A stretch of DNA of 64,000 bases, from the NCBI GenBank assembly GCA_963719505.1, contig CAVRCF010000001.1, positions 224,001 through 288,000 on the forward strand. Direction: 5' to 3'. Below the pieces are notes generated by a model. That model was given only the letters and a program-made list of their open reading frames with translations. It did no database searches and was not told the DNA's origin. Every line of letters starts with the position of its first letter. Position 1 is the stretch's first letter. The stretch comes from Halobacteriovoraceae bacterium (GTDB lineage Bacteria; Bdellovibrionota; Bacteriovoracia; Bacteriovoracales; Bacteriovoracaceae). Below, in pieces: positions 1 to 64,000 of the stretch. The position numbers and the translations under genes are program-made.

Positions 1-528
<528 letters not shown>

Positions 529-568
529 TAATTTATACCTCTAACTAATTTTCTAAGCGATTAGTTGT

Positions 569-4700
<4,132 letters not shown>

Positions 4701-4767
4701 TTGGACTGACTCCTCAGATAAAATATATTTAAAAATAGTTTGTTGTTCTATTTACATGCACAAACGC

Positions 4768-4798
4768 AAAAATGGAAGTGCACAATGTGCACTTCCAT
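4768..4798 (-). terminator. Intrinsic terminator/attenuator between rplL and rpoB
   Basis: Perfect inverted repeat ATGGAAGTGCACA-A-TGTGCACTTCCAT followed by a T run on the minus strand. Confidence 0.75.
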
Positions 4799-4844
4799 GA
4801 ATTTTATTTAACAAGCGATAACGCTTCGTTCCAATTCTTCCGAA

Positions 4845-5206
4845 TTATTTAAGCTCAACTTTTGCACCAGCAGCTTCAAGTTTTTTCTTGATCTCTTCTG
4901 CTTCTTCTTTAGTTGCGCCTTCTTTAAGAGTTTTAGGAGCACTTTCAACGATGTCTTTCGCTTCTTTAAGTCCAAGACCAGTGATTCCTCTTACTTCTTT
5001 AATAACATTGATTTTCTTAGCACCTGCTTCAGCAAGGACTACATCAAATTCAGTTTTTTCTTCTACAGGACCTGCAGCAGCACCACCAGCAACAGCAACA
5101 GGAGCTGCTGATACACCAAATTTCTCTTCTAATTCTTTAACAAGGTTAGCAAGGTCTAAAACAGTCATTCCTGAGATATGGTCAATTAAGTTGTTCGTTG
5201 TTACAT
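4845..5206 (-). CDS. rplL: 50S ribosomal protein L7/L12 (5' end disturbed by indel)
   Basis: [21 protein letters not shown]...[10 protein letters not shown]...[24 protein letters not shown] at 5206 with GGAG RBS is out of frame. Confidence 0.95.
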
Positions 5207-5261
5207 TTTATTCTCCTAAAAATTTATAAAAATGGTTACGTTAAAAAGCTTCAAAGAACTT

Positions 5262-5808
5262 CTATTCAGCAGTTTCCACTGCAGCTTCAACTTTAAGATC
5301 AGCTGGTTTTTCAACACCTTGTGTTTCACACTTCATCTTTAATTGAATTCATTAATCTAGCAAATGCAGATACTGGCGCATTAAATGTAGCAAGTAATGT
5401 TCCTAGCATTTCATCTCTAGATGGTAATTTAGCTAGTTCAGTTACTTGATCAACCTCAAGTAGATTCTGTTCCTAGGTACCCCTTACCAAGAGTAACTTG
5501 TTCCAAGTCTTTGCTGGCGTCAAAAATAGCCTTTGCTACACCTGGAGCATCTTCGAATGCAAAGCAACTGCATTGGTTCCCTTAAGACCTGTCAGTAGTG
5601 CTTCTGCATGCGTTCCTGCTGCAGCCTTACCAAAGAGAGCATTTCTTGTAACAACAATAGTTCCATTTGCATCTCTAACTTTCTTTCTTAGATCTACGGC
5701 AGAGTTTGCGTCGATTCCAATCATGTTCGTTAAGAAAAAGAGCTTTTGATGCTTCAATTTTCTCTTTGAGGTCTTTGATCAGAACGTCTTTTTAGCTCTA
5801 GTCATCAT
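5262..5808 (-). CDS. rplJ: 50S ribosomal protein L10 (multiple apparent frameshifts)
   Basis: Fragments LRKKVRDANGTIVVTRNALF...LKGTNAVA and ELAKLPSRDEMLGTLLATFNAP; position between rplA and rplL. Confidence 0.9.
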
Positions 5809-5814
5809 AATGTG

Positions 5815-5900
5815 ATTCCTCCTGTGTTAATATTGGAGGGGGATTTCGACAGGCTTTACTACGTCTTTTTAAGGACGAACCGGCTTTCATCAACCCCTAT
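5815..5900 (-). promoter_or_regulatory. Probable L10 leader (rplJL autoregulatory RNA)
   Basis: Locally GC-richer, self-complementary intergenic stretch directly upstream of rplJ, the expected position of this element; fold not computed. Confidence 0.5.
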
Positions 5901-5907
5901 ACTTTGT

Positions 5908-6612
5908 TTATTTTAAAACTGTAACGATATCGTTAGTGTCTAGCTTTATACCAGGACCCATTGACGTGCTAATAACAATTGATTTGATATAGTGTACCTT
6001 TTGCACTTGCTGGCTTCGCTCTAAGATTGCACCCGCGATAGCTTTGAAGTTTTCAATAAGTTGTTCATTTTCGAAAGATTTCTTTCCAAAAGGAACATGA
6101 ACAATACCAGTTTTTTCAGTTCTATATTCAACCTTACCAGCTTTTTGCTCAGAAACTGCTTTTTCAACATCAGTTGTAACAGTACCAAGTTTTGGGTTAG
6201 GCATAAGACCACGTGGCCCTAGAATTCTTGCAATTCTACCAATTTTCCCCATCATATCCGGAGTCGCGATAACTCTATCAAACTCCATCCATCCACCTTG
6301 GATTTTTTGGATAATATCGTCACCACCAACAAGGTCAGCTCCAGCTGCTTCAGCTTTTGCAATGTTCTCACCAGAAGTGATAACAACAACGTTTACTTTT
6401 TTACCAGTTCCAGCAGGCATAACAATTGCACCTCTGATCATTTGGTCAGCGTGTCTTGGATCAACTCCAAGTCTGAATGCAACATCAAATGTTTCATCAA
6501 ATTTTGCAAATGCTGCATCTTTAGCAAGGTCGATAACCTTCATTGACATTGTAAAGTTTTTTGCTTCTACTTTTGCCCATGCTTCTTTTCTTTTATCATT
6601 ATTTTTTTTCAT
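5908..6612 (-). CDS. rplA: 50S ribosomal protein L1
   Basis: AKFDETFDVAFRLGVDPRHADQMIRG, ILGPRGLMPNPKLGTVT, STSMGPGIK; short local frame disturbances likely. Confidence 0.96.
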   Translation of the reverse strand: MKKNNDKRKEAWAKVEAKNFTMSMKVIDLAKDAAFAKFDETFDVAFRLGVDPRHADQMIRGAIVMPAGTGKKVNVVVITSGENIAKAEAAGADLVGGDDIIQKIQGGWMEFDRVIATPDMMGKIGRIARILGPRGLMPNPKLGTVTTDVEKAVSEQKAGKVEYRTEKTGIVHVPFGKKSFENEQLIENFKAIAGAILERSQQVQKVHYIKSIVISTSMGPGIKLDTNDIVTVLK

Positions 6613-6669
6613 TTATTCCTCCAAATCGGTAGTAGCGACTCTCAGTCTCCCGATTATGCTTCAAACTCT

Positions 6670-7095
6670 TTATAGTCTAGTTTTAATCCTGCAGATCGAA
6701 CTGAACCTTCAATCGTTCTTTTTGCAGCATCAATATCAGCAGCTGTTAAGTCTGGCATTTTTGCCTTTGCAATATCTTCCACTTGTTTCTCAGAAACTGT
6801 TCCAGCTACTTCGATGCCCTGGCTTATTTGCAAAAGACTTCATTTTAAGAGCTTTCTTTAACATAAAAGCTAGCCGGAGGAGTTTTTGTGATAAATGTAA
6901 AAGATCTGTCAGAATAAACAGTGATGATTGTTGGAAATACTGTTCCCGCATCTTTTTGAGTTCTTGCATTGAATGCTTTACAGAATTCCATAATGTTTAC
7001 ACCTTTTTGTCCAAGAGCTGGACCAATTGGAGGTGCTGGGTTTGCTTTACCGCTTCAATTTGAAGTTTAATAAAACCTGTTACTTTTTTTGCCAT
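6670..7095 (-). CDS. rplK: 50S ribosomal protein L11 (apparent frameshifts)
   Basis: Starts [12 protein letters not shown]; fragment [29 protein letters not shown]; between nusG and rplA. Confidence 0.92.
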
Positions 7096-7166
7096 AGTTA
7101 TTCTCCTCGGTTCAAACGACTTTTACGTCTCCCGTATAGTTTTAAGTCTTCCCTTGCGGGAATTTA

Positions 7167-7824
7167 TTATGCTTTTTCTACTTGAGTATCATCTAAGCTC
7201 AACTGGAGTTGGACGACCAAAAATCGATACGTTTACTTTTAGTTTTCCGTTCGCATTAACGGCTTCAACAGTTACCAACAAAAGATGCGAAAGGTCCTTC
7301 GATAACTTTAACAGAGTCACCAGCAGATGAAAATCGTGCTTGAACTCTAGATTTCTTAGTACCATCAACTTTAATCCAATCATATTAGCTGCTTCATCGT
7401 CTGATATTGGAGTAGGAGTGCCTCTTATCGTTCCACCGATAAAACCAGTGATTTTATCTGTGTCTTTAACTAGGTGCCAAGTGCCTTTTCTTCATATGCA
7501 TTCTTACGAGAACATATCCTGGAAAGATTTCTTTTTAATATTTCTTTTCTTTCCATTAACATTTGTAACTACTTGCTCTTCTGGAACAACAATATCAGCG
7601 AAGTATTCTGTCATGTTATGGTTTAAGATTCTTTCTTTAAGTGTTTTTGTAACTCTATTTTCAAATCCACTTAGAGCGTGAGCGATATACCATTTGAAGT
7701 CTTCTGTATCGCCTTTTGCAAGACCATTATCTTCAACATCTGTTTCTTCTGGAGTTGCTGCTACCGCTTTAACTTCTGAAGCTACATCAGCCGCCTCTAC
7801 TTCATTTTTATTATCTTCGTTCAT
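7167..7824 (-). CDS. nusG: Transcription termination/antitermination factor NusG (apparent frameshifts)
   Basis: KWYIAHALSGFENRV in 7504-7824 and C-terminal KLKVNVSIFGRPTPVEL. Confidence 0.93.
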
Positions 7825-7865
7825 TAAAGAATCCTCGTATGTTTTAGCTATACGTTTTAATTAAT

Positions 7866-8255
7866 TTATTTAGCAATTAAGCTTAGTAACCAACTTGCAC
7901 CTAGGTCAAAAAATCCTAAGAGAAAGCCTATTACAGTAACTCCAATCATGATAACGATTGTATGTTTTACTGTTTCGTTTTTATCAGGCCAAACAACCTT
8001 TATAGCTTCTTGATAAACCTCTGTTAGAAAGTTAGAAGTCTTAGGAGTTTTCATAATATAAACAAAGACACCGAAGGCGATCAAAACAGACAACGCCTGT
8101 GAGATAGCTGTATAATTAGTTATCTTTGACTCAAGCTCAAACCATTCGCTTAAAGTTGAGAAGAAACTCATTAGTACGTATCCGACAACCATACATGTAA
8201 TTGCAACACTTGATTGAATCCACTTTCTGCCGTCGTTATTATTTGCCAATGACAT
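7866..8255 (-). CDS. secE: Preprotein translocase subunit SecE (3-TM type)
   Basis: FLTEVYQEAIKVVWPDKNET motif; between tRNA-Trp and nusG; AAGGTG RBS before ATG 8255. Confidence 0.93.
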   Translation of the reverse strand: MSLANNNDGRKWIQSSVAITCMVVGYVLMSFFSTLSEWFELESKITNYTAISQALSVLIAFGVFVYIMKTPKTSNFLTEVYQEAIKVVWPDKNETVKHTIVIMIGVTVIGFLLGFFDLGASWLLSLIAK

Positions 8256-8426
8256 ATTTATCACCTTTTATTAATCATTTTTTTCGCATAAAAATTGAGT
8301 TCACAATATATGCGAAATAAAACAAGTTTTGTCTATAAGAAAAGTATTTTTATAATAAATAATGGGAATTGAATAGTATTTTCTTGTGATGGTTTATTGC
8401 GCACAATGCAATAAAAACGTATTAAG

Positions 8427-8502
8427 TGGCGGGCGCAGAGGGATTCGAACCCCCAACCTACTGATTTGGAATCAGCCGCTCTACCGTTGGAGCTATACGC
8501 CC
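8427..8502 (-). tRNA. tRNA-Trp (CCA)
   Basis: Cloverleaf GGGCGTA...CTGATTCCAAATCAG...GGTTCGAATCC...TGCGCCCGCCA. Confidence 0.96.
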
Positions 8503-8510
8503 ATTTTTTT

Positions 8511-8541
8511 AAAAAAAAGGACCGGCATTAACCGGTCCTTA
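8511..8541 (-). terminator. Hairpin/terminator after tuf
   Basis: AAGGACCGG-N-CCGGTCCTT stem with a T run on the minus strand. Confidence 0.65.
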
Positions 8542-8564
8542 ATTTTATATTTAAGTATTATTTA

Positions 8565-9757
8565 TTAGTCTACAATTTCAGATACTGTACCAGCACCAAT
8601 TGTTCTACCACCCTCACGGATTGCAAAACGAAGACCTTTCTCCATTGCGATGTTAGTGATTAACTCAACGTCAAATGCAGTGTTATCACCTGGCATGATC
8701 ATTTCTGTTCCTGCAGGAAGAGTGATTGCTCCAGTAACGTCTGTTGTTCTGAAATAAAATTGTGGTCTGTATCCTTTAAAGATTGGAGTGTGTCTTCCAC
8801 CCTCTTCTTTAGTTAGGATATAAACTTCACACTTAAATTTAGCTATGTGGCTTAACTGTACCTGGCTTAATTAAACATTGACCACGCTCAATATCTTCTC
8901 TCTTAATACCTCTTAAAAGAAGACCAACGTTATCTCCTGCTTCACCTCTATCAAGAAGTTTTCTGAACATCTCAACACCAGTTACAACTGTTTTTTGAAG
9001 AGTCTTTAATACCGATGATATCAACTTCTTCTCAACCTTAACGATCCCTCTTTCAATACGACCTGTAACAACTGTACCACGTCCAGAGATAGAGAAAACG
9101 TCCTCTACTGGCATTAAGAAATCTTTCTCAACATCTCTTTTAGGAGTTGGGATATACTCATCAACTCCAGCCATTAGCTCAAGAACTTTATCTCTACCAA
9201 TTTCTGGCGTCTTTATCTTCCATTGCAGCAAGAGCTGAACCAGCTACGATTGGAGTATCGTCACCAGGGAAATCATAAGAAGAAAGTAATTCTCTGATCT
9301 CCATTTCTACTAGCTCAAGAAGTTCTTCATCATCAACTTGATCAACTTTGTTTAAAAATACAACGATCGCTGGAACGCCAACCTGACGAGCAAGAAGGAT
9401 ATGCTCTCTAGTTTGTGGCATAGGACCATCTGCAGCTGAACATACAAGAATTGCACCATCCATCTGAGCAGCACCTGTAATCATGTTCTTTACATAATCG
9501 GCGTGACCTGGACAATCTACGTGAGCGTAATGTCTGTTCAGCTGTTTCATACTCAATGTGAGAAGTATTAATTGTAATCCCTCTCGCTTTTTCTTCTGGA
9601 GCTGAATCGATCTCGTCGAATCTACTTGCTACTCACCCAGAGCTTCTGCAAGAGTTTTAGAAATTGCAGCTGTTAATGTTGTTTTACCGTGATCTACGTG
9701 ACCGATCGTTCCGATGTTTACGTGCGGTTTACTACGATCAAATTTTTCCTTAGCCAT
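8565..9757 (-). CDS. tuf: Elongation factor Tu (apparent frameshifts)
   Basis: [26 protein letters not shown] start, [44 protein letters not shown]-terminal [13 protein letters not shown]. Confidence 0.97.
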
Positions 9758-9949
9758 AATATACTCCTTACAAATATTTTTTGCAATTTAGGCGTTAATA
9801 CTATTTAACTTAAATTAAACAATTTTAATGTCACCGAGTATGCTTTAAGCATTCTCAACTGACAATTATTTTTTGCTCTATTTTTTAAAATTATTCTAAA
9901 TAAAACAAACTCTATCTTAATAATCTTTTTTCATAACACAGTTTAAAAC

Positions 9950-10024
9950 TGGAGCTCTCGACGAGATTTGAACTCGTGGCCTCTTCCTTACCAAGGAAGC
10001 GCTCTACCCCTGAGCTACGAGAGC
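9950..10024 (-). tRNA. tRNA-Thr (GGT)
   Basis: GCTCTCG acceptor, anticodon arm CTTCC-TTGGTAA-GGAAG, CCA end. Confidence 0.95.
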
Positions 10025-10186
10025 GTAAAGCCATTTCACTTTTTTTATTTATAAACAAAAAGCTCTTGATAGTAAACACTTATTAGGTGGATAGTAACAG
10101 GGTTTATTTTCGGATATAATGCTTAAAAAATGAAGTCTTATTTTTTGCCTACCGGTCTATGACCTGAAGCGCTATTTAAAAGAAAA

Positions 10187-10262
10187 TGGAGCGGGCGAAG
10201 AGGCTCGAACTCACGACCCCAAGCTTGGAAGGCTTGTGCTCTACCAACTGAGCTACACCCGC
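10187..10262 (-). tRNA. tRNA-Gly (TCC)
   Basis: GCGGGTG acceptor, anticodon loop CTTCCAA, CCA end. Confidence 0.95.
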
Positions 10263-10300
10263 TTATTATTTGGTAATCATCATCAATTTGAAAACCTGAG

Positions 10301-10386
10301 TGGTGGCGCGGGCTGGATTCGAACCAGCGAAGGTATACACCGGCAGATTTACAGTCTGCTCCCTTTAGCCACTCGGGAACCACGCC
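10301..10386 (-). tRNA. tRNA-Tyr (GTA)
   Basis: Anticodon arm GCAGA-CTGTAAA-TCTGC, long variable arm, CCA end. Confidence 0.96.
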
Positions 10387-10402
10387 CTTAACTCAAATTT
10401 AG

Positions 10403-10478
10403 TGGAGCAGCTCACAGGAGTCGAACCTGCGACCGTCGGTTTACAAAACCGATGCTCTACCAACTGAGCTAGAGCAGC
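10403..10478 (-). tRNA. tRNA-Thr (TGT)
   Basis: Anticodon arm TCGGT-TTTGTAA-ACCGA, CCA end; canonical Thr-Tyr-Gly-Thr-tuf order. Confidence 0.94.
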
Positions 10479-10569
10479 CCAAAAAGCCATCTTCTTCAAT
10501 TGATGAGAGTAATTTTATAATTGGTAAGGATAATAAATGCAAGTTTTTTTTACAAAAAAAATAACATTT

Positions 10570-11346
10570 CTATTTTTTAGAAAAACATTTCTCCATAGAA
10601 ATAGCAGCGGCGACAGAAACATTTAACGACCGCGTTGCCCCCTGAGGAATAAGAGCAAGTTGATGCTTAATATTTCTAAGAACAGCGTGAGATATTCCCG
10701 TCTCTTCTTTACCCAAGACAAGGCAGGTTCCAAGTTTAGCCGAAGCAAGAATTTCCTCTGTAATCGGAGAATCAACATGCTCAGTCAAACCGATGCAAGT
10801 AACGCCTTTTTTCGTCAAAGTAGAAATCACTTTTGAGAGGTTACTCACTTGAACGATTTTTATAGACTCTGTTGCTCCAGAGGCAATTCTGTAAAAAGAA
10901 GGAGAGAAGCCAAATGATTTTTTCCCAGGAAGAACCACGATATCGATACCATAAAAGCTTGCGGTTCTTAGGATCGCAGCACCGTTGTGCACATCTGTAA
11001 CCTGATCGAGGCAAAGAATTTTTAAATCATCTTTCATTGAAATTTCTTCGTACAACCAATTGTTGTCATAAGTTTCAATGGGGCTTGTCACTATAAAGAC
11101 GCCCGAGGGAATCCTTGTAAAGTCCGCATCTAGGGTCTTGAAGTACTCTTTGCCTTTTTCCTGAAGGGCGTGTGGCTCTAGAAAAGTCTTGTTGAGATCT
11201 GAGAATTCTTTTTGAGTAACATCGGTGCGTTTAAGTAAATCTTTTTTCCCTTCTTCCGTTAGGTAAATTGAATGAACAACTCTATTTGGATTCTTTATTG
11301 CTGCTGCAATACTGTGAACCCCAACAATAACATCAAACTCTTCCAT
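10570..11346 (-). CDS. TrmH/SpoU-family rRNA 2'-O-methyltransferase (RlmB-like)
   Basis: LDQVTDVHNGAAILRTA, LVLGKEETGIS, SLNVSVAAAI SPOUT motifs. Confidence 0.9.
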   Translation of the reverse strand: MEEFDVIVGVHSIAAAIKNPNRVVHSIYLTEEGKKDLLKRTDVTQKEFSDLNKTFLEPHALQEKGKEYFKTLDADFTRIPSGVFIVTSPIETYDNNWLYEEISMKDDLKILCLDQVTDVHNGAAILRTASFYGIDIVVLPGKKSFGFSPSFYRIASGATESIKIVQVSNLSKVISTLTKKGVTCIGLTEHVDSPITEEILASAKLGTCLVLGKEETGISHAVLRNIKHQLALIPQGATRSLNVSVAAAISMEKCFSKK

Positions 11347-13074
11347 TTATTTTCCTAACTGCGAAAGCAGTTCCTTAATTTTTGTTTCTAAGTCACTTTG
11401 TTTGACTTTAAATACTTCGCCTGTAGAGCGAACTTTTAATTCAAACTCTCCGGTGGCTTCAAAGTCTCTCTCTCCGAGAGTTATTCTAATTGGGAGTCCC
11501 AAAAGATCAGCATCTTTGAACATTGGTCCTGGCCCCATACCTCGATCATCAAAAAGCACATCTATTCCACATGATTTCAGCTGACCATAGACTTTTTCAC
11601 TCAAAATTTTAGTTTCTTCTTTTTTACCGATGACTGCGAAATAGACATCAAACGGCGCAATAGCCGCTGGCCAGATAATTCCATTCTCATCATTTTTTTG
11701 CTCAATTGCTGCGGCCATTGTTCGAGAGATACCAATACCATAGCACCCCATCAACGGGATTTGTTTCTTCCCATTTTGATCAAGAACAGTGGCCTTCATT
11801 GATTTTGTATACTTGTCCCCAAGTTGAAAGATATGCCCAACTTCGATACCTTTTTTAAATTCAACTTTGGTTTTTCCATCGTGAGCGTAGTCACCAATTT
11901 TTGCTAGGCGAACGTCAGCGATCTTTCTTTTTGTCGTATCCCTTGAGGGCACAAAACCATCAACGTGGTAATTTTCTTTATTAGCTCCCACAATAAAAGA
12001 TTTTTCGATATCAATTTCTGAATCAAAGATAACACTAATTTTTTCATCAACTCCAAGTGGGCTCATATATCCCTTAGGAAGGTTTAACGCCTTGAGAGTC
12101 TCTTCACTAGCGATATTTACCTCATCCGCTTTGAGGGCATTTTGAAGCTTCACTTCATTTAAGTCATCATCACCCAAAAGCATAACCATATAGTGAACTT
12201 CTTTAGCTCCATATTTTGCGGTCAAAACTAAAGTCTTTAGACTTTGATGCAGGGGCAGTTCTAGGCTTTCACAGACTTCTTTACAGGTCTGGAGTCCTTT
12301 GGTTTCAAGCTCTTTAAGCTCTTTAGCCTGGGCAAAAGAGAGAGGTCCGCGGCTAGTCTGTGCTTTTTCGATATTGGCAGCATAACCAATTGAGGGTGCA
12401 ACCACGACGACGTCTTCACCGTTATCTGCAACAACCTGAAACTCATGAGTCTTTGAATCGACGCTTCCCATCGCTCCGGCATCAGCTTCTACGATGATAT
12501 GCTCAAGCCCCATACGGGTAAATATATTTGAATACGCTTGATAAAAAAGCTCGTATTCTTTATCCATAGATTCTTTATCCATGGAAAAGGTATAGGCATC
12601 TTTCATGATAAATTCACGCCCACGCATTAACCCAAAACGGGGACGGATTTCATCTCTAAACTTTGTGTTAATTTGGTAAAGAGAAACGGGGAGATTTTTA
12701 TATGACGTTACCGTTTTTTTAAAGATATTTGTAATCGTCTCTTCATTTGTAGGGCTGAGGCAGAAGTCCGCATTTTTACGATCAACAAAACGAAGCATCT
12801 CAAGTCCCATGGTCTCCCACCGTCCAGACTCTTTCCAAACTTCACTTGGAGTAACCATATTCATAAGAAGTTCTTGTGAATCGATAGCGTTTAGTTCTTC
12901 TCGAACGATAGTTTTTATTTTTTCAAGGACTCTTACGGCCATAGGAAGGTAGGAATAAATTCCACCAGCTTCTTTTTGAATAAAGCCTGCTCGCATAAGA
13001 AGCTTATGAGAGGTAACTTCAGCATCAGACGGGACTTCTTTATAAGTCTGCCAAAAGCTTTTAGATAATTTCAT
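11347..13074 (-). CDS. proS: Proline--tRNA ligase (with editing insertion)
   Basis: SHKLLMRAGFI, PTNEE, KFRDEIRPRFGLMRGREFIMKDAY, IEVGHIFQLG, MGCYGIG. Confidence 0.98.
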   Translation of the reverse strand: MKLSKSFWQTYKEVPSDAEVTSHKLLMRAGFIQKEAGGIYSYLPMAVRVLEKIKTIVREELNAIDSQELLMNMVTPSEVWKESGRWETMGLEMLRFVDRKNADFCLSPTNEETITNIFKKTVTSYKNLPVSLYQINTKFRDEIRPRFGLMRGREFIMKDAYTFSMDKESMDKEYELFYQAYSNIFTRMGLEHIIVEADAGAMGSVDSKTHEFQVVADNGEDVVVVAPSIGYAANIEKAQTSRGPLSFAQAKELKELETKGLQTCKEVCESLELPLHQSLKTLVLTAKYGAKEVHYMVMLLGDDDLNEVKLQNALKADEVNIASEETLKALNLPKGYMSPLGVDEKISVIFDSEIDIEKSFIVGANKENYHVDGFVPSRDTTKRKIADVRLAKIGDYAHDGKTKVEFKKGIEVGHIFQLGDKYTKSMKATVLDQNGKKQIPLMGCYGIGISRTMAAAIEQKNDENGIIWPAAIAPFDVYFAVIGKKEETKILSEKVYGQLKSCGIDVLFDDRGMGPGPMFKDADLLGLPIRITLGERDFEATGEFELKVRSTGEVFKVKQSDLETKIKELLSQLGK

Positions 13075-13083
13075 TTGAATGCC

Positions 13084-13467
13084 TTATTTGAATAAACTGT
13101 TGGTGTCGATATCTTTTGTTTCTACAAACATTTCCATCACACAATCTTCTGCTAGATCAGCTCCAACAGTAACGATAAGCCCTGAAGACTGTTTTATATC
13201 GATAAGCTTGATGTCTGAAATTGACTCTCCATCGTTACAATATTCAGAGATATCAAATTTTAAAAGTTCAACTTTAATCATGGGAAGTGACATAACTTCT
13301 ACCAATTCTATTTTAGAGTTTATAGGCAGATTAAGTTTATAACCTTCCTTCTCCAAAGAAATAGCTCTGTCGGTTGTGTACTTTTTATTTTTTTCAAGAT
13401 CTGACCACTTTGACATAGCAAAACTAGCAGTAGAGAAAAGCATAAGTAGCATTAAAAATTGCTTCAT
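13084..13467 (-). CDS. Exported hypothetical protein
   Basis: Signal peptide MKQFLMLLMLFSTASFA; no recognisable domain. Confidence 0.75.
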   Translation of the reverse strand: MKQFLMLLMLFSTASFAMSKWSDLEKNKKYTTDRAISLEKEGYKLNLPINSKIELVEVMSLPMIKVELLKFDISEYCNDGESISDIKLIDIKQSSGLIVTVGADLAEDCVMEMFVETKDIDTNSLFK

Positions 13468-13527
13468 TGGAAACCCCATAATTATAAAATATGGGGTTTT
13501 CTACACTAAAAAGAGATAATTGAAAAG

Positions 13528-14445
13528 CTAGTTTGTAACACTTATCATGTGCGGTAGTCTGTGGGCCTCTTGTACCTCTGCAGTCAAAGAGGTCGCGGAG
13601 ACTATTTCATAACATGATTGTGTTTCTAGTATCTTACGGCATAAAAGATTGTGTAAGTGATGCCCAGACTTATAGGTTGTAATTTTCCCTGCGATCTCGT
13701 AGCCCATCAAAGAAATATCACCAATGGTGTCGAGGATTTTATGACGAACAAATTCATCAGCAAAACGCAGTCCCTCAGGGTTGATAACTTTAAAATCATC
13801 TAAAACGACAGCATTGTCTAAAGATCCACCTTGAACAAGTCCTTTTCGTTTTAGCATATCAACATCTCTCAACATACCAAAAGTACGGGCTCGGCTAATA
13901 TTGTTGATGAAATTTTCACAGCTAAACTCAAATGTTTCTCTTTGAGTTTTAATCGCCGGATGTGCAAAGACTATCGTTGAATCAATAATGAGGTTTTTAG
14001 CAGGCTCAATCTGTGCCCATTTTCCATCGTGCTCCACACGGACCGTGTCCGTTATCACCATGAATTTTTTTGTTTTATTTAAATTTTGAACACCTGTCTC
14101 TTTGAGGATGAAAACAAATGATGCTCCAGAGCCATCCATAATAGGGACTTCAGGACCATCGATCTCGCAGTAAACATTATCAATGCCCAAACCATAAAGA
14201 GCAGCAAGAAGATGTTCAACAGTATGAATGGCCTCTTTTCCAGCTCCAAGAGTTGTATTATTATCAGTAGCACCAACACTTGTCGCGTTCGCCTTTTGAT
14301 CTTTTGAATCTTTAATATCCACTCGTCTAAAAATAATACCCGTATTTGCTTCAGCTGGGTGGAGTTTCAATTTTACTTTTTTCCCTGAGTGAAGTCCTAT
14401 TCCTGTGACTTGCACCTCTTTAGCGAGGGTTCTTTGGTAAATCAT
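13528..14445 (-). CDS. lpxC: UDP-3-O-acyl-N-acetylglucosamine deacetylase
   Basis: QRTL...GIGLHSG, TVEHLLAAL, EVPIMDGS, EFVRHKILD. Confidence 0.98.
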   Translation of the reverse strand: MIYQRTLAKEVQVTGIGLHSGKKVKLKLHPAEANTGIIFRRVDIKDSKDQKANATSVGATDNNTTLGAGKEAIHTVEHLLAALYGLGIDNVYCEIDGPEVPIMDGSGASFVFILKETGVQNLNKTKKFMVITDTVRVEHDGKWAQIEPAKNLIIDSTIVFAHPAIKTQRETFEFSCENFINNISRARTFGMLRDVDMLKRKGLVQGGSLDNAVVLDDFKVINPEGLRFADEFVRHKILDTIGDISLMGYEIAGKITTYKSGHHLHNLLCRKILETQSCYEIVSATSLTAEVQEAHRLPHMISVTN

Positions 14446-14650
14446 TATATTGTCCTTTAGGCACGTACCCTAAATCTTCCTTGTTTTTGCACTACGTGTC
14501 TTATAATTATAAACTAATTTTATTAAAAAACACGAATGAAAAATTAGGGCAATTTTATCAATTATTAAACGTAAATAGTCAACTATTTGTGCTATTTTGT
14601 AATAATTACAAAGGGATAGGCTACATAAGGGGCAATTCTTGTGCTTTTAA

Positions 14651-15646
14651 CTACTTGAATTTATTTACATGGGAGATCGATTTTTCCGACAAAGAACGTC
14701 CCCGAGGTGTTCGAAGCAGTAATCCTTCCTTTAAGAGGTAGGGCTCGTACACTTCTTCGATGGTTTGTTTGTCTTCTCCCAAAGTTGCACTCAAGGCATC
14801 AATGCCAACGGGGCCTCCAGAATAGAAGTCATGAATAACCGTTAAAATTTTTCTATCCATTGAGTCTAAGCCCAGCTCATCGATATCCAACAAGACTAAG
14901 GCCTTTGTTACGTCTTCAACTTCTACCACTGAATGGTCTTGTACTAGAGCAAAATCTCTCACTCTTCTCAATATTCTGTTGGCGATCCTAGGTGTCCCTC
15001 GACTTCTTTTCGCAATTTCAAGCTTTGCATTATCGTTTAATTTTATTTTTAATTTTTTAGAATTATTTGCAAGGATTTTAGACAGGTCCTCGGCTTCGTA
15101 GTAGTCAAAGTGAAGATGGGCCATAAATCTATCTCTTAAAGGATTAGAAAGAAGACCGCTTCTTGTTGTTGCACCTATTAAAGTGAAGGGAACTAAATCA
15201 ATTTGCATGGTCCTAGCACTCGCCCCTTGGCCTATAAGGATATCGAGCCTAAAGTCCTCCATAGCTGAATAGAGAATTTCTTCAACTGAGATATTCATTC
15301 GGTGAATTTCATCGATAAAGAGAATATCTTGGGGAGCGATATTAGTGAGAACTGCTGCGAGGTCACCTTTTTTTTCTATGGCCGGCCCACTGACGACATG
15401 TAACTCACTTCCAATGGCGTCAGCAATGATCATCGCAAGACTGGTTTTTCCCAGACCTGGAGGTCCCGATAAAAGAACGTGGTCCATCGCTGCGTTTCTT
15501 TTGAGAGCGGACTTAACCATAAGATCAATATTTTCGACGACACGTCTTTGGCCTATGTACTCAGTAAAGTCATTAGGCCTTAATTTAGCATCGTGAACGG
15601 CATCGTGTTTTTTATTTTGATTGGTTAAAAATCTTTCATCACTCAT
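14651..15646 (-). CDS. ruvB: Holliday junction branch migration helicase RuvB
   Basis: LRP...GPPGLGKT, LFIDEIHR, GATTRSG, RGTPRIANR, RTPRGR. Confidence 0.98.
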   Translation of the reverse strand: MSDERFLTNQNKKHDAVHDAKLRPNDFTEYIGQRRVVENIDLMVKSALKRNAAMDHVLLSGPPGLGKTSLAMIIADAIGSELHVVSGPAIEKKGDLAAVLTNIAPQDILFIDEIHRMNISVEEILYSAMEDFRLDILIGQGASARTMQIDLVPFTLIGATTRSGLLSNPLRDRFMAHLHFDYYEAEDLSKILANNSKKLKIKLNDNAKLEIAKRSRGTPRIANRILRRVRDFALVQDHSVVEVEDVTKALVLLDIDELGLDSMDRKILTVIHDFYSGGPVGIDALSATLGEDKQTIEEVYEPYLLKEGLLLRTPRGRSLSEKSISHVNKFK

Positions 15647-15648
15647 AT

Positions 15649-16266
15649 TTATAACTCTTTGAGAACTCTTTTAATAAGCTCCTCCGAAGACTGAACTGAT
15701 TCATCAACACAAGACTGGATCGTCAGATCTATATCTTTATATCCCAAGCTCTCTAGTGCCATTCTCGCCTCAACGATTAGTTTTTTATTAGAATATAGAG
15801 CTGGTCGATCAATAGCATTAATCTGAGTAATATCTCCAGCATCCTCTGCTTCAGCCTCAGAGCTAAAGCTAAAGTGCTGACCAATCTTATCTTTTAGAGA
15901 AAGAATAATTTGCTCCGCCATTTTCTTCCCTATTCCGGGAGCTTTTGTCAGAACATTTACCTGCTCCAAGCGAATAGCTTCTATGAGAAAATCGCGTCCT
16001 ATATTAGTCACCAAAGGATAGGCTTTAGAGGAACCTACCTTATTAACGGTCTTTAAAAGCTCAAACATTTTTTTGTCTTCAATATTATTAAAGGCCCAAA
16101 GACTCTGGTCACTATCAGTAATATGGTGATGGGTATAAAGTCCTATATTAGTATTTGCCTGCAAAAAATATCCATAGTTCAAATCATAACCAATACCTTG
16201 ATTAGTAAGAATTAAAGCTTTTTTACCATCTGAGAAAAGTACTTTCCCTTGAACATATCCAATCAT
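15649..16266 (-). CDS. ruvA: Holliday junction branch migration protein RuvA
   Basis: MIGYVQGKV, HhH motif APGIGKKMAEQI, ALESLGY; between ruvC and ruvB. Confidence 0.95.
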   Translation of the reverse strand: MIGYVQGKVLFSDGKKALILTNQGIGYDLNYGYFLQANTNIGLYTHHHITDSDQSLWAFNNIEDKKMFELLKTVNKVGSSKAYPLVTNIGRDFLIEAIRLEQVNVLTKAPGIGKKMAEQIILSLKDKIGQHFSFSSEAEAEDAGDITQINAIDRPALYSNKKLIVEARMALESLGYKDIDLTIQSCVDESVQSSEELIKRVLKEL

Positions 16267-16806
16267 TTATACCTTATGTGCTAAAGAAGCTGCTAGTCCC
16301 CGAGCGCCCTTAGTCTTTTTTAAATTTGAAACTTTTGAGTTTTTATTAAGGATATGACAAAGAGCAATTGCTGCGGCATCACTTTCATCATGGGTTTTAT
16401 ACTCTCTTTTACCTAAAACCATATCCATAAATTTCTGCATGGACTCTTTATCGGCATGTCCATGCCCTGAAGCCGTTGCCTTCACTAAAGTTGGCGCGTA
16501 TTCAAATATTTTTCCCTGATACTTTTCTATGAAAGATGAGAGAATAATTCCTCGGGCTTGGGCCAGTTTAATGGCTGAAGATGGATTTTTAACAAAAATT
16601 AAAGACTCGAATGCAATCTCATCGGGATTAAACTTTTCAACGAGCTCATCTGAAAGAGTCTTGATTTGGGCCAATCTTTCCAAGAACGTTATCGAGCCAT
16701 CAAAACTCAAGACGCCAGAATCAATATAATTGACCTTTTTACCAACTGATTCTAATAGCGCCCAACCAGTATTAACTGAACCTGGATCAATTCCTAAGAT
16801 AAGCAT
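16267..16806 (-). CDS. ruvC: Crossover junction endodeoxyribonuclease RuvC
   Basis: ILGIDPGS, KLAQARG, EYAPTLVK, DESDAAAIALCH. Confidence 0.97.
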   Translation of the reverse strand: MLILGIDPGSVNTGWALLESVGKKVNYIDSGVLSFDGSITFLERLAQIKTLSDELVEKFNPDEIAFESLIFVKNPSSAIKLAQARGIILSSFIEKYQGKIFEYAPTLVKATASGHGHADKESMQKFMDMVLGKREYKTHDESDAAAIALCHILNKNSKVSNLKKTKGARGLAASLAHKV

Positions 16807-16820
16807 TTGTATATTCTAGC

Positions 16821-17096
16821 TCAGCGAATAAGGTCTGGAAACTTTCTAACAGTTCTATCTAAAAGATTTATGAACTTTTTCTCATCGGTATCCATTAGGT
16901 CGGCCAGAATTCTGTAGTGAGACAAGAGAAAGGATTTCTGACCAAGCTTAAAAAGTTGAACTGAGTGGGTTCTGCATAGAGCTATAGGAACAGGAGCTCC
17001 ATTATCGTCATACAACTGAGCCGTTTCAAGGGTCTCACCTTTTGGCGTTTGTTTTCCATAATGTTTGCAAATAGTACACTCGCTCTTTTTCGACAT
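16821..17096 (-). CDS. Small hypothetical protein, possible Zn-binding (CxxC...CxxH)
   Basis: ORF from MSKKSECTICKH... with LCRTH; co-oriented 14 nt upstream of ruvC. Confidence 0.65.
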   Translation of the reverse strand: MSKKSECTICKHYGKQTPKGETLETAQLYDDNGAPVPIALCRTHSVQLFKLGQKSFLLSHYRILADLMDTDEKKFINLLDRTVRKFPDLIR

Positions 17097-17223
17097 ATAA
17101 CGACCCACAGTTAAAGAGTTAACATCGTCTATTATACACTGAGTCTTAATTTTAATTAACCTAAAAGATTTCATGATTGGATTTTTCCCTATTAAATCTC
17201 AGCTATTTACGGTAATAAATGAT

Positions 17224-18093
17224 ATGTCCAAGCTTATAATCGCCAAACCAATTATTGAGGAAACTCTCGAAACTTTGAAAGAAAAGAGAGCTGAACTAGA
17301 AAACAAGGGTTTGAACCCCAAGATGAGTGTCATTCTAGTTGGTGATAACCCTGCAAGTCTCTCCTATATCAAAAATAAAAAGAAAATGTGCCAAAAGATT
17401 GGGGCTGATTTTAACCTGATAAAGCTTGATAAAAATATTAGCGAGAAAGAATTCTTAGAGCATGTGAATAAACAAAATTTGGACGACACGGTTACAGGCT
17501 GTTTTATTCAACTTCCTGTTCCACAGCACCTCAGACATCTTGATACGGCCACTCTTGTATCTTTTGAAAAAGATGTGGATGGCTTTCATTCAAAAACCTC
17601 TGTGGCGCTTTACCGCAACCAACAATGTAACCTCATTCCCTGTACTCCCAAAGGAATCGTCAAGCTTTTGAACTTTTACAATATTCCCATTAAGGGACAA
17701 GATATTACGATCATTGGTCGATCATTTATAGTTGGAAGACCTCTAAACCTCCTCCTTTCAAATCTCGATGCAACAGTGACTCTTTGCCACTCTAAAAGTA
17801 AAAATATTAAAGAACACTGCCAGCGAGCAGATATTATTATAAGTGCTGTTGGCTCTCCTAAGTATCTGGACAAAAGTTATATTTCTAGCACTAAGTCTCA
17901 AACCCTTATTGACGTTGGTATAAATAGAGATGACAGTGGACAATTATGCGGAGATATGGATTTTGATGCCCTCAACGGACAAGTTGAAGCCATCACCCCT
18001 GTCCCTGGCAGCGTTGGGCCAATGACAGTATTGTCTCTTATGGAAAACCTCATAAAAGCGACCGACGGAATACTTAAAACAAGGAACAAATGA
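17224..18093 (+). CDS. folD: Methylenetetrahydrofolate dehydrogenase/cyclohydrolase
   Basis: ILVGDNPASLSY, QLPVP, KDVDGFH, PCTPKG, GRSFIVGRP, TPVPGSVGPMTV. Confidence 0.97.
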   Translation: MSKLIIAKPIIEETLETLKEKRAELENKGLNPKMSVILVGDNPASLSYIKNKKKMCQKIGADFNLIKLDKNISEKEFLEHVNKQNLDDTVTGCFIQLPVPQHLRHLDTATLVSFEKDVDGFHSKTSVALYRNQQCNLIPCTPKGIVKLLNFYNIPIKGQDITIIGRSFIVGRPLNLLLSNLDATVTLCHSKSKNIKEHCQRADIIISAVGSPKYLDKSYISSTKSQTLIDVGINRDDSGQLCGDMDFDALNGQVEAITPVPGSVGPMTVLSLMENLIKATDGILKTRNK

Positions 18094-19164
18094 AAACTTC
18101 ACTATTCGAAATGCACAAAGAGCTAGGCGCAAAAATTGTGGACTTTGCCGGATGGGAGATGCCCATCCAGTACAAAAACCTAAAACAAGAGGTCATTGCC
18201 GTTAGAGAAAATTGCGGTATGTTTGACGTTAGCCACATGGGTGAATTTTTTGTCTCTGGACCAGAAGCTGTAAAATTTGTCGATGAACTAGTCACAAACG
18301 ATATAAAGAATGCTGAGCTATTAAAAGCTATCTACTCCCCGCTTTGCAGAGAGGATGGAACAATAATAGATGACCTTATTGTCTACAAACTAACCGCAGT
18401 CGAGCCTTATGATTTGTGTTAATGCCGCAAACATAGAAAAAGACTTTAATTGGATTAAGTCCAAGGCTAAAGGCTATGAAGTTGAACTCGTCAACAGATC
18501 TGAGGACTATTCACTTTTAGCCGTTCAAGGTCCAAACACCTTTAAAGCTTTAACATCCATTAACCTTGAGTTTGAACTCCAAGACATACCCTACTACTCC
18601 ATTCAAACAACTGATCTAAGTGCTACGACACCGGTTCTCTTTGCTAGAACAGGCTACACTGGTGAAGATGGTTTTGAGATATTCGGACCACACGATTATA
18701 TCAAGAAAATCTGGAGCCAATTAATTGAAGCTGGTGTTGAGCCCTGTGGACTAGGTTCTAGAGACGTTTTACGCCTTGAGGTTTGCTACCCTCTTTATGG
18801 ACATGAACTAAGTGACGAAGTCACGCCTCTTGAGAGCGGATTGAAATGGACTGTTAAACTGGATAAGCCAGCTTTCACAGGAAAAGAAACTCTTGCACTA
18901 AACAATATTAATTCACAACTGATAAAATTCTCCCTCGATAAAGGGATTCCCAGAGATGGCTATAAGATCCTGAACTCTAATAATGAGCAAGTTGGTACTG
19001 TCACATCTGGGACAATGTCAGTAAGCTTAAATAAAGGCATAGGTATCGCCAGAGTTAGCAAAGAAAAGTACAATAAAGATGAAAAATATGAAATTGAGAT
19101 TAGAAACAAATCTTTTCCAATCAACATCACAACAAAAGCATTTGTAAGCGGAGGACATAAGTAA
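18090..19164 (+). CDS. gcvT: Glycine cleavage T protein (aminomethyltransferase), one apparent frameshift near 18400-18410
   Basis: FAGWEMPIQY, GMFDVSHMG in ORF 18090-18422; VNAAN, RTGYTGEDGFEI, RDVLRLE, LYGHE in ORF 18409-19164. Confidence 0.93.
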
Positions 19165-19550
19165 TGAGTCAAATAGTTGAAAACCTTTTTTATACAGAAG
19201 ATCACGAGTGGATAAAAGTCGAAGGCAAAACTGCAAGTATTGGAATTACCGACTTTGCTCAAAATTCTTTAGGAGACATTGTTTTTGTTGAACTCCCAGA
19301 TATCGATAGCGAAGTTGAAGCAGGAAATACTTTTGGCGTAGTTGAATCGATAAAATCAGTGAGTGACTTATACACACCAATTAGTGGAAAAGTTGTGGAT
19401 AAAAATTCAAGTGTTGAGGAAACACCTGAATCTATTAACCAAAATGCATTTGAGTCATGGCTCATCAAAATTGAATTATCAGATGACACACAACTTGACA
19501 GTTTAATGACTGCAGAAAAATATAAAACATTCTGTGAAGAAAATTCCTAA
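19164..19550 (+). CDS. gcvH: Glycine cleavage H protein
   Basis: YTEDHEW, GITDFAQNSLGDIVFVELP, lipoyl motif VESIKSVSD. Confidence 0.97.
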   Translation: MSQIVENLFYTEDHEWIKVEGKTASIGITDFAQNSLGDIVFVELPDIDSEVEAGNTFGVVESIKSVSDLYTPISGKVVDKNSSVEETPESINQNAFESWLIKIELSDDTQLDSLMTAEKYKTFCEENS

Positions 19551-19567
19551 AAATTTTATAGTGCACG

Positions 19568-19590
19568 AAGCCGGCTCCTAGTCGGCTTTT
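19568..19590 (+). terminator. Intrinsic terminator after gcvH
   Basis: AAGCCGGC-TCCTA-GTCGGCTTTT hairpin. Confidence 0.6.
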
Positions 19591-19724
19591 ACAACTCAAT
19601 TTATTGATACAAAAAAAATTCATTATTACGCAAAACCCCTTTACGTAAAGATCAAATAGGTTCATATTAACCACTCGCTCAACACCGCTGGAAAATTTTT
19701 TAAAGCCCTAGGATATATAACTAA

Positions 19725-20012
19725 ATGGAATCTATTCAACTTCTAAATACAGCAATCATCAAAAGCAAAGAAAAGAAAATCGATAACTCTTATGAGGAAA
19801 GACTCAGCAAGATAAATAACTCACCTGCAATCGAAGTGATTAATAAATCTATTTCAATGTTGGCTGAATCACAAAAAATTTCAAGAGATCAAGCAGCTCT
19901 TCAAATTATAGAATCAATCAGAGAATTAGATTCTATCTGGACTGACTATGTAACAATGGAAGGTATTGATAGGTTGAAGAATCTTCTTAAAGGTAGCCCT
20001 AGTTCACACTAG
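19725..20012 (+). CDS. Small helical hypothetical protein
   Basis: 95-aa ORF with AGGA upstream and native-looking composition; no motif recognised. Confidence 0.7.
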   Translation: MESIQLLNTAIIKSKEKKIDNSYEERLSKINNSPAIEVINKSISMLAESQKISRDQAALQIIESIRELDSIWTDYVTMEGIDRLKNLLKGSPSSH

Positions 20013-20014
20013 AC

Positions 20015-20908
20015 TTACGTATTAACAACAAAACTCCACTTAATTTTTGCCTTTCCACCTTGAAGCATTTTGGCTGGTGGATTTGGAAATGGTCCTGCTT
20101 GATTAAAAGTTTCAATCGCAGCCTTATCCAGTTCTCGAATACCACTGGCTGACTTTATGTCCACCTTTACAATTTCACCGTTCTCATTGAGCTCAATTTC
20201 TAAAGCTGTAATATGATTGGTATCCGAAGCTAAAGATCTTCCAGACTTAAATATTTTATCAGCTTGATCCTGAATGTTTCGTCCCCAAAACTGCTCAAGC
20301 TTTTGTCTTATCCTGTGGTAGAAACCATAGAATTCAAATTCTTGGGTGTTTAGCTTGGTAAAGTCTCCTAGAGGAATATCTTCCAGATAATCGTTACTCT
20401 GCCCAAGCCCCTTAACTCCGCGTGTACCATTAACTAAGCCCTTTCTAGCCGCAGATATTGCTTTTTTATATTCTTTTTCTGAATACTCTTTCGTATTGGT
20501 TTTAAAACCTAGGTCTGAGAAGCTAACGACCTTTTTCTTATTCTTTAAGTTCTTTTGAGCCTTTTGACGAACGTCTGATCCGTCTCTTCTCCCAATACCT
20601 GCTGTTTTAAATTTTCCAGTATTAGCAGCTCTGGTTTGCCTATCAACGCTATTATCTTTCTCACCTAGAAAGGCTGTTTCTGCTTTTTTAAGATTATTTT
20701 TTTGCTCAGTCTGAACAACTTGTTGTTTAATTTTTGATTTGTAATTTTGAAGAAGCCTAAGCTTTACAATTTCTTCCACCTCTTTAGGAGGAGAATTGAA
20801 ATAGCTAATTGATGAAGTTTTCGAAATTAAGAGGCAACAATGTATAAACATTGAGACACATAAGAAACCAATTAATTTTCTATTTTTTGCAAGTCTAATC
20901 TTATCCAT
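20015..20908 (-). CDS. Energy transducer TonB-family protein
   Basis: N-terminal TM with SxxxH (VSMFIH); C-terminal TonB-like NENGEIVKV...SGIRELDKAAIETFNQAGPFPNPP. Confidence 0.88.
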   Translation of the reverse strand: MDKIRLAKNRKLIGFLCVSMFIHCCLLISKTSSISYFNSPPKEVEEIVKLRLLQNYKSKIKQQVVQTEQKNNLKKAETAFLGEKDNSVDRQTRAANTGKFKTAGIGRRDGSDVRQKAQKNLKNKKKVVSFSDLGFKTNTKEYSEKEYKKAISAARKGLVNGTRGVKGLGQSNDYLEDIPLGDFTKLNTQEFEFYGFYHRIRQKLEQFWGRNIQDQADKIFKSGRSLASDTNHITALEIELNENGEIVKVDIKSASGIRELDKAAIETFNQAGPFPNPPAKMLQGGKAKIKWSFVVNT

Positions 20909-20929
20909 GAAATACCGCCTACTGTGTTC

Positions 20930-20957
20930 GTATCGGTATTTCCGTAGGAATTTTTAG
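20930..20957 (-). promoter_or_regulatory. Putative sigma28 (FliA) promoter of the TonB gene
   Basis: CTAAA-N15-ACCGATAC versus consensus TAAA-N15-GCCGATAA. Confidence 0.6.
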
Positions 20958-20969
20958 ACCTTTTTGGGC

Positions 20970-23717
20970 TTACTGATTATTGTAGTAGTCATCGTCTTCA
21001 AAGATTGCCCCGGGAGCATCGCCATTGGCATCCACTGGCTCTTCTTTTTCAGCTCCAGGCTCTGTTCCTTCCACAAAAGACTCCATGATAACACCAGAAC
21101 CTCTTGAATTAACAGGTCTTCCAGTTTCTTTATCAATAGCTTGATTGAGTATTCCACTCGGTATTGAGAAGTCACTTTCACCATACTTTTTTATAGCTAA
21201 TCGCATATATTCTTTCCAGATGGGGAGGGCAGATTTTGCCCCTGTCTCTCCAAATCCCAATGTCCCATTGTCATCGAACCCAGTCCAAACGCCCGTCACA
21301 ACTCTGGATGAAAATCCTAAAAACCATGCGTCTACATAATTATTTGTGGTTCCAGTCTTTCCACCTAAAAAGGGGCTGACATCTCTTGCAGATCTTCCTG
21401 TACCATTTTGAACAACACCCTTAAGGAGATTCGTCATGATGTAGGCCAACCTTTGATCGTAAACTTGGCTTTCAGTGAGATTAACGTAGAAAGGATTTTC
21501 CTTTTCTTTTTTCTCTTCAACTACAGTCGCCTTTGGTTCAACCTCTACAATTTCATCAGAGGGCTCCTCTATAGCTACCGCTGCATCCTTATTTTCTTCT
21601 TTGTCACCATCATTCTGTTCATCCAAAGTATGAACCGTTCCATAGCGATCCTTGATGCTTAGTATTGATTTTAGTTTCACAAGGCGACCACCGTTTGGAA
21701 AAATGGAATATGTTTTCACAAGATCCAAAAGGTTCATTCCAAATGAGCCTAAAGACACGCTGAGGTCTTTTGGTAAATCTATATCCACTTTAAGTCTATC
21801 GACGAAAGAAATAATATTTGAAACTCCAATATCTTGAGTCAGTCTAATGGTTGGGATATTTCGACTCGTTTCCAAAGATCTTCTATAGGTCATCTGCCCT
21901 TTGAACTTCCCGTCATAATTTCTAGGCTTCCAACTTAGACTCTCATCTGCACCACCTAGTGCACTGGGTGAGTCTAACAAGGTCGACGCTGGTGTATAAC
22001 CATGCTCTAGGCCCACGGCGTAGAGAAGGGGCTTAAAGGCAGACCCAGGCTGTCTATTAGATTGAACGGCCCTATTAAATTGAGATTTTTGAAAATCGCT
22101 TCCCCCTACCATCGATATAATCTCACCGGTAAAAGGAGAAATTGACAATAGTGCCCCTTGAGCGTCTGGCTCTTGCTCTAAAGAGGCTAAGTAAAATTTC
22201 TGCTCTTTAAGCTTTGAAATAAACTCTTTGTTAAGATCAACTTTCTTAAACTCTGAGTAAATGCTCTCCCAAACAGGCCTTGGACTTCCCAGAACTTTAA
22301 TGAGGATTTTATCTCCCTCTTTCAACATGGTCGAAGGACGAGTCACGTATGACCAATAATGTCTTTCTTCATCTATTTTTCTGTCATGGGCCCAGCGAAA
22401 GTGCTCATAAGGAATCATCGCTTTTAATCCACCAGCAAAGGTGACGTAGATCATTCTTTGTAGGTTGTTTACCTTTGAGACAATAGCTTCAAAATTAGAG
22501 CCAATTTCGATAAGCTCATTCATCTTACTTTCTGAGTTATTTCCGGCTGAGTAGTATTTTCTATACCTTGGTTTAATCGTTTCTTCATCTTCAGCATAAG
22601 CTTCCAGTGATCTCTCAAGTTCACCTTCGGCAAACTCCAGCTCCTTTCGAACTGTTCCATCTTTGAAGAAAATGAAAAATTTTGAAGCGTCTGTAATAAT
22701 TTGTTTTCTTTGTACCTTAAGCTCTTCTAATATTTTTTCTTTTGTATCAAAATGAGCCAGAGGACCTTTATAACCTTGTCTTTTATCTATAGCGATAACA
22801 CCTTCAAGAACTTCTTTTTCAGCTTTTTTCTGAAGTTGCCAATCAAGTGTTGTTTGAATTTCGTAGCCATTAGAGAGAAACTCTTCGTTTCCAAACTTTT
22901 CAATGACTCTTTGGCGTATCCAATCTGTAAAATACCCGGCTTTCATAAGGTTTGGTTTTCTAAGCTGCATTGTAATGTCTTCGTTTTTTGCAGCCTCATA
23001 TTCTTCCTGAGTTATTTTTCCCGTCTTTACGAGTCGACCAAGAACATACCTTTGTCTTCTTTTTGCATACTTGGGATTAATATACGGAGAATACTTTCCA
23101 GGGGCCACTAAAAGACCTGCGACAAGAGCACTCTCAGCGATAGTCGCCTCTTCTAGCTCTTTACCAAAGTAACCTGAAAAGGCGGCTTTTACTCCGTAGT
23201 AACCACCACCTAAATAAACTTGGTTCAAATAAAGAAAAAGAATATCTTGTTTGGAAAATTTTTCTTCGATTTTTTTTGCTAGAAGGAGATCTTTAATTTT
23301 CCTTGTAAAAGTTCTCTCTGAAGAAAGAAGAAGAGACTTTGCCACTTGTTGAGTGATAGTCGAGGCTCCTTGGACAATACGCCCAGCTTTTATATTGATG
23401 ACCATGGCACGCATAATCCCCACGTAATCGACTCCTGAGTGATTATAAAAATTATCATCTTCTGCAGCTAAAAAAGAATCGACTACTCTTTTGGGAATAT
23501 TTTCAAAAGGGATCACTTCACGTTTTTCTTTGGATATCTCTAAAAGAACTTCTCCATCCTTTGACAGGATTCTCGAAGGTACTGGAGGTCTGTAGTCACT
23601 TAGGGAGTTGATTTGAGGAAGGTCAAATGAGATATAGACTATTAACCCCAAGACAAAGATTCCCGCTAGAAACCCCAATGAGCCTATGACCGCTATAAAT
23701 TTCATGAAATTTTTCAC
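20970..23717 (-). CDS. mrcA: Class A penicillin-binding protein 1A
   Basis: Glycosyltransferase motifs EDDNFYNHSG, GASTITQQVAK; transpeptidase SAFK, SRN, KTGT; OB-like insertion. Confidence 0.95.
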   Translation of the reverse strand: MKNFMKFIAVIGSLGFLAGIFVLGLIVYISFDLPQINSLSDYRPPVPSRILSKDGEVLLEISKEKREVIPFENIPKRVVDSFLAAEDDNFYNHSGVDYVGIMRAMVINIKAGRIVQGASTITQQVAKSLLLSSERTFTRKIKDLLLAKKIEEKFSKQDILFLYLNQVYLGGGYYGVKAAFSGYFGKELEEATIAESALVAGLLVAPGKYSPYINPKYAKRRQRYVLGRLVKTGKITQEEYEAAKNEDITMQLRKPNLMKAGYFTDWIRQRVIEKFGNEEFLSNGYEIQTTLDWQLQKKAEKEVLEGVIAIDKRQGYKGPLAHFDTKEKILEELKVQRKQIITDASKFFIFFKDGTVRKELEFAEGELERSLEAYAEDEETIKPRYRKYYSAGNNSESKMNELIEIGSNFEAIVSKVNNLQRMIYVTFAGGLKAMIPYEHFRWAHDRKIDEERHYWSYVTRPSTMLKEGDKILIKVLGSPRPVWESIYSEFKKVDLNKEFISKLKEQKFYLASLEQEPDAQGALLSISPFTGEIISMVGGSDFQKSQFNRAVQSNRQPGSAFKPLLYAVGLEHGYTPASTLLDSPSALGGADESLSWKPRNYDGKFKGQMTYRRSLETSRNIPTIRLTQDIGVSNIISFVDRLKVDIDLPKDLSVSLGSFGMNLLDLVKTYSIFPNGGRLVKLKSILSIKDRYGTVHTLDEQNDGDKEENKDAAVAIEEPSDEIVEVEPKATVVEEKKEKENPFYVNLTESQVYDQRLAYIMTNLLKGVVQNGTGRSARDVSPFLGGKTGTTNNYVDAWFLGFSSRVVTGVWTGFDDNGTLGFGETGAKSALPIWKEYMRLAIKKYGESDFSIPSGILNQAIDKETGRPVNSRGSGVIMESFVEGTEPGAEKEEPVDANGDAPGAIFEDDDYYNNQ

Positions 23718-23726
23718 TTGCTTCCT

Positions 23727-24650
23727 TTACTTGTTTTTCCACTTTTGAATTTTTTCAAAGGCTTTTTCCGACAGCTCTAAAGAGCGTTCCCTTACCGAAG
23801 CCAATTGGTCGACAAGGTTTGAGACTTTATCAATATTTTTATTGTTGACGTTAATTTGTTCAAAACCGGCTTTAGGATCACGACCGAAACCTCTCACTTT
23901 CCGATAGACTCCTAACAGATAGCCTGACGGTGCCGAAATTTTATCTTCGGCACCAAAAACAGAGTAGTAAAAGCTTAAATCAATACCCATTTGATTAACT
24001 TCTTTTCTATACGCCAGTGAAGGCCTAAGCAGAAAATTTTCATTGAGACGATTGAGATCGATGGCGTCAATAATATTTTGAGCAAGCGGCCCACTTTTCA
24101 AAAGGTGTACTTTTCTTCCTTTATAAGCCGGTATAATAACAATTATCTTTAATCTTTCCTGACGTTCCTCTTCAAATTCATCATTGATAAAGTCGGAAAC
24201 TGAATCCATCCAGTCTGAAGAGAAAGCCTCTTTATTTTTTAATTGGTTGAGTAATGAAAACATCTTAAAGTTAACTCTATTTGCACTTTCATACTTTGCA
24301 TAAAGAGCAGCCACGATTGAGTTGAAGCCGCTTGTTACAATTATTTTAGGTCTTACCCCAAGCCTCTCCATTTGATCGAGAAGCTCTATGTAAGCAAACG
24401 AGTTATAAAGTGCCGGGGCTAAATGTAGTGCAATGATTGGATTTTTTTCTATTTTTTTGTCACTGTCTTCAATCGGCACCGCCCCTTCGTTTAGTGGGCC
24501 ATAGACATTTTCTTTTGAATCTTTATCAGTAACTTTTGGCTTTGATGATGATTCATCTAAGTCAACGACGCTAATTTGATTATTCTTTCGACTTCTCGTT
24601 TGGCAAGATGAGATAAGTATCAATAGGAGGAAGAATGAAAAAAGTTTCAT
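23727..24650 (-). CDS. Lipoprotein with degenerate patatin-like domain
   Basis: Lipobox LISSC; segment IALHLAPALYNSFAYIELLDQMERLGVRPKIIVTSGFNSIVAALYA follows the patatin N-terminal pattern without catalytic motifs. Confidence 0.55.
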   Translation of the reverse strand: MKLFSFFLLLILISSCQTRSRKNNQISVVDLDESSSKPKVTDKDSKENVYGPLNEGAVPIEDSDKKIEKNPIIALHLAPALYNSFAYIELLDQMERLGVRPKIIVTSGFNSIVAALYAKYESANRVNFKMFSLLNQLKNKEAFSSDWMDSVSDFINDEFEEERQERLKIIVIIPAYKGRKVHLLKSGPLAQNIIDAIDLNRLNENFLLRPSLAYRKEVNQMGIDLSFYYSVFGAEDKISAPSGYLLGVYRKVRGFGRDPKAGFEQINVNNKNIDKVSNLVDQLASVRERSLELSEKAFEKIQKWKNK

Positions 24651-24871
24651 TTTTCTTCGTACTCTTCTTCCTCGAGACTTTCGGTCAAAACTTTTATCTT
24701 CTTTTCAGCGTCTACAAGAAAGTCTTTGCACTCGCTGTACATTTTTATTCCTTCTTCGAACATTTCGATGCTTTTTCCAAGAGGCAACTCACCTTTTTCT
24801 AAAGAGCCTACAACCTTCTCAAGTTTTTCTAATGTTTCTTCAAAGTTTTCAGTCTTAGTAGTTGAACCCAT
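24647..24871 (-). CDS. xseB: Exodeoxyribonuclease VII small subunit
   Basis: FEETLEKLEKVVGSLEKGELPLGKSIEMFEEG...C...L..AE. Confidence 0.95.
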   Translation of the reverse strand: MGSTTKTENFEETLEKLEKVVGSLEKGELPLGKSIEMFEEGIKMYSECKDFLVDAEKKIKVLTESLEEEEYEEK

Positions 24872-25094
24872 TAATCACCTTTTTTAAAATTTATTTTTCC
24901 AATTATCTTATCTATTGACTAATTTTGCCACACAAAAAACCTTGTAAGTCCCAGAAATTTAGTAAGCCTGACAACGAAACTCACTTAAAGGAAAATTTTT
25001 CGGTGAGGTGTCAATTTTTTGTTAAGATACGTTTATTCATTTCACGAATTCAGTTACTTGAGGAAGATGACACTTTTTTCCCGTGCTAATAATT

Positions 25095-25110
25095 TGGCGC
25101 AAGAGTTGAT
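25095..25110 (+). promoter_or_regulatory. Putative sigma54 -24/-12 promoter of flg operon
   Basis: TGGCGC-AAGAG-TTGAT, correct GG-N10 spacing but GA instead of GC at -12. Confidence 0.5.
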
Positions 25111-25163
25111 AAACTCTTTATGTAGAAGATTAGGAAGATTTTCTATAATGTCAGGAGGACAGT

Positions 25164-25994
25164 TTGAAAAATATTTGGGTTCCCCTATCGGGGCAAGTGG
25201 CGCAACAAAGAAAAGTTGAAACCATTGCCAATAATATTGCAAACGCAAATACTCCTGGTTTCAAAAAAGATCGCTTAACATTTAAAGAACACTTAACGGC
25301 TCTAGATAAGGGTCTTGAAGATATCGACATTCCAAGAGAAGACTGGTCTCCCGATGATTTCTATAAAACTCAAGGAGCCCAGAACTCTCATGTTAAAGTC
25401 GACGGAAGTTACACTGTCCACGAACAAGGAAGACTTGATCCAACAAATAATCCCCTGGACTTTGCTCTTCACGGCAAAGGCTTTTTTGAAGTTTCTACTC
25501 CTCAAGGAATTCGTTATACAAGAAAAGGTAATCTTACTGTTTCAAAAGAAGGTGAGCTCATTACCGACAGCGGTTTCAAGCTTTTGGCAAAGTTAGAAAC
25601 TAAAGCCTCTGACTCTGAGGCAATTGATAAAAGTGATATTGAAAAAAGATTTATAAAACTTCCTGAAGGCGCAAGAATATCTGTGTCGAGAGAGGGAGAG
25701 ATTTTCAACAAAGGCGCCCTGGTTGGACGAATGTCAATTGTTGAATTCAGTGATGTTAATGCCATTAGGAAAGAGGGCAACTCACTTTATATAAATAATG
25801 ACGAAGCAAACTTAAAGCGTGAAAAGGTCGCTACAAGCGTCAATCAAGGCTTTATCGAAGGCTCAAATGTAAATGCCGTTCAGGAGATGTCGGAACTTAT
25901 AAGAGCCCACAGACACTTTGAAAATATTCAAAAAGCAATTAGTACATACGACAGTATCTCTGGAAAAGCTGTTAACGATATCGCTAAATTTTAG
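25164..25994 (+). CDS. flgF: Flagellar basal-body rod protein FlgF
   Basis: IANNIANANTPGFK, NPLDFALHGKGFF, YTRKG, EGSNVNAVQEM; precedes flgG. Confidence 0.92.
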   Translation: MKNIWVPLSGQVAQQRKVETIANNIANANTPGFKKDRLTFKEHLTALDKGLEDIDIPREDWSPDDFYKTQGAQNSHVKVDGSYTVHEQGRLDPTNNPLDFALHGKGFFEVSTPQGIRYTRKGNLTVSKEGELITDSGFKLLAKLETKASDSEAIDKSDIEKRFIKLPEGARISVSREGEIFNKGALVGRMSIVEFSDVNAIRKEGNSLYINNDEANLKREKVATSVNQGFIEGSNVNAVQEMSELIRAHRHFENIQKAISTYDSISGKAVNDIAKF

Positions 25995-26016
25995 TGACAT
26001 CCATAAGGACAAATAA

Positions 26017-26871
26017 ATGAAGCAAATTAAAATTCTACTTTTTTTCTCATTCGTCGTTCTCTTCTTTAGTATTGAAGCTAACGCAATGATAAGGGCCCTC
26101 AATACCGCTGCGACAGGAATGAGTGCACAGGAGTCGAATGTTAATACTATCTCTAACAATATTGCCAACGCCAATACCAACGGCTACAAAACACACCGAA
26201 CAGAATTTGAGGACCTAACTTATCAAACAGTAAGAGAAGCCGGAGCTCGTTCATCTTCAGGATCCATGTACATGGTGGGACAGCAAGTTGGGAGTGGAGC
26301 GAGAGTTTCTGCAACGAGAAGAATTCATAAAATGGGATCTCCCCTTGCAACGAATAATCCCTATGACTTAATGATTATGGGGGACGAAGGCTACTTTGGT
26401 GTCCAAGTTGGAGACGAAATTCAATTCACACGAGATGGCTCTTTCACAGTTGATGCTCAAGGTGTTCTCAAAACCAGAGATGGTCACCCACTGGTACCCT
26501 ACGTAACAATTCCACCCAATACAAAAAGTTTAAATATTGCCAGTGATGGAAAGATTCAAGCCTTTCTAACCTCACAAACAGAACCCATAGAACTTGGACA
26601 AATTCCTGTTTTTGTCTTCGTAAACCCAGCTGGTCTTATGGACCAAGGTGGAAATCTTACCAAGAAGTCGACGGCAAGTGGTGAGCCAATTCAATTAATA
26701 GCTGGGACACAGAATGCTGGAGCAATCCAACAAGGATACCTTGAATCCTCTAACGTCTCTATTATGAATGAGATGACGGGTCTAATTAAGGCACAAAGAG
26801 CTTATGAGATGAATTCAAAAGTTATGGGTGTAGCAGATCAGATGCTTCAAACGGTTAATAATATAAGATGA
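26017..26871 (+). CDS. flgG: Flagellar distal rod protein FlgG, with an N-terminal signal-peptide-like extension (canonical Met at 26086)
   Basis: MIRALNTAATGM...ISNNIANANT, EFEDLTYQ, FTRDGSF, LESSNV, QRAYEMNSK. Confidence 0.95.
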   Translation: MKQIKILLFFSFVVLFFSIEANAMIRALNTAATGMSAQESNVNTISNNIANANTNGYKTHRTEFEDLTYQTVREAGARSSSGSMYMVGQQVGSGARVSATRRIHKMGSPLATNNPYDLMIMGDEGYFGVQVGDEIQFTRDGSFTVDAQGVLKTRDGHPLVPYVTIPPNTKSLNIASDGKIQAFLTSQTEPIELGQIPVFVFVNPAGLMDQGGNLTKKSTASGEPIQLIAGTQNAGAIQQGYLESSNVSIMNEMTGLIKAQRAYEMNSKVMGVADQMLQTVNNIR

Positions 26872-27734
26872 TAAAAAAACTTTTAATCTCTACTTTACTC
26901 CTTCATTGTTTTTCAAGCTTTGCTTGTCAGATAACTTCTTATCCTCAAATTATTAAATTAAACAAAGTCCTCGATGACTCAATCATTAAAAGTTCAGATT
27001 GTGATGATGAGCAAACACAGATGTTTATTCAACTTATTTCAGGGGCTGATGGAGAACTAACATCTAGTCACCTCTCTCAAATCTTTAAATCTGAATTCAA
27101 AAAGGAAATGACTATTTCCCCAGGAAAGATTGAAGTGAAGAGTGTTAAAGATGTCCTTGTAGACTTGGTTCAACTCCCAAGCTCTTTAGTTTTTTCAACG
27201 ACGACTAGTCTCTATGATAAAGGGAGCCTTAATCTTGAAGGGACAAGTACCCTCAATGCAAGTTGTGCCAACTGCGAATCCGCCGGTGAAAAAAACATTA
27301 AAGTCTCCTTGGACAACCAAACGATTTGGTTTTCAACAAAGCTTCTTACCAAAAGAGTTGCATTCATCGCCACAGAAAGTATTTCACCTTTTCAATCAAA
27401 GCTTTCTCAAGATCAATTTTATGAAAAAAAAATATTTGACACAGGGAATACTCACCTATTTCGCGATATGGAAAACATTCGGTTTTATCGCCCTACCCGC
27501 CATCTTGAAAAGGGAAAAGTTTTAAATGTATCTGACTTTGTTCCAATGACAATTGTAAAACCGGGTCAAAAAGTAAAGGTACTCCTTAAAGGAAAAAGCA
27601 TCTCTCTCAATAGCACTGCACTGGCTAGGCAGGGTGGAAAAATTGGACAAATTATTGATGTCTATAATCAAAAAACAAATAAAAAAATATCGGGACTTGT
27701 GATCGATTTCAATACGGTAATGGTTAACTTATGA
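26868..27734 (+). CDS. flgA: P-ring chaperone FlgA
   Basis: Signal peptide; C-terminal IVKPGQKVKV...ALARQGGKIGQIIDVYN; position between flgG and flgH. Confidence 0.88.
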   Translation: MIKKLLISTLLLHCFSSFACQITSYPQIIKLNKVLDDSIIKSSDCDDEQTQMFIQLISGADGELTSSHLSQIFKSEFKKEMTISPGKIEVKSVKDVLVDLVQLPSSLVFSTTTSLYDKGSLNLEGTSTLNASCANCESAGEKNIKVSLDNQTIWFSTKLLTKRVAFIATESISPFQSKLSQDQFYEKKIFDTGNTHLFRDMENIRFYRPTRHLEKGKVLNVSDFVPMTIVKPGQKVKVLLKGKSISLNSTALARQGGKIGQIIDVYNQKTNKKISGLVIDFNTVMVNL

Positions 27735-28480
27735 AAATACTTATTTTAGCGACACTTTTTCTTTTTACCTCATGTGCCTCTTACGTCAATAGGATGCATA
27801 GACAAATAGATCACGAGGAAAGAGTGGCAGCTGGATATCCCGCAAGACCTGCTCAAGTCCCTTATAATCGCTATCAAGCCGCCAATGCCAGAGGCATAAA
27901 TAATCCTGTTACTCTTGGTGGTGGGGCAAGGCAAAGCACGAGAAACACGCCAAACCTTCCTCCACAAAACCAAAGAGACTTTGATGGTTACGGAAAAAGA
28001 AGAGTGACTGCTAACGACCTTAAGGATAACGAACAAAGTGGAAGTCTATGGACTGGAAAGCATTCTGAGAGCTTTCTCTTTGTCACCAACAACATAAAAA
28101 GAGCTGGAGATATCGTTATTGTCGAGGTTTTGAATCCACTTAAAGAGACAATTCAAGAGGAATTAGAAAGAACGTTCCCGGTCGCCCCGCAAAAAACGAA
28201 AAAAGGTGAAAAAGCTGAAGAGAAAAAAGAAGCCCCTGCGGAAGAAGTTGCCAAGGGCGAAACTGACGAGAAAAAAGTCTATGATAAGATATCTACTCAA
28301 GTAATTGAGGAGATCAACAAAGATTACCTCCTAGTCAGAGGAAGAAAAGAGATTATGTATAAAACGAGAAGAAGATTTATAGAATTTCAAGCTCTCGTTT
28401 CTAGAAAAGATATTTCAAACGATGACGCCGTACAATCGTCAAAAGTTCTTGAACCTAAAATTTCAGTATTGAGGTACTAA
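27731..28480 (+). CDS. flgH: Flagellar L-ring lipoprotein FlgH
   Basis: Lipobox FTSC, GSLW, GDIVIVEV, LLVRGRKEI; position. Confidence 0.88.
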   Translation: MKILILATLFLFTSCASYVNRMHRQIDHEERVAAGYPARPAQVPYNRYQAANARGINNPVTLGGGARQSTRNTPNLPPQNQRDFDGYGKRRVTANDLKDNEQSGSLWTGKHSESFLFVTNNIKRAGDIVIVEVLNPLKETIQEELERTFPVAPQKTKKGEKAEEKKEAPAEEVAKGETDEKKVYDKISTQVIEEINKDYLLVRGRKEIMYKTRRRFIEFQALVSRKDISNDDAVQSSKVLEPKISVLRY

Positions 28481-28482
28481 AA

Positions 28483-29487
28483 ATGAAAAACATCCTTACC
28501 CTAGCCGTTCTTATTGTTTCTCTTAATGCTCTTGCGGCAAATAGGCTCAAAGATATCGTTTCGATAAAAGGTGTTCGAGATAACCCTCTTATTGGATACG
28601 GTCTAGTTATAGGACTTAACGGTACTGGTGATGGCGGTGGTGAAGTAACAAACTCATCCCTTCGAAAGATGTTTCAAACTCTTGGGCTTGATGCTCCAAC
28701 TGAGGTCAGTTCAAAAAATGTTGCGGCGGTAATCGTCACAGCAAAACTTCCTCCCTTTGGAAGAATAGGTCAAAAGCTTGATGTTACAGTCTCTTCGATT
28801 GGGGATTCAAGCTCCCTTGCTGGCGGAACTCTTCTTGTGACTCCCCTAAAAGGCGGAGACGGCAAGGTTTATGCCGTTGCCAATGGAGCTCTTTCCATCG
28901 GTGGACTAACTCAAGGTGCAAAGTTTGCAACAACAGGTGCGATCCCAAGTGGAGCGACTATAGAGCAGGAAATAGCTCTGTCATTTGATAAGAAAAAGTC
29001 GATTAGACTATCACTCAATAGACCTGACTTCACGACAGCGGCAAGAGTCGTTAAAACGATTAATGAAAACTTAGGTGGTCTTTTTGCTAGTGCATCAGAC
29101 TCTGCGACGATAGACCTTATTATTCCAACAAACTACGAAAGAGAAATCGTTAATCTTATAGCAATCATTGAAAACTATAGAGTGAACCAAGATCAAAAAG
29201 CTAAGATTGTCATCAACGAGAAGACCGGAACTATTGTTGCCGGAGGAGATGTCACTCTAAATCGCGTGGCCATAAGTCATGGAGACCTGACTATTGAGGT
29301 CGGAGATGCCAATGATAAAGGTAAAGATGGGAAAAAAGGTTCACTTTTCATGATAGAGCAAAAAACCACACTAAAAGAATTGGTCAATGCTTTGAATGCT
29401 ATTGGGACAAATCCGGACGATTTAATCTCTATTTTTCAAACACTTAAGACGAATGGGGCATTAATTGCCGATATCGAATTCATCTAA
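28483..29487 (+). CDS. flgI: Flagellar P-ring protein FlgI
   Basis: RLKDI..IKGVRDNPLIGYGLVIGLNGTGD, KNVAAVIVTA, PDFTTA, INEKTGTIV. Confidence 0.97.
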   Translation: MKNILTLAVLIVSLNALAANRLKDIVSIKGVRDNPLIGYGLVIGLNGTGDGGGEVTNSSLRKMFQTLGLDAPTEVSSKNVAAVIVTAKLPPFGRIGQKLDVTVSSIGDSSSLAGGTLLVTPLKGGDGKVYAVANGALSIGGLTQGAKFATTGAIPSGATIEQEIALSFDKKKSIRLSLNRPDFTTAARVVKTINENLGGLFASASDSATIDLIIPTNYEREIVNLIAIIENYRVNQDQKAKIVINEKTGTIVAGGDVTLNRVAISHGDLTIEVGDANDKGKDGKKGSLFMIEQKTTLKELVNALNAIGTNPDDLISIFQTLKTNGALIADIEFI

Positions 29488-29602
29488 TGTCAAAATAATT
29501 ACACAGAAGGCAATTTTTTTATAGCACCGCAAATACCATTAATGTTATAATTAAACCAAGAACTCGCTAGGATGGGGAGTTAGAAATAAACCAGGAAGGG
29601 TT

Positions 29603-29971
29603 ATGAACCAAATAAACAAACTTCCAAATTTACCAATTAAGCAAGAGACAGGTCAGACTGCCAAATACAAAAACGTCCCTAAACCCTACTTAGATGTAGC
29701 GAAAGGAATGGAAAAGCAGTTTATTAGTTATATGATCAGTCAGATGAATAATTCAGTTAAGTCTGAAAATGAAGACAGTAGTGCCCAGAAGTACTACAAG
29801 GGCTTAATGGATAATGAAAGAGCCGAAATTATGGCCAATACAAAAAATGGAATCGGCATGAAGGATTTAGTACTAGACCAAATCCTACCAAGCCACCTAA
29901 AGCAGCCTGCAAATGTTCAAGCTGCTGTTAAAAGATATCAGCATGAGGCTGACTCCAAAGGGGAGATCTAA
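29603..29971 (+). CDS. flgJ: FlgJ, rod-binding domain only
   Basis: VAKGMEKQFISYMISQMNNSV...YKGLMDNERAEIMA...GIGMKDLVLDQ; follows flgI. Confidence 0.8.
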   Translation: MNQINKLPNLPIKQETGQTAKYKNVPKPYLDVAKGMEKQFISYMISQMNNSVKSENEDSSAQKYYKGLMDNERAEIMANTKNGIGMKDLVLDQILPSHLKQPANVQAAVKRYQHEADSKGEI

Positions 29972-29972
29972 A

Positions 29973-30296
29973 ATGAGTACAATTGACACTAGAGCAAACT
30001 TTTTTCCACGTTCTAAAACAGCACAAGCTGAGAGGGCTCAGGCCAAGTCAGCAGCTGCGATGAAGAGAAATCCTTTTGAAAAGACTGCTGAAATTAATTC
30101 AAGTACTGCAAAGGATGCAAAGGTCTCTATCCCTGAGAAGATAAGAGATTTTTCAAGGATTAAGAAGGCGGTCGATATGGCTCCAGAAATCGATAATTCA
30201 GATAAAATTGCGAGCCTAAAAGCACAAATCCAAGCGGGAACTTACCAGCCAGATTACGATGCTCTCGCAGATAAAATTTTAACAACTGAATACTAA
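29973..30296 (+). CDS. flgM: Anti-sigma28 factor FlgM
   Basis: DKIASLKAQIQAGTYQPDYDALADKIL; GGGGAG RBS before ATG 29973. Confidence 0.9.
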   Translation: MSTIDTRANFFPRSKTAQAERAQAKSAAAMKRNPFEKTAEINSSTAKDAKVSIPEKIRDFSRIKKAVDMAPEIDNSDKIASLKAQIQAGTYQPDYDALADKILTTEY

Positions 30297-30298
30297 GG

Positions 30299-30814
30299 AT
30301 GACCATGACGGAACAAGAACAATTAGTTTTAAATTTAAAACTCTCTGAGCTTAATTCAATTTGGAAAAGTTATTGTCAACTTCACACCGAACTGTATGAC
30401 TTAACTTGTGACGAGTACGTCCATCTCCTCGCCAGTGATATGGATGCACTAGAAAATACTCTTAGTGAAAAAAATTCTTTAATAGAGACGATTAATAAGA
30501 TTGAAGACAAAAGAACTGTTCTTATAGATGAGTTAAATGCAACTGGTAGTCATTTTAATATTGAAAAGATTACTGATGTTGTCGATGTTTGTAAAAGATT
30601 TGGTTCAAACGCCGAAGCTATTCAATTAGAGAAATACAATGCTCTTTTATTAGATATTATCATGAAGATTCAAGATCAAAATAAACTGAATCAATTATTT
30701 TTAAATAAAGCCATTCTCTCGTTGAGAGAATTAAAAGAAAGTTTTTCAGGAAGAAAGACTTATAAAACTTATGGTGCCAACGGAGCAACAAGCTCGAGGT
30801 CGGTAAATCCATAA
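30299..30814 (+). CDS. flgN: Flagellar export chaperone FlgN
   Basis: Coiled-coil, NKLNQLFL motif, C-terminal TYGANG; between flgM and flgK. Confidence 0.85.
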   Translation: MTMTEQEQLVLNLKLSELNSIWKSYCQLHTELYDLTCDEYVHLLASDMDALENTLSEKNSLIETINKIEDKRTVLIDELNATGSHFNIEKITDVVDVCKRFGSNAEAIQLEKYNALLLDIIMKIQDQNKLNQLFLNKAILSLRELKESFSGRKTYKTYGANGATSSRSVNP

Positions 30815-30842
30815 ATTGACAGCTCGATACAAGAGGTAGACG

Positions 30843-32303
30843 TTGACTGTAGATTTATTTAGCATTGGAAGCTCATCACTTAGGACCTCAAAGAGGTCTC
30901 TTGAGACGACGTCCCATAATATTTCTAACGCCAACACCGAAGGCTACACTCGCCAAAGAGTTTCTCTTGAGACTAACCAACCTATTCAAGAAGGAAGTAA
31001 TGTTCTTGGAAACGGTGTTAACGTTAAAGAAGTTAGACGTGTTCACGATAACCTTATTGAAAAAAGTCTTACCCGTGCAATGTCTAACAACTCTTTTGAC
31101 TCGGAAAGAGAATATCAGCTAGAAAGAGTTGAAGAAGTTTTTAACGAGATAAATTCTGATGGGCTCAATAAGGTTCTTAACCGATTTTTTAACTCTTTTA
31201 GAGAACTTTCAAATCAACCAGAAAATGAAGTTGTCAGGTCAGTTGTAAGAGACAATGCTAATATTGTTGCATCAGACTTTAAGAGAATTCACGATACCAT
31301 TGGAAATATCCGAGAAAATATCGATAGAAAAGTGACATCAACAGTCGATGATATCAATCTCTTTACCACTAATATCACCAAGCTTAACAAAGAGATCGTT
31401 CGCCTAGAAAACACAGGTGGACACGCTAATGACCTGCGCGATCAAAGAGACCAGATTGTTAGAAACATCGCTGAGTACTTTACAGTTCATACTTATGAAG
31501 ACAAAAAAGGACAGTACGTTGTTAATGTTCAAGGTGTCGGAACTCTCGTGACAGGCGGAGTGACAAATAAGTTAATAGCCGTAAGAGACTCTGGCCCTGA
31601 AGGTGCAAAAGGCAAAGGCAAAGTTGAAATTCAATTGGAAGGAAGACCAGGAAAGCCTGTTTCGCAAAAGTTTTTGAAAGGCTCAATTCAAGCCATGATC
31701 AATACCAGAGATAACGAGATAGAAAAACTATCCAATGACTTAGATGAATTGGCCCACGGTTTAGCGAAATCAACAAATGCTATTCACAGAAGAGGATTTG
31801 TTAATAAAAAAATACCCACTGATCAAAATGGAAATATTGTTCACAGTGAGAATTCAAGATTCACTGGGATCAACTTCTTTAAAGAACCAACGGGTGTTAA
31901 AAATGCTGCAGGAATGTTGGATTTAAGTGATGAGGTTAAAACTGATCTCAATAATATCTCAACGGGTCTAAATCCAAATGCTCCCGGAGATAACAGGGTT
32001 TCAATTGCAATCTCCAAACTTCAACACGAACGAGTTATTGGTGAAGATGGGACCACTTTTGAAGAGCATTATCACAAATCAATTGGAGAGATTGGGACTA
32101 AGGTCTCTAAAACGAAGCTCGATAAAGAGCAATCCTCTGGTGTTTTGGCTCAAGCAAAATCAATTAAAGAAAGACTATCTGGAGTGTCAATAGATGAAGA
32201 AACGGCCAATATGGTTAAGTTTCAACATGCCTATGATGCTTCTGCTAGAATGATAAAAACGGCTGATGAGATGTTCGATTCAGTTCTTGGAATGATGAGG
32301 TAG
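30843..32303 (+). CDS. flgK: Hook-associated protein FlgK
   Basis: TSHNISNANTEGYTRQ, NDLRDQRD, SGVSIDEETANM. Confidence 0.96.
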   Translation: MTVDLFSIGSSSLRTSKRSLETTSHNISNANTEGYTRQRVSLETNQPIQEGSNVLGNGVNVKEVRRVHDNLIEKSLTRAMSNNSFDSEREYQLERVEEVFNEINSDGLNKVLNRFFNSFRELSNQPENEVVRSVVRDNANIVASDFKRIHDTIGNIRENIDRKVTSTVDDINLFTTNITKLNKEIVRLENTGGHANDLRDQRDQIVRNIAEYFTVHTYEDKKGQYVVNVQGVGTLVTGGVTNKLIAVRDSGPEGAKGKGKVEIQLEGRPGKPVSQKFLKGSIQAMINTRDNEIEKLSNDLDELAHGLAKSTNAIHRRGFVNKKIPTDQNGNIVHSENSRFTGINFFKEPTGVKNAAGMLDLSDEVKTDLNNISTGLNPNAPGDNRVSIAISKLQHERVIGEDGTTFEEHYHKSIGEIGTKVSKTKLDKEQSSGVLAQAKSIKERLSGVSIDEETANMVKFQHAYDASARMIKTADEMFDSVLGMMR

Positions 32304-32311
32304 ATAAATAA

Positions 32312-33466
32312 ATGAGCAGAGTTTCAGAAGCTAGTTCATTTCACGCAATTAAGCATGCTGTTGGCAAAACAAAGTCAAGGCTTGAAGACTTGCAGATAAA
32401 AGGGTCAAACCTTAAAGGGATTCAAAAGCCCTCAGATAATCCTGTGGGAAATGTTGAACTTCTTAGTATAAGATCTCAAAATGTAGATTCTGAACAATAT
32501 TTGAGAAACGTCAGTTATGCCAAAACGCAATTAACATTCGCAGAAAACTCTATTGAGGAGCTGACTGATATTGTCAGTAAAGCCAAAGAAATTGCCATAG
32601 GTCAGTCCTCCAACATCTTTGATGTGGAAGTAAGGCGAGCAGTCGCGGAAGAAGTTTCACAGCTAAAAAAGCAAGCGCTAGCCATTGGTAATAGAAGAAT
32701 AGGAAATAAGTATATTTTTGGTGGTTATAAAAATACTGAAAGACCATTTAATGAGAAAGGTGAATATCTAGGTGATGACAACCAGGTAAAGCTAGAAGTT
32801 TCAAAAGATTTCTATGTCCCTACTGGATTTCCAGGAAGTCATATCTTTTTTGAAAAAGATAGCTCGCGACTTTTAAATTCAGATCCTATGGGTGATGGAA
32901 ACCTGATCGATCCCACAAAAGCTCTCGATCAGAAAAACTCAGAACAAGATATCGTCATCAACCGACTTCCCGCCGCTCAGAAACAAGAAAATGTTGCATT
33001 CGAAAGAGATATCATTCTTGGCCAACCACAACCTAGAACCTCCGGTGAGGTTGAAGGGTTTGAAGATGATATTATACAAGACAGATCAGCAGGAAGACTC
33101 AATGATAAAGGTACGGAACTGACTAAAGATACTCGTTCTCTTTTTGAGGAACTGCAATCTTTAGAAAATGCTTTAAAAACTGGAAATCATGAAATAATTC
33201 AAGATCTTCTTCCAAGACTTGACCAAAGTATGGATAAACTTATTCAAATTCGTACTAAGATTGGTTCGGTAATGAACTCTGTCGATAACTCTGAAAACTC
33301 TATTGAGAAAACCAAGCTGGCCAACGCTGAGTATACTAGTAAAATTGAAGATGCTGATGTGGCTGAGCTCTTCACAGACCTATCGCGTCAACAAAATGTA
33401 CTTAATGCTACCTACAAAGCAAGTGCACAGATGATGGGTAACAGCTTGATGGACTTTATTCGCTAA
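32312..33466 (+). CDS. flgL: Hook-associated protein FlgL
   Basis: KPSDNP, KYIFGG, IEDADVAE, SLMDFIR. Confidence 0.95.
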   Translation: MSRVSEASSFHAIKHAVGKTKSRLEDLQIKGSNLKGIQKPSDNPVGNVELLSIRSQNVDSEQYLRNVSYAKTQLTFAENSIEELTDIVSKAKEIAIGQSSNIFDVEVRRAVAEEVSQLKKQALAIGNRRIGNKYIFGGYKNTERPFNEKGEYLGDDNQVKLEVSKDFYVPTGFPGSHIFFEKDSSRLLNSDPMGDGNLIDPTKALDQKNSEQDIVINRLPAAQKQENVAFERDIILGQPQPRTSGEVEGFEDDIIQDRSAGRLNDKGTELTKDTRSLFEELQSLENALKTGNHEIIQDLLPRLDQSMDKLIQIRTKIGSVMNSVDNSENSIEKTKLANAEYTSKIEDADVAELFTDLSRQQNVLNATYKASAQMMGNSLMDFIR

Positions 33467-33717
33467 ATCACTACCCTCTTAAAAAATAACTCAATTTATT
33501 TTCTCTATATTATGGCGGATTTTCTGACTTTTCCACTAGGTAAAATAGACCAACCTATTGATTTTAATTATATATAGTATAATTTAGTAATATATACAGG
33601 ATTATACAAATTGAAATTATTTACTTGCATTTTCAGGCCTTCAATAATATATGAATGTCCCGTAGGTAAATAGAAAACTACCTTAATGAGGTTTTCTGTA
33701 ATTGAAGGATTAAGAAC

Positions 33718-33948
33718 ATGCTAGTTCTAACAAGGAAGCTTGGAGAAAGCATTGCCATAGACGATAATATCAAAATAGTTGTAGTCCAAATAAAAGGAAA
33801 ACAAGTACGTCTAGGTATAAAAGCGCCAAAAGAAACAAAAATTCACCGTGAAGAGGTTTATCAAGCTATTCAAGACCAAAACACGGAAGCCTCACAGTCT
33901 ACACCCGCTGATATAGCGAGACTTAGCGACGCGTTAACAAAGAAATAA
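33718..33948 (+). CDS. csrA: Carbon storage regulator CsrA
   Basis: MLVLTRKLGESIAID...VRLGIKAPKETKIHREEVY with C-terminal extension typical of FliW-associated CsrA. Confidence 0.97.
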   Translation: MLVLTRKLGESIAIDDNIKIVVVQIKGKQVRLGIKAPKETKIHREEVYQAIQDQNTEASQSTPADIARLSDALTKK

Positions 33949-34034
33949 ATTCCACCTTGCAAATCATAATAATTGACTGATACCATCATAGAAGGTAGAA
34001 ATTATCCTACCACTACTTTTATTCGGAGGACGAT

Positions 34035-34601
34035 TTGAAAGTCAACACAACACGATTTGGAGAACTTCAAGTAAATAAAGAAGATATCATCAGTTTCCAG
34101 GAAGGATTATTAGGCTTTGAAAATCTAAATAAGTTCTTCGTTGTTGATCCGGGTGACAGTACTCTTATTCTTTGGTTACAATCTATAGATGATGGAAAAA
34201 TTGCTTTTCCAATTATCGAGCCAAAAATCTTTAAACCAGACTATGTCGCAAAATTACTCCCTGGAGATATGAAAAGTGTTGAGTTAGAAACACTTTCTCA
34301 AGCTAAAATCTACAGTATTCTTACAATACCAAGTGACATCACAACTATGAGCGCAAACTTAAAAGCTCCTGTCGTTATTAATAATGACAAAAAAGTTGCA
34401 AAGCAAATCGTTCTTCAAGATTCAAAGTTGAATGTTAAGCACGAAATGTATAAAGAATTAAAAAGCTATATCGTAGCCTTTGCATCTGACGACTCAAAAA
34501 GAACAAACGTTGAAGCTGCTGCTACTGAATCAAATGAGACAGTGGACACTTCTAAGAGTCAAGCTCACAACACATCTGCTGAAAGATCTAAAGAAGCTTA
34601 A
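34035..34601 (+). CDS. fliW: Flagellar assembly factor FliW
   Basis: TTRFGE, FQEGLLGFE, WLQS, ANLKAPVVIN. Confidence 0.95.
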   Translation: MKVNTTRFGELQVNKEDIISFQEGLLGFENLNKFFVVDPGDSTLILWLQSIDDGKIAFPIIEPKIFKPDYVAKLLPGDMKSVELETLSQAKIYSILTIPSDITTMSANLKAPVVINNDKKVAKQIVLQDSKLNVKHEMYKELKSYIVAFASDDSKRTNVEAAATESNETVDTSKSQAHNTSAERSKEA

Positions 34602-34626
34602 ATTAAAAAGAAATTTTCAAAATAAG

Positions 34627-34654
34627 AAAGCCTTCAATTTGAAGGCTTTTTTTT
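34627..34654. terminator. Bidirectional intrinsic terminator between fliW and the TPR gene
   Basis: AAAGCCTTCAA-T-TTGAAGGCTTTTTTT. Confidence 0.75.
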
Positions 34655-34678
34655 ATTTAAAAATTTGTTTCGCTTTAT

Positions 34679-35419
34679 TTACGAGTGGAGTGAAGTCTCA
34701 GTCGCTGAACTCGACAGGTTCATATACATTACAAGTTCTTCATTATGGGGCTCTTTTTGGAGAGCATTTTGCCATTCCGTCTGCGCCTCAAGAACGTTAC
34801 CTGAACCATAATGAAGGAGTCCAAGTGCTACACGCGCTGGAATATAGCCTGGCTTCTCAGACTTAAGACGCCTAAGCTCTTCAATTGCCTTAGAAATATA
34901 GCCTTTTTTAGAATAAACTTTTGCGATTTTAATCCTAATTTCGAGATCTTCTGGGTTTAAACTAATCGCCTTGTTATATTCAAACAATGCCTCTTCATAT
35001 CTATTGTACGAGAAATACATTTCGGCAATTTCAAAGTGCTTCTTAGAAAACTTTGTATTGATGTGTGGGTCGTTGATTCCACTAGATTCATTTTTTACTT
35101 TCTTATTGGCCTTTTCAAAGACCTCTTGAGCCTGCTCATACTTGCCAATATCATTCAATATAACTGAAAGGCTTATCGAGGCATCAGTATGGTTCGGATC
35201 GAGCTCTAACACCCTATTAAAGGCTTTAATCGCCTTACCTAGCTGTCCCTTGATATGAAAGATGTTACCAAGGTAGAAATAGGCTTCAAAATTTGAAGGA
35301 TTTATTTCAGTCGCCTCTTCAAAAGCTGCAAAGGCCGCCTTGAGACTATTCTTATTGAATAATTCTTTACCTCGGGCCAATAATCTTTGCTCTTTAGAAG
35401 TTTCCAAATCAATCTCCAA
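34679..35419 (-). CDS. Tetratricopeptide repeat protein
   Basis: Several TPR units (AYFYLGNIF...AIKAFNRVLELDP; ALFEYNKAISLNP). Confidence 0.9.
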   Translation of the reverse strand: MEIDLETSKEQRLLARGKELFNKNSLKAAFAAFEEATEINPSNFEAYFYLGNIFHIKGQLGKAIKAFNRVLELDPNHTDASISLSVILNDIGKYEQAQEVFEKANKKVKNESSGINDPHINTKFSKKHFEIAEMYFSYNRYEEALFEYNKAISLNPEDLEIRIKIAKVYSKKGYISKAIEELRRLKSEKPGYIPARVALGLLHYGSGNVLEAQTEWQNALQKEPHNEELVMYMNLSSSATETSLHS

Positions 35420-35425
35420 TAAAAA

Positions 35426-36172
35426 CTATTTAAGTTCTTTTTTACATTCAGCTTTTAACGACTCAAGTGTAAGTTTATCTTCTTTTTCAAGGAATTGAAA
35501 ATATCTATCCGAGTAAGCCATACATTTTTCATACTCGCGAAGGTTTTTAGAGCTCTCAACAACCCTTAGCATGGCGTGTTTTCGAACTTTCTTTTGTTCA
35601 ATATTTTCCAGTATATCTAGATATCTCCACCTTGCGGCTTTAAATTTTTCAGTTTTAAAGTAAAAATCAGCAACATACTTCTCTTTACCAATCAGCATTT
35701 TCTGACACTTATTAATTCGCTCTTTTGCATCTTTAGTGTATGCGCTTGAACTATAGCTTGTAAGAATTTCTCTGTAGTACTTGATGGCCTCTACCGCACT
35801 TTGGAGATCCCTGTCCTCAGTCTCTGGCACTTGAGCATAATAAGACTCTGCTATTCGATAGATGACGTAGGGTATTTGCTCATGCTTTGGGTGAAAATCT
35901 CTAAAAAGTAAATAAGCTGCCGCAGCTTCAATAAAGTTTTCCTGTTCAAAAAGAATATCAGCCTGGAGAAGTTCTGCTGGAGTTGCAAAGAAACTATAAG
36001 GGTATCGATTCTTTAATTGATTAAGTTTTTCTGTAGCGAGAATGTATCTTTCGTCTTTCACTAAGGACTTTGCCTCTTTAAATAGAACTTCTGCTTCCGT
36101 CTTTCCCTCTGGAGTTTCCGTAGCACAAGATAAAATTCCTAAAAATAAAGCAACTAAAAGTAATGATTTCAT
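35426..36172 (-). CDS. bamD: Outer membrane protein assembly factor BamD
   Basis: Lipobox ILSC, RYPYS, FRDFHPKH, DRD, VADFYFKTEKFKAARWRY. Confidence 0.92.
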   Translation of the reverse strand: MKSLLLVALFLGILSCATETPEGKTEAEVLFKEAKSLVKDERYILATEKLNQLKNRYPYSFFATPAELLQADILFEQENFIEAAAAYLLFRDFHPKHEQIPYVIYRIAESYYAQVPETEDRDLQSAVEAIKYYREILTSYSSSAYTKDAKERINKCQKMLIGKEKYVADFYFKTEKFKAARWRYLDILENIEQKKVRKHAMLRVVESSKNLREYEKCMAYSDRYFQFLEKEDKLTLESLKAECKKELK

Positions 36173-36212
36173 CTCTTTAATTTACATCAGACTCAGGCCT
36201 GCCGTCAAAAGC

Positions 36213-37259
36213 TTAACGCCTACTCGTATAAATTTCTAAGTAAACTTGGCGAATAAACAATTGAAAAAATGCAGCAAGTGGAATTGATATAATCATACCA
36301 ACGATACCTGCAACCTGAGAACCAATTATGACGCTTATCACAACGATTAACGGGTGAAGGTTAACTATTTTTGAAACCAGTAAAGGAAAGACAATGGCAA
36401 GATCAATAACATTTGCCACGACATACAAAACAATCATCGCCCCCAAAGTAGATTGAGGATTCTGATCAATCAGTCCAATAACAAGAGCGGGAGCAAATCC
36501 TAAAATAGGACCAATATAAGGTAGAATATTTGTAATTGCTGCCACAACACCTAGTAAGAAGGCAAAAGGATAACCAATAATGGCCAAGCCTGCGGTAATC
36601 ACAGATCCAACAATGACAGCCTCGATAAACTTAGCAAAAATATAGTCACCAAACTTTCTATTAAACTGATGAAAGAGATAATAAGCCCTCTCCACAATAT
36701 TATTAGGAATGATTTTTAAGAATTTAAAACGAATCTTTCTACCATCTCTCAAGATAAAGAAAATAAACAAAGGAATGACAAACCCCCACTCTAAAAGTGA
36801 GGTCAAGATATAGGGCACATAGGTCAAGACCGTTTTGGTACTTTCTTGTCCATACTGAAAAATTGTATCAACAGGGTTTGCTTCTATCTCATAGCTAAAA
36901 CGATCCTTAACTTCAGTCTTAAGTACTTGATACTTTTCACGAAGGTACTGCTCCAATTTTGGTATGTAATATTCGATTTTGTGTGATTCGTCTTTGATTG
37001 TCTTAATTCCCTCTACGACGGGATAAACAAATATAAAACTAACCATGATTGCCATAAGAATAGCAGCCGTTCTCTTTCGCAAACTCACCGAGCCCATTGC
37101 TCGCCTTAACGGCTGGACGATTAGGGTAAAGATATAAGCGATACCAAAAGGTATGATGATTCGACTAAGAGTCAACACGCCAATAAAAATAAAAGCAATT
37201 GTAACAAGAAAGAATATTAGCTGTGCTTTGTTTCCTTTGTAGGCCCGTCTATCAGTCAT
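36213..37259 (-). CDS. AI-2E family (PerM-like) transporter
   Basis: Multi-TM; FFILRDG, NILPYIGP, LHPLIVVISVIIG, GMIISIPLAA. Confidence 0.92.
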   Translation of the reverse strand: MTDRRAYKGNKAQLIFFLVTIAFIFIGVLTLSRIIIPFGIAYIFTLIVQPLRRAMGSVSLRKRTAAILMAIMVSFIFVYPVVEGIKTIKDESHKIEYYIPKLEQYLREKYQVLKTEVKDRFSYEIEANPVDTIFQYGQESTKTVLTYVPYILTSLLEWGFVIPLFIFFILRDGRKIRFKFLKIIPNNIVERAYYLFHQFNRKFGDYIFAKFIEAVIVGSVITAGLAIIGYPFAFLLGVVAAITNILPYIGPILGFAPALVIGLIDQNPQSTLGAMIVLYVVANVIDLAIVFPLLVSKIVNLHPLIVVISVIIGSQVAGIVGMIISIPLAAFFQLFIRQVYLEIYTSRR

Positions 37260-37866
37260 CTTGCATACTTTCTGCTAGTCGATCTTTGGTTATCTTTAAT
37301 TCGCCTGCCATCAGTTGAAGTCGCTTTGCAACGACATAGGAAAGCGCTTTTATAAACTTTGCTGCGACAACTGGATGTTCTTCAATCAACTCTTCAAGGT
37401 CAGGTTTATAGATGGCCAACAGAGTAGTTTTCTCTAATGAAATTGAACTGGCATTTCTTCTATTTTGATCTTCTAAAAGCGATAGTTCACCAAAGTAGTT
37501 ATAGCGTTCTAGAGTTGTTAAAAACTTTATTTTAAAGTCGGGATCCTTAATTTGGTGCTTTTCGCAAAGGCTTATTCCAACTGATCCTTCAAAGATAATA
37601 TAAAAGCCAAATCCGCCCTCTCCCCTTGTGAAAACGACTTCATTAGCATCGTACTCTCTTATATGAAGAAACTTTGAGAAAGTGTAGAGTTCAAGGTCGG
37701 AGAAATCGTCAAAAGCTGGAATCTTTCTAAAAAAGCTTTGAACGTTCTTCTTTCTAGAACCAGTTAAGGGACTTGCTTGCCAGAAATATTTAATAATTGG
37801 AATCTTAAGTCGCTTGGACTTTGAATGAGCTTTTTTTTCTGTATTTGTTTCATTTAAGTCACTCAT
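37252..37866 (-). CDS. Stand-alone cyclic nucleotide-binding domain protein
   Basis: VFTRGE...FYIIFEGSV, phosphate-binding cassette FGELSLL...RNAS; no HTH seen. Confidence 0.9.
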   Translation of the reverse strand: MSDLNETNTEKKAHSKSKRLKIPIIKYFWQASPLTGSRKKNVQSFFRKIPAFDDFSDLELYTFSKFLHIREYDANEVVFTRGEGGFGFYIIFEGSVGISLCEKHQIKDPDFKIKFLTTLERYNYFGELSLLEDQNRRNASSISLEKTTLLAIYKPDLEELIEEHPVVAAKFIKALSYVVAKRLQLMAGELKITKDRLAESMQDD

Positions 37867-38510
37867 AGCTCTTTAATTCCTTCTTTCTGAATCCATCCTT
37901 GATGGCTTAGCGGATATTCTACCCTAACCCAATCATCTAGACGATCTTTTATAATAAAGATCATCCCCTTTGGTACCTCTTGGACCTGCTCAAACATCGT
38001 TGAAGGTCCGCGTAAAACTTTCGTCGTATCGACAGCGATAAACCTTTCATGCCCACTAACACTTACATAGAAGTAGACTACGGGAAGCGTAGCAATGAAA
38101 ATAAAGAGAGTTTTAAGTAACGGATTCATCTTTTTCACCACAGCTGAGATGATCAAAATCAAACTAACGCTCAAAAAAACGTCAAACTGAGTTGTGGACA
38201 GTTGCGTTTGAATTTTTTCAATGCGAGAAGATGGTCTCTCAATGGAGCTTACCCCCATCTTTTCTTTAACAATAGAGAGACTTTTGAGGGTTTGATTTGA
38301 TTCAAGCCCAAGATCTATAGATTTTTCGAAATTGATCCTCGCCAGGACAAGCTCATCCTTTGCAAGATAGATAGAACCAAGATTATAGTGAAACACAGCC
38401 TCATCAAATAAGACCTTATTTTCTTGTAAAACAAGCAAAGCTTGATCGAACTGCTTCGCCTCAAACTTTTCTTTAAATACGGATAAGATGCTCTTTGAAT
38501 TCTTAGTCAT
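37863..38510 (-). CDS. BatE-like TPR/TM/SH3b protein
   Basis: HYNLGSIY TPR, two TM segments, C-terminal LRGPS...DWVRVEY...GWI. Confidence 0.75.
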   Translation of the reverse strand: MTKNSKSILSVFKEKFEAKQFDQALLVLQENKVLFDEAVFHYNLGSIYLAKDELVLARINFEKSIDLGLESNQTLKSLSIVKEKMGVSSIERPSSRIEKIQTQLSTTQFDVFLSVSLILIISAVVKKMNPLLKTLFIFIATLPVVYFYVSVSGHERFIAVDTTKVLRGPSTMFEQVQEVPKGMIFIIKDRLDDWVRVEYPLSHQGWIQKEGIKEL

Positions 38511-38555
38511 AAAGCATATTATGATATTCTATTAAAAAGAAAGCAAGGGACTTTA

Positions 38556-39320
38556 GTGACTAGCACAACGCAAAAGCAGGAAAACAAGAACGAAAACCCT
38601 GTGGATTTTTCTAAAGCTATTTTCTCAAGTGCTCACTTGAGAAAGCCCAAATTGGAGAACACCAACTTTGGAAATATCACCGATGCACTTGGTCCTTTTA
38701 TCCAAGATGATCATGGTAATATCTTTTATGATTTACGTTTTAATTCTGAAAAACCATTTTGGGGACACTCTCTGCCTTTGACTCTAAAATATAGCTTTAA
38801 GGCTTTGGAGGAATTACCAAAAGAGGTCATCTCGTTTAATAACCTCAATCAACAAAGGGACTTAAAAAAATCGTATCTAGTGAAAGACGTCTTTTTTTCC
38901 GAGGATCAGCTTCTGCCAAAAGAGCTCGCTAATCTAGAGACTCTTTTTCTCTACTTCTCTCCTGAGATTATTTTAGAGTATTCAGAAAATAAAATAATTT
39001 GCCAAACGCCCCCTCAAGAAAAACTCGTCTCTTATATCGAAACAGTTTTGATCCGTGGAAAAAGAATACAAGATATCCAATCACAAATTAAAATCTTTAG
39101 TGAGGGCCATGCAAATATCACTGCTCGAGGGCTCAATATTATTATAAAAGATAGCAAAGCCACTCCAGAGGATTTTGCTAACGAGTGTCTATATATCAAC
39201 GAATCCAATTACATCAAGAACCAACTTTACCTTAGTTTTCCAACCAGTTTTACAAAAGTTTCGATAACTGATCTTTTTGAAAGAATCAGCCACGTTTTAA
39301 GGAAGATAGAATGTTTATAA
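38556..39320 (+). CDS. Degenerate, internally shortened class-III aminotransferase-like protein
   Basis: N-terminal GPFIQDDHGNIFYDL...WGHSLP and C-terminal ARGLNI...LYLSFP...ITDLFERI resemble the class-III small domain; PLP motifs absent. Confidence 0.55.
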   Translation: MTSTTQKQENKNENPVDFSKAIFSSAHLRKPKLENTNFGNITDALGPFIQDDHGNIFYDLRFNSEKPFWGHSLPLTLKYSFKALEELPKEVISFNNLNQQRDLKKSYLVKDVFFSEDQLLPKELANLETLFLYFSPEIILEYSENKIICQTPPQEKLVSYIETVLIRGKRIQDIQSQIKIFSEGHANITARGLNIIIKDSKATPEDFANECLYINESNYIKNQLYLSFPTSFTKVSITDLFERISHVLRKIECL

Positions 39321-40327
39321 TGAGAAATGTCATCGAAAGTGACTTAGAGGATTTATTTGAACTTAGTTCAAAAGTCGTTTTTATCAATCTTCCCCATGAT
39401 AAAAAGATTATCAAAGATAAAATTTCAAAGTCTATAAAAAGCTTTAACTCTCCATCTAAGAACCTGGCAGACAACTATTATATCTTCGTGCTTGAGGATA
39501 CAGACTCTAGCCGTGTCGTAGGCGTCTCGATGATTCATGCTCAACACGGAACAGAACAAGAGCCTCATTTCTTTCTAAGAGTGTCTCATGAAAATAAATT
39601 CTCAACGACAATCAACACGGGCTTTGTTCACGGAACTCTAAAGCTTGGGCTTGATACCAATGGCCCTACTGAGATAGGTGGTCTTATTCTTCACCCTGAT
39701 TACAGGGGAAATGATCTAAAGCTCGGTAAGCAAATCTCATTTGTCAGATTCCTCTATATTGGTCTCAATCCTGAAAGATTTAAAGAAGAAGTCCATTCAG
39801 AATTAATGCCTCCTTTTGACAAGGAGGGAAAAGCTCCGCTTTGGGAAGCCATAGGACGAAGGTTTATGAATATGGAGTATCAAGAGGCAGACATTCTATC
39901 ACGCTCAAATAAAGAATTTATATTAAGCCTTTTTCCTAATGATAATATCTACATGACTCTTCTTCCAATGAAAGCCAGAGATGCTATTGGAAATGTTGGT
40001 TCCGATACAGCTCCTGTTAAGAAAATGCTTGAATCCATAGGTTTTGAATATACTCAAGAGGTCGATCCATTTGACGGTGGTCCCCATTATCGTTGTAAGA
40101 CCAGCCTTATAAAACCCATTAGAGAAATGAGAAAGCTAAAAGTGTTCAAAGCTTCTACGGAAAAATTAGAAACAAGAGTATTAGTTAATCTAGACAATCT
40201 AGGTCTTCAATTTGCCAGCGCAATGCTTGCTTGCGAAGTAGTGGAAGATAAAATCTATATCTCAGAAAAAGATTTGAATAAATTAAAGATTATTGAGAAT
40301 AAACCACTCGATGTTATTTTTCTTTAA
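39311..40327 (+). CDS. astA: Arginine N-succinyltransferase
   Basis: FINLPHD, YIFVLED, TEIGGLILHPDYR, GKQISFVRFLYI, PLWEAIGRRF, DPFDGGPH. Confidence 0.92.
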   Translation: MFIMRNVIESDLEDLFELSSKVVFINLPHDKKIIKDKISKSIKSFNSPSKNLADNYYIFVLEDTDSSRVVGVSMIHAQHGTEQEPHFFLRVSHENKFSTTINTGFVHGTLKLGLDTNGPTEIGGLILHPDYRGNDLKLGKQISFVRFLYIGLNPERFKEEVHSELMPPFDKEGKAPLWEAIGRRFMNMEYQEADILSRSNKEFILSLFPNDNIYMTLLPMKARDAIGNVGSDTAPVKKMLESIGFEYTQEVDPFDGGPHYRCKTSLIKPIREMRKLKVFKASTEKLETRVLVNLDNLGLQFASAMLACEVVEDKIYISEKDLNKLKIIENKPLDVIFL

Positions 40328-40956
40328 GAAGTCTTTGTATTGATTAAAATTCCAGAGGAACCTGAGATTGTGTACTCCTCCTCTTCTTCAGGATCTTTAG
40401 TCATCAGCTCCTGGGTTGCGCTTTTTCTGTATTCAAAGATCGCCATAAGACTGGAGATCTTCTCCTTTGATTCGCGAAGCTTCTCTCTTTCAGTTAACAG
40501 AAAAACCGATGTTGAATCTTTTGATTGATTTTTTATCTCTTGAATAAGTCTCTGTTCATCTAGGATCTCTTTACTAGATTTTAAGCCCAAGTCCCTTAGT
40601 GTGTTCATGGACTTCTTTTTGTCATGATTGAGATTTTTATCCTTTTTTTCAGGAAGGTGTTGAATAGCAATGGGAATATTTTCCAGCTTTATTGTTTCAT
40701 TGATCGGTATAATTTTGGCTTTAGTCTGACTTGTGTCTTCGTTAGAACTTGGCTCATCGCTTTCATCTTCAACGGATGGAACGAGTTTAGGCGTAAATTT
40801 TTCACGAGGATGATCAAAAGGCTCAAATCCTTCTGCTCCGGCGGCTATTTTTGTAACTTGGCCTTCTTCGTAAATGGAGTCCGTATATCTCTCAATCTCA
40901 CTAGGCGTTAAAACCCGGAGAATAGACATAATCGTTGAACCCATGGGTCCTAGCAT
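40324..40956 (-). CDS. Hypothetical protein (start uncertain: 40956, 40944 or 40929)
   Basis: 210-aa charged ORF, preceded by a sigma28-like promoter. Confidence 0.7.
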   Translation of the reverse strand: MLGPMGSTIMSILRVLTPSEIERYTDSIYEEGQVTKIAAGAEGFEPFDHPREKFTPKLVPSVEDESDEPSSNEDTSQTKAKIIPINETIKLENIPIAIQHLPEKKDKNLNHDKKKSMNTLRDLGLKSSKEILDEQRLIQEIKNQSKDSTSVFLLTEREKLRESKEKISSLMAIFEYRKSATQELMTKDPEEEEEYTISGSSGILINTKTS

Positions 40957-40980
40957 AAACGCTCCTATCTCTGACTAAAC

Positions 40981-41008
40981 TTGTCGGTTAATTTTACCAC
41001 GAACTTGA
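40981..41008 (-). promoter_or_regulatory. Putative sigma28 promoter
   Basis: TCAAG-N15-ACCGACAA. Confidence 0.5.
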
Positions 41009-41119
41009 AAGAGTTTTAGCTATATTTAGGTTTATTTTCATTATTTTAGCTACTTAGATAGTAAAAAGGACTAGACAGAAGAATGATTTGACCTTATAAA
41101 TATTCTTACAGATTTCAAC

Positions 41120-41194
41120 TGGAATGTGGCGCAGTGGTAGCGCAGTAGACTGTTAATCTATTGGTCGTGGGTTCGAATCCCTCCATTCCAGCCA
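41120..41194 (+). tRNA. tRNA-Asn (GTT)
   Basis: TGGAATG/CATTCCA acceptor, TAGA-CTGTTAA-TCTA anticodon arm, GGTTCGAATCC, CCA. Confidence 0.96.
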
Positions 41195-41210
41195 TTTAAT
41201 ACTGTAAATT

Positions 41211-41242
41211 AAAACCCTGTCTAACCCACAGGGTTTTTTTTT
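41211..41242. terminator. Bidirectional terminator after tRNA-Asn
   Basis: AAAACCCTGT-N7-ACAGGGTTTTTTTTT. Confidence 0.75.
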
Positions 41243-41257
41243 GACCAAAATTACTGA

Positions 41258-42799
41258 TTATTGAGGTTTTGAGATTCTGTTGAGGATACTTTGCATTTCA
41301 TTTGCCGGCATCAGGTCTCCCAGCTTTGAAGCGATTTCTATGCCAGAGACTAGGGTCTCTTTGGCCAATTCATTTTGATTAAGATTCATTTGAGACTTTG
41401 CTAATGCGAGGTAAGCCACAGAATATTTTGGATCAGCACTTATCGCCTTTTTTAAGTGCTCAGAAGCTTTTTGATAATTCTCTCGCTCATTCTCTAATTC
41501 ACCAAGACCAAAGTTTGCCAAGGCATCCTCTGGATCAATCTCTAAAACTTGATGAAACATTGACTCACGTTTTTCCTTATCTGCTTTTTGCTGAGCTTCT
41601 ACCTTTGATTTTTGATCACGCTTATCCGCCTCAATACCAAACTGCTCAAACTGCTTGAGAGTAGCTTCAGCTTTATGCATTTCCGCTGTCTCCTTATCAC
41701 CCAGTTGCATGTAGTACATAGATAAATTGGTCTGGGCCATAACGGAAGTCTTATCAACCTGCGCGAGGGTTTTCATCACCTCGATGGCATCTTCAAATTT
41801 CTTCTCTCTGCCCAGGATCACTCCTAAAGACTCATAAGCATCGGCATAACCTGGATTTAAATCTATAAGGTATCTTAAATATCTTTTTGATTTTTCGCTT
41901 TCATCTACTTGAAAAAGTCTTACCGCTTCATCAAAAATTTCTTCGGACATTTTATCTAAAGACTGGTTTATGAGTGGGAAATTTTTAACTAAGTAGTCAC
42001 TTCCCTCAATCTCAAGACTCTTGCCTTCGATTCGATTTTCTCTATTTAACATAGCATAATAGAAGTAGGTGTCACCGACCTGTAAGTGTTGAATAATTTT
42101 TCCAATTTTTTTATTCTCTATCACAAGCTCTTCAGCGCCAATTAGATTGTCTCCAATGAGAGCCACCGGAAAGAGAGCAGCGCCTCTATTATTAACAATT
42201 TTGCTTATTGTTTCCTGTCCTGGATAACAACCTTTTTTAAAATCTATAGCGGACTCAGCTAAATATGTGTTGGTGATAAGCTCTCCATGCTTGGCATGAA
42301 CACCCATCTCAACAAAACCACTAGCGAATTTCAAAAGTGCATGAGAAGAATCATCCAACAACTCCAAATTGGGCTTTGAGAAGCCTATCTTTGCCGGTAA
42401 GCCACAGTAGGAACCATCGAAGTCATCTTTGATATTTGAAAAGTCATTTATTTTTATAAAGACTGTCCTACTGGCAAGATTAAACTCGACATCTTCAGAG
42501 ATGAGAAACTTATTAAGCCTCTTTAAAAGTTCGTCCTGAATGTATTTTTTAGCAATAATAAAGTATTTTTCAGAACTACTTTTGGCCAAAAAAAAGGAGC
42601 TCACGAGCTTTCCTTTTTCATCAACAATAGCAGACTCTTTAAAGCTAGAGATTTTCTGATTGAGAACATTAGTAGTGAGTTGATTTGAAAGAAAGCTTTC
42701 GGAGTCTTGCCCTAAAACTTCTATAACAAAAGAGTCTTTTAGCTCAACATATGATGCACGAGTTCTGTGCTCTAAAAGGTAAGCGGATAGATTTATCAT
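41258..42799 (-). CDS. YgfZ/GcvT-like folate-dependent Fe-S maturation protein fused to C-terminal TPR domain
   Basis: GQDSESFLSNQLTT and signature KGCYPGQE, then about 230 aa of TPRs. Confidence 0.85.
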   Translation of the reverse strand: MINLSAYLLEHRTRASYVELKDSFVIEVLGQDSESFLSNQLTTNVLNQKISSFKESAIVDEKGKLVSSFFLAKSSSEKYFIIAKKYIQDELLKRLNKFLISEDVEFNLASRTVFIKINDFSNIKDDFDGSYCGLPAKIGFSKPNLELLDDSSHALLKFASGFVEMGVHAKHGELITNTYLAESAIDFKKGCYPGQETISKIVNNRGAALFPVALIGDNLIGAEELVIENKKIGKIIQHLQVGDTYFYYAMLNRENRIEGKSLEIEGSDYLVKNFPLINQSLDKMSEEIFDEAVRLFQVDESEKSKRYLRYLIDLNPGYADAYESLGVILGREKKFEDAIEVMKTLAQVDKTSVMAQTNLSMYYMQLGDKETAEMHKAEATLKQFEQFGIEADKRDQKSKVEAQQKADKEKRESMFHQVLEIDPEDALANFGLGELENERENYQKASEHLKKAISADPKYSVAYLALAKSQMNLNQNELAKETLVSGIEIASKLGDLMPANEMQSILNRISKPQ

Positions 42800-43135
42800 T
42801 TAGACTGAAAAAGATTCCCCGCAACCACAAGTATTTTTGGCATTTGGATTTTCAAAAACAAATCCTTTTCCATTCAGTCCATCTTTAAAATCTAAGACGA
42901 TTCCTTTTAAATAAATTGAAGATTTTGGATCCATTATGACCTCAAAGCCATCGTGAACTATAGTATTATCTTTTTCTTTCTTCTCAGAAAATTCTATTTT
43001 GTATTGAAGGCCAGAACATCCACCACCAATTACGGCGAGCCTGAGTCCTTTATTAGAATTTGAACTGTCTCCATCAAAAATTCTTTTGATTTCCGCAATT
43101 GCCTTGTCTGTTAACTCTACTAAATTTGATTCCAT
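42800..43135 (-). CDS. iscA: Fe-S cluster assembly accessory (IscA/ErpA, HesB family)
   Basis: GGGCSGLQY, FENPNAKNTCGCGESF. Confidence 0.9.
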   Translation of the reverse strand: MESNLVELTDKAIAEIKRIFDGDSSNSNKGLRLAVIGGGCSGLQYKIEFSEKKEKDNTIVHDGFEVIMDPKSSIYLKGIVLDFKDGLNGKGFVFENPNAKNTCGCGESFSV

Positions 43136-43308
43136 AATTACCTCTCCATCTAAGTATACGATATTTAGCTAAAAAACCAGCATTTTTATGGTTTATCAAA
43201 GTGATTTTAAAGGCTTAGACTATTCATAATTGACCCGAAACGTCCGAAAAGATTTACAAGGTATGGACTGCACTGTAAATTTAATGAAGTTGATTTAAGG
43301 ATAACCAT

Positions 43309-44049
43309 TTGAAAATATTTGTTGCCATTGTTGATGCGAAGGGCAAAAAGTCTACTTTTGCACTGAGGGAGAAGCCAATTATAATCGGCCGCTCATCTAA
43401 GGCGCATGTTTGTATATCAGATGAATTAGCAAGCTCTAACCATTGTCTTATATATCTCAAAGACAACTGTGTCTTTATAGAAGACACTAAATCTAAAAAT
43501 GGTCTTTTTCTCAACGGTATCAGAGTGTTTAAACAAAGAATCTATCTTGATGATAAGGTAAAAGTTGGCGGCTCTTATCTCTACTTTGATCACGATAGGC
43601 TAGAAGCAAAGGTAAAAAAGCTTTTACAACCCTCTGGCGCTGGAAATAGAGTCGCAAGAGAAGTCACTTTAGAACTCGAAAAAAGTCATAAAGTTTATGA
43701 AAAAGAAACACCTATAAACGATAAGTTATTTGAGGGTGTTGAAAAAACAAATAAAAAACTTGAAAAGGGCTTTAATAGAAAACTTCTTTTTGTTCGAGAG
43801 AAGATTGCTGTAACAATTGATTTTATTTTGTCTCTGGCATTTCTTGCGACTGGTTTTGTAGCCTTTTACTATTATGATAAAAAAGAATTTCAAACCCTTT
43901 TTGTCGATAAGAACCCAATTGAAGCCCTAAGCACTGACATAACATTAATTTTAGCTGGGGTTGGATTGGTAGCGACCTACGTTTTTTACAAAATCAACCG
44001 TGGAAAAACTAAAACAAGTATCGGTGAGAAATTTATGGGACTCAACTAA
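43309..44049 (+). CDS. FHA-domain membrane protein
   Basis: IGRS...SSNH...DTKSKNGLFLNG FHA motifs; two C-terminal TM helices, RDD-like ending SIGEKFMGL. Confidence 0.85.
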   Translation: MKIFVAIVDAKGKKSTFALREKPIIIGRSSKAHVCISDELASSNHCLIYLKDNCVFIEDTKSKNGLFLNGIRVFKQRIYLDDKVKVGGSYLYFDHDRLEAKVKKLLQPSGAGNRVAREVTLELEKSHKVYEKETPINDKLFEGVEKTNKKLEKGFNRKLLFVREKIAVTIDFILSLAFLATGFVAFYYYDKKEFQTLFVDKNPIEALSTDITLILAGVGLVATYVFYKINRGKTKTSIGEKFMGLN

Positions 44050-44618
44050 GGAATCCACAGGATCTCTTCTCTTCCAAGTTTTGCATTCACATAGCGAGAG
44101 ACAATAAATAAAAAGTCAGAGAATCGATTCATAAACTTTATCGCGTTAACAGGTAACTCATCTGGATTATGATTATCAAATCTAACAAGGCTTCTTTCGA
44201 CTCTTCTACAAACAGTTCGACAAATGTGGAATCTGCTCGCAATCTCTTCCCCACCAGGCATAATAAAATGTTTTAAGGGTTTCAGAGAACTGTTTAGTTG
44301 ATCAATTGTCTTTTCCATTTTAACTATTTCATCATCGCTTATTTGGGGAAGCTTGTATTTTTCTTGAAGGTTTTTTTCACATGCGAGGTTAGATCCTAAA
44401 TCAAACAATCTCGACTGCAGGCTCAAGATATACGAATGCAACTCGGAATCTATTTTTAATTTTTCTAGTTCTGAACAAGCAAAACCTAAAAATGAGTTTA
44501 GCTCATCAACCTCTCCATAGAGATCTATTCTTTCATCACCTTTACTAATTCTGTTACCAGAGACTAAGCTCGTTTGTCCCTGGTCTCCACCTCTTGTATA
44601 TACGCTCGCCTTATCCAT
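44046..44618 (-). CDS. ATP:cob(I)alamin adenosyltransferase, PduO type
   Basis: VYTRGGDQGQTSL, YGEVDELNS, RTVCRRVER, NRFSDFLF. Confidence 0.95.
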   Translation of the reverse strand: MDKASVYTRGGDQGQTSLVSGNRISKGDERIDLYGEVDELNSFLGFACSELEKLKIDSELHSYILSLQSRLFDLGSNLACEKNLQEKYKLPQISDDEIVKMEKTIDQLNSSLKPLKHFIMPGGEEIASRFHICRTVCRRVERSLVRFDNHNPDELPVNAIKFMNRFSDFLFIVSRYVNAKLGREEILWIP

Positions 44619-47600
44619 TACATATTCCTTCTGTATTTTCCACCGACTTTATACAGCTCTTCGGTTATTTGACCTAGTGAACAGTATCTTACCGCTTCCA
44701 AAATGTGCTCAAAAATATTTTCATCTTTTAGTGCAGCCTCTGTAATATTACTCAGGCACTGAGCTCCTTTATCAGGATTCGCTTTTTGAAAGGATCTAAG
44801 CCTATCGATCTGTGCCTCTTTTTCCTCATAGCTTGAACGAGTGAGCTCTATGTCTTGTTCCATCTGTGCATCGACGTCTTTGGCCAAATAAGTATTTACT
44901 CCGATAATAGGAAATTCACCGCTATCTTTAAGCGTCTCATAATAAAGAGACTCTTCTTGAATTTTTGACCTTTGGTACATCGACTCCATGGCCCCAAGAA
45001 CACCACCTTTATCAGAAATATTTTCAAACTCAGTGAGTACAGCATCTTCAACGATCTCACAAAGTTCATCGACGATGTAGGATCCTTGCATTGGATTATC
45101 GGTTTTATTTAATCCAAACTCTTTGTTTATAATCATCTGAATGGCCATAGCACGTCTCACCGACTCTTCTGTTGGAGTCGTAATAGCTTCATCATAAGCA
45201 TTTGTATGAAGAGAGTTACAATTGTCACTCAAAGCGAGAAAAGCTTGTAAAGTCGTTCTGATATCATTGAAGTCTATCTCCTGGGCGTGAAGAGATCGAC
45301 CAGAAGTTTGAATATGATACTTTAGCTTTTGAGATTTCTCATTAGCCCCGTATCTGTCTCTCATAGCTGTCGCCCAAATCTTTCTCGCAACTCTTCCAAT
45401 AACTGTATATTCAGGGTCAAGTCCATTGCTAAAGAAGAATGAAAGGTTCCCGGCAAACTCATCGATGCTCAATCCTCGAGATAAGTAGTACTCAACAAAA
45501 GTAAAACCATTCGAAAGAGTCAATGCCAATTGGGTGATAGGGTTAGCACCGGCTTCAGCAATATGATAACCACTAATAGAGACTGCGTAATAATTTTTGA
45601 TATTATTTTGACAGAAAAATTCCTGCACATCTCCCATTAGTTTCATGGAAAACTCCAAAGAGAAAATACAGGTGTTTTGAGCCTGATCTTCTTTTAAGAT
45701 ATCTGCTTGAACTGTTCCACGAACTTGTCTCATGATTTCAATTTGTTTATCTTTGTCCTCTCTATCTGCTCCTGTTAACGATCCTTCAATTGCCGTATTC
45801 ATATACATTGCCAGAAGAATTGGAGCTGGACCATTGATCGTCATAGAGACAGAAGTTGATGGACTGGTAAGCTCGAATCCTTCAAACAGGTCTTTCATAT
45901 CTTGCAGAGTTGCTATACTAACACCAGCTTCTCCAACCTTTCCAAAAATATCAGGTCTATGATCTGGATCTTCACCATATAAAGTGACCGAATCAAAGGC
46001 TGTTGACAGTCTTTTGGCTGGATCATCTTTTGAGAGGTAGTGAAAGCGTTTGTTAGTTCTTTTAGGACCGCCCTCACCAGCAAACATTCTTTTAGGGTCT
46101 TCATCTTTTCTTTTAAAAGGAAAGATTCCTGTAGCGTAAGGGAAAAAACCTGGAAGATTTTGAGATCTAATAAACTCAATTTTATCACCGAGGTTTTTAA
46201 ACTTTGGAAAGCCTACTCTAGAAATTGCTTGGTGGGATAATGAAATGTATTTTGTCTCAACACTAATTTCCTTATCTCTAACTGAGTAAGAAAACTTACC
46301 GCTTTTAAATTGTTCAATTGAATCATCGAAGGATTCTATCAAGGAGAGATTATCTTCCCCTATTTTTTCTTTAAGCTCTTTACAAATTTTGGTGATCTCG
46401 GACTTGAAAGTCTCATTATCAGAGAGCTCTCCAGACTTTAAGCATGCATCGTATTGACGACAAAGCTCAGTTAATATCTTTGTTTTTTCATTATAGTCTT
46501 TGACTGTTTTGGCTATATCTCTAAGGTATTGGATCTGTCCGGCTGGAATTATAGCTTTCTTGCTCTTTGAGGCTTTGTCACAAATAAGATCAAGATCTTC
46601 GGTGTTAAAATCAAATGATTTTGCAATATCAACAAATAATGAGTTAACTCCGGTGTCATTAAACTTTGATGCCATCGTTCCGTAAATTGGAAGTCCTTCA
46701 TCATCTGGAGATCCAGGATGTCCTGCAAATAATTTATGATTTCTTCTATACTGCTTTCTAATATCGCGAAGGGCATCTTCACTTCTTGGTTTCTCAAACT
46801 TATTGACGACAATAAAGTCTGCAACTTCGATCATTTCAATTTTCTCTAATTGAGAAGCTGCTCCGTACTCTGGAGTCATAACATACGTGCATTTATCTGA
46901 AATCGTTGTAATTGAATCAGATGCTTGACCTATACCTGAGGTCTCTACAATAATTAAATCGAAAGACTGGGACTTTAAAAATTTAACAACATTGACAATT
47001 TGTGGTGAGAGTTCATTTTTAGAGTTTCGAGTCGCAAGAGATCTTATAAAAATATTCTCAAACCCAGCAGAACCTAAGCGGATTCTATCCCCAAGAAGTG
47101 CACCTTGAGTCTTTTTCTTTGTTGGATCAACAGAAATGAGAGCAATTCTCTGCTTTGGAAAATGACGACAAAACCTAAGTAAGAGCTCATCAATTAGAGA
47201 GGATTTTCCGGCGCCCCCGGTCCCCGTGATACCTAGAACAGGGACTTTGAAGTCTGAAACCTCAAAGGGCAGTTTGCCTTTATCTTCAATATGAGTAATC
47301 ACCTTAGCAATTTCGATATCGGTTAGGTTTTCTTTTTTTGAAAAGTCGTAACCGTCTAAAATATCATAGTCGGCTTTGGCAATCATGTCGTCGATAATGC
47401 CTTCAAGCCCAAGATTCATTCCATCTTTTGGATGATAAATTTTTGTTATCCCAATTTCTTCGAGAGCTTTAATTTCTTTCAAAGTGATGACACCGCCGCC
47501 GCCTCCGAAAATTTTTACATGTTCAGCCCCGGCTTTATCCAGCAATTCTCTGACGTACTTAAAGTATTCATTGTGGCCACCTTGATAGGAGCTAATTGCC

Positions 47601-47776
47601 ACAGCGTGTGCGTCTTCACTAATGGCAGCAGAGGCAACCTCTTGAGCAGATCTATTATGGCCTAGGTGGATGACTTCGACTCCTTTTGACTGGAGCAATC
47701 GCCTCATTATATTAATTGATACATCATGCCCGTCAAACAGACTTGCAGCAGTTACAAAGCGCAGTTTATTTTTCAT
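44618..47776 (-). CDS. icmF: Fused isobutyryl-CoA mutase/MeaB-like GTPase
   Basis: B12-binding FDGHD, GTPase GTGGAGKSS, mutase RMFAGEG (Phe typical of ICM), TVQADILKEDQAQN, SLHTNAYDEA. Confidence 0.93.
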   Translation of the reverse strand: MKNKLRFVTAASLFDGHDVSINIMRRLLQSKGVEVIHLGHNRSAQEVASAAISEDAHAVAISSYQGGHNEYFKYVRELLDKAGAEHVKIFGGGGGVITLKEIKALEEIGITKIYHPKDGMNLGLEGIIDDMIAKADYDILDGYDFSKKENLTDIEIAKVITHIEDKGKLPFEVSDFKVPVLGITGTGGAGKSSLIDELLLRFCRHFPKQRIALISVDPTKKKTQGALLGDRIRLGSAGFENIFIRSLATRNSKNELSPQIVNVVKFLKSQSFDLIIVETSGIGQASDSITTISDKCTYVMTPEYGAASQLEKIEMIEVADFIVVNKFEKPRSEDALRDIRKQYRRNHKLFAGHPGSPDDEGLPIYGTMASKFNDTGVNSLFVDIAKSFDFNTEDLDLICDKASKSKKAIIPAGQIQYLRDIAKTVKDYNEKTKILTELCRQYDACLKSGELSDNETFKSEITKICKELKEKIGEDNLSLIESFDDSIEQFKSGKFSYSVRDKEISVETKYISLSHQAISRVGFPKFKNLGDKIEFIRSQNLPGFFPYATGIFPFKRKDEDPKRMFAGEGGPKRTNKRFHYLSKDDPAKRLSTAFDSVTLYGEDPDHRPDIFGKVGEAGVSIATLQDMKDLFEGFELTSPSTSVSMTINGPAPILLAMYMNTAIEGSLTGADREDKDKQIEIMRQVRGTVQADILKEDQAQNTCIFSLEFSMKLMGDVQEFFCQNNIKNYYAVSISGYHIAEAGANPITQLALTLSNGFTFVEYYLSRGLSIDEFAGNLSFFFSNGLDPEYTVIGRVARKIWATAMRDRYGANEKSQKLKYHIQTSGRSLHAQEIDFNDIRTTLQAFLALSDNCNSLHTNAYDEAITTPTEESVRRAMAIQMIINKEFGLNKTDNPMQGSYIVDELCEIVEDAVLTEFENISDKGGVLGAMESMYQRSKIQEESLYYETLKDSGEFPIIGVNTYLAKDVDAQMEQDIELTRSSYEEKEAQIDRLRSFQKANPDKGAQCLSNITEAALKDENIFEHILEAVRYCSLGQITEELYKVGGKYRRNM

Positions 47777-47858
47777 AAGTCCTCTTATTAAATATTTTTA
47801 GTTTTCTATCATATTAAGATAAGTTTTTCCATATCCAAAACACGGTAAATTCAAGTAC

Positions 47859-48563
47859 TTAGCGTTTATCTGAGGAAAGTATAGCCCTTCTTTTGGTGAT
47901 GAGGACGGCCACAATTAGACCAACAGATATAGCTTGAGATGTAGAGAGGCCCATAAATTGCCCTCGAATTTGATCTGATCGTAGAAACTCTAGGAAAAAT
48001 CTAAGCACAGCATAGGAGACAAGATAGAAAGAGATTATTCCCTCTCCCTCTTTAAATTTCTTAAAAGCGATAAATGTTATTACGAAAACGAATGTAGATT
48101 CTATCAATTGCACCGGTGTGTGAAAGTCTACTCTTTCAAATTCAATCACCACGCCATGACAACAGCCAGCTAAAAAACACCCAATCCGTCCAAGGCCATG
48201 ACCTATACCCAGAGGTATTATTAAAAATGAAAGTGAGTTTATAGGAATGTTTTTTACCTTAGAGTAAAGAAAGGTGAAGGACAAACCAAAAATAAGTCCA
48301 CCGTAAAAAACGAATCCACCACCTAACCAAAAATTTGAATTTGTCACAAACTCAGACTTATCAATAAACTCAGAGGTTAAAAGAAAGAAAATTTTTGCAC
48401 CAATCCAGGATGAAGAGAATATACCTAAAAGTATGAAGTTGAGGTTCTTTATATTTTTTGGACAGAGCTTATGGGCAACGCTATAAGCGATCCCCCATGC
48501 AAGACCCATCATGAGGGGATATAAGTAAACGGTACGACCTAAAAATTCAAAACTAGGCAGCAT
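47859..48563 (-). CDS. lgt: Prolipoprotein diacylglyceryl transferase
   Basis: GGFVFYGGL, GRIGCFLAGCC, PVQLIE, RFFLEFLR. Confidence 0.9.
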   Translation of the reverse strand: MLPSFEFLGRTVYLYPLMMGLAWGIAYSVAHKLCPKNIKNLNFILLGIFSSSWIGAKIFFLLTSEFIDKSEFVTNSNFWLGGGFVFYGGLIFGLSFTFLYSKVKNIPINSLSFLIIPLGIGHGLGRIGCFLAGCCHGVVIEFERVDFHTPVQLIESTFVFVITFIAFKKFKEGEGIISFYLVSYAVLRFFLEFLRSDQIRGQFMGLSTSQAISVGLIVAVLITKRRAILSSDKR

Positions 48564-49050
48564 TTACTTTTTTTTCTCTACTTCTCTCTCTAAAATAGTC
48601 GATAATAAGAAGACCGGCAGCAACAGAGATAGCACTATCAGCGACATTAAAAACTGAAAAGTGGCTTTTACCATAGTAGAAGTCAAAAAAGTCGATAACG
48701 TAGTCCAATCTAAACCTATCAATTAAGTTTCCAATAGCACCTGCTAAGATTAATGCGTATGCACTGCTTAAAAGTAGTTTATCTTTATACGATTTAATAA
48801 GGAGAACAAAAAGCCATACACAAGCAATCACTGGAAGGGCACGAAAAATCGTGTAACGAATCCAATCCTGAAATGCACCACCAAAACCGAATGCTGCACC
48901 GGTGTTTCTCACGTAGGTAAAGTTCATAAGTCCATCTATGACTTTTATGCTTTCGCCAACGTAGAAGTTATTGGCCACATAAATCTTAGACCACTGATCG
49001 ACCACAATAATAACGACAATAGATAAAAGTAGAAAAATAAGTTTTTTCAT
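48553..49050 (-). CDS. lspA: Lipoprotein signal peptidase II
   Basis: DQWSK, NTGAAFG, GAIGNLIDR, VIDFFD, FNVAD. Confidence 0.97.
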   Translation of the reverse strand: MKKLIFLLLSIVVIIVVDQWSKIYVANNFYVGESIKVIDGLMNFTYVRNTGAAFGFGGAFQDWIRYTIFRALPVIACVWLFVLLIKSYKDKLLLSSAYALILAGAIGNLIDRFRLDYVIDFFDFYYGKSHFSVFNVADSAISVAAGLLIIDYFRERSREKKVNAA

Positions 49051-49051
49051 T

Positions 49052-50542
49052 TTAATAGTACTCTTTAGGATTAATTTCGTACTTTTCTATCTTCCTTAAA
49101 AGTGTTTTCTTTGGAATATTAGCGTTTAGAGCAGTTTGATTAATCTTACCTCTATTAAGCTTTAAAGCCTGAACTATAAATTCATTTTCAAATTTATCTT
49201 TTGCAGCTTGAAAATCCATTTTAATTTGATCTCCCTCTTTCGTTGCAAAGACAAATTGGTACTGAGAATCATCGACTTCTGAGGGATCTTTATCTAAAAC
49301 TGAATTTTTAATTCCTTTAAAATCAATGACTGCATCTTGAGTACTATCTTCTTTCACGATGGTCTCTGAGCCATCTTGAATCTTCATAGGGATAGCATCT
49401 AAAGTAACGTAGTCAGACGACTCCATGATAAAACAATGTTCAATTGTATTTCTCAGCTCTCGAATGTTTCCAGGCCAAGAAAAGTTTTGAAGAGCTTCCA
49501 TTGCATCAGGCTTAACCCCTCTAACTTCTAAATTATGAACTTCATTAAAATAGTTAACGTAATAATTAACCAAGTGAGGAATATCTGTTTTTCTCTCTCT
49601 AAGAGGTGGAAGGTAGACTGGAAGAACGTTCAACCTATAAAAAAGGTCTTCTCTAAATGTTCCATCTTTAATCATTTCTTCAAAAGGCTTATGAGAGGCT
49701 GCAATAATTCTCACGTCGACAGAGATTTCTCTGTTGGCACCAACAGGTGTGAATTTTTTCTCTTGAAGAACTCTTAGAAGCTTAACTTGCATTTGAGGAG
49801 AGATATCACCGATCTCATCAAGAAAAAGTGTTCCTCCATCAGCGTATTGAAACTTTCCAATTTTTCTTGCATCTGCACCTGTAAAGGCACCTTTTTCGTG
49901 ACCAAAAAGTTCGGACTCAATGAGGTTTTCTGAAATGGCTCCACAGTTTACCGCAACAAACTTATTATCTTTTCTAGGACCGTTGTAGTGAATGGCTTTT
50001 GCAACAAGCTCTTTACCTGTCCCCGACTCTCCTCGAATTAAAACAGGAGTGTTAACTTTTGCTAGTTTACTGATAACATCAAAAACTTTTTTCATCGAGT
50101 TTGATTCACCAACAAACTTATCATCTCCATCTTTTCCCAAAGATAGGGTTGGAGCAGAAAATGCTGTTGTCTCAACCATTGAGCGTGCTTTTAAGGCTCG
50201 CTTAATTAGAGCCACTAGATTATCTGATGTTATTGGCTTTTCTAAATAGTTGAATGCTCCCTCTTTAACAGCTTTTACAGCGTCAGAGACATTTGAGTAT
50301 GCCGTCAAAATTAAGACTATAATAGACGGGTCATGTTTTTTAATCTCAATGAGAGCCTCAATACCATCCATCTCAGGCATATTGACATCCATGACTACCA
50401 AGTCGTAATTTTCACGATAAACAGCCGCAACAGCTTCTTTACCATTGTCGGCGACATCAACGTCAAAATGATGGAAAACTAATGCTTGCTTTACGGACTG
50501 CTGTAAAACTTTATCATCATCAACTACTAGTACCTTATGCAT
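49052..50542 (-). CDS. Sigma54-dependent response regulator (NtrC family)
   Basis: REC domain (VVDDD, MDVNMP), GESGTGKE, GAFTGA, LFYRLNV, C-terminal HTH. Confidence 0.96.
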   Translation of the reverse strand: MHKVLVVDDDKVLQQSVKQALVFHHFDVDVADNGKEAVAAVYRENYDLVVMDVNMPEMDGIEALIEIKKHDPSIIVLILTAYSNVSDAVKAVKEGAFNYLEKPITSDNLVALIKRALKARSMVETTAFSAPTLSLGKDGDDKFVGESNSMKKVFDVISKLAKVNTPVLIRGESGTGKELVAKAIHYNGPRKDNKFVAVNCGAISENLIESELFGHEKGAFTGADARKIGKFQYADGGTLFLDEIGDISPQMQVKLLRVLQEKKFTPVGANREISVDVRIIAASHKPFEEMIKDGTFREDLFYRLNVLPVYLPPLRERKTDIPHLVNYYVNYFNEVHNLEVRGVKPDAMEALQNFSWPGNIRELRNTIEHCFIMESSDYVTLDAIPMKIQDGSETIVKEDSTQDAVIDFKGIKNSVLDKDPSEVDDSQYQFVFATKEGDQIKMDFQAAKDKFENEFIVQALKLNRGKINQTALNANIPKKTLLRKIEKYEINPKEYY

Positions 50543-50559
50543 GAATTCTCCTAATGAAT

Positions 50560-52437
50560 TTATTCATTCTTTAATTTAATTATAAATTTTGTTCCTTCAC
50601 CCAAAACGCTACTTGCCGTAATTGTTCCGTTGTGAAGTTCGATAAAGTATTTTACCAAATAAAGGCCCAAGCCCGAACCTTTTATTTTGTGACTATCGTC
50701 ATTTTTTACTCGATAAAACTTATCAAATATATGTTCAAGGTCCTCTTGCTTTATACCTTTTCCATTATCGCTTATTTCTATAGTGACCCACTGCTCATCA
50801 TCCCATGTTTTTATATAAATCTCTTTTCCCTCGCCAGCGTACTTTATAGCATTCCCTATAAGGTTTGCTAAGACTCTATTCACCAAGACAATATCGACCT
50901 TAATCGGATAAAGGGGATCTAAATCCTTTTTAATCGTCATTTCTTTTTCACGGGCTTCATACTTTAGCTTCTCAATAGTATCTTCAATAAGGGTATTGAC
51001 GTCTTTATTGTCGAGATTGAGATCCAAGTTTCTAGATTCAATTTTAGTAAGGTCCAAGATTGAGGTAATAAAGTTATTTAACTCTTTAGTTGAGTGAACA
51101 ACATCATCTAGTAGCTCTTTTTGTCTAGGTTCATTTTCATACTGGACTCTTAAAATGTCAGCAATTCCTGCAATTTTTGCTACCGGTGTTTTCAAATCAT
51201 GACTCATCAGACTGATGAAGTTTGCTTTTAGCTTATCTACTTTTTTAAGAACCTTCGTCTCTTCTTGAATAGCATATCTCGTTTGATACTCACCGATGGC
51301 CCTAAACGGGACCCAAATATAGTAGACGACAAAAATACTGAGAATGATATGAGATAACTTAAACCAGATCCCCAATCCAACAAATGAGAAATAAGCCACA
51401 ATAAACATAGAGATTAAGATAACCATCGTTATCAAAAGACCTTTAGTCGGTTGTACTTTTGAAATGAGAAAAGACAAAAAGATAGCAAGGAGAATAGAAA
51501 TAACATCAGTCACCCAATCAGGAACGCGATAGATTGTTTTCTCGGTAATGAGTGATGAGATAATTTGGGCGTGAACATTTATTTTAGGAGCTTTTGCTCC
51601 ATCTTTTCCAAATGGAGTGTAGATGAAGTCACCAATATTAGACAGATACTGGGGCCCCACGAGAACGACCTTATTAAAGAAATACCCTCGAGGAAAGTTT
51701 CCAACAACAACTCGATGAAAGGGAATTGTTCTTATTTGTTTATAGAAGTTAGGGTTTGATCCATAACGAAAGAGTCCAAAGGTTGCATCTGCTTCACGGT
51801 CGTAGTAAGCCCCTTGAAATTCTGAAGCTTCAATACGTGCCATACCCTTTTTTTGACGGTATTTATTGGCAACCCAAAGATGCAAGGAGTCTTCCCCAGA
51901 AATATTCAAGATAACTCTTCTGGTGACGTCATCTTTTGCAAAAACGTTTCCATCCTTATTGATAATTCCAAGAGAATATCCAATATCTCTCATCCCCTCC
52001 GGCGGTACTTGTTCTCCCCATGCATCCTTATCAGTACCAAAACGAAAAGCACCACCAATAGTTTGATATGACTGAATTTTTTGATGAAGCGAGGTCATAT
52101 TTTCTTGATCGACCATGTTTTCAGGCTCTAGCATGGGAACAAGGTAAGATATAATACTTGGTCGATCAGCTGACAGTCTTGTCATGAGTCTGTTATGAGT
52201 GGCATAGGTGTAGGGGTATATTTCACCTAAGAACTGATCACTTTCTTCATCCATTGTTATAACGACAAGGTTATCTTGAGACGCTGTACCGAAGTCTCCT
52301 CTGGTCCACAAATCGTAAAAGATGGCATCTAGAGAATTGAAGGAGTATTGAATAAGGATGAGGATAAAGATGATTGTAAAAAACAAAGGGTACAAGTTGT
52401 TGTATTCAATATTTTTTAGTCTTTCTCTAATATTCAT
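50560..52437 (-). CDS. CHASE2-domain sensor histidine kinase
   Basis: Periplasmic CHASE2-like (LVVITMDEES, KVVLVG, TPF, VHAQ) plus 3 TM, SHDLKTP H-box, NLIGNAIKY, DNGKG, GSGLGL. Confidence 0.92.
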   Translation of the reverse strand: MNIRERLKNIEYNNLYPLFFTIIFILILIQYSFNSLDAIFYDLWTRGDFGTASQDNLVVITMDEESDQFLGEIYPYTYATHNRLMTRLSADRPSIISYLVPMLEPENMVDQENMTSLHQKIQSYQTIGGAFRFGTDKDAWGEQVPPEGMRDIGYSLGIINKDGNVFAKDDVTRRVILNISGEDSLHLWVANKYRQKKGMARIEASEFQGAYYDREADATFGLFRYGSNPNFYKQIRTIPFHRVVVGNFPRGYFFNKVVLVGPQYLSNIGDFIYTPFGKDGAKAPKINVHAQIISSLITEKTIYRVPDWVTDVISILLAIFLSFLISKVQPTKGLLITMVILISMFIVAYFSFVGLGIWFKLSHIILSIFVVYYIWVPFRAIGEYQTRYAIQEETKVLKKVDKLKANFISLMSHDLKTPVAKIAGIADILRVQYENEPRQKELLDDVVHSTKELNNFITSILDLTKIESRNLDLNLDNKDVNTLIEDTIEKLKYEAREKEMTIKKDLDPLYPIKVDIVLVNRVLANLIGNAIKYAGEGKEIYIKTWDDEQWVTIEISDNGKGIKQEDLEHIFDKFYRVKNDDSHKIKGSGLGLYLVKYFIELHNGTITASSVLGEGTKFIIKLKNE

Positions 52438-53215
52438 TTTGCCCCTCATTAAATAGACAATTCTCTAAAAGGGGAAAGCTCTCTAGATATCCAATCAAAC
52501 CTGTATTCAACCCATGATCAGCTTCAAGATGGTTGAGCATAAATTCAAAAAAGGTTTTGTGATAACTATCTTTTGTTATAAGCAAATAAACGGGTTTTAG
52601 TTCCGGGTCGCAAATGATGTTTTCTTTATTCGTTGAAAGAGAAAGTATTGATTCTAAAAGCGGCTTCATCATTATAAAAGACATGAAGATACCCGTTTTA
52701 AAAAACGTATTTTCCCTACCAAAGCTTAATTTTTTCCAAAAGCTATAGGTGAAAAAAATTAGTGTAGAGGTTACACCCATTCCTATCGTTTGAGACTTAC
52801 ACCCCGACTTTTTCTTACTGTGAATTAAAAATTTTATAAGGGCTTTTGTTTGATTAAGATCCAATCTCTCTACTAATTGTCTATCAAGAACAATACTCCA
52901 CGAGTTTCTAAGGCTAAAAACAAAAGGCTTTGCTCCAACCCCGTTATACAAATACACTGTTGGTTTATCTTCAAGTTCTTTGTAAACTTCAGTTTTTAGA
53001 ATTTGAAAGAAATCGTGCTGATCAAAGTCGGTAATTTCTCGAGCTCCCAAAAAAAGGAGAATAACCTTGTCACTAAAAAGGGTTAGAAGGAATACTCCAA
53101 CCAAAATCAGAATAATAAGCGCAACTCTAAGGAATCCACTAAAAGTGAGATAGGTAAACATGACGGGAAATAACGCCACAAGTAAATATATTAATATCGC
53201 TTTTGTTCTATACAT
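52427..53215 (-). CDS. HtpX/M48-like membrane protein without the HExxH zinc motif
   Basis: TM-TM-LGAREI...PTVYLY...PFVF...IVLDRQLVERLD pattern of HtpX; no HExxH. Confidence 0.55.
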   Translation of the reverse strand: MYRTKAILIYLLVALFPVMFTYLTFSGFLRVALIILILVGVFLLTLFSDKVILLFLGAREITDFDQHDFFQILKTEVYKELEDKPTVYLYNGVGAKPFVFSLRNSWSIVLDRQLVERLDLNQTKALIKFLIHSKKKSGCKSQTIGMGVTSTLIFFTYSFWKKLSFGRENTFFKTGIFMSFIMMKPLLESILSLSTNKENIICDPELKPVYLLITKDSYHKTFFEFMLNHLEADHGLNTGLIGYLESFPLLENCLFNEGQNEY

Positions 53216-53343
53216 AATTCAACTAGTTACAACCAGTATAGATTAAATTTTTATATTATCTAGTATGAAACACTTTGTTCCCTATCATTATTACATAAAC
53301 CACGCATCGCCCTAGACAATTTTCCAGGTTAGAGCTATAAAGC

Positions 53344-53625
53344 TTGAGCTTCGATACAAAACAAAAACACTCGGAATCGCCCGTGAATGAAGATGAACTA
53401 GATGATTATGAGCTAGAAATTCTCCGCGCTGGGGAGCGTAAAGAATTATTAAATGATGATGTTCTGATTTGTGAGTGTTTATGTGTGAGTGTCGCTGATA
53501 TAAGAAAGTTTTTTAACAAGAACCAAAAAGTTGATTTAGAAGCTTTAAGAAAAGAGTTTCATTTAGGTGCTGGGTGTTCAAGTTGTGTTAGATCGTTTTC
53601 ACAATGGAAAGATCAGATCTTTTAA
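53344..53625 (+). CDS. BFD-like [2Fe-2S]-binding protein
   Basis: ICECLCVS...GAGCSSCV. Confidence 0.8.
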   Translation: MSFDTKQKHSESPVNEDELDDYELEILRAGERKELLNDDVLICECLCVSVADIRKFFNKNQKVDLEALRKEFHLGAGCSSCVRSFSQWKDQIF

Positions 53626-53664
53626 GCATTATTTTTGGGAATTTAAATAGGAAGGAGTACGTCA

Positions 53665-54501
53665 ATGTCATTTGATAAGCTATTATTCGGAACTGCTGGT
53701 GTGCCAAACTCAACTGCTAAGAAAAACAGCCCGGTTGAAGGTGTTCAAAGAATTCATGAGTTAGGGTTGGACTGTATGCAACTTGAGTTCGCTCATGGAG
53801 TAAGAATGAAGGAAGAGGTTTCTTCCGCTTTAAGAAAAGTTTCTTATGAGCTGAATATTCCACTTACCTCTCATGGACCTTATTATATTAATTTAAATGC
53901 TCGTGAACAAGATAAGATTGACTCATCTGTTGAAAGAATCATTCAAACTGCTAAGATCTCTGATCTTTGTGGAGCAGAGTCTATGACTTTTCACGCCGCT
54001 TTTTATATGAAAGATTCTCCATATGATGTTTTTGATCTTGTAGAAAAATCAATGAATGTAATTGAAGAAAGACTTTCAAGATTAGATATCGAAATTGAAT
54101 TAAGACCTGAGCTTACTGGTAAAACATCTCAGTTTGGTTCACTCGAGGAATTAATTACTCTTACTAAGAACGTTGGAAGTGTTAAACCTTGTATGGATTT
54201 TTCACACCTTTTTGCTAGAACTGATAAGTATAACTCTTATGAGGAAATGACGGCTGTTCTTGATAGATTAGAAGTTGAAATTGGTGCTACCGCTCTTAAA
54301 AATATGCACGTTCATGTTTCTGGAATTAGCTCAAACTCTAAAGGTGACCTTAAACATTTAAACCTTGAGAAGTCTAAGTTTAATTGGAAAGATATGCTTA
54401 AGGCGCTTAAAGACAAAGGCTGTGGTGGTTATATTATTTGTAACTCTCCCAACTTAGAAGAAGATGCTATCATGATGAAAAAGTACTACATGGCTCTTTA
54501 A
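53665..54501 (+). CDS. Endonuclease IV-like TIM-barrel protein (archaeal-type subfamily)
   Basis: FGTAGVP, SHGPYYINLN, FHAAFY, RPELTGKTSQFGSLEE, DFSHLFAR, HVHVSGI. Confidence 0.88.
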   Translation: MSFDKLLFGTAGVPNSTAKKNSPVEGVQRIHELGLDCMQLEFAHGVRMKEEVSSALRKVSYELNIPLTSHGPYYINLNAREQDKIDSSVERIIQTAKISDLCGAESMTFHAAFYMKDSPYDVFDLVEKSMNVIEERLSRLDIEIELRPELTGKTSQFGSLEELITLTKNVGSVKPCMDFSHLFARTDKYNSYEEMTAVLDRLEVEIGATALKNMHVHVSGISSNSKGDLKHLNLEKSKFNWKDMLKALKDKGCGGYIICNSPNLEEDAIMMKKYYMAL

Positions 54502-54527
54502 AACACGAAAATTAAATTTATCTGATA

Positions 54528-54556
54528 TAAAGCCTCACATATGTGGGGCTTTTTTT
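54528..54556. terminator. Bidirectional intrinsic terminator
   Basis: AAAAGCCTCACAT-ATGTGGGGCTTTTTT between convergent genes. Confidence 0.75.
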
Positions 54557-55409
54557 ATTGAGACAGTCTTGCCGGCAACCACATTAAAGGATCATTAAGG
54601 ACTTCGTCCGAGACATATTTAGTCGGCATTTCCAATCTAATCACTCTTCTTTTTTTCACTCCAAACCTCTGGAAGGCATCAGCAAAGTTTTTCCAAAAAA
54701 GTTCATAGTATTTTGTCTCACTTTGTAGAGTTTTTAACCCTTCTGTTAGTCTTTTTGCAAGTAGTGGATTATTTTTGGTGACATAAATGTAGCTTGGCAA
54801 ATCGTAGCGAAGGAGCAGGTTTTCCTCTACCACTAGGTCAAAGGCTCTAGAGGAACCTGTTTCATTGAGAACCTCATTCAAGCTCCTTGAGAAACACACC
54901 TTTTTATTTATAACAGCTAAATTCACTACGCCATCATAGCTTTCAGCCTCTAGCACATCCAAATTATTATGAACCATAACCTCTTTATCAGACCATGACT
55001 TACCAACCGCAAATTTAATACCAAACTTTTTAAAATCAGAGAGCTTTCTGATGGCTGCAAAAAGCAGCTGATCTTCTGCATGGATAAGGCAGACTCTAAG
55101 GCCTAAAATTCCGCGAGAAATTGGAATTGGAATTTCTATAAGTTCTTGTCTTCTTTCATTTGTTGGGGCAAAGGTGGCGAGCTGAATTTCATCCCCTACA
55201 ATCAGTCTTTTGTAGGCCTCTTCGTGCGAGAAACTAGAGGAAGGCACTAGCTCAGCTTTGCCATATTTTTTTTCCGTAAGCTTCAGGGATTCTACTAGCA
55301 CTTTTAAGTAGAAAGGATTATCTTTTATTCGCTCCCAAACGACGATTTTCTTCACCTCAGCGTGACTAACTGGTAGTAAAAGTATAAGAATATAAATAAA
55401 TCTTAACAT
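54555..55409 (-). CDS. Periplasmic substrate-binding-like protein
   Basis: Signal peptide; IPIPISRGILGLRV, GKSWSD, FSRSLNEV, LAKRLTEGL. Confidence 0.75.
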   Translation of the reverse strand: MLRFIYILILLLPVSHAEVKKIVVWERIKDNPFYLKVLVESLKLTEKKYGKAELVPSSSFSHEEAYKRLIVGDEIQLATFAPTNERRQELIEIPIPISRGILGLRVCLIHAEDQLLFAAIRKLSDFKKFGIKFAVGKSWSDKEVMVHNNLDVLEAESYDGVVNLAVINKKVCFSRSLNEVLNETGSSRAFDLVVEENLLLRYDLPSYIYVTKNNPLLAKRLTEGLKTLQSETKYYELFWKNFADAFQRFGVKKRRVIRLEMPTKYVSDEVLNDPLMWLPARLSQ

Positions 55410-55452
55410 TTTTTAATCCCCAAGATTGATTAAGAAAGGATAGACTAAATAG

Positions 55453-56601
55453 ATGTCTTACACAACAATAGCGACTTCCATTATTGCACTACTGGTTATG
55501 ACTCTTGTCGTTAAAAACATAATGCTTTTTAGCCTTAATAACCAAAGCAAGACTCAGAAACTTCTTGTTCTTCTTTCGGATTTCTCAGCATTTATAACGG
55601 CTCTCTATTTTTATCTCCTCATTTCAAAAAGGATTTTTAGTGCACCTTTTATGCTTTATTTTGGTGGATTCTCTTTTGTTCTCTACAGCCTGTTTCCTTT
55701 TCTTTATCTGCTTTATACCACTAAACCAGCCAAGAAAAAACTCTATACACTTCTAGGGACAGCTGTCTTTGTTGTCACTGCTATTGCAAATCTTTTTCTT
55801 AACGAGTTTGATTTTATCAAACGTATCGACTTGGTGTATTTAAGTATTCCATCTATTAAGTCGGTGACATTGCTATTTTTACAAGTCGCTTTTACAGCTT
55901 TAGTCTCACTTCTAGGCCTTAAAATCATTGAAGAAACGCAGCTAAAAGCCAAACAAATTTTTTCTTCCACTCAAAAGTTCCAGTTTTCGTGGTTATGCAT
56001 TCATTTTAGAGCACTTATTGGGTTCTCAGTCGTTACAACTCTTGCTTTCACAGTTGGAAGTGAATACTTATTTACAAGTGAGTATTCAAAGCAGTTAACG
56101 CTCATAGGCTTTATTTATCTCGTTGTTCTTATCACTACGATCGACTGCATCAAGCAGGCTCCCATCACTGATGAAGACATTGAAGTGTTTAGTGATTTCG
56201 AAGGGGAGTTTCTGGAACCTCAGACTATCCCAAAACAATTGGATGATCTGGATCAATGCGAAGAGATTGTTGATTCAGTTATCGCAAAGGTCAAGGAAGA
56301 CAATTTATACTTAGATTCAGATTTAAAGCTCAGTTCGCTTTCCTCAAAGTGTGGAATTCCAAGTTATCAAATCTCCAGGTCAATAAATTTTGTTTTAAAC
56401 AAGAATTTTAATGAATTTATCAACGATTTTCGAATTATTGAGGCGAAAAAGAAACTCACTTCTGAGGAATTTGAAAATGTCACTATCTTGGCCATAGCAC
56501 TAGAATCGGGGTTTAATTCCAAATCAAGTTTTAACGCGCAGTTTAAAAAGAGAGAAAACACTACTCCCAATGAGTATAGAAGTACTTATTCATCAAAATA
56601 G
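55453..56601 (+). CDS. Membrane-anchored AraC-family transcriptional regulator
   Basis: About 7 TM helices, then YLDSDLKL...NFNEFINDFRI...IALESGFNSKSSFN...TPNEYR. Confidence 0.93.
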   Translation: MSYTTIATSIIALLVMTLVVKNIMLFSLNNQSKTQKLLVLLSDFSAFITALYFYLLISKRIFSAPFMLYFGGFSFVLYSLFPFLYLLYTTKPAKKKLYTLLGTAVFVVTAIANLFLNEFDFIKRIDLVYLSIPSIKSVTLLFLQVAFTALVSLLGLKIIEETQLKAKQIFSSTQKFQFSWLCIHFRALIGFSVVTTLAFTVGSEYLFTSEYSKQLTLIGFIYLVVLITTIDCIKQAPITDEDIEVFSDFEGEFLEPQTIPKQLDDLDQCEEIVDSVIAKVKEDNLYLDSDLKLSSLSSKCGIPSYQISRSINFVLNKNFNEFINDFRIIEAKKKLTSEEFENVTILAIALESGFNSKSSFNAQFKKRENTTPNEYRSTYSSK

Positions 56602-56690
56602 GTCATCTTTTCTAATTAAGGTCGTCTTAATTTATTAAATAAAGTCTCATATTCTTTCAGAATAACAGATGATTAACCCAGGAAAATAAC

Positions 56691-57092
56691 TTGGAGTTAA
56701 AAACTGTGAAAATGATAAGGTCAAAAAGTATTAAATTTTTATTAAGTCAGGCACTAAAGCCTGTCTTAGAAAATGATAATTCTAAGCCAAACACTGTTTT
56801 TCAACATCCAATCAATAGTTTGCTAAACCAGATCTCAATAAAAGTTGATGAGACACAAAAGTTAAATGCTAAATCATACCAGTTAACCGCTCTAAATGCT
56901 CAAGTTAAAGTTCATTCTCATTACAGTCTCAATAAACTAGTCCCTGTTAAATGTTCACGTTCTAAATACAGCTCCCGTTCAAGTTCATGCAGATTTTCAA
57001 GTTCAAGTTCAAATTTTAACAAAAGGCTGGGTGTATTTACCCAGCCCATTTGTTCAAATTTAAAAAGGAGTTCAAAGTGGAAAGACATCTAA
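56691..57092 (+). CDS. Doubtful low-complexity ORF
   Basis: 133-aa open frame with AGGA upstream; its Ser-rich tail arises from GTTCAA repeats. Confidence 0.3.
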   Translation: MELKTVKMIRSKSIKFLLSQALKPVLENDNSKPNTVFQHPINSLLNQISIKVDETQKLNAKSYQLTALNAQVKVHSHYSLNKLVPVKCSRSKYSSRSSSCRFSSSSSNFNKRLGVFTQPICSNLKRSSKWKDI

Positions 57093-57709
57093 AAAAATCA
57101 CTCAACCGGTCAACCATTGTTCTCAGTTTATTAGCTGTGGTGGCATCCGTTTATATTATTAAATTAAATCTTAATTTTGAAAAAGCTCACTTTACTAATG
57201 ATCTGGCCAGACTTGTAAACTTAGATTTTGCACAGATCGAAAGTAAAAATGCACAGGCAGATCAACAATTTTCCCAAGCCATCGATAAATACAATCTTAT
57301 AGCAGGAGATCGTTTTAGCATTAGTTCCACAGAAATATTTGACTCAAATGAATCTGGGGATTTCGTGTTTGCCTCAGTTGGAGACAGACAGGTGAGATTT
57401 AAAGTTCAAGTTCTCAACTCTTACTTCGTTGAGCGAGTTATCGGAATGGGACTATTAGCCTTCTTAACATTCTCCCTCATGATATACCTCGTGAGACTTG
57501 TATTTGTTAAACTCGTCCTGCAAGATATTTTGTTATCGAACAAGCTTCTCAATGAAATTCTTGATGTTTCTTATGCGCAAAATCTCACCCAAGAGGAGTT
57601 TATTAAAAAGGCGCAAGCGATAAAAAATCAACATATTGTTCCGAATCAGCTTTGTACCATTCATAGAGTGTTAAGAAGAATTGTTAGACTACCAACTTCA
57701 AGAACCTGA
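57077..57709 (+). CDS. Two-TM membrane protein (sensor-like ectodomain, no output domain)
   Basis: AAGGAG RBS before GTG 57077; TM - periplasmic segment - TM - short cytoplasmic tail. Confidence 0.7.
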   Translation: MERHLKKSLNRSTIVLSLLAVVASVYIIKLNLNFEKAHFTNDLARLVNLDFAQIESKNAQADQQFSQAIDKYNLIAGDRFSISSTEIFDSNESGDFVFASVGDRQVRFKVQVLNSYFVERVIGMGLLAFLTFSLMIYLVRLVFVKLVLQDILLSNKLLNEILDVSYAQNLTQEEFIKKAQAIKNQHIVPNQLCTIHRVLRRIVRLPTSRT

Positions 57710-59269
57710 AAGTCCATAATTTGGAAGAACTCTTGCCGAAGGGTCTAAGACATCGCAATTTTCCCATTCTTTATTAGGCATCCAAAATGAAAGAATCAAT
57801 TTTCCAAGTCCTGGATAAAACTTCTCAAAGAGCTCTCTGTACATAAGTGACTCCTTGGTAAAAGGCTTACCATGAGTGAATTGAGAACAACTAAAATGGT
57901 ACTCTTCCCCTTGGTACTTTTCTTCGGCAAAGTCTTTTATACAGTCAACAAGAGAGTGTCCTACGGCATCAGAAAAAGCTGCTTTTTCACGGTATAAGAT
58001 TGACTGTGGAAGGTAATCCCCTTCAAAAGCTTTTCGCAAAAGATACTTCCCAACTTTATAGGAGTTCATTTTTAAAGCGGGATCAATTGCCATGACATAA
58101 TCAACAAACTCACGGTCCGAAAATGGAACTCTGGCTTCCAAAGAATGAGAACTTATACAGCGATCTGCTCTTAAAACATCGTAGATATAAAGTTCTTTAA
58201 TTCTTTTTGAGGCTTCCTTTTGAAACTCTGCTGGGTTTGGAGCATAGTCAGTGTATTTATAACCGAAAAGTTCATCTGATACCTCTCCTGTCATCAATAC
58301 TTTTATCTCTGTTTTTTCCTTAATATGTTTACAAACGAGGCTCATTCCTAGGCTGGCCCTAATTGTTGTAATATCCCAGGTCTCTAAGGATTCAACGACA
58401 TCTTCAAGGGCTTCAAGAACATCAGACCTATCAATGATAACCTCAGTGTGGTCTGAGCCAATGAACTCTGCAACTTCTTTTGCATATTTTAAATCAATTG
58501 CATCTTCACTCATTCCGATGGCAAAAGTTTTAATAGGCACATCAGACATTTTTTGAGCAATAGAACACACGAGACTTGAATCAAGACCTCCACTTAGTAA
58601 AAAGCCTATTTGGGCGTCAGCTTGCATCCTTTTTCTAACAGCACTTTCTAGTTTTATTCGTATATTTTTTGTCACCTCAGTCAGTGACTCTTTTGAGAAA
58701 CTTGGCACCTCGGAGTGGTCATGAAATTTTTTAAAACTTCCATCGTAATAGAAACCAGGGGGAAATGCTGTAATCTCATTGCAAACACCTGCTAGAGCTT
58801 TTACCTCAGATGCAAAGCAAATCTTCCCATCACTCTTAGAGAATCCGTAAAACAGAGGTCTTATTCCCATTGGATCTCTTGCTGCAAAGACTCTTTGTGC
58901 TTGAGAGTCGTAAATAACCAGGGCGTATTCCCCATCTATTTCACCAACAATTTTTTCTATTCCCCCTTTTTGAAAAAGAGGAATAAGAACTTCACAGTCA
59001 CTTTGGGACTTAAATGAATATTCTTCGTAAGCTTTATGAATGTCTAAATGGTTATAGATTTCGCCATTGCACATGTAGTATGTTTTATGGTCCACAAAAG
59101 GTTGGTCACCGGCACTTGAAAAATCGTTTATCGCCAATCTTGTAAAGCCCATAAACTTTTCAGCGACGATCATCTCTTTTTGCGAATCAGGCCCACGGTG
59201 ATAAAGCTTACTCAAAGCTTTTTTCCCCTCTAGCGCTGAACTCCCTGATAAAAATAAAATACCACACAT
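57698..59269 (-). CDS. asnB: Asparagine synthetase B (glutamine-hydrolysing)
   Basis: MCGI start, HRGPD, NGEIYN, RDPMGIRPLFY, LSGGLDSS, LEARVPF. Confidence 0.96.
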   Translation of the reverse strand: MCGILFLSGSSALEGKKALSKLYHRGPDSQKEMIVAEKFMGFTRLAINDFSSAGDQPFVDHKTYYMCNGEIYNHLDIHKAYEEYSFKSQSDCEVLIPLFQKGGIEKIVGEIDGEYALVIYDSQAQRVFAARDPMGIRPLFYGFSKSDGKICFASEVKALAGVCNEITAFPPGFYYDGSFKKFHDHSEVPSFSKESLTEVTKNIRIKLESAVRKRMQADAQIGFLLSGGLDSSLVCSIAQKMSDVPIKTFAIGMSEDAIDLKYAKEVAEFIGSDHTEVIIDRSDVLEALEDVVESLETWDITTIRASLGMSLVCKHIKEKTEIKVLMTGEVSDELFGYKYTDYAPNPAEFQKEASKRIKELYIYDVLRADRCISSHSLEARVPFSDREFVDYVMAIDPALKMNSYKVGKYLLRKAFEGDYLPQSILYREKAAFSDAVGHSLVDCIKDFAEEKYQGEEYHFSCSQFTHGKPFTKESLMYRELFEKFYPGLGKLILSFWMPNKEWENCDVLDPSARVLPNYGLSGS

Positions 59270-59402
59270 ATCCAATCCTCCTTACTATATTATCGGTCAT
59301 CTGCGACTTCTACTCAACAATCAATAGTAATTTGGTTAATTTTCAGGAATATGGTACTTAATTATCACTTTCAGTGATAATATAACAAAAGGGGTTTCAA
59401 AA

Positions 59403-59882
59403 ATGAACAATAAATATGAAATTGATAATCTTGATAGGCAAATCTTGACCATATTACTTAACGAAGCAAGGACTCCCTTCATCGAAATTGCGAGAAGCCT
59501 CAGTGTATCTGGAGGTACAGTCCACCAAAGAATGGATAGGATGAAAGCTTCGGGACTCGTCAAGGGAAGTAGCTTGAGCCTCGACCTAAGTGTCTTGGGT
59601 TTTGATGTAACAGTTTTTCTTGGTATCCATTTAATTTCCAGTAAAGACACTAATAGAGTTATTAAAAGTCTTGAGCTTCTTGATGAAGTAGTAGAAGCCT
59701 ACTACACGACAGGAAATTATGCTTTGCTAGTCAAAGTGCACACCAAAAGCATTAAAGACTTTCATCACTTTCTTATCAATAAGCTTCAAGCTATCGATGA
59801 AATTCAAGCAACAGAGTCCTTCATAAGTTTAAGTCAGCCAATAAGTCGATCTATAAGTGTTAGTGAGCTTCAAGGTTATTGA
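59403..59882 (+). CDS. asnC: Lrp/AsnC-family regulator, divergent from asnB
   Basis: IDNLDRQIL...ARTPFIEIA...SGGTVHQR, EAYYTTGNY, TESFISL. Confidence 0.9.
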   Translation: MNNKYEIDNLDRQILTILLNEARTPFIEIARSLSVSGGTVHQRMDRMKASGLVKGSSLSLDLSVLGFDVTVFLGIHLISSKDTNRVIKSLELLDEVVEAYYTTGNYALLVKVHTKSIKDFHHFLINKLQAIDEIQATESFISLSQPISRSISVSELQGY

Positions 59883-60567
59883 TAAAAGCGTTGTGAAATT
59901 TCTCTATTAAATCCTCAGAGGTCTTACTTAGAACTTGATCAACACTTGTGTACACCTCTGGCGCCATTCCACAAGGGCTCGTCTTATTGACTTCATCAAA
60001 CATTTCTTTATCATGCAAAATGTTTAAAGCAAGCCCGTGTTCAGTGACAAAGCGAGAAGCGCCAATCCCAATTGAGGCAAGCTTCTGCTTATTTCTCCAC
60101 ACTCCCATAAGCTTAGTGGCGGTAATAACATGATCTATTTCAAGGTCTTCACTCAAGGTTCGTTGAACCTTTTTTAATAACCAGCAGGTGAGATCATTGA
60201 GTGACAGTGATTCTTTTAAGGCAACAATCGGATAAAAAATCCACTGACCTGGGTAATGAAAGGTCAAACCTCCACCGCGGTGGATATGAAAAAGAGGAAA
60301 CTTTAAATTTTGCGCCTGTTCCTTTTCAAAAGGAACTAAAGAGTCATCACCTCTTTCATTTCCACGCCCCATTGTGAAACAGTGTGGATGATTAGTGAAA
60401 ATATAAACTTTAAGTTTTCTATTATTTTGAATAAATTTCTGGGCCCGTTTTTGAAATTCAAGGCACTGGGAATACTGCCAATTCCATTTGGTTAATTTTA
60501 AGACGTTTTGGTCCCAATCGACAGTACAGTCTAGAGGTAACTCTAGCTCAGAAAAAGGATTAGTCAT
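59860..60567 (-). CDS. lipB: Lipoyl(octanoyl) transferase
   Basis: HPHCFTMGR, RGGGLTFHYPGQ, KLASIG, HGLALN, PCG. Confidence 0.95.
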   Translation of the reverse strand: MTNPFSELELPLDCTVDWDQNVLKLTKWNWQYSQCLEFQKRAQKFIQNNRKLKVYIFTNHPHCFTMGRGNERGDDSLVPFEKEQAQNLKFPLFHIHRGGGLTFHYPGQWIFYPIVALKESLSLNDLTCWLLKKVQRTLSEDLEIDHVITATKLMGVWRNKQKLASIGIGASRFVTEHGLALNILHDKEMFDEVNKTSPCGMAPEVYTSVDQVLSKTSEDLIEKFHNAFINNLEAH

Positions 60568-61471
60568 TTTTAGACTCTAGGTATTTGAAGTAGTCAGCCG
60601 CTTTGTATGAGCTTCTTACCATTGGGCCACTGGCCACAAATTCAAAACCAATATCGTAAGCCAATTTTTTTAAATGATCGTACTCATCTAGCTCATAATA
60701 TTTCTGAACTTCTAAATGGGCCAAAGTTGGTCTGAGATATTGACCAAAAGTGATAACACTTACACCGGCAGCCTTTAAGTCCATCATAGTTTCTACCAGC
60801 TCCTCTTTTGTCTCACCAAGACCGACCATAATAGAGCTTTTAGTTGCAATAGAAGGATAGTTCTCTTTATAAAACTTTAAGGCATTTAAGGTTTTTTCAT
60901 AACCGGCTCTTCTATCTCTCACTGGATGAGTTAATCTTTTTACAGTTTCAATATTTTGGGCAATGACAAAAGGATTACTTTTAGCAAGGGTATGCATGTG
61001 TTCTGGAACAACTGCAAAGTCTGGAATTAAGACTTCAACCTTAACATTTGGATGATCCTGATTCACTTGCTTTACAACCTGTGCAAACTGACCAGCTCCA
61101 AAGTCAGGCAAATCATCGCGGTCGACACTTGTGATAACAATATAATCAAGACTCATTAGTTTAACCATCTCAGATGCTTTCTTGGGCTCATCAGGATCTA
61201 ATAAACCTTTTGGATTTCCAGTCTTAACATTACAGAATTTACAAGCACGCGTGCAAGTATCACCAAGGATCATCATAGTGGCAGTTTTGTCAGCCCAACA
61301 TTCAGAGAGGTTAGGACACTTTGCCTCCTCGCATACTGTAAACAAGCCTTTTTCACGAAGACTTCTTTTGACTTGGACGTAATTGTCGCCCTTGGGAATC
61401 TTGCTTTTTAAAAAGCTTGGTTTTCCACTAAGATTTTTCTTACCATATTTATTAAAGACAGTTTTTTCCAT
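60560..61471 (-). CDS. lipA: Lipoyl synthase
   Basis: CEEAKCPNLSEC, CTRACKFC radical-SAM motif, GQYLRP, VRSSY. Confidence 0.98.
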   Translation of the reverse strand: MEKTVFNKYGKKNLSGKPSFLKSKIPKGDNYVQVKRSLREKGLFTVCEEAKCPNLSECWADKTATMMILGDTCTRACKFCNVKTGNPKGLLDPDEPKKASEMVKLMSLDYIVITSVDRDDLPDFGAGQFAQVVKQVNQDHPNVKVEVLIPDFAVVPEHMHTLAKSNPFVIAQNIETVKRLTHPVRDRRAGYEKTLNALKFYKENYPSIATKSSIMVGLGETKEELVETMMDLKAAGVSVITFGQYLRPTLAHLEVQKYYELDEYDHLKKLAYDIGFEFVASGPMVRSSYKAADYFKYLESKND

Positions 61472-61516
61472 ACTCTTTGTTTAACATCTTTTGCTGAATC
61501 GTGCCAGTGGTAAGGT

Positions 61517-61846
61517 TTATGCGACGTTTAGATCTAAGAGATTTGACACTTTTACATCTAACTGAAGAGTTTCATCGTAAGCGGTGACGATAGAGACAGA
61601 CTCAAGAGTCCCAAGGCCAACTTCGGGCTCTAAGACTTCTAAAAGGTGCTTTGGAAAGAATACCTCTCCACTTGTATTGCTTGTCAAACAGGACCAATTA
61701 CTAGGAATTTCAAAATGAAGACCATTGAGGGTTATCTCGTAAGCCATTGATTTCTGGTTATATGTGGCAATAAACTTACCAGATGCCTCGAGGGTTTCCT
61801 CGACCATCATTTCTATTAAATTTGAATCTAGAACTTTATCATCCAT
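61517..61846 (-). CDS. Hypothetical protein
   Basis: 109-aa acidic ORF preceded by a sigma28-like element. Confidence 0.65.
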   Translation of the reverse strand: MDDKVLDSNLIEMMVEETLEASGKFIATYNQKSMAYEITLNGLHFEIPSNWSCLTSNTSGEVFFPKHLLEVLEPEVGLGTLESVSIVTAYDETLQLDVKVSNLLDLNVA

Positions 61847-61853
61847 ACTAGAC

Positions 61854-61882
61854 GTATCGGATATATAGTTAAAAAAACTTAA
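61854..61882 (-). promoter_or_regulatory. Putative sigma28 promoter
   Basis: TTAAG-N16-TCCGATAC (spacer contains a T7 run). Confidence 0.4.
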
Positions 61883-61891
61883 TAATAATTT

Positions 61892-62335
61892 TTACTCTTC
61901 AATCAAGGGGTTAATCGGCTCTGTCGAATCGTGAAAAGTCTTTATATTCTTAACATCTGAGAGCTTCCAAGACTCACCCTCTTTTATGACTTCAGCGATC
62001 TTTTTGACTTCAGTCTCAAACGCTTTCTTTCCGCCTGACTCAGTTTTGTATTTTATAATATAAGTCACTATGCACTTATCGCCTTCGCAGTTTTTTGTCT
62101 GAATATCGACATCAACATCACTTATTGGCCCAAGACCCGATCCGTCTAGCTCTTCTTCAGAAAGATCAACTGAGGCAGCTAAAAGTGTGCCAGTGGTATA
62201 TTCAGCATAGTAGTCTTTATCTGCTTTGCCAGCGACACTATCCTTTACGAACTTTTCAATAAGACCCTCGGGTGTAGAAGCCCCATTATTACAACCAACA
62301 GCTACCAATATCAAACATAACAATAAAAATTTCAT
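61892..62335 (-). CDS. Lipoprotein, probably NTF2-like fold
   Basis: Lipobox AVGC; TPEGLIEKF helix then beta strands ending KEGESWKL. Confidence 0.7.
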   Translation of the reverse strand: MKFLLLCLILVAVGCNNGASTPEGLIEKFVKDSVAGKADKDYYAEYTTGTLLAASVDLSEEELDGSGLGPISDVDVDIQTKNCEGDKCIVTYIIKYKTESGGKKAFETEVKKIAEVIKEGESWKLSDVKNIKTFHDSTEPINPLIEE

Positions 62336-63051
62336 TTCAAATACTCCACTTGAAAACCTTGGTCCGAGATAATTTTAATAAACTCACCCCAATTTAAAAT
62401 AGTATCACTTCCATTTCTCATAAATTTTAACCCTATTCCGCCATTAATGCCTTTGGAGGCAATCTTTGCATCTTGGAAAAATTCACAGCCATCAAAATCT
62501 ATGCGAACAGTGTCAACATTTCCCTCCAGGACTTCTGAGGTATAAATAAAGCAACTGACTTCATCCCAGTTGGTCAAATACCCCTCCCCTTTTACCTCAC
62601 CCTCGAACAAAACTGAGGCTCGAATTTTATAAAGCATGGGATCAAAAAGCTCATGTTCGGTATACTTTGGATTGAGGTAAGCGCGCATTAGTTCAGTATA
62701 AAGCTCAAGTAAAAAATAATAAGAAAAAAGAATATAAAAGAAAAACATCAGAAGGATCAATTTGTCGAAGTTAAGATACAGATCTGTGACAAAGCTGCCC
62801 CCGACAAAAATGAGAAGAGCAGCTGCTAAAGCAAAGCTAAACTTCCTCAAACTATAGAGACTTAAAATAGAAACGGCAAAAAGACCCAAAAGAAACCTAT
62901 TTCCACTGAGAAAGCTTTTAAAAAAGGACATGTCCAAAGCCGTCTTTTCTAAAGAAAGAGCTTTTTCAGCATAGAGAAAGAAAAAGGCCAGTACCGTAAA
63001 GCCTATAATATTCCATACGACGGAACTTCTGTAGATTATTTTCAGTTTCAT
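62332..63051 (-). CDS. 4-TM membrane protein with C-terminal PilZ-like barrel
   Basis: GYLTNWDEVSCFI...GIGLKF follows PilZ strand pattern. Confidence 0.55.
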   Translation of the reverse strand: MKLKIIYRSSVVWNIIGFTVLAFFFLYAEKALSLEKTALDMSFFKSFLSGNRFLLGLFAVSILSLYSLRKFSFALAAALLIFVGGSFVTDLYLNFDKLILLMFFFYILFSYYFLLELYTELMRAYLNPKYTEHELFDPMLYKIRASVLFEGEVKGEGYLTNWDEVSCFIYTSEVLEGNVDTVRIDFDGCEFFQDAKIASKGINGGIGLKFMRNGSDTILNWGEFIKIISDQGFQVEYLK

Positions 63052-63088
63052 TGTATACTAGTTTAACACCATCTTCAGGGAAGTAAAT

Positions 63089-63277
63089 ATGACAGAGACT
63101 TTTCAAATATCAAAGACGTGTATCAGCTGTGACTCTTGTCGTTTGATCTGTCCCGAAAACTCCATCATCACAAACGGTAGAGAATATGCCATTGATTCTT
63201 GGAGTTGTACTCTTTGTGGAATTTGCACGGAGGTTTGTCCAGTCGACTGCATTAAGTTAATCGAAGCTGGGGACTAG
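63089..63277 (+). CDS. 2x[4Fe-4S] ferredoxin
   Basis: CISCDSCRLICP and CTLCGICTEVCP. Confidence 0.92.
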   Translation: MTETFQISKTCISCDSCRLICPENSIITNGREYAIDSWSCTLCGICTEVCPVDCIKLIEAGD

Positions 63278-64000
63278 ATCTTCTGAGTCACCTGATATAA
63301 TAGAAGCACGAATTGAAGCATTTATTTTGGTCGGCGCAAGATAGATGGTGTTTTCTTGGTGCGTAGTATTTTTACCCAAATCAATAACTCCACTAGGAGC
63401 ATCGTAACCACCAAGCCCTATTTTCTTTTCATCAATAGCTCCAGACTTTTTTAGAAAACTGATAAAGACATCGTTTTCACCTTTATTTAATGAATTTAGG
63501 ATGGAGAACATGGAATCGTAGTATCGCCTTAAAGTCCCAAAATCCCAATAGCGGCTCGATTTAATATTGAGTGTTCTGATATTCATCTTTGCAGGAACTG
63601 CTACACTTTCAAAAAACTTACTTTCCCCTTGCACTGGCTTTAGGCTCTCTAGATTAATGCAAGACATTCCAGTATAAGTTTCACATGTCGCTTCTTCGAT
63701 TTTTTCGTTTGGAACAATACCATTTAATTTATTATCAATTGTACTTAGAGCGTTATAGCCATCCTTAGTTGGTACTGTGTAGGATAAAAGGCATACGTCA
63801 GATGTTTCCATTTTACTTGAAAACTCTTCCTTAACTCTATCGTCTAAAATAATGAACTGATCGCTATTGATGACAAGTAGCTTTCCCTTGTAGTCGACTT
63901 TTGAGGCGATATTGTGAATGGCTCCCCCGATATCTAAAACACTATTCTCTTTAACAATAGTGATCTCGTTTTCCATTTTTTTAGAGAGAATTTCTTTTTC
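63257..64000 (-). CDS. Sugar-phosphate nucleotidyltransferase family protein, 3' part (5' end beyond window)
   Basis: LDIGGAI, VINSD, YTG, YWDFGT motifs; frame open to the window edge. Confidence 0.8.
   Translation of the reverse strand, partial: EKEILSKKMENEITIVKENSVLDIGGAIHNIASKVDYKGKLLVINSDQFIILDDRVKEEFSSKMETSDVCLLSYTVPTKDGYNALSTIDNKLNGIVPNEKIEEATCETYTGMSCINLESLKPVQGESKFFESVAVPAKMNIRTLNIKSSRYWDFGTLRRYYDSMFSILNSLNKGENDVFISFLKKSGAIDEKKIGLGGYDAPSGVIDLGKNTTHQENTIYLAPTKINASIRASIISGDSEDLVPSFD

Follow-up and report, generated by a model that had tools for sequence, protein, structure and literature searches.

In the textbook account of the bacterial flagellum, all axial parts (rod, hook and filament) pass the type III channel and are added at the distal tip from inside. 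Sec is reserved for the rings and their chaperone, its known flagellar substrates being FlgI, FlgH and FlgA. Canonical FlgG, the distal rod protein, leaves the cell unprocessed through the flagellar type III system, and to our knowledge no axial (rod, hook, filament) protein uses Sec. The gate-recognition motif (GRM) was reportedly defined by Evans et al. in 2013. According to the available portion of PMC10965912, this motif, FXXXPhi, docks rod and hook subunits on FlhB (FlhBc) and is essential for export; the available portion of PMC8983047 places the GRM of FlgG beyond residue 35. In a genome-wide screen (PMC5167687), a table row for FlgG is flagged for a Sec-type signal and carries a reporter result, given without discussion; false positives are likely in that list because it includes CTP synthetase and ribosomal protein L35, which are cytoplasmic. 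Orthologues differing in signal peptide, with repeated gains and losses, have been described for proteins of Enterobacterales in general (PMC5952966, available portion). The literature was searched for a Sec leader on FlgG in the bacteria treated here, and no description was found.

The DNA analysed, hereafter the window, is a stretch of 64,000 nucleotides from a Halobacteriovoraceae bacterium (assembly GCA_963719505.1, contig CAVRCF010000001.1, positions 224,001 to 288,000 of the forward strand). The host family comprises predatory bacteria. The flgG gene of the window, like that of many relatives, begins with a predicted leader that suggests a general export route for FlgG, not the flagellum's own channel. 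On balance, the sequence comparisons favour export of FlgG by Sec, cleavage by signal peptidase I and assembly of the distal rod from the periplasm. The textbook rule would then have its first natural exception, namely a distal rod protein whose Sec leader is conserved and cleavable and whose type III docking motif is in decay.

Identity of FlgG and anatomy of its leader

The genes were arranged in the order flgF, flgG, flgA, flgH, flgI, a rod-binding FlgJ-type gene and flgM (Table 1). The product of flgG contained the Pfam domains PF00460 (Flg_bb_rod, residues 28-58), PF22692 (FlgE/F/G D1, residues 124-182) and PF06429 (Flg_bbr_C, residues 238-283), all above the curated cut-offs. Precursor residues 24-281 were aligned to residues 1-258 of the solved Salmonella FlgG with an E-value of 8e-61, and the matches to FlgE and FlgF were far weaker (1e-23 and below). 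Since a complete FlgG is already spanned by residues 24 onward, the 23-residue leader is an addition. Among the best 150 matches in 1.84 billion representative proteins, nearly all started, with their own residue 1-5, opposite query residues 23-30. In this set, a few multi-stretch proteins matched internal segments only, and two N-truncated matches (241 and 251 aa) started opposite residues 45 and 36. By all sequence features tested, the predicted protein belongs to the FlgG family. A single FlgG match per genome at E<=1e-40 was obtained, in 347 genomes, from a sample of 401 Bdellovibrionota genomes; FlgG is thus single-copy, and there is no compensating leaderless copy.

Table 1. Features of the flgF-flgM region in window coordinates. 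Signal peptide, cleavage site and mature protein of FlgG are predictions.
Feature	Position	Strand	Remarks
flgF (proximal rod)	25164..25994	+	TTG start behind AGGAGG, without leader; gate-recognition motif FKEHL intact
Shine-Dalgarno sequence AAGGA of flgG	26005..26009	+	7 nt 5' of ATG 26017
flgG open reading frame	26017..26871	+	284 aa
Predicted Sec-type signal peptide of FlgG, 23 codons	26017..26085	+	n-region MKQIK, h-region ILLFFSFVVLFFS, c-region IEANA
Predicted signal peptidase I site of FlgG	after A23, 26083-26085	+	from sequence anatomy
Predicted mature FlgG, 261 aa plus stop	26086..26871	+	precursor M24 = canonical FlgG residue 1
Site of the FxxxPhi gate-recognition motif (type III export) in FlgG	26206..26220	+	FEDLT, with Thr instead of a hydrophobic residue at the fifth position
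flgA (P-ring chaperone, own signal peptide)	26868..27734	+	4-nt overlap with flgG stop
flgH (L-ring lipoprotein)	27731..28480	+	
flgI (P-ring, Sec signal peptide)	28483..29487	+	
Rod-binding protein, FlgJ N-terminal type	29603..29971	+	
flgM (anti-sigma-28)	29913..30296	+	listed ORF start overlaps the gene before

A TAA codon stands in frame directly 5' of ATG 26017 (26014-26016), and 23 stop-free codons (MKQIKILLFFSFVVLFFSIEANA) lead from this ATG into ATG 26086 (MIRALNTAATGM...). The initial annotation had described an in-frame fusion of the leader exactly onto the canonical FlgG start, which was borne out by the alignment of M24 with residue 1 of Salmonella FlgG. The ribosome-binding site it had placed before ATG 26017 is present in the sequence, with AGGA 7 nt 5' of that codon, and, as it had stated for 26086, no Shine-Dalgarno match was found 5' of the canonical start. 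A scan for promoters and terminators at the flgF-flgG junction returned nothing exceeding chance. The region held 7 matches against 5.5 expected, with a single sigma-70-like match across 26006-26033.

The leader had been read as a signal peptide with a basic n-region, a hydrophobic h-region and an AxA cleavage site, and this anatomy was confirmed. The n-region is basic through K2 and K5. The h-region comprises 13 uncharged residues, and the mean hydropathy of its best 10-residue window, 3.19, is higher than in FlgA, FlgH and FlgI of the same operon. Positions -3 to -1 are occupied by A-N-A and position +1 by M, hence not by Pro. Neither a lipobox Cys at +1 nor a twin arginine was found in the 23 leader residues, which are therefore not of the lipoprotein or Tat type. 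With a crude rule-based signal-peptide test, the cleavage site fell exactly at the junction of leader and FlgG. FlgA, FlgH and FlgI of the window passed this test and FlgF failed it; the test is permissive, since 25% of the genome's ORFs that start behind a Shine-Dalgarno sequence passed it as well. FlgF had been reported to carry no such extension, and indeed no leader of this kind was found on FlgB, FlgC, FlgE, FlgF or FlgK of the same genome. A gene for a signal peptidase I (Peptidase_S26) is present in the genome. The flhB gene of the window's own genome is interrupted, which may point to an impaired flagellar system or to errors in the assembly. As far as sequence can tell, the predicted leader has every property of a signal peptidase I signal peptide.

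Conservation, start signals and selection

FlgG loci were collected from three sources. The search of 40 relatives of the window's genome gave 30 loci. Another 80 came from public genome records, most of them with Bacteriovoracaceae, Halobacteriovoraceae, Bacteriovorax or Peredibacter in the title, and 20 more regions were picked from the 401-genome phylum sample. Three of the 130 loci were removed because the N-terminus or sufficient upstream DNA was missing; the remaining 127 yielded 115 distinct FlgG cores of Bdellovibrionota. A leader ending exactly at canonical residue 1 was present in 45 of the 115 and absent in 70. The 45 leaders were 15-31 aa long (median 22), and their sequences diverge but their build is alike. 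The n-region was net positive in 43 of them, and mean h-region hydropathy over all 45 was 2.83. Position -1 was occupied by Ala in 30, Ser in 7, Gly in 6 and Pro in 2 leaders (A/S/G in 43/45), compared with 7.8% Ala in the cores, and position -3 by Ser in 19, Ala in 18, Gly in 2, Leu in 2 and Ile, Thr, Val or Asn in one each (S/A/G/L/I/T/V in 44/45).

The crude test was passed by 44 of the 45 leader-bearing precursors, in 40 with the site at the junction, and by none of the controls (0/70 leaderless FlgGs, 0/45 leader-bearing cores taken alone). The best 120 matches in a collection of 5.8 billion proteins, whose genes had been called by others, served as an independent set. It was composed of 57 extended, 59 canonical and 4 unparsed proteins; 52 of the 57 extended forms passed the test (50 at the junction) versus none of the 59 canonical ones. 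The collection contains the exact 284-aa form encoded in the window, and the 261-aa form is absent from it. Public annotation already has the long FlgG form, without comment. Given this anatomy, we consider it likely that the leader works as a cleaved Sec signal.

Start signals differed between the two kinds of genes. A Shine-Dalgarno sequence of at least 4 nt was found at the canonical start in 3/45 leader-bearing versus 57/70 leaderless genes. The first 29 loci comprised 16 with a leader and 13 without. In the former, the upstream start lay 6-22 nt past the flgF stop, or in a 20-nt overlap with flgF, and stood behind AGGA, AGGAG or GAGGT; in the latter, the canonical start lay 9-57 nt past the flgF stop and had its own Shine-Dalgarno sequence. 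When the leader is counted as coding, the same tight flgF-flgG junction is obtained in all genomes. FlgA was located downstream of FlgG in 29/37 leader-bearing and 55/63 leaderless loci, and the synteny check thus revealed no difference. The loci that missed a downstream FlgA in this check were divergent or truncated.

The initial annotation had proposed a comparison of the DNA upstream of orthologous flgG genes, in which stops or frameshifts, or initiation at 26086, would speak against an extension. In 45 of the 115 distinct cores an open, signal-like leader preceded by a Shine-Dalgarno sequence is kept, and no stops or frameshifts interrupt it. Neither the canonical codon nor the next one is a start codon in L024 (GTT ATA), L129 (CTC TCA) and L130 (ACA TTA), so that in these three orthologues full-length FlgG can be made only from the upstream start, which contradicts initiation at the canonical site. 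The canonical ATG is retained in 37 of the 45 leader-bearing genes; four of the other eight have ATT or TTA at this site, followed by ATG.

Substitution patterns were analysed in pairs of leaders. For the window and its closest relative, L002, Sd was 13/13.5 and Nd 4/52.5, corresponding to a pN/pS of 0.08. Six more pairs of equal-length leaders gave values of 0.10-0.46, and L003/L034 gave 0.57. For the cores of equal-length pairs, pN was 0.02-0.06 at a pS of 0.65-0.79, the window/L002 pair being omitted as its cores are of unequal length. Values of about 1 for the pairs L091/L110, L104/L107 and L010/L095 were discarded as invalid because these leaders are of unequal length and their codons were misaligned. 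Synonymous sites are so close to saturation that a spacer without coding function would be scrambled, which argues that the leader is translated and constrained. The constraint appears looser than that of the mature protein, as with signal peptides. That the leader is translated and under selection is, from the comparison of orthologues, almost certain.

The same data bear on the possibility that translation truly begins at 26086, the leader being no more than a frame left open by chance in T-rich intergenic DNA. At a GC content of 36.8%, a stretch of 23 open codons is expected with a frequency of about 0.2, in roughly one of five stretches, so openness alone is unremarkable, and the excess over chance comes from the conservation of the leader in relatives. 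The sigma-70-like match also speaks for a chance frame, though matches in the region do not exceed chance. Against it stand the conserved openness, the Shine-Dalgarno sequence at the upstream start with none at 26086, pN/pS far below 1 at saturated synonymous sites, and the orthologues devoid of a canonical start codon. Furthermore, where an open frame extends far upstream in other families (L111-L116), it does not resemble a signal peptide, and the Shine-Dalgarno sequence stays at the canonical start. A chance frame is accordingly given next to no probability.

A leader that is translated could also be an uncleaved signal anchor tethering FlgG to the inner membrane, e.g. as a regulatory or storage form. 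Membrane insertion is compatible with a hydrophobic N-terminus, but the h-regions are short, the entire leader having a median length of 22 residues, and a conserved cleavage motif comes after them. This FlgG is also the sole one per genome, and strong purifying selection on its core means that it must still form the rod. An anchor is for these reasons very improbable.

Docking motif decay and distribution of the leader

F41EDLL45 of Salmonella FlgG was aligned with FEDLT of the window, and we infer that the GRM of FlgG corresponds to residues 41-45. A switch of export route predicts that decay of this motif is confined to leader-bearing FlgGs. The FlgG of the window retains the Phe and fails the strict motif at the fifth residue. 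At the extreme N-terminus, where rod- and hook-type substrates present a free, small-hydrophobic stretch as export signal, the conserved MIRALNTAATGM of mature FlgG lies covered by the leader as long as it is part of the precursor. Overall, the motif was broken in 28/45 leader-bearing versus 0/70 leaderless FlgGs, the latter including five other families, and was intact in the other 17 leader-bearing proteins. In a 100-row subset with 37 leader-bearing sequences, 18 of the 37 had Ile, Ser, Thr or Met in place of Phe41, and 12 had Thr, Ser, Gly, Asn or Ala at position 45. Lys at residue 45 also occurred in the protein sample from the 5.8-billion collection.

On a rooted tree, all seven residue changes at position 41 and all five losses of hydrophobicity at position 45 were placed on branches in the leader state. 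These branches make up 43.8% of the tree length, so that 12 of 12 has a probability of about 5e-5 by proportion, a rough value as the changes were placed by parsimony on a quick tree of related sequences. A test of leader against motif loss on independent pairs had 3-5 usable pairs, too few for significance. As a control, the FlgF alignment was read, and Phe with a hydrophobic fifth residue was found in all of the leader-bearing (37/37) and all of the leaderless loci (61/61), after omission of two that lack flgF. The flhB gene was intact in all 19 relatives with a match, leader-bearing genomes included. As flhB is intact and the FlgF motif is kept, the docking mechanism is maintained in these organisms; release from it is confined to FlgG, and to those FlgGs that bear a leader. 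Among 133 full-length FlgG representatives of all bacteria, 122 had F41 and 120 had a hydrophobic residue 45. Of the 18 representatives flagged, 17 deviate in the motif without an N-terminal extension; loss of the motif alone is therefore no proof of independence from type III export.

Motif and start codons have to be weighed together for a second possibility, dual routing, in which a long form is exported by Sec and an internally initiated short form, exported by the type III system, builds the rod, the periplasmic form having another role or acting as a supplement. It draws on the canonical ATG in 37/45 leader-bearing genes, the ATG at the next codon in four of the other eight, the intact motif in 17/45, and the nested leaderless group L037-L048, whose intact motif indicates that reversion is possible. 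A strong Shine-Dalgarno sequence at the canonical ATG is found in 3/45 only, however, three orthologues have no start codon there, and a short form would be crippled by the motif broken in 28/45, with replacements including Ser, Thr and Lys. As the general case, dual routing is argued against by the missing internal Shine-Dalgarno sequence, the decayed motif and the three start-less genes, and it is rated as unlikely.

The distribution of the leader was followed through the phylum with the length of the open frame as a proxy. In an evenly drawn sample, 71 of 98 FlgG frames of the window's family were open for at least 277 aa, by hand count among the matches listed; one of the 71, G008, is known to be leaderless. 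Among the matches listed for the other families of the phylum, FlgG frames were 260-275 aa long. The six longest frames fetched from other families (G214, G341, G365, G111, G158 and G298) had no leader and kept the Shine-Dalgarno sequence of the canonical start. The only case outside the family among the matches listed was G033 (L028), with a leader on a long branch. Within the 133 representatives of all bacteria, an N-terminal addition of at least 8 residues occurred in one only, which belongs to the window's family.

On a tree of 29 rows, the leader required three changes, compared with a mean of 9.9 for shuffled labels (0/500 as low), and five changes were counted on a quick tree of 100 rows. 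In the latter, the leaderless clade L037-L048, with its docking motif intact, is nested within the leader-bearing clade of the window, and its leaderless state is apparently a secondary loss. Judged from these trees and counts, the putative leader is an old trait, widespread in the family. There is perhaps a slightly better than even chance that in most species of the family FlgG has left the type III system, by a switch that is reversible until the motif decays and is then fixed.

An extension might, on the other hand, act within type III export, either by enlarging the hydrophobic signal at the N-terminus or by targeting FlgG to the membrane and so concentrating it at the gate. Such a function leaves unexplained why A/S/G at -1 (43/45) and a small residue at -3 stand exactly at the junction, as well as the basic n-region and the decay of the GRM, and an addition of this kind is confined to that single representative of the 133. 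The termini of axial proteins line the narrow central channel, where an uncleaved hydrophobic tail of 15-31 residues per subunit would not fit. A role in type III export is thus considered quite improbable.

Proposed export route and comparison with known systems

The preferred reading is export of FlgG by Sec. Translation from ATG 26017 would yield a 284-aa precursor, of which the first 23 residues would be a cleavable signal peptide of the Sec (signal peptidase I) type. The precursor would be translocated by Sec, and cleavage after Ala-Asn-Ala would restore the canonical N-terminus (MIRAL...). A periplasmic pool of mature FlgG, not the type III channel, would then supply the subunits that polymerise on the proximal rod of FlgF, and the FlhB-docking motif of FlgG would be unmaintained wherever the leader exists. 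The idea that the distal rod is delivered through Sec, raised in the initial annotation, is supported at the sequence level by the conserved leader and the motif decay, from which export, cleavage and periplasmic assembly may be deduced. That FlgG joins the rod from the periplasm and bypasses type III export seems rather probable on the same grounds.

Flagellin and hook protein polymerise in vitro, a classical observation that makes it physically plausible for axial subunits to join a template from solution. We know of no mechanism by which rod subunits are added from outside. The rod-binding FlgJ-type gene is still present, which was counted against periplasmic assembly, as were the canonical ATG retained in 37/45 leader-bearing genes and the docking motif intact in 17/45. 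Translocation by Sec is hampered by basic residues near the start of the mature region, and a basic residue was found at mature position +3 in 45/45 leader-bearing FlgGs, which counts against export by Sec; the net charge of the first 18 mature residues was 0 or negative in 43/45.

If true, the proposed route would make periplasmic addition of rod subunits possible and would bear on the role of the rod cap, on the enforcement of assembly order and on how a substrate of a dedicated secretion system can evolve a different export route. Leader-bearing, leaderless and apparently reverted lineages occur side by side in the family, which amounts to a natural experiment. For annotation, the long flgG start should be taken as the real start in these genomes.

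FlgG and the Sec signal are each known; their combination breaks the rule for axial proteins. Compared with Salmonella FlgG (5wrh, 7bin, 7cgo, 7e80 and others), the protein of the window is colinear over the full length and has the same three Pfam domains, and it shares with canonical FlgG the flgF-flgG-flgA-flgH-flgI neighbourhood and the single copy. It differs in that the first canonical residue is its M24, behind a 23-residue Sec-type leader, and in that FEDLT takes the place of F41EDLL45. FlgA, FlgH and FlgI are encoded in the same operon, have N-terminal signal peptides built alike and function in the periplasmic space surrounding the distal rod; they are rings or a chaperone, whereas FlgG is an axial protein. 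The FlgG of the genome-wide screen (PMC5167687) shares the flag for a Sec-type signal and is known there, as far as the available portion goes, from its table row alone. With the orthologues of Enterobacterales (PMC5952966, available portion), the FlgG of this family has in common that a signal peptide is present or absent among orthologues, with repeated gain and loss, but in the cases described there no substrate of a dedicated secretion system switches its route.

FlgG N-termini and distant matches

The leaderless FlgG proteins of loci L037-L048 were 74-76% identical to the FlgG core of the window and were placed inside its leader-bearing clade in the FlgG tree. Their type III gate-recognition motif was intact (FEDLL or FEDLM), and their canonical start was preceded by a Shine-Dalgarno sequence. 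The leader looks to have been lost secondarily in this group. Among the 120 proteins closest to the FlgG of the window, two extended FlgGs were missing canonical N-terminal residues. P0269 reads ...LAAYASSGALNTAATGM, without M-x-R, and in P0184 the canonical Met is replaced by Ala (…PLESE|AIRALNTA).

Five of the best 150 matches in the representative-protein library (P0001, P0003, P0126, P0100 and P0130) were 3219, 2471, 1246, 497 and 469 aa long, respectively. Each aligned in 3 to 12 separate stretches to the central part of FlgG (roughly residues 100-260), and they appear to contain the FlgE/F/G D1-type region in tandemly repeated form.

Start codons of flgF and flgM

The start codon of flgF at 25164 of the window was TTG, preceded by AGGAGG. 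It appears to be conserved among the relatives, since Leu was found at the first codon in most of their tblastn alignments. The ORFs of the rod-binding protein and FlgM, as listed, overlapped by 59 nt (window 29913-29971). Since the Pfam FlgM match begins at residue 70 of the listed ORF, the actual start of flgM may be downstream of the listed one.

Coordinates of the listed ORFs and of the flhB interruption
Feature	Position	Strand	Basis
Rod-binding protein ORF, as listed	29603-29971		
FlgM ORF, as listed	29913-30296		
flhB interruption	L131 2190-2234 = G000:C3 about 298531-298575, outside the window		ORF and relative comparison

Flagellar genes in the genomes

Using the FlgG of the window as query, no FlgG match at E<=1e-40 was obtained in G132, G199 or G332, three genomes (94-99% complete) of a single genus, g43, in the family of the window. 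This lineage may be without flagella.

The flhB gene of the window's genome, which was assembled in 5 contigs with a completeness of 83.5%, was broken within the linker joining the membrane domain to the cytoplasmic domain. The first ORF comprised 237 aa and ended at TGA, the second comprised 107 aa and started at MSQKRMIADVPKADVIITNPTH, and one frameshift plus an in-frame TAG lay between them in the homologous frame. The interruption could be a real split or a pseudogene, or else an assembly error; flhB was intact, at 357-372 aa, in all 19 relatives with a match.
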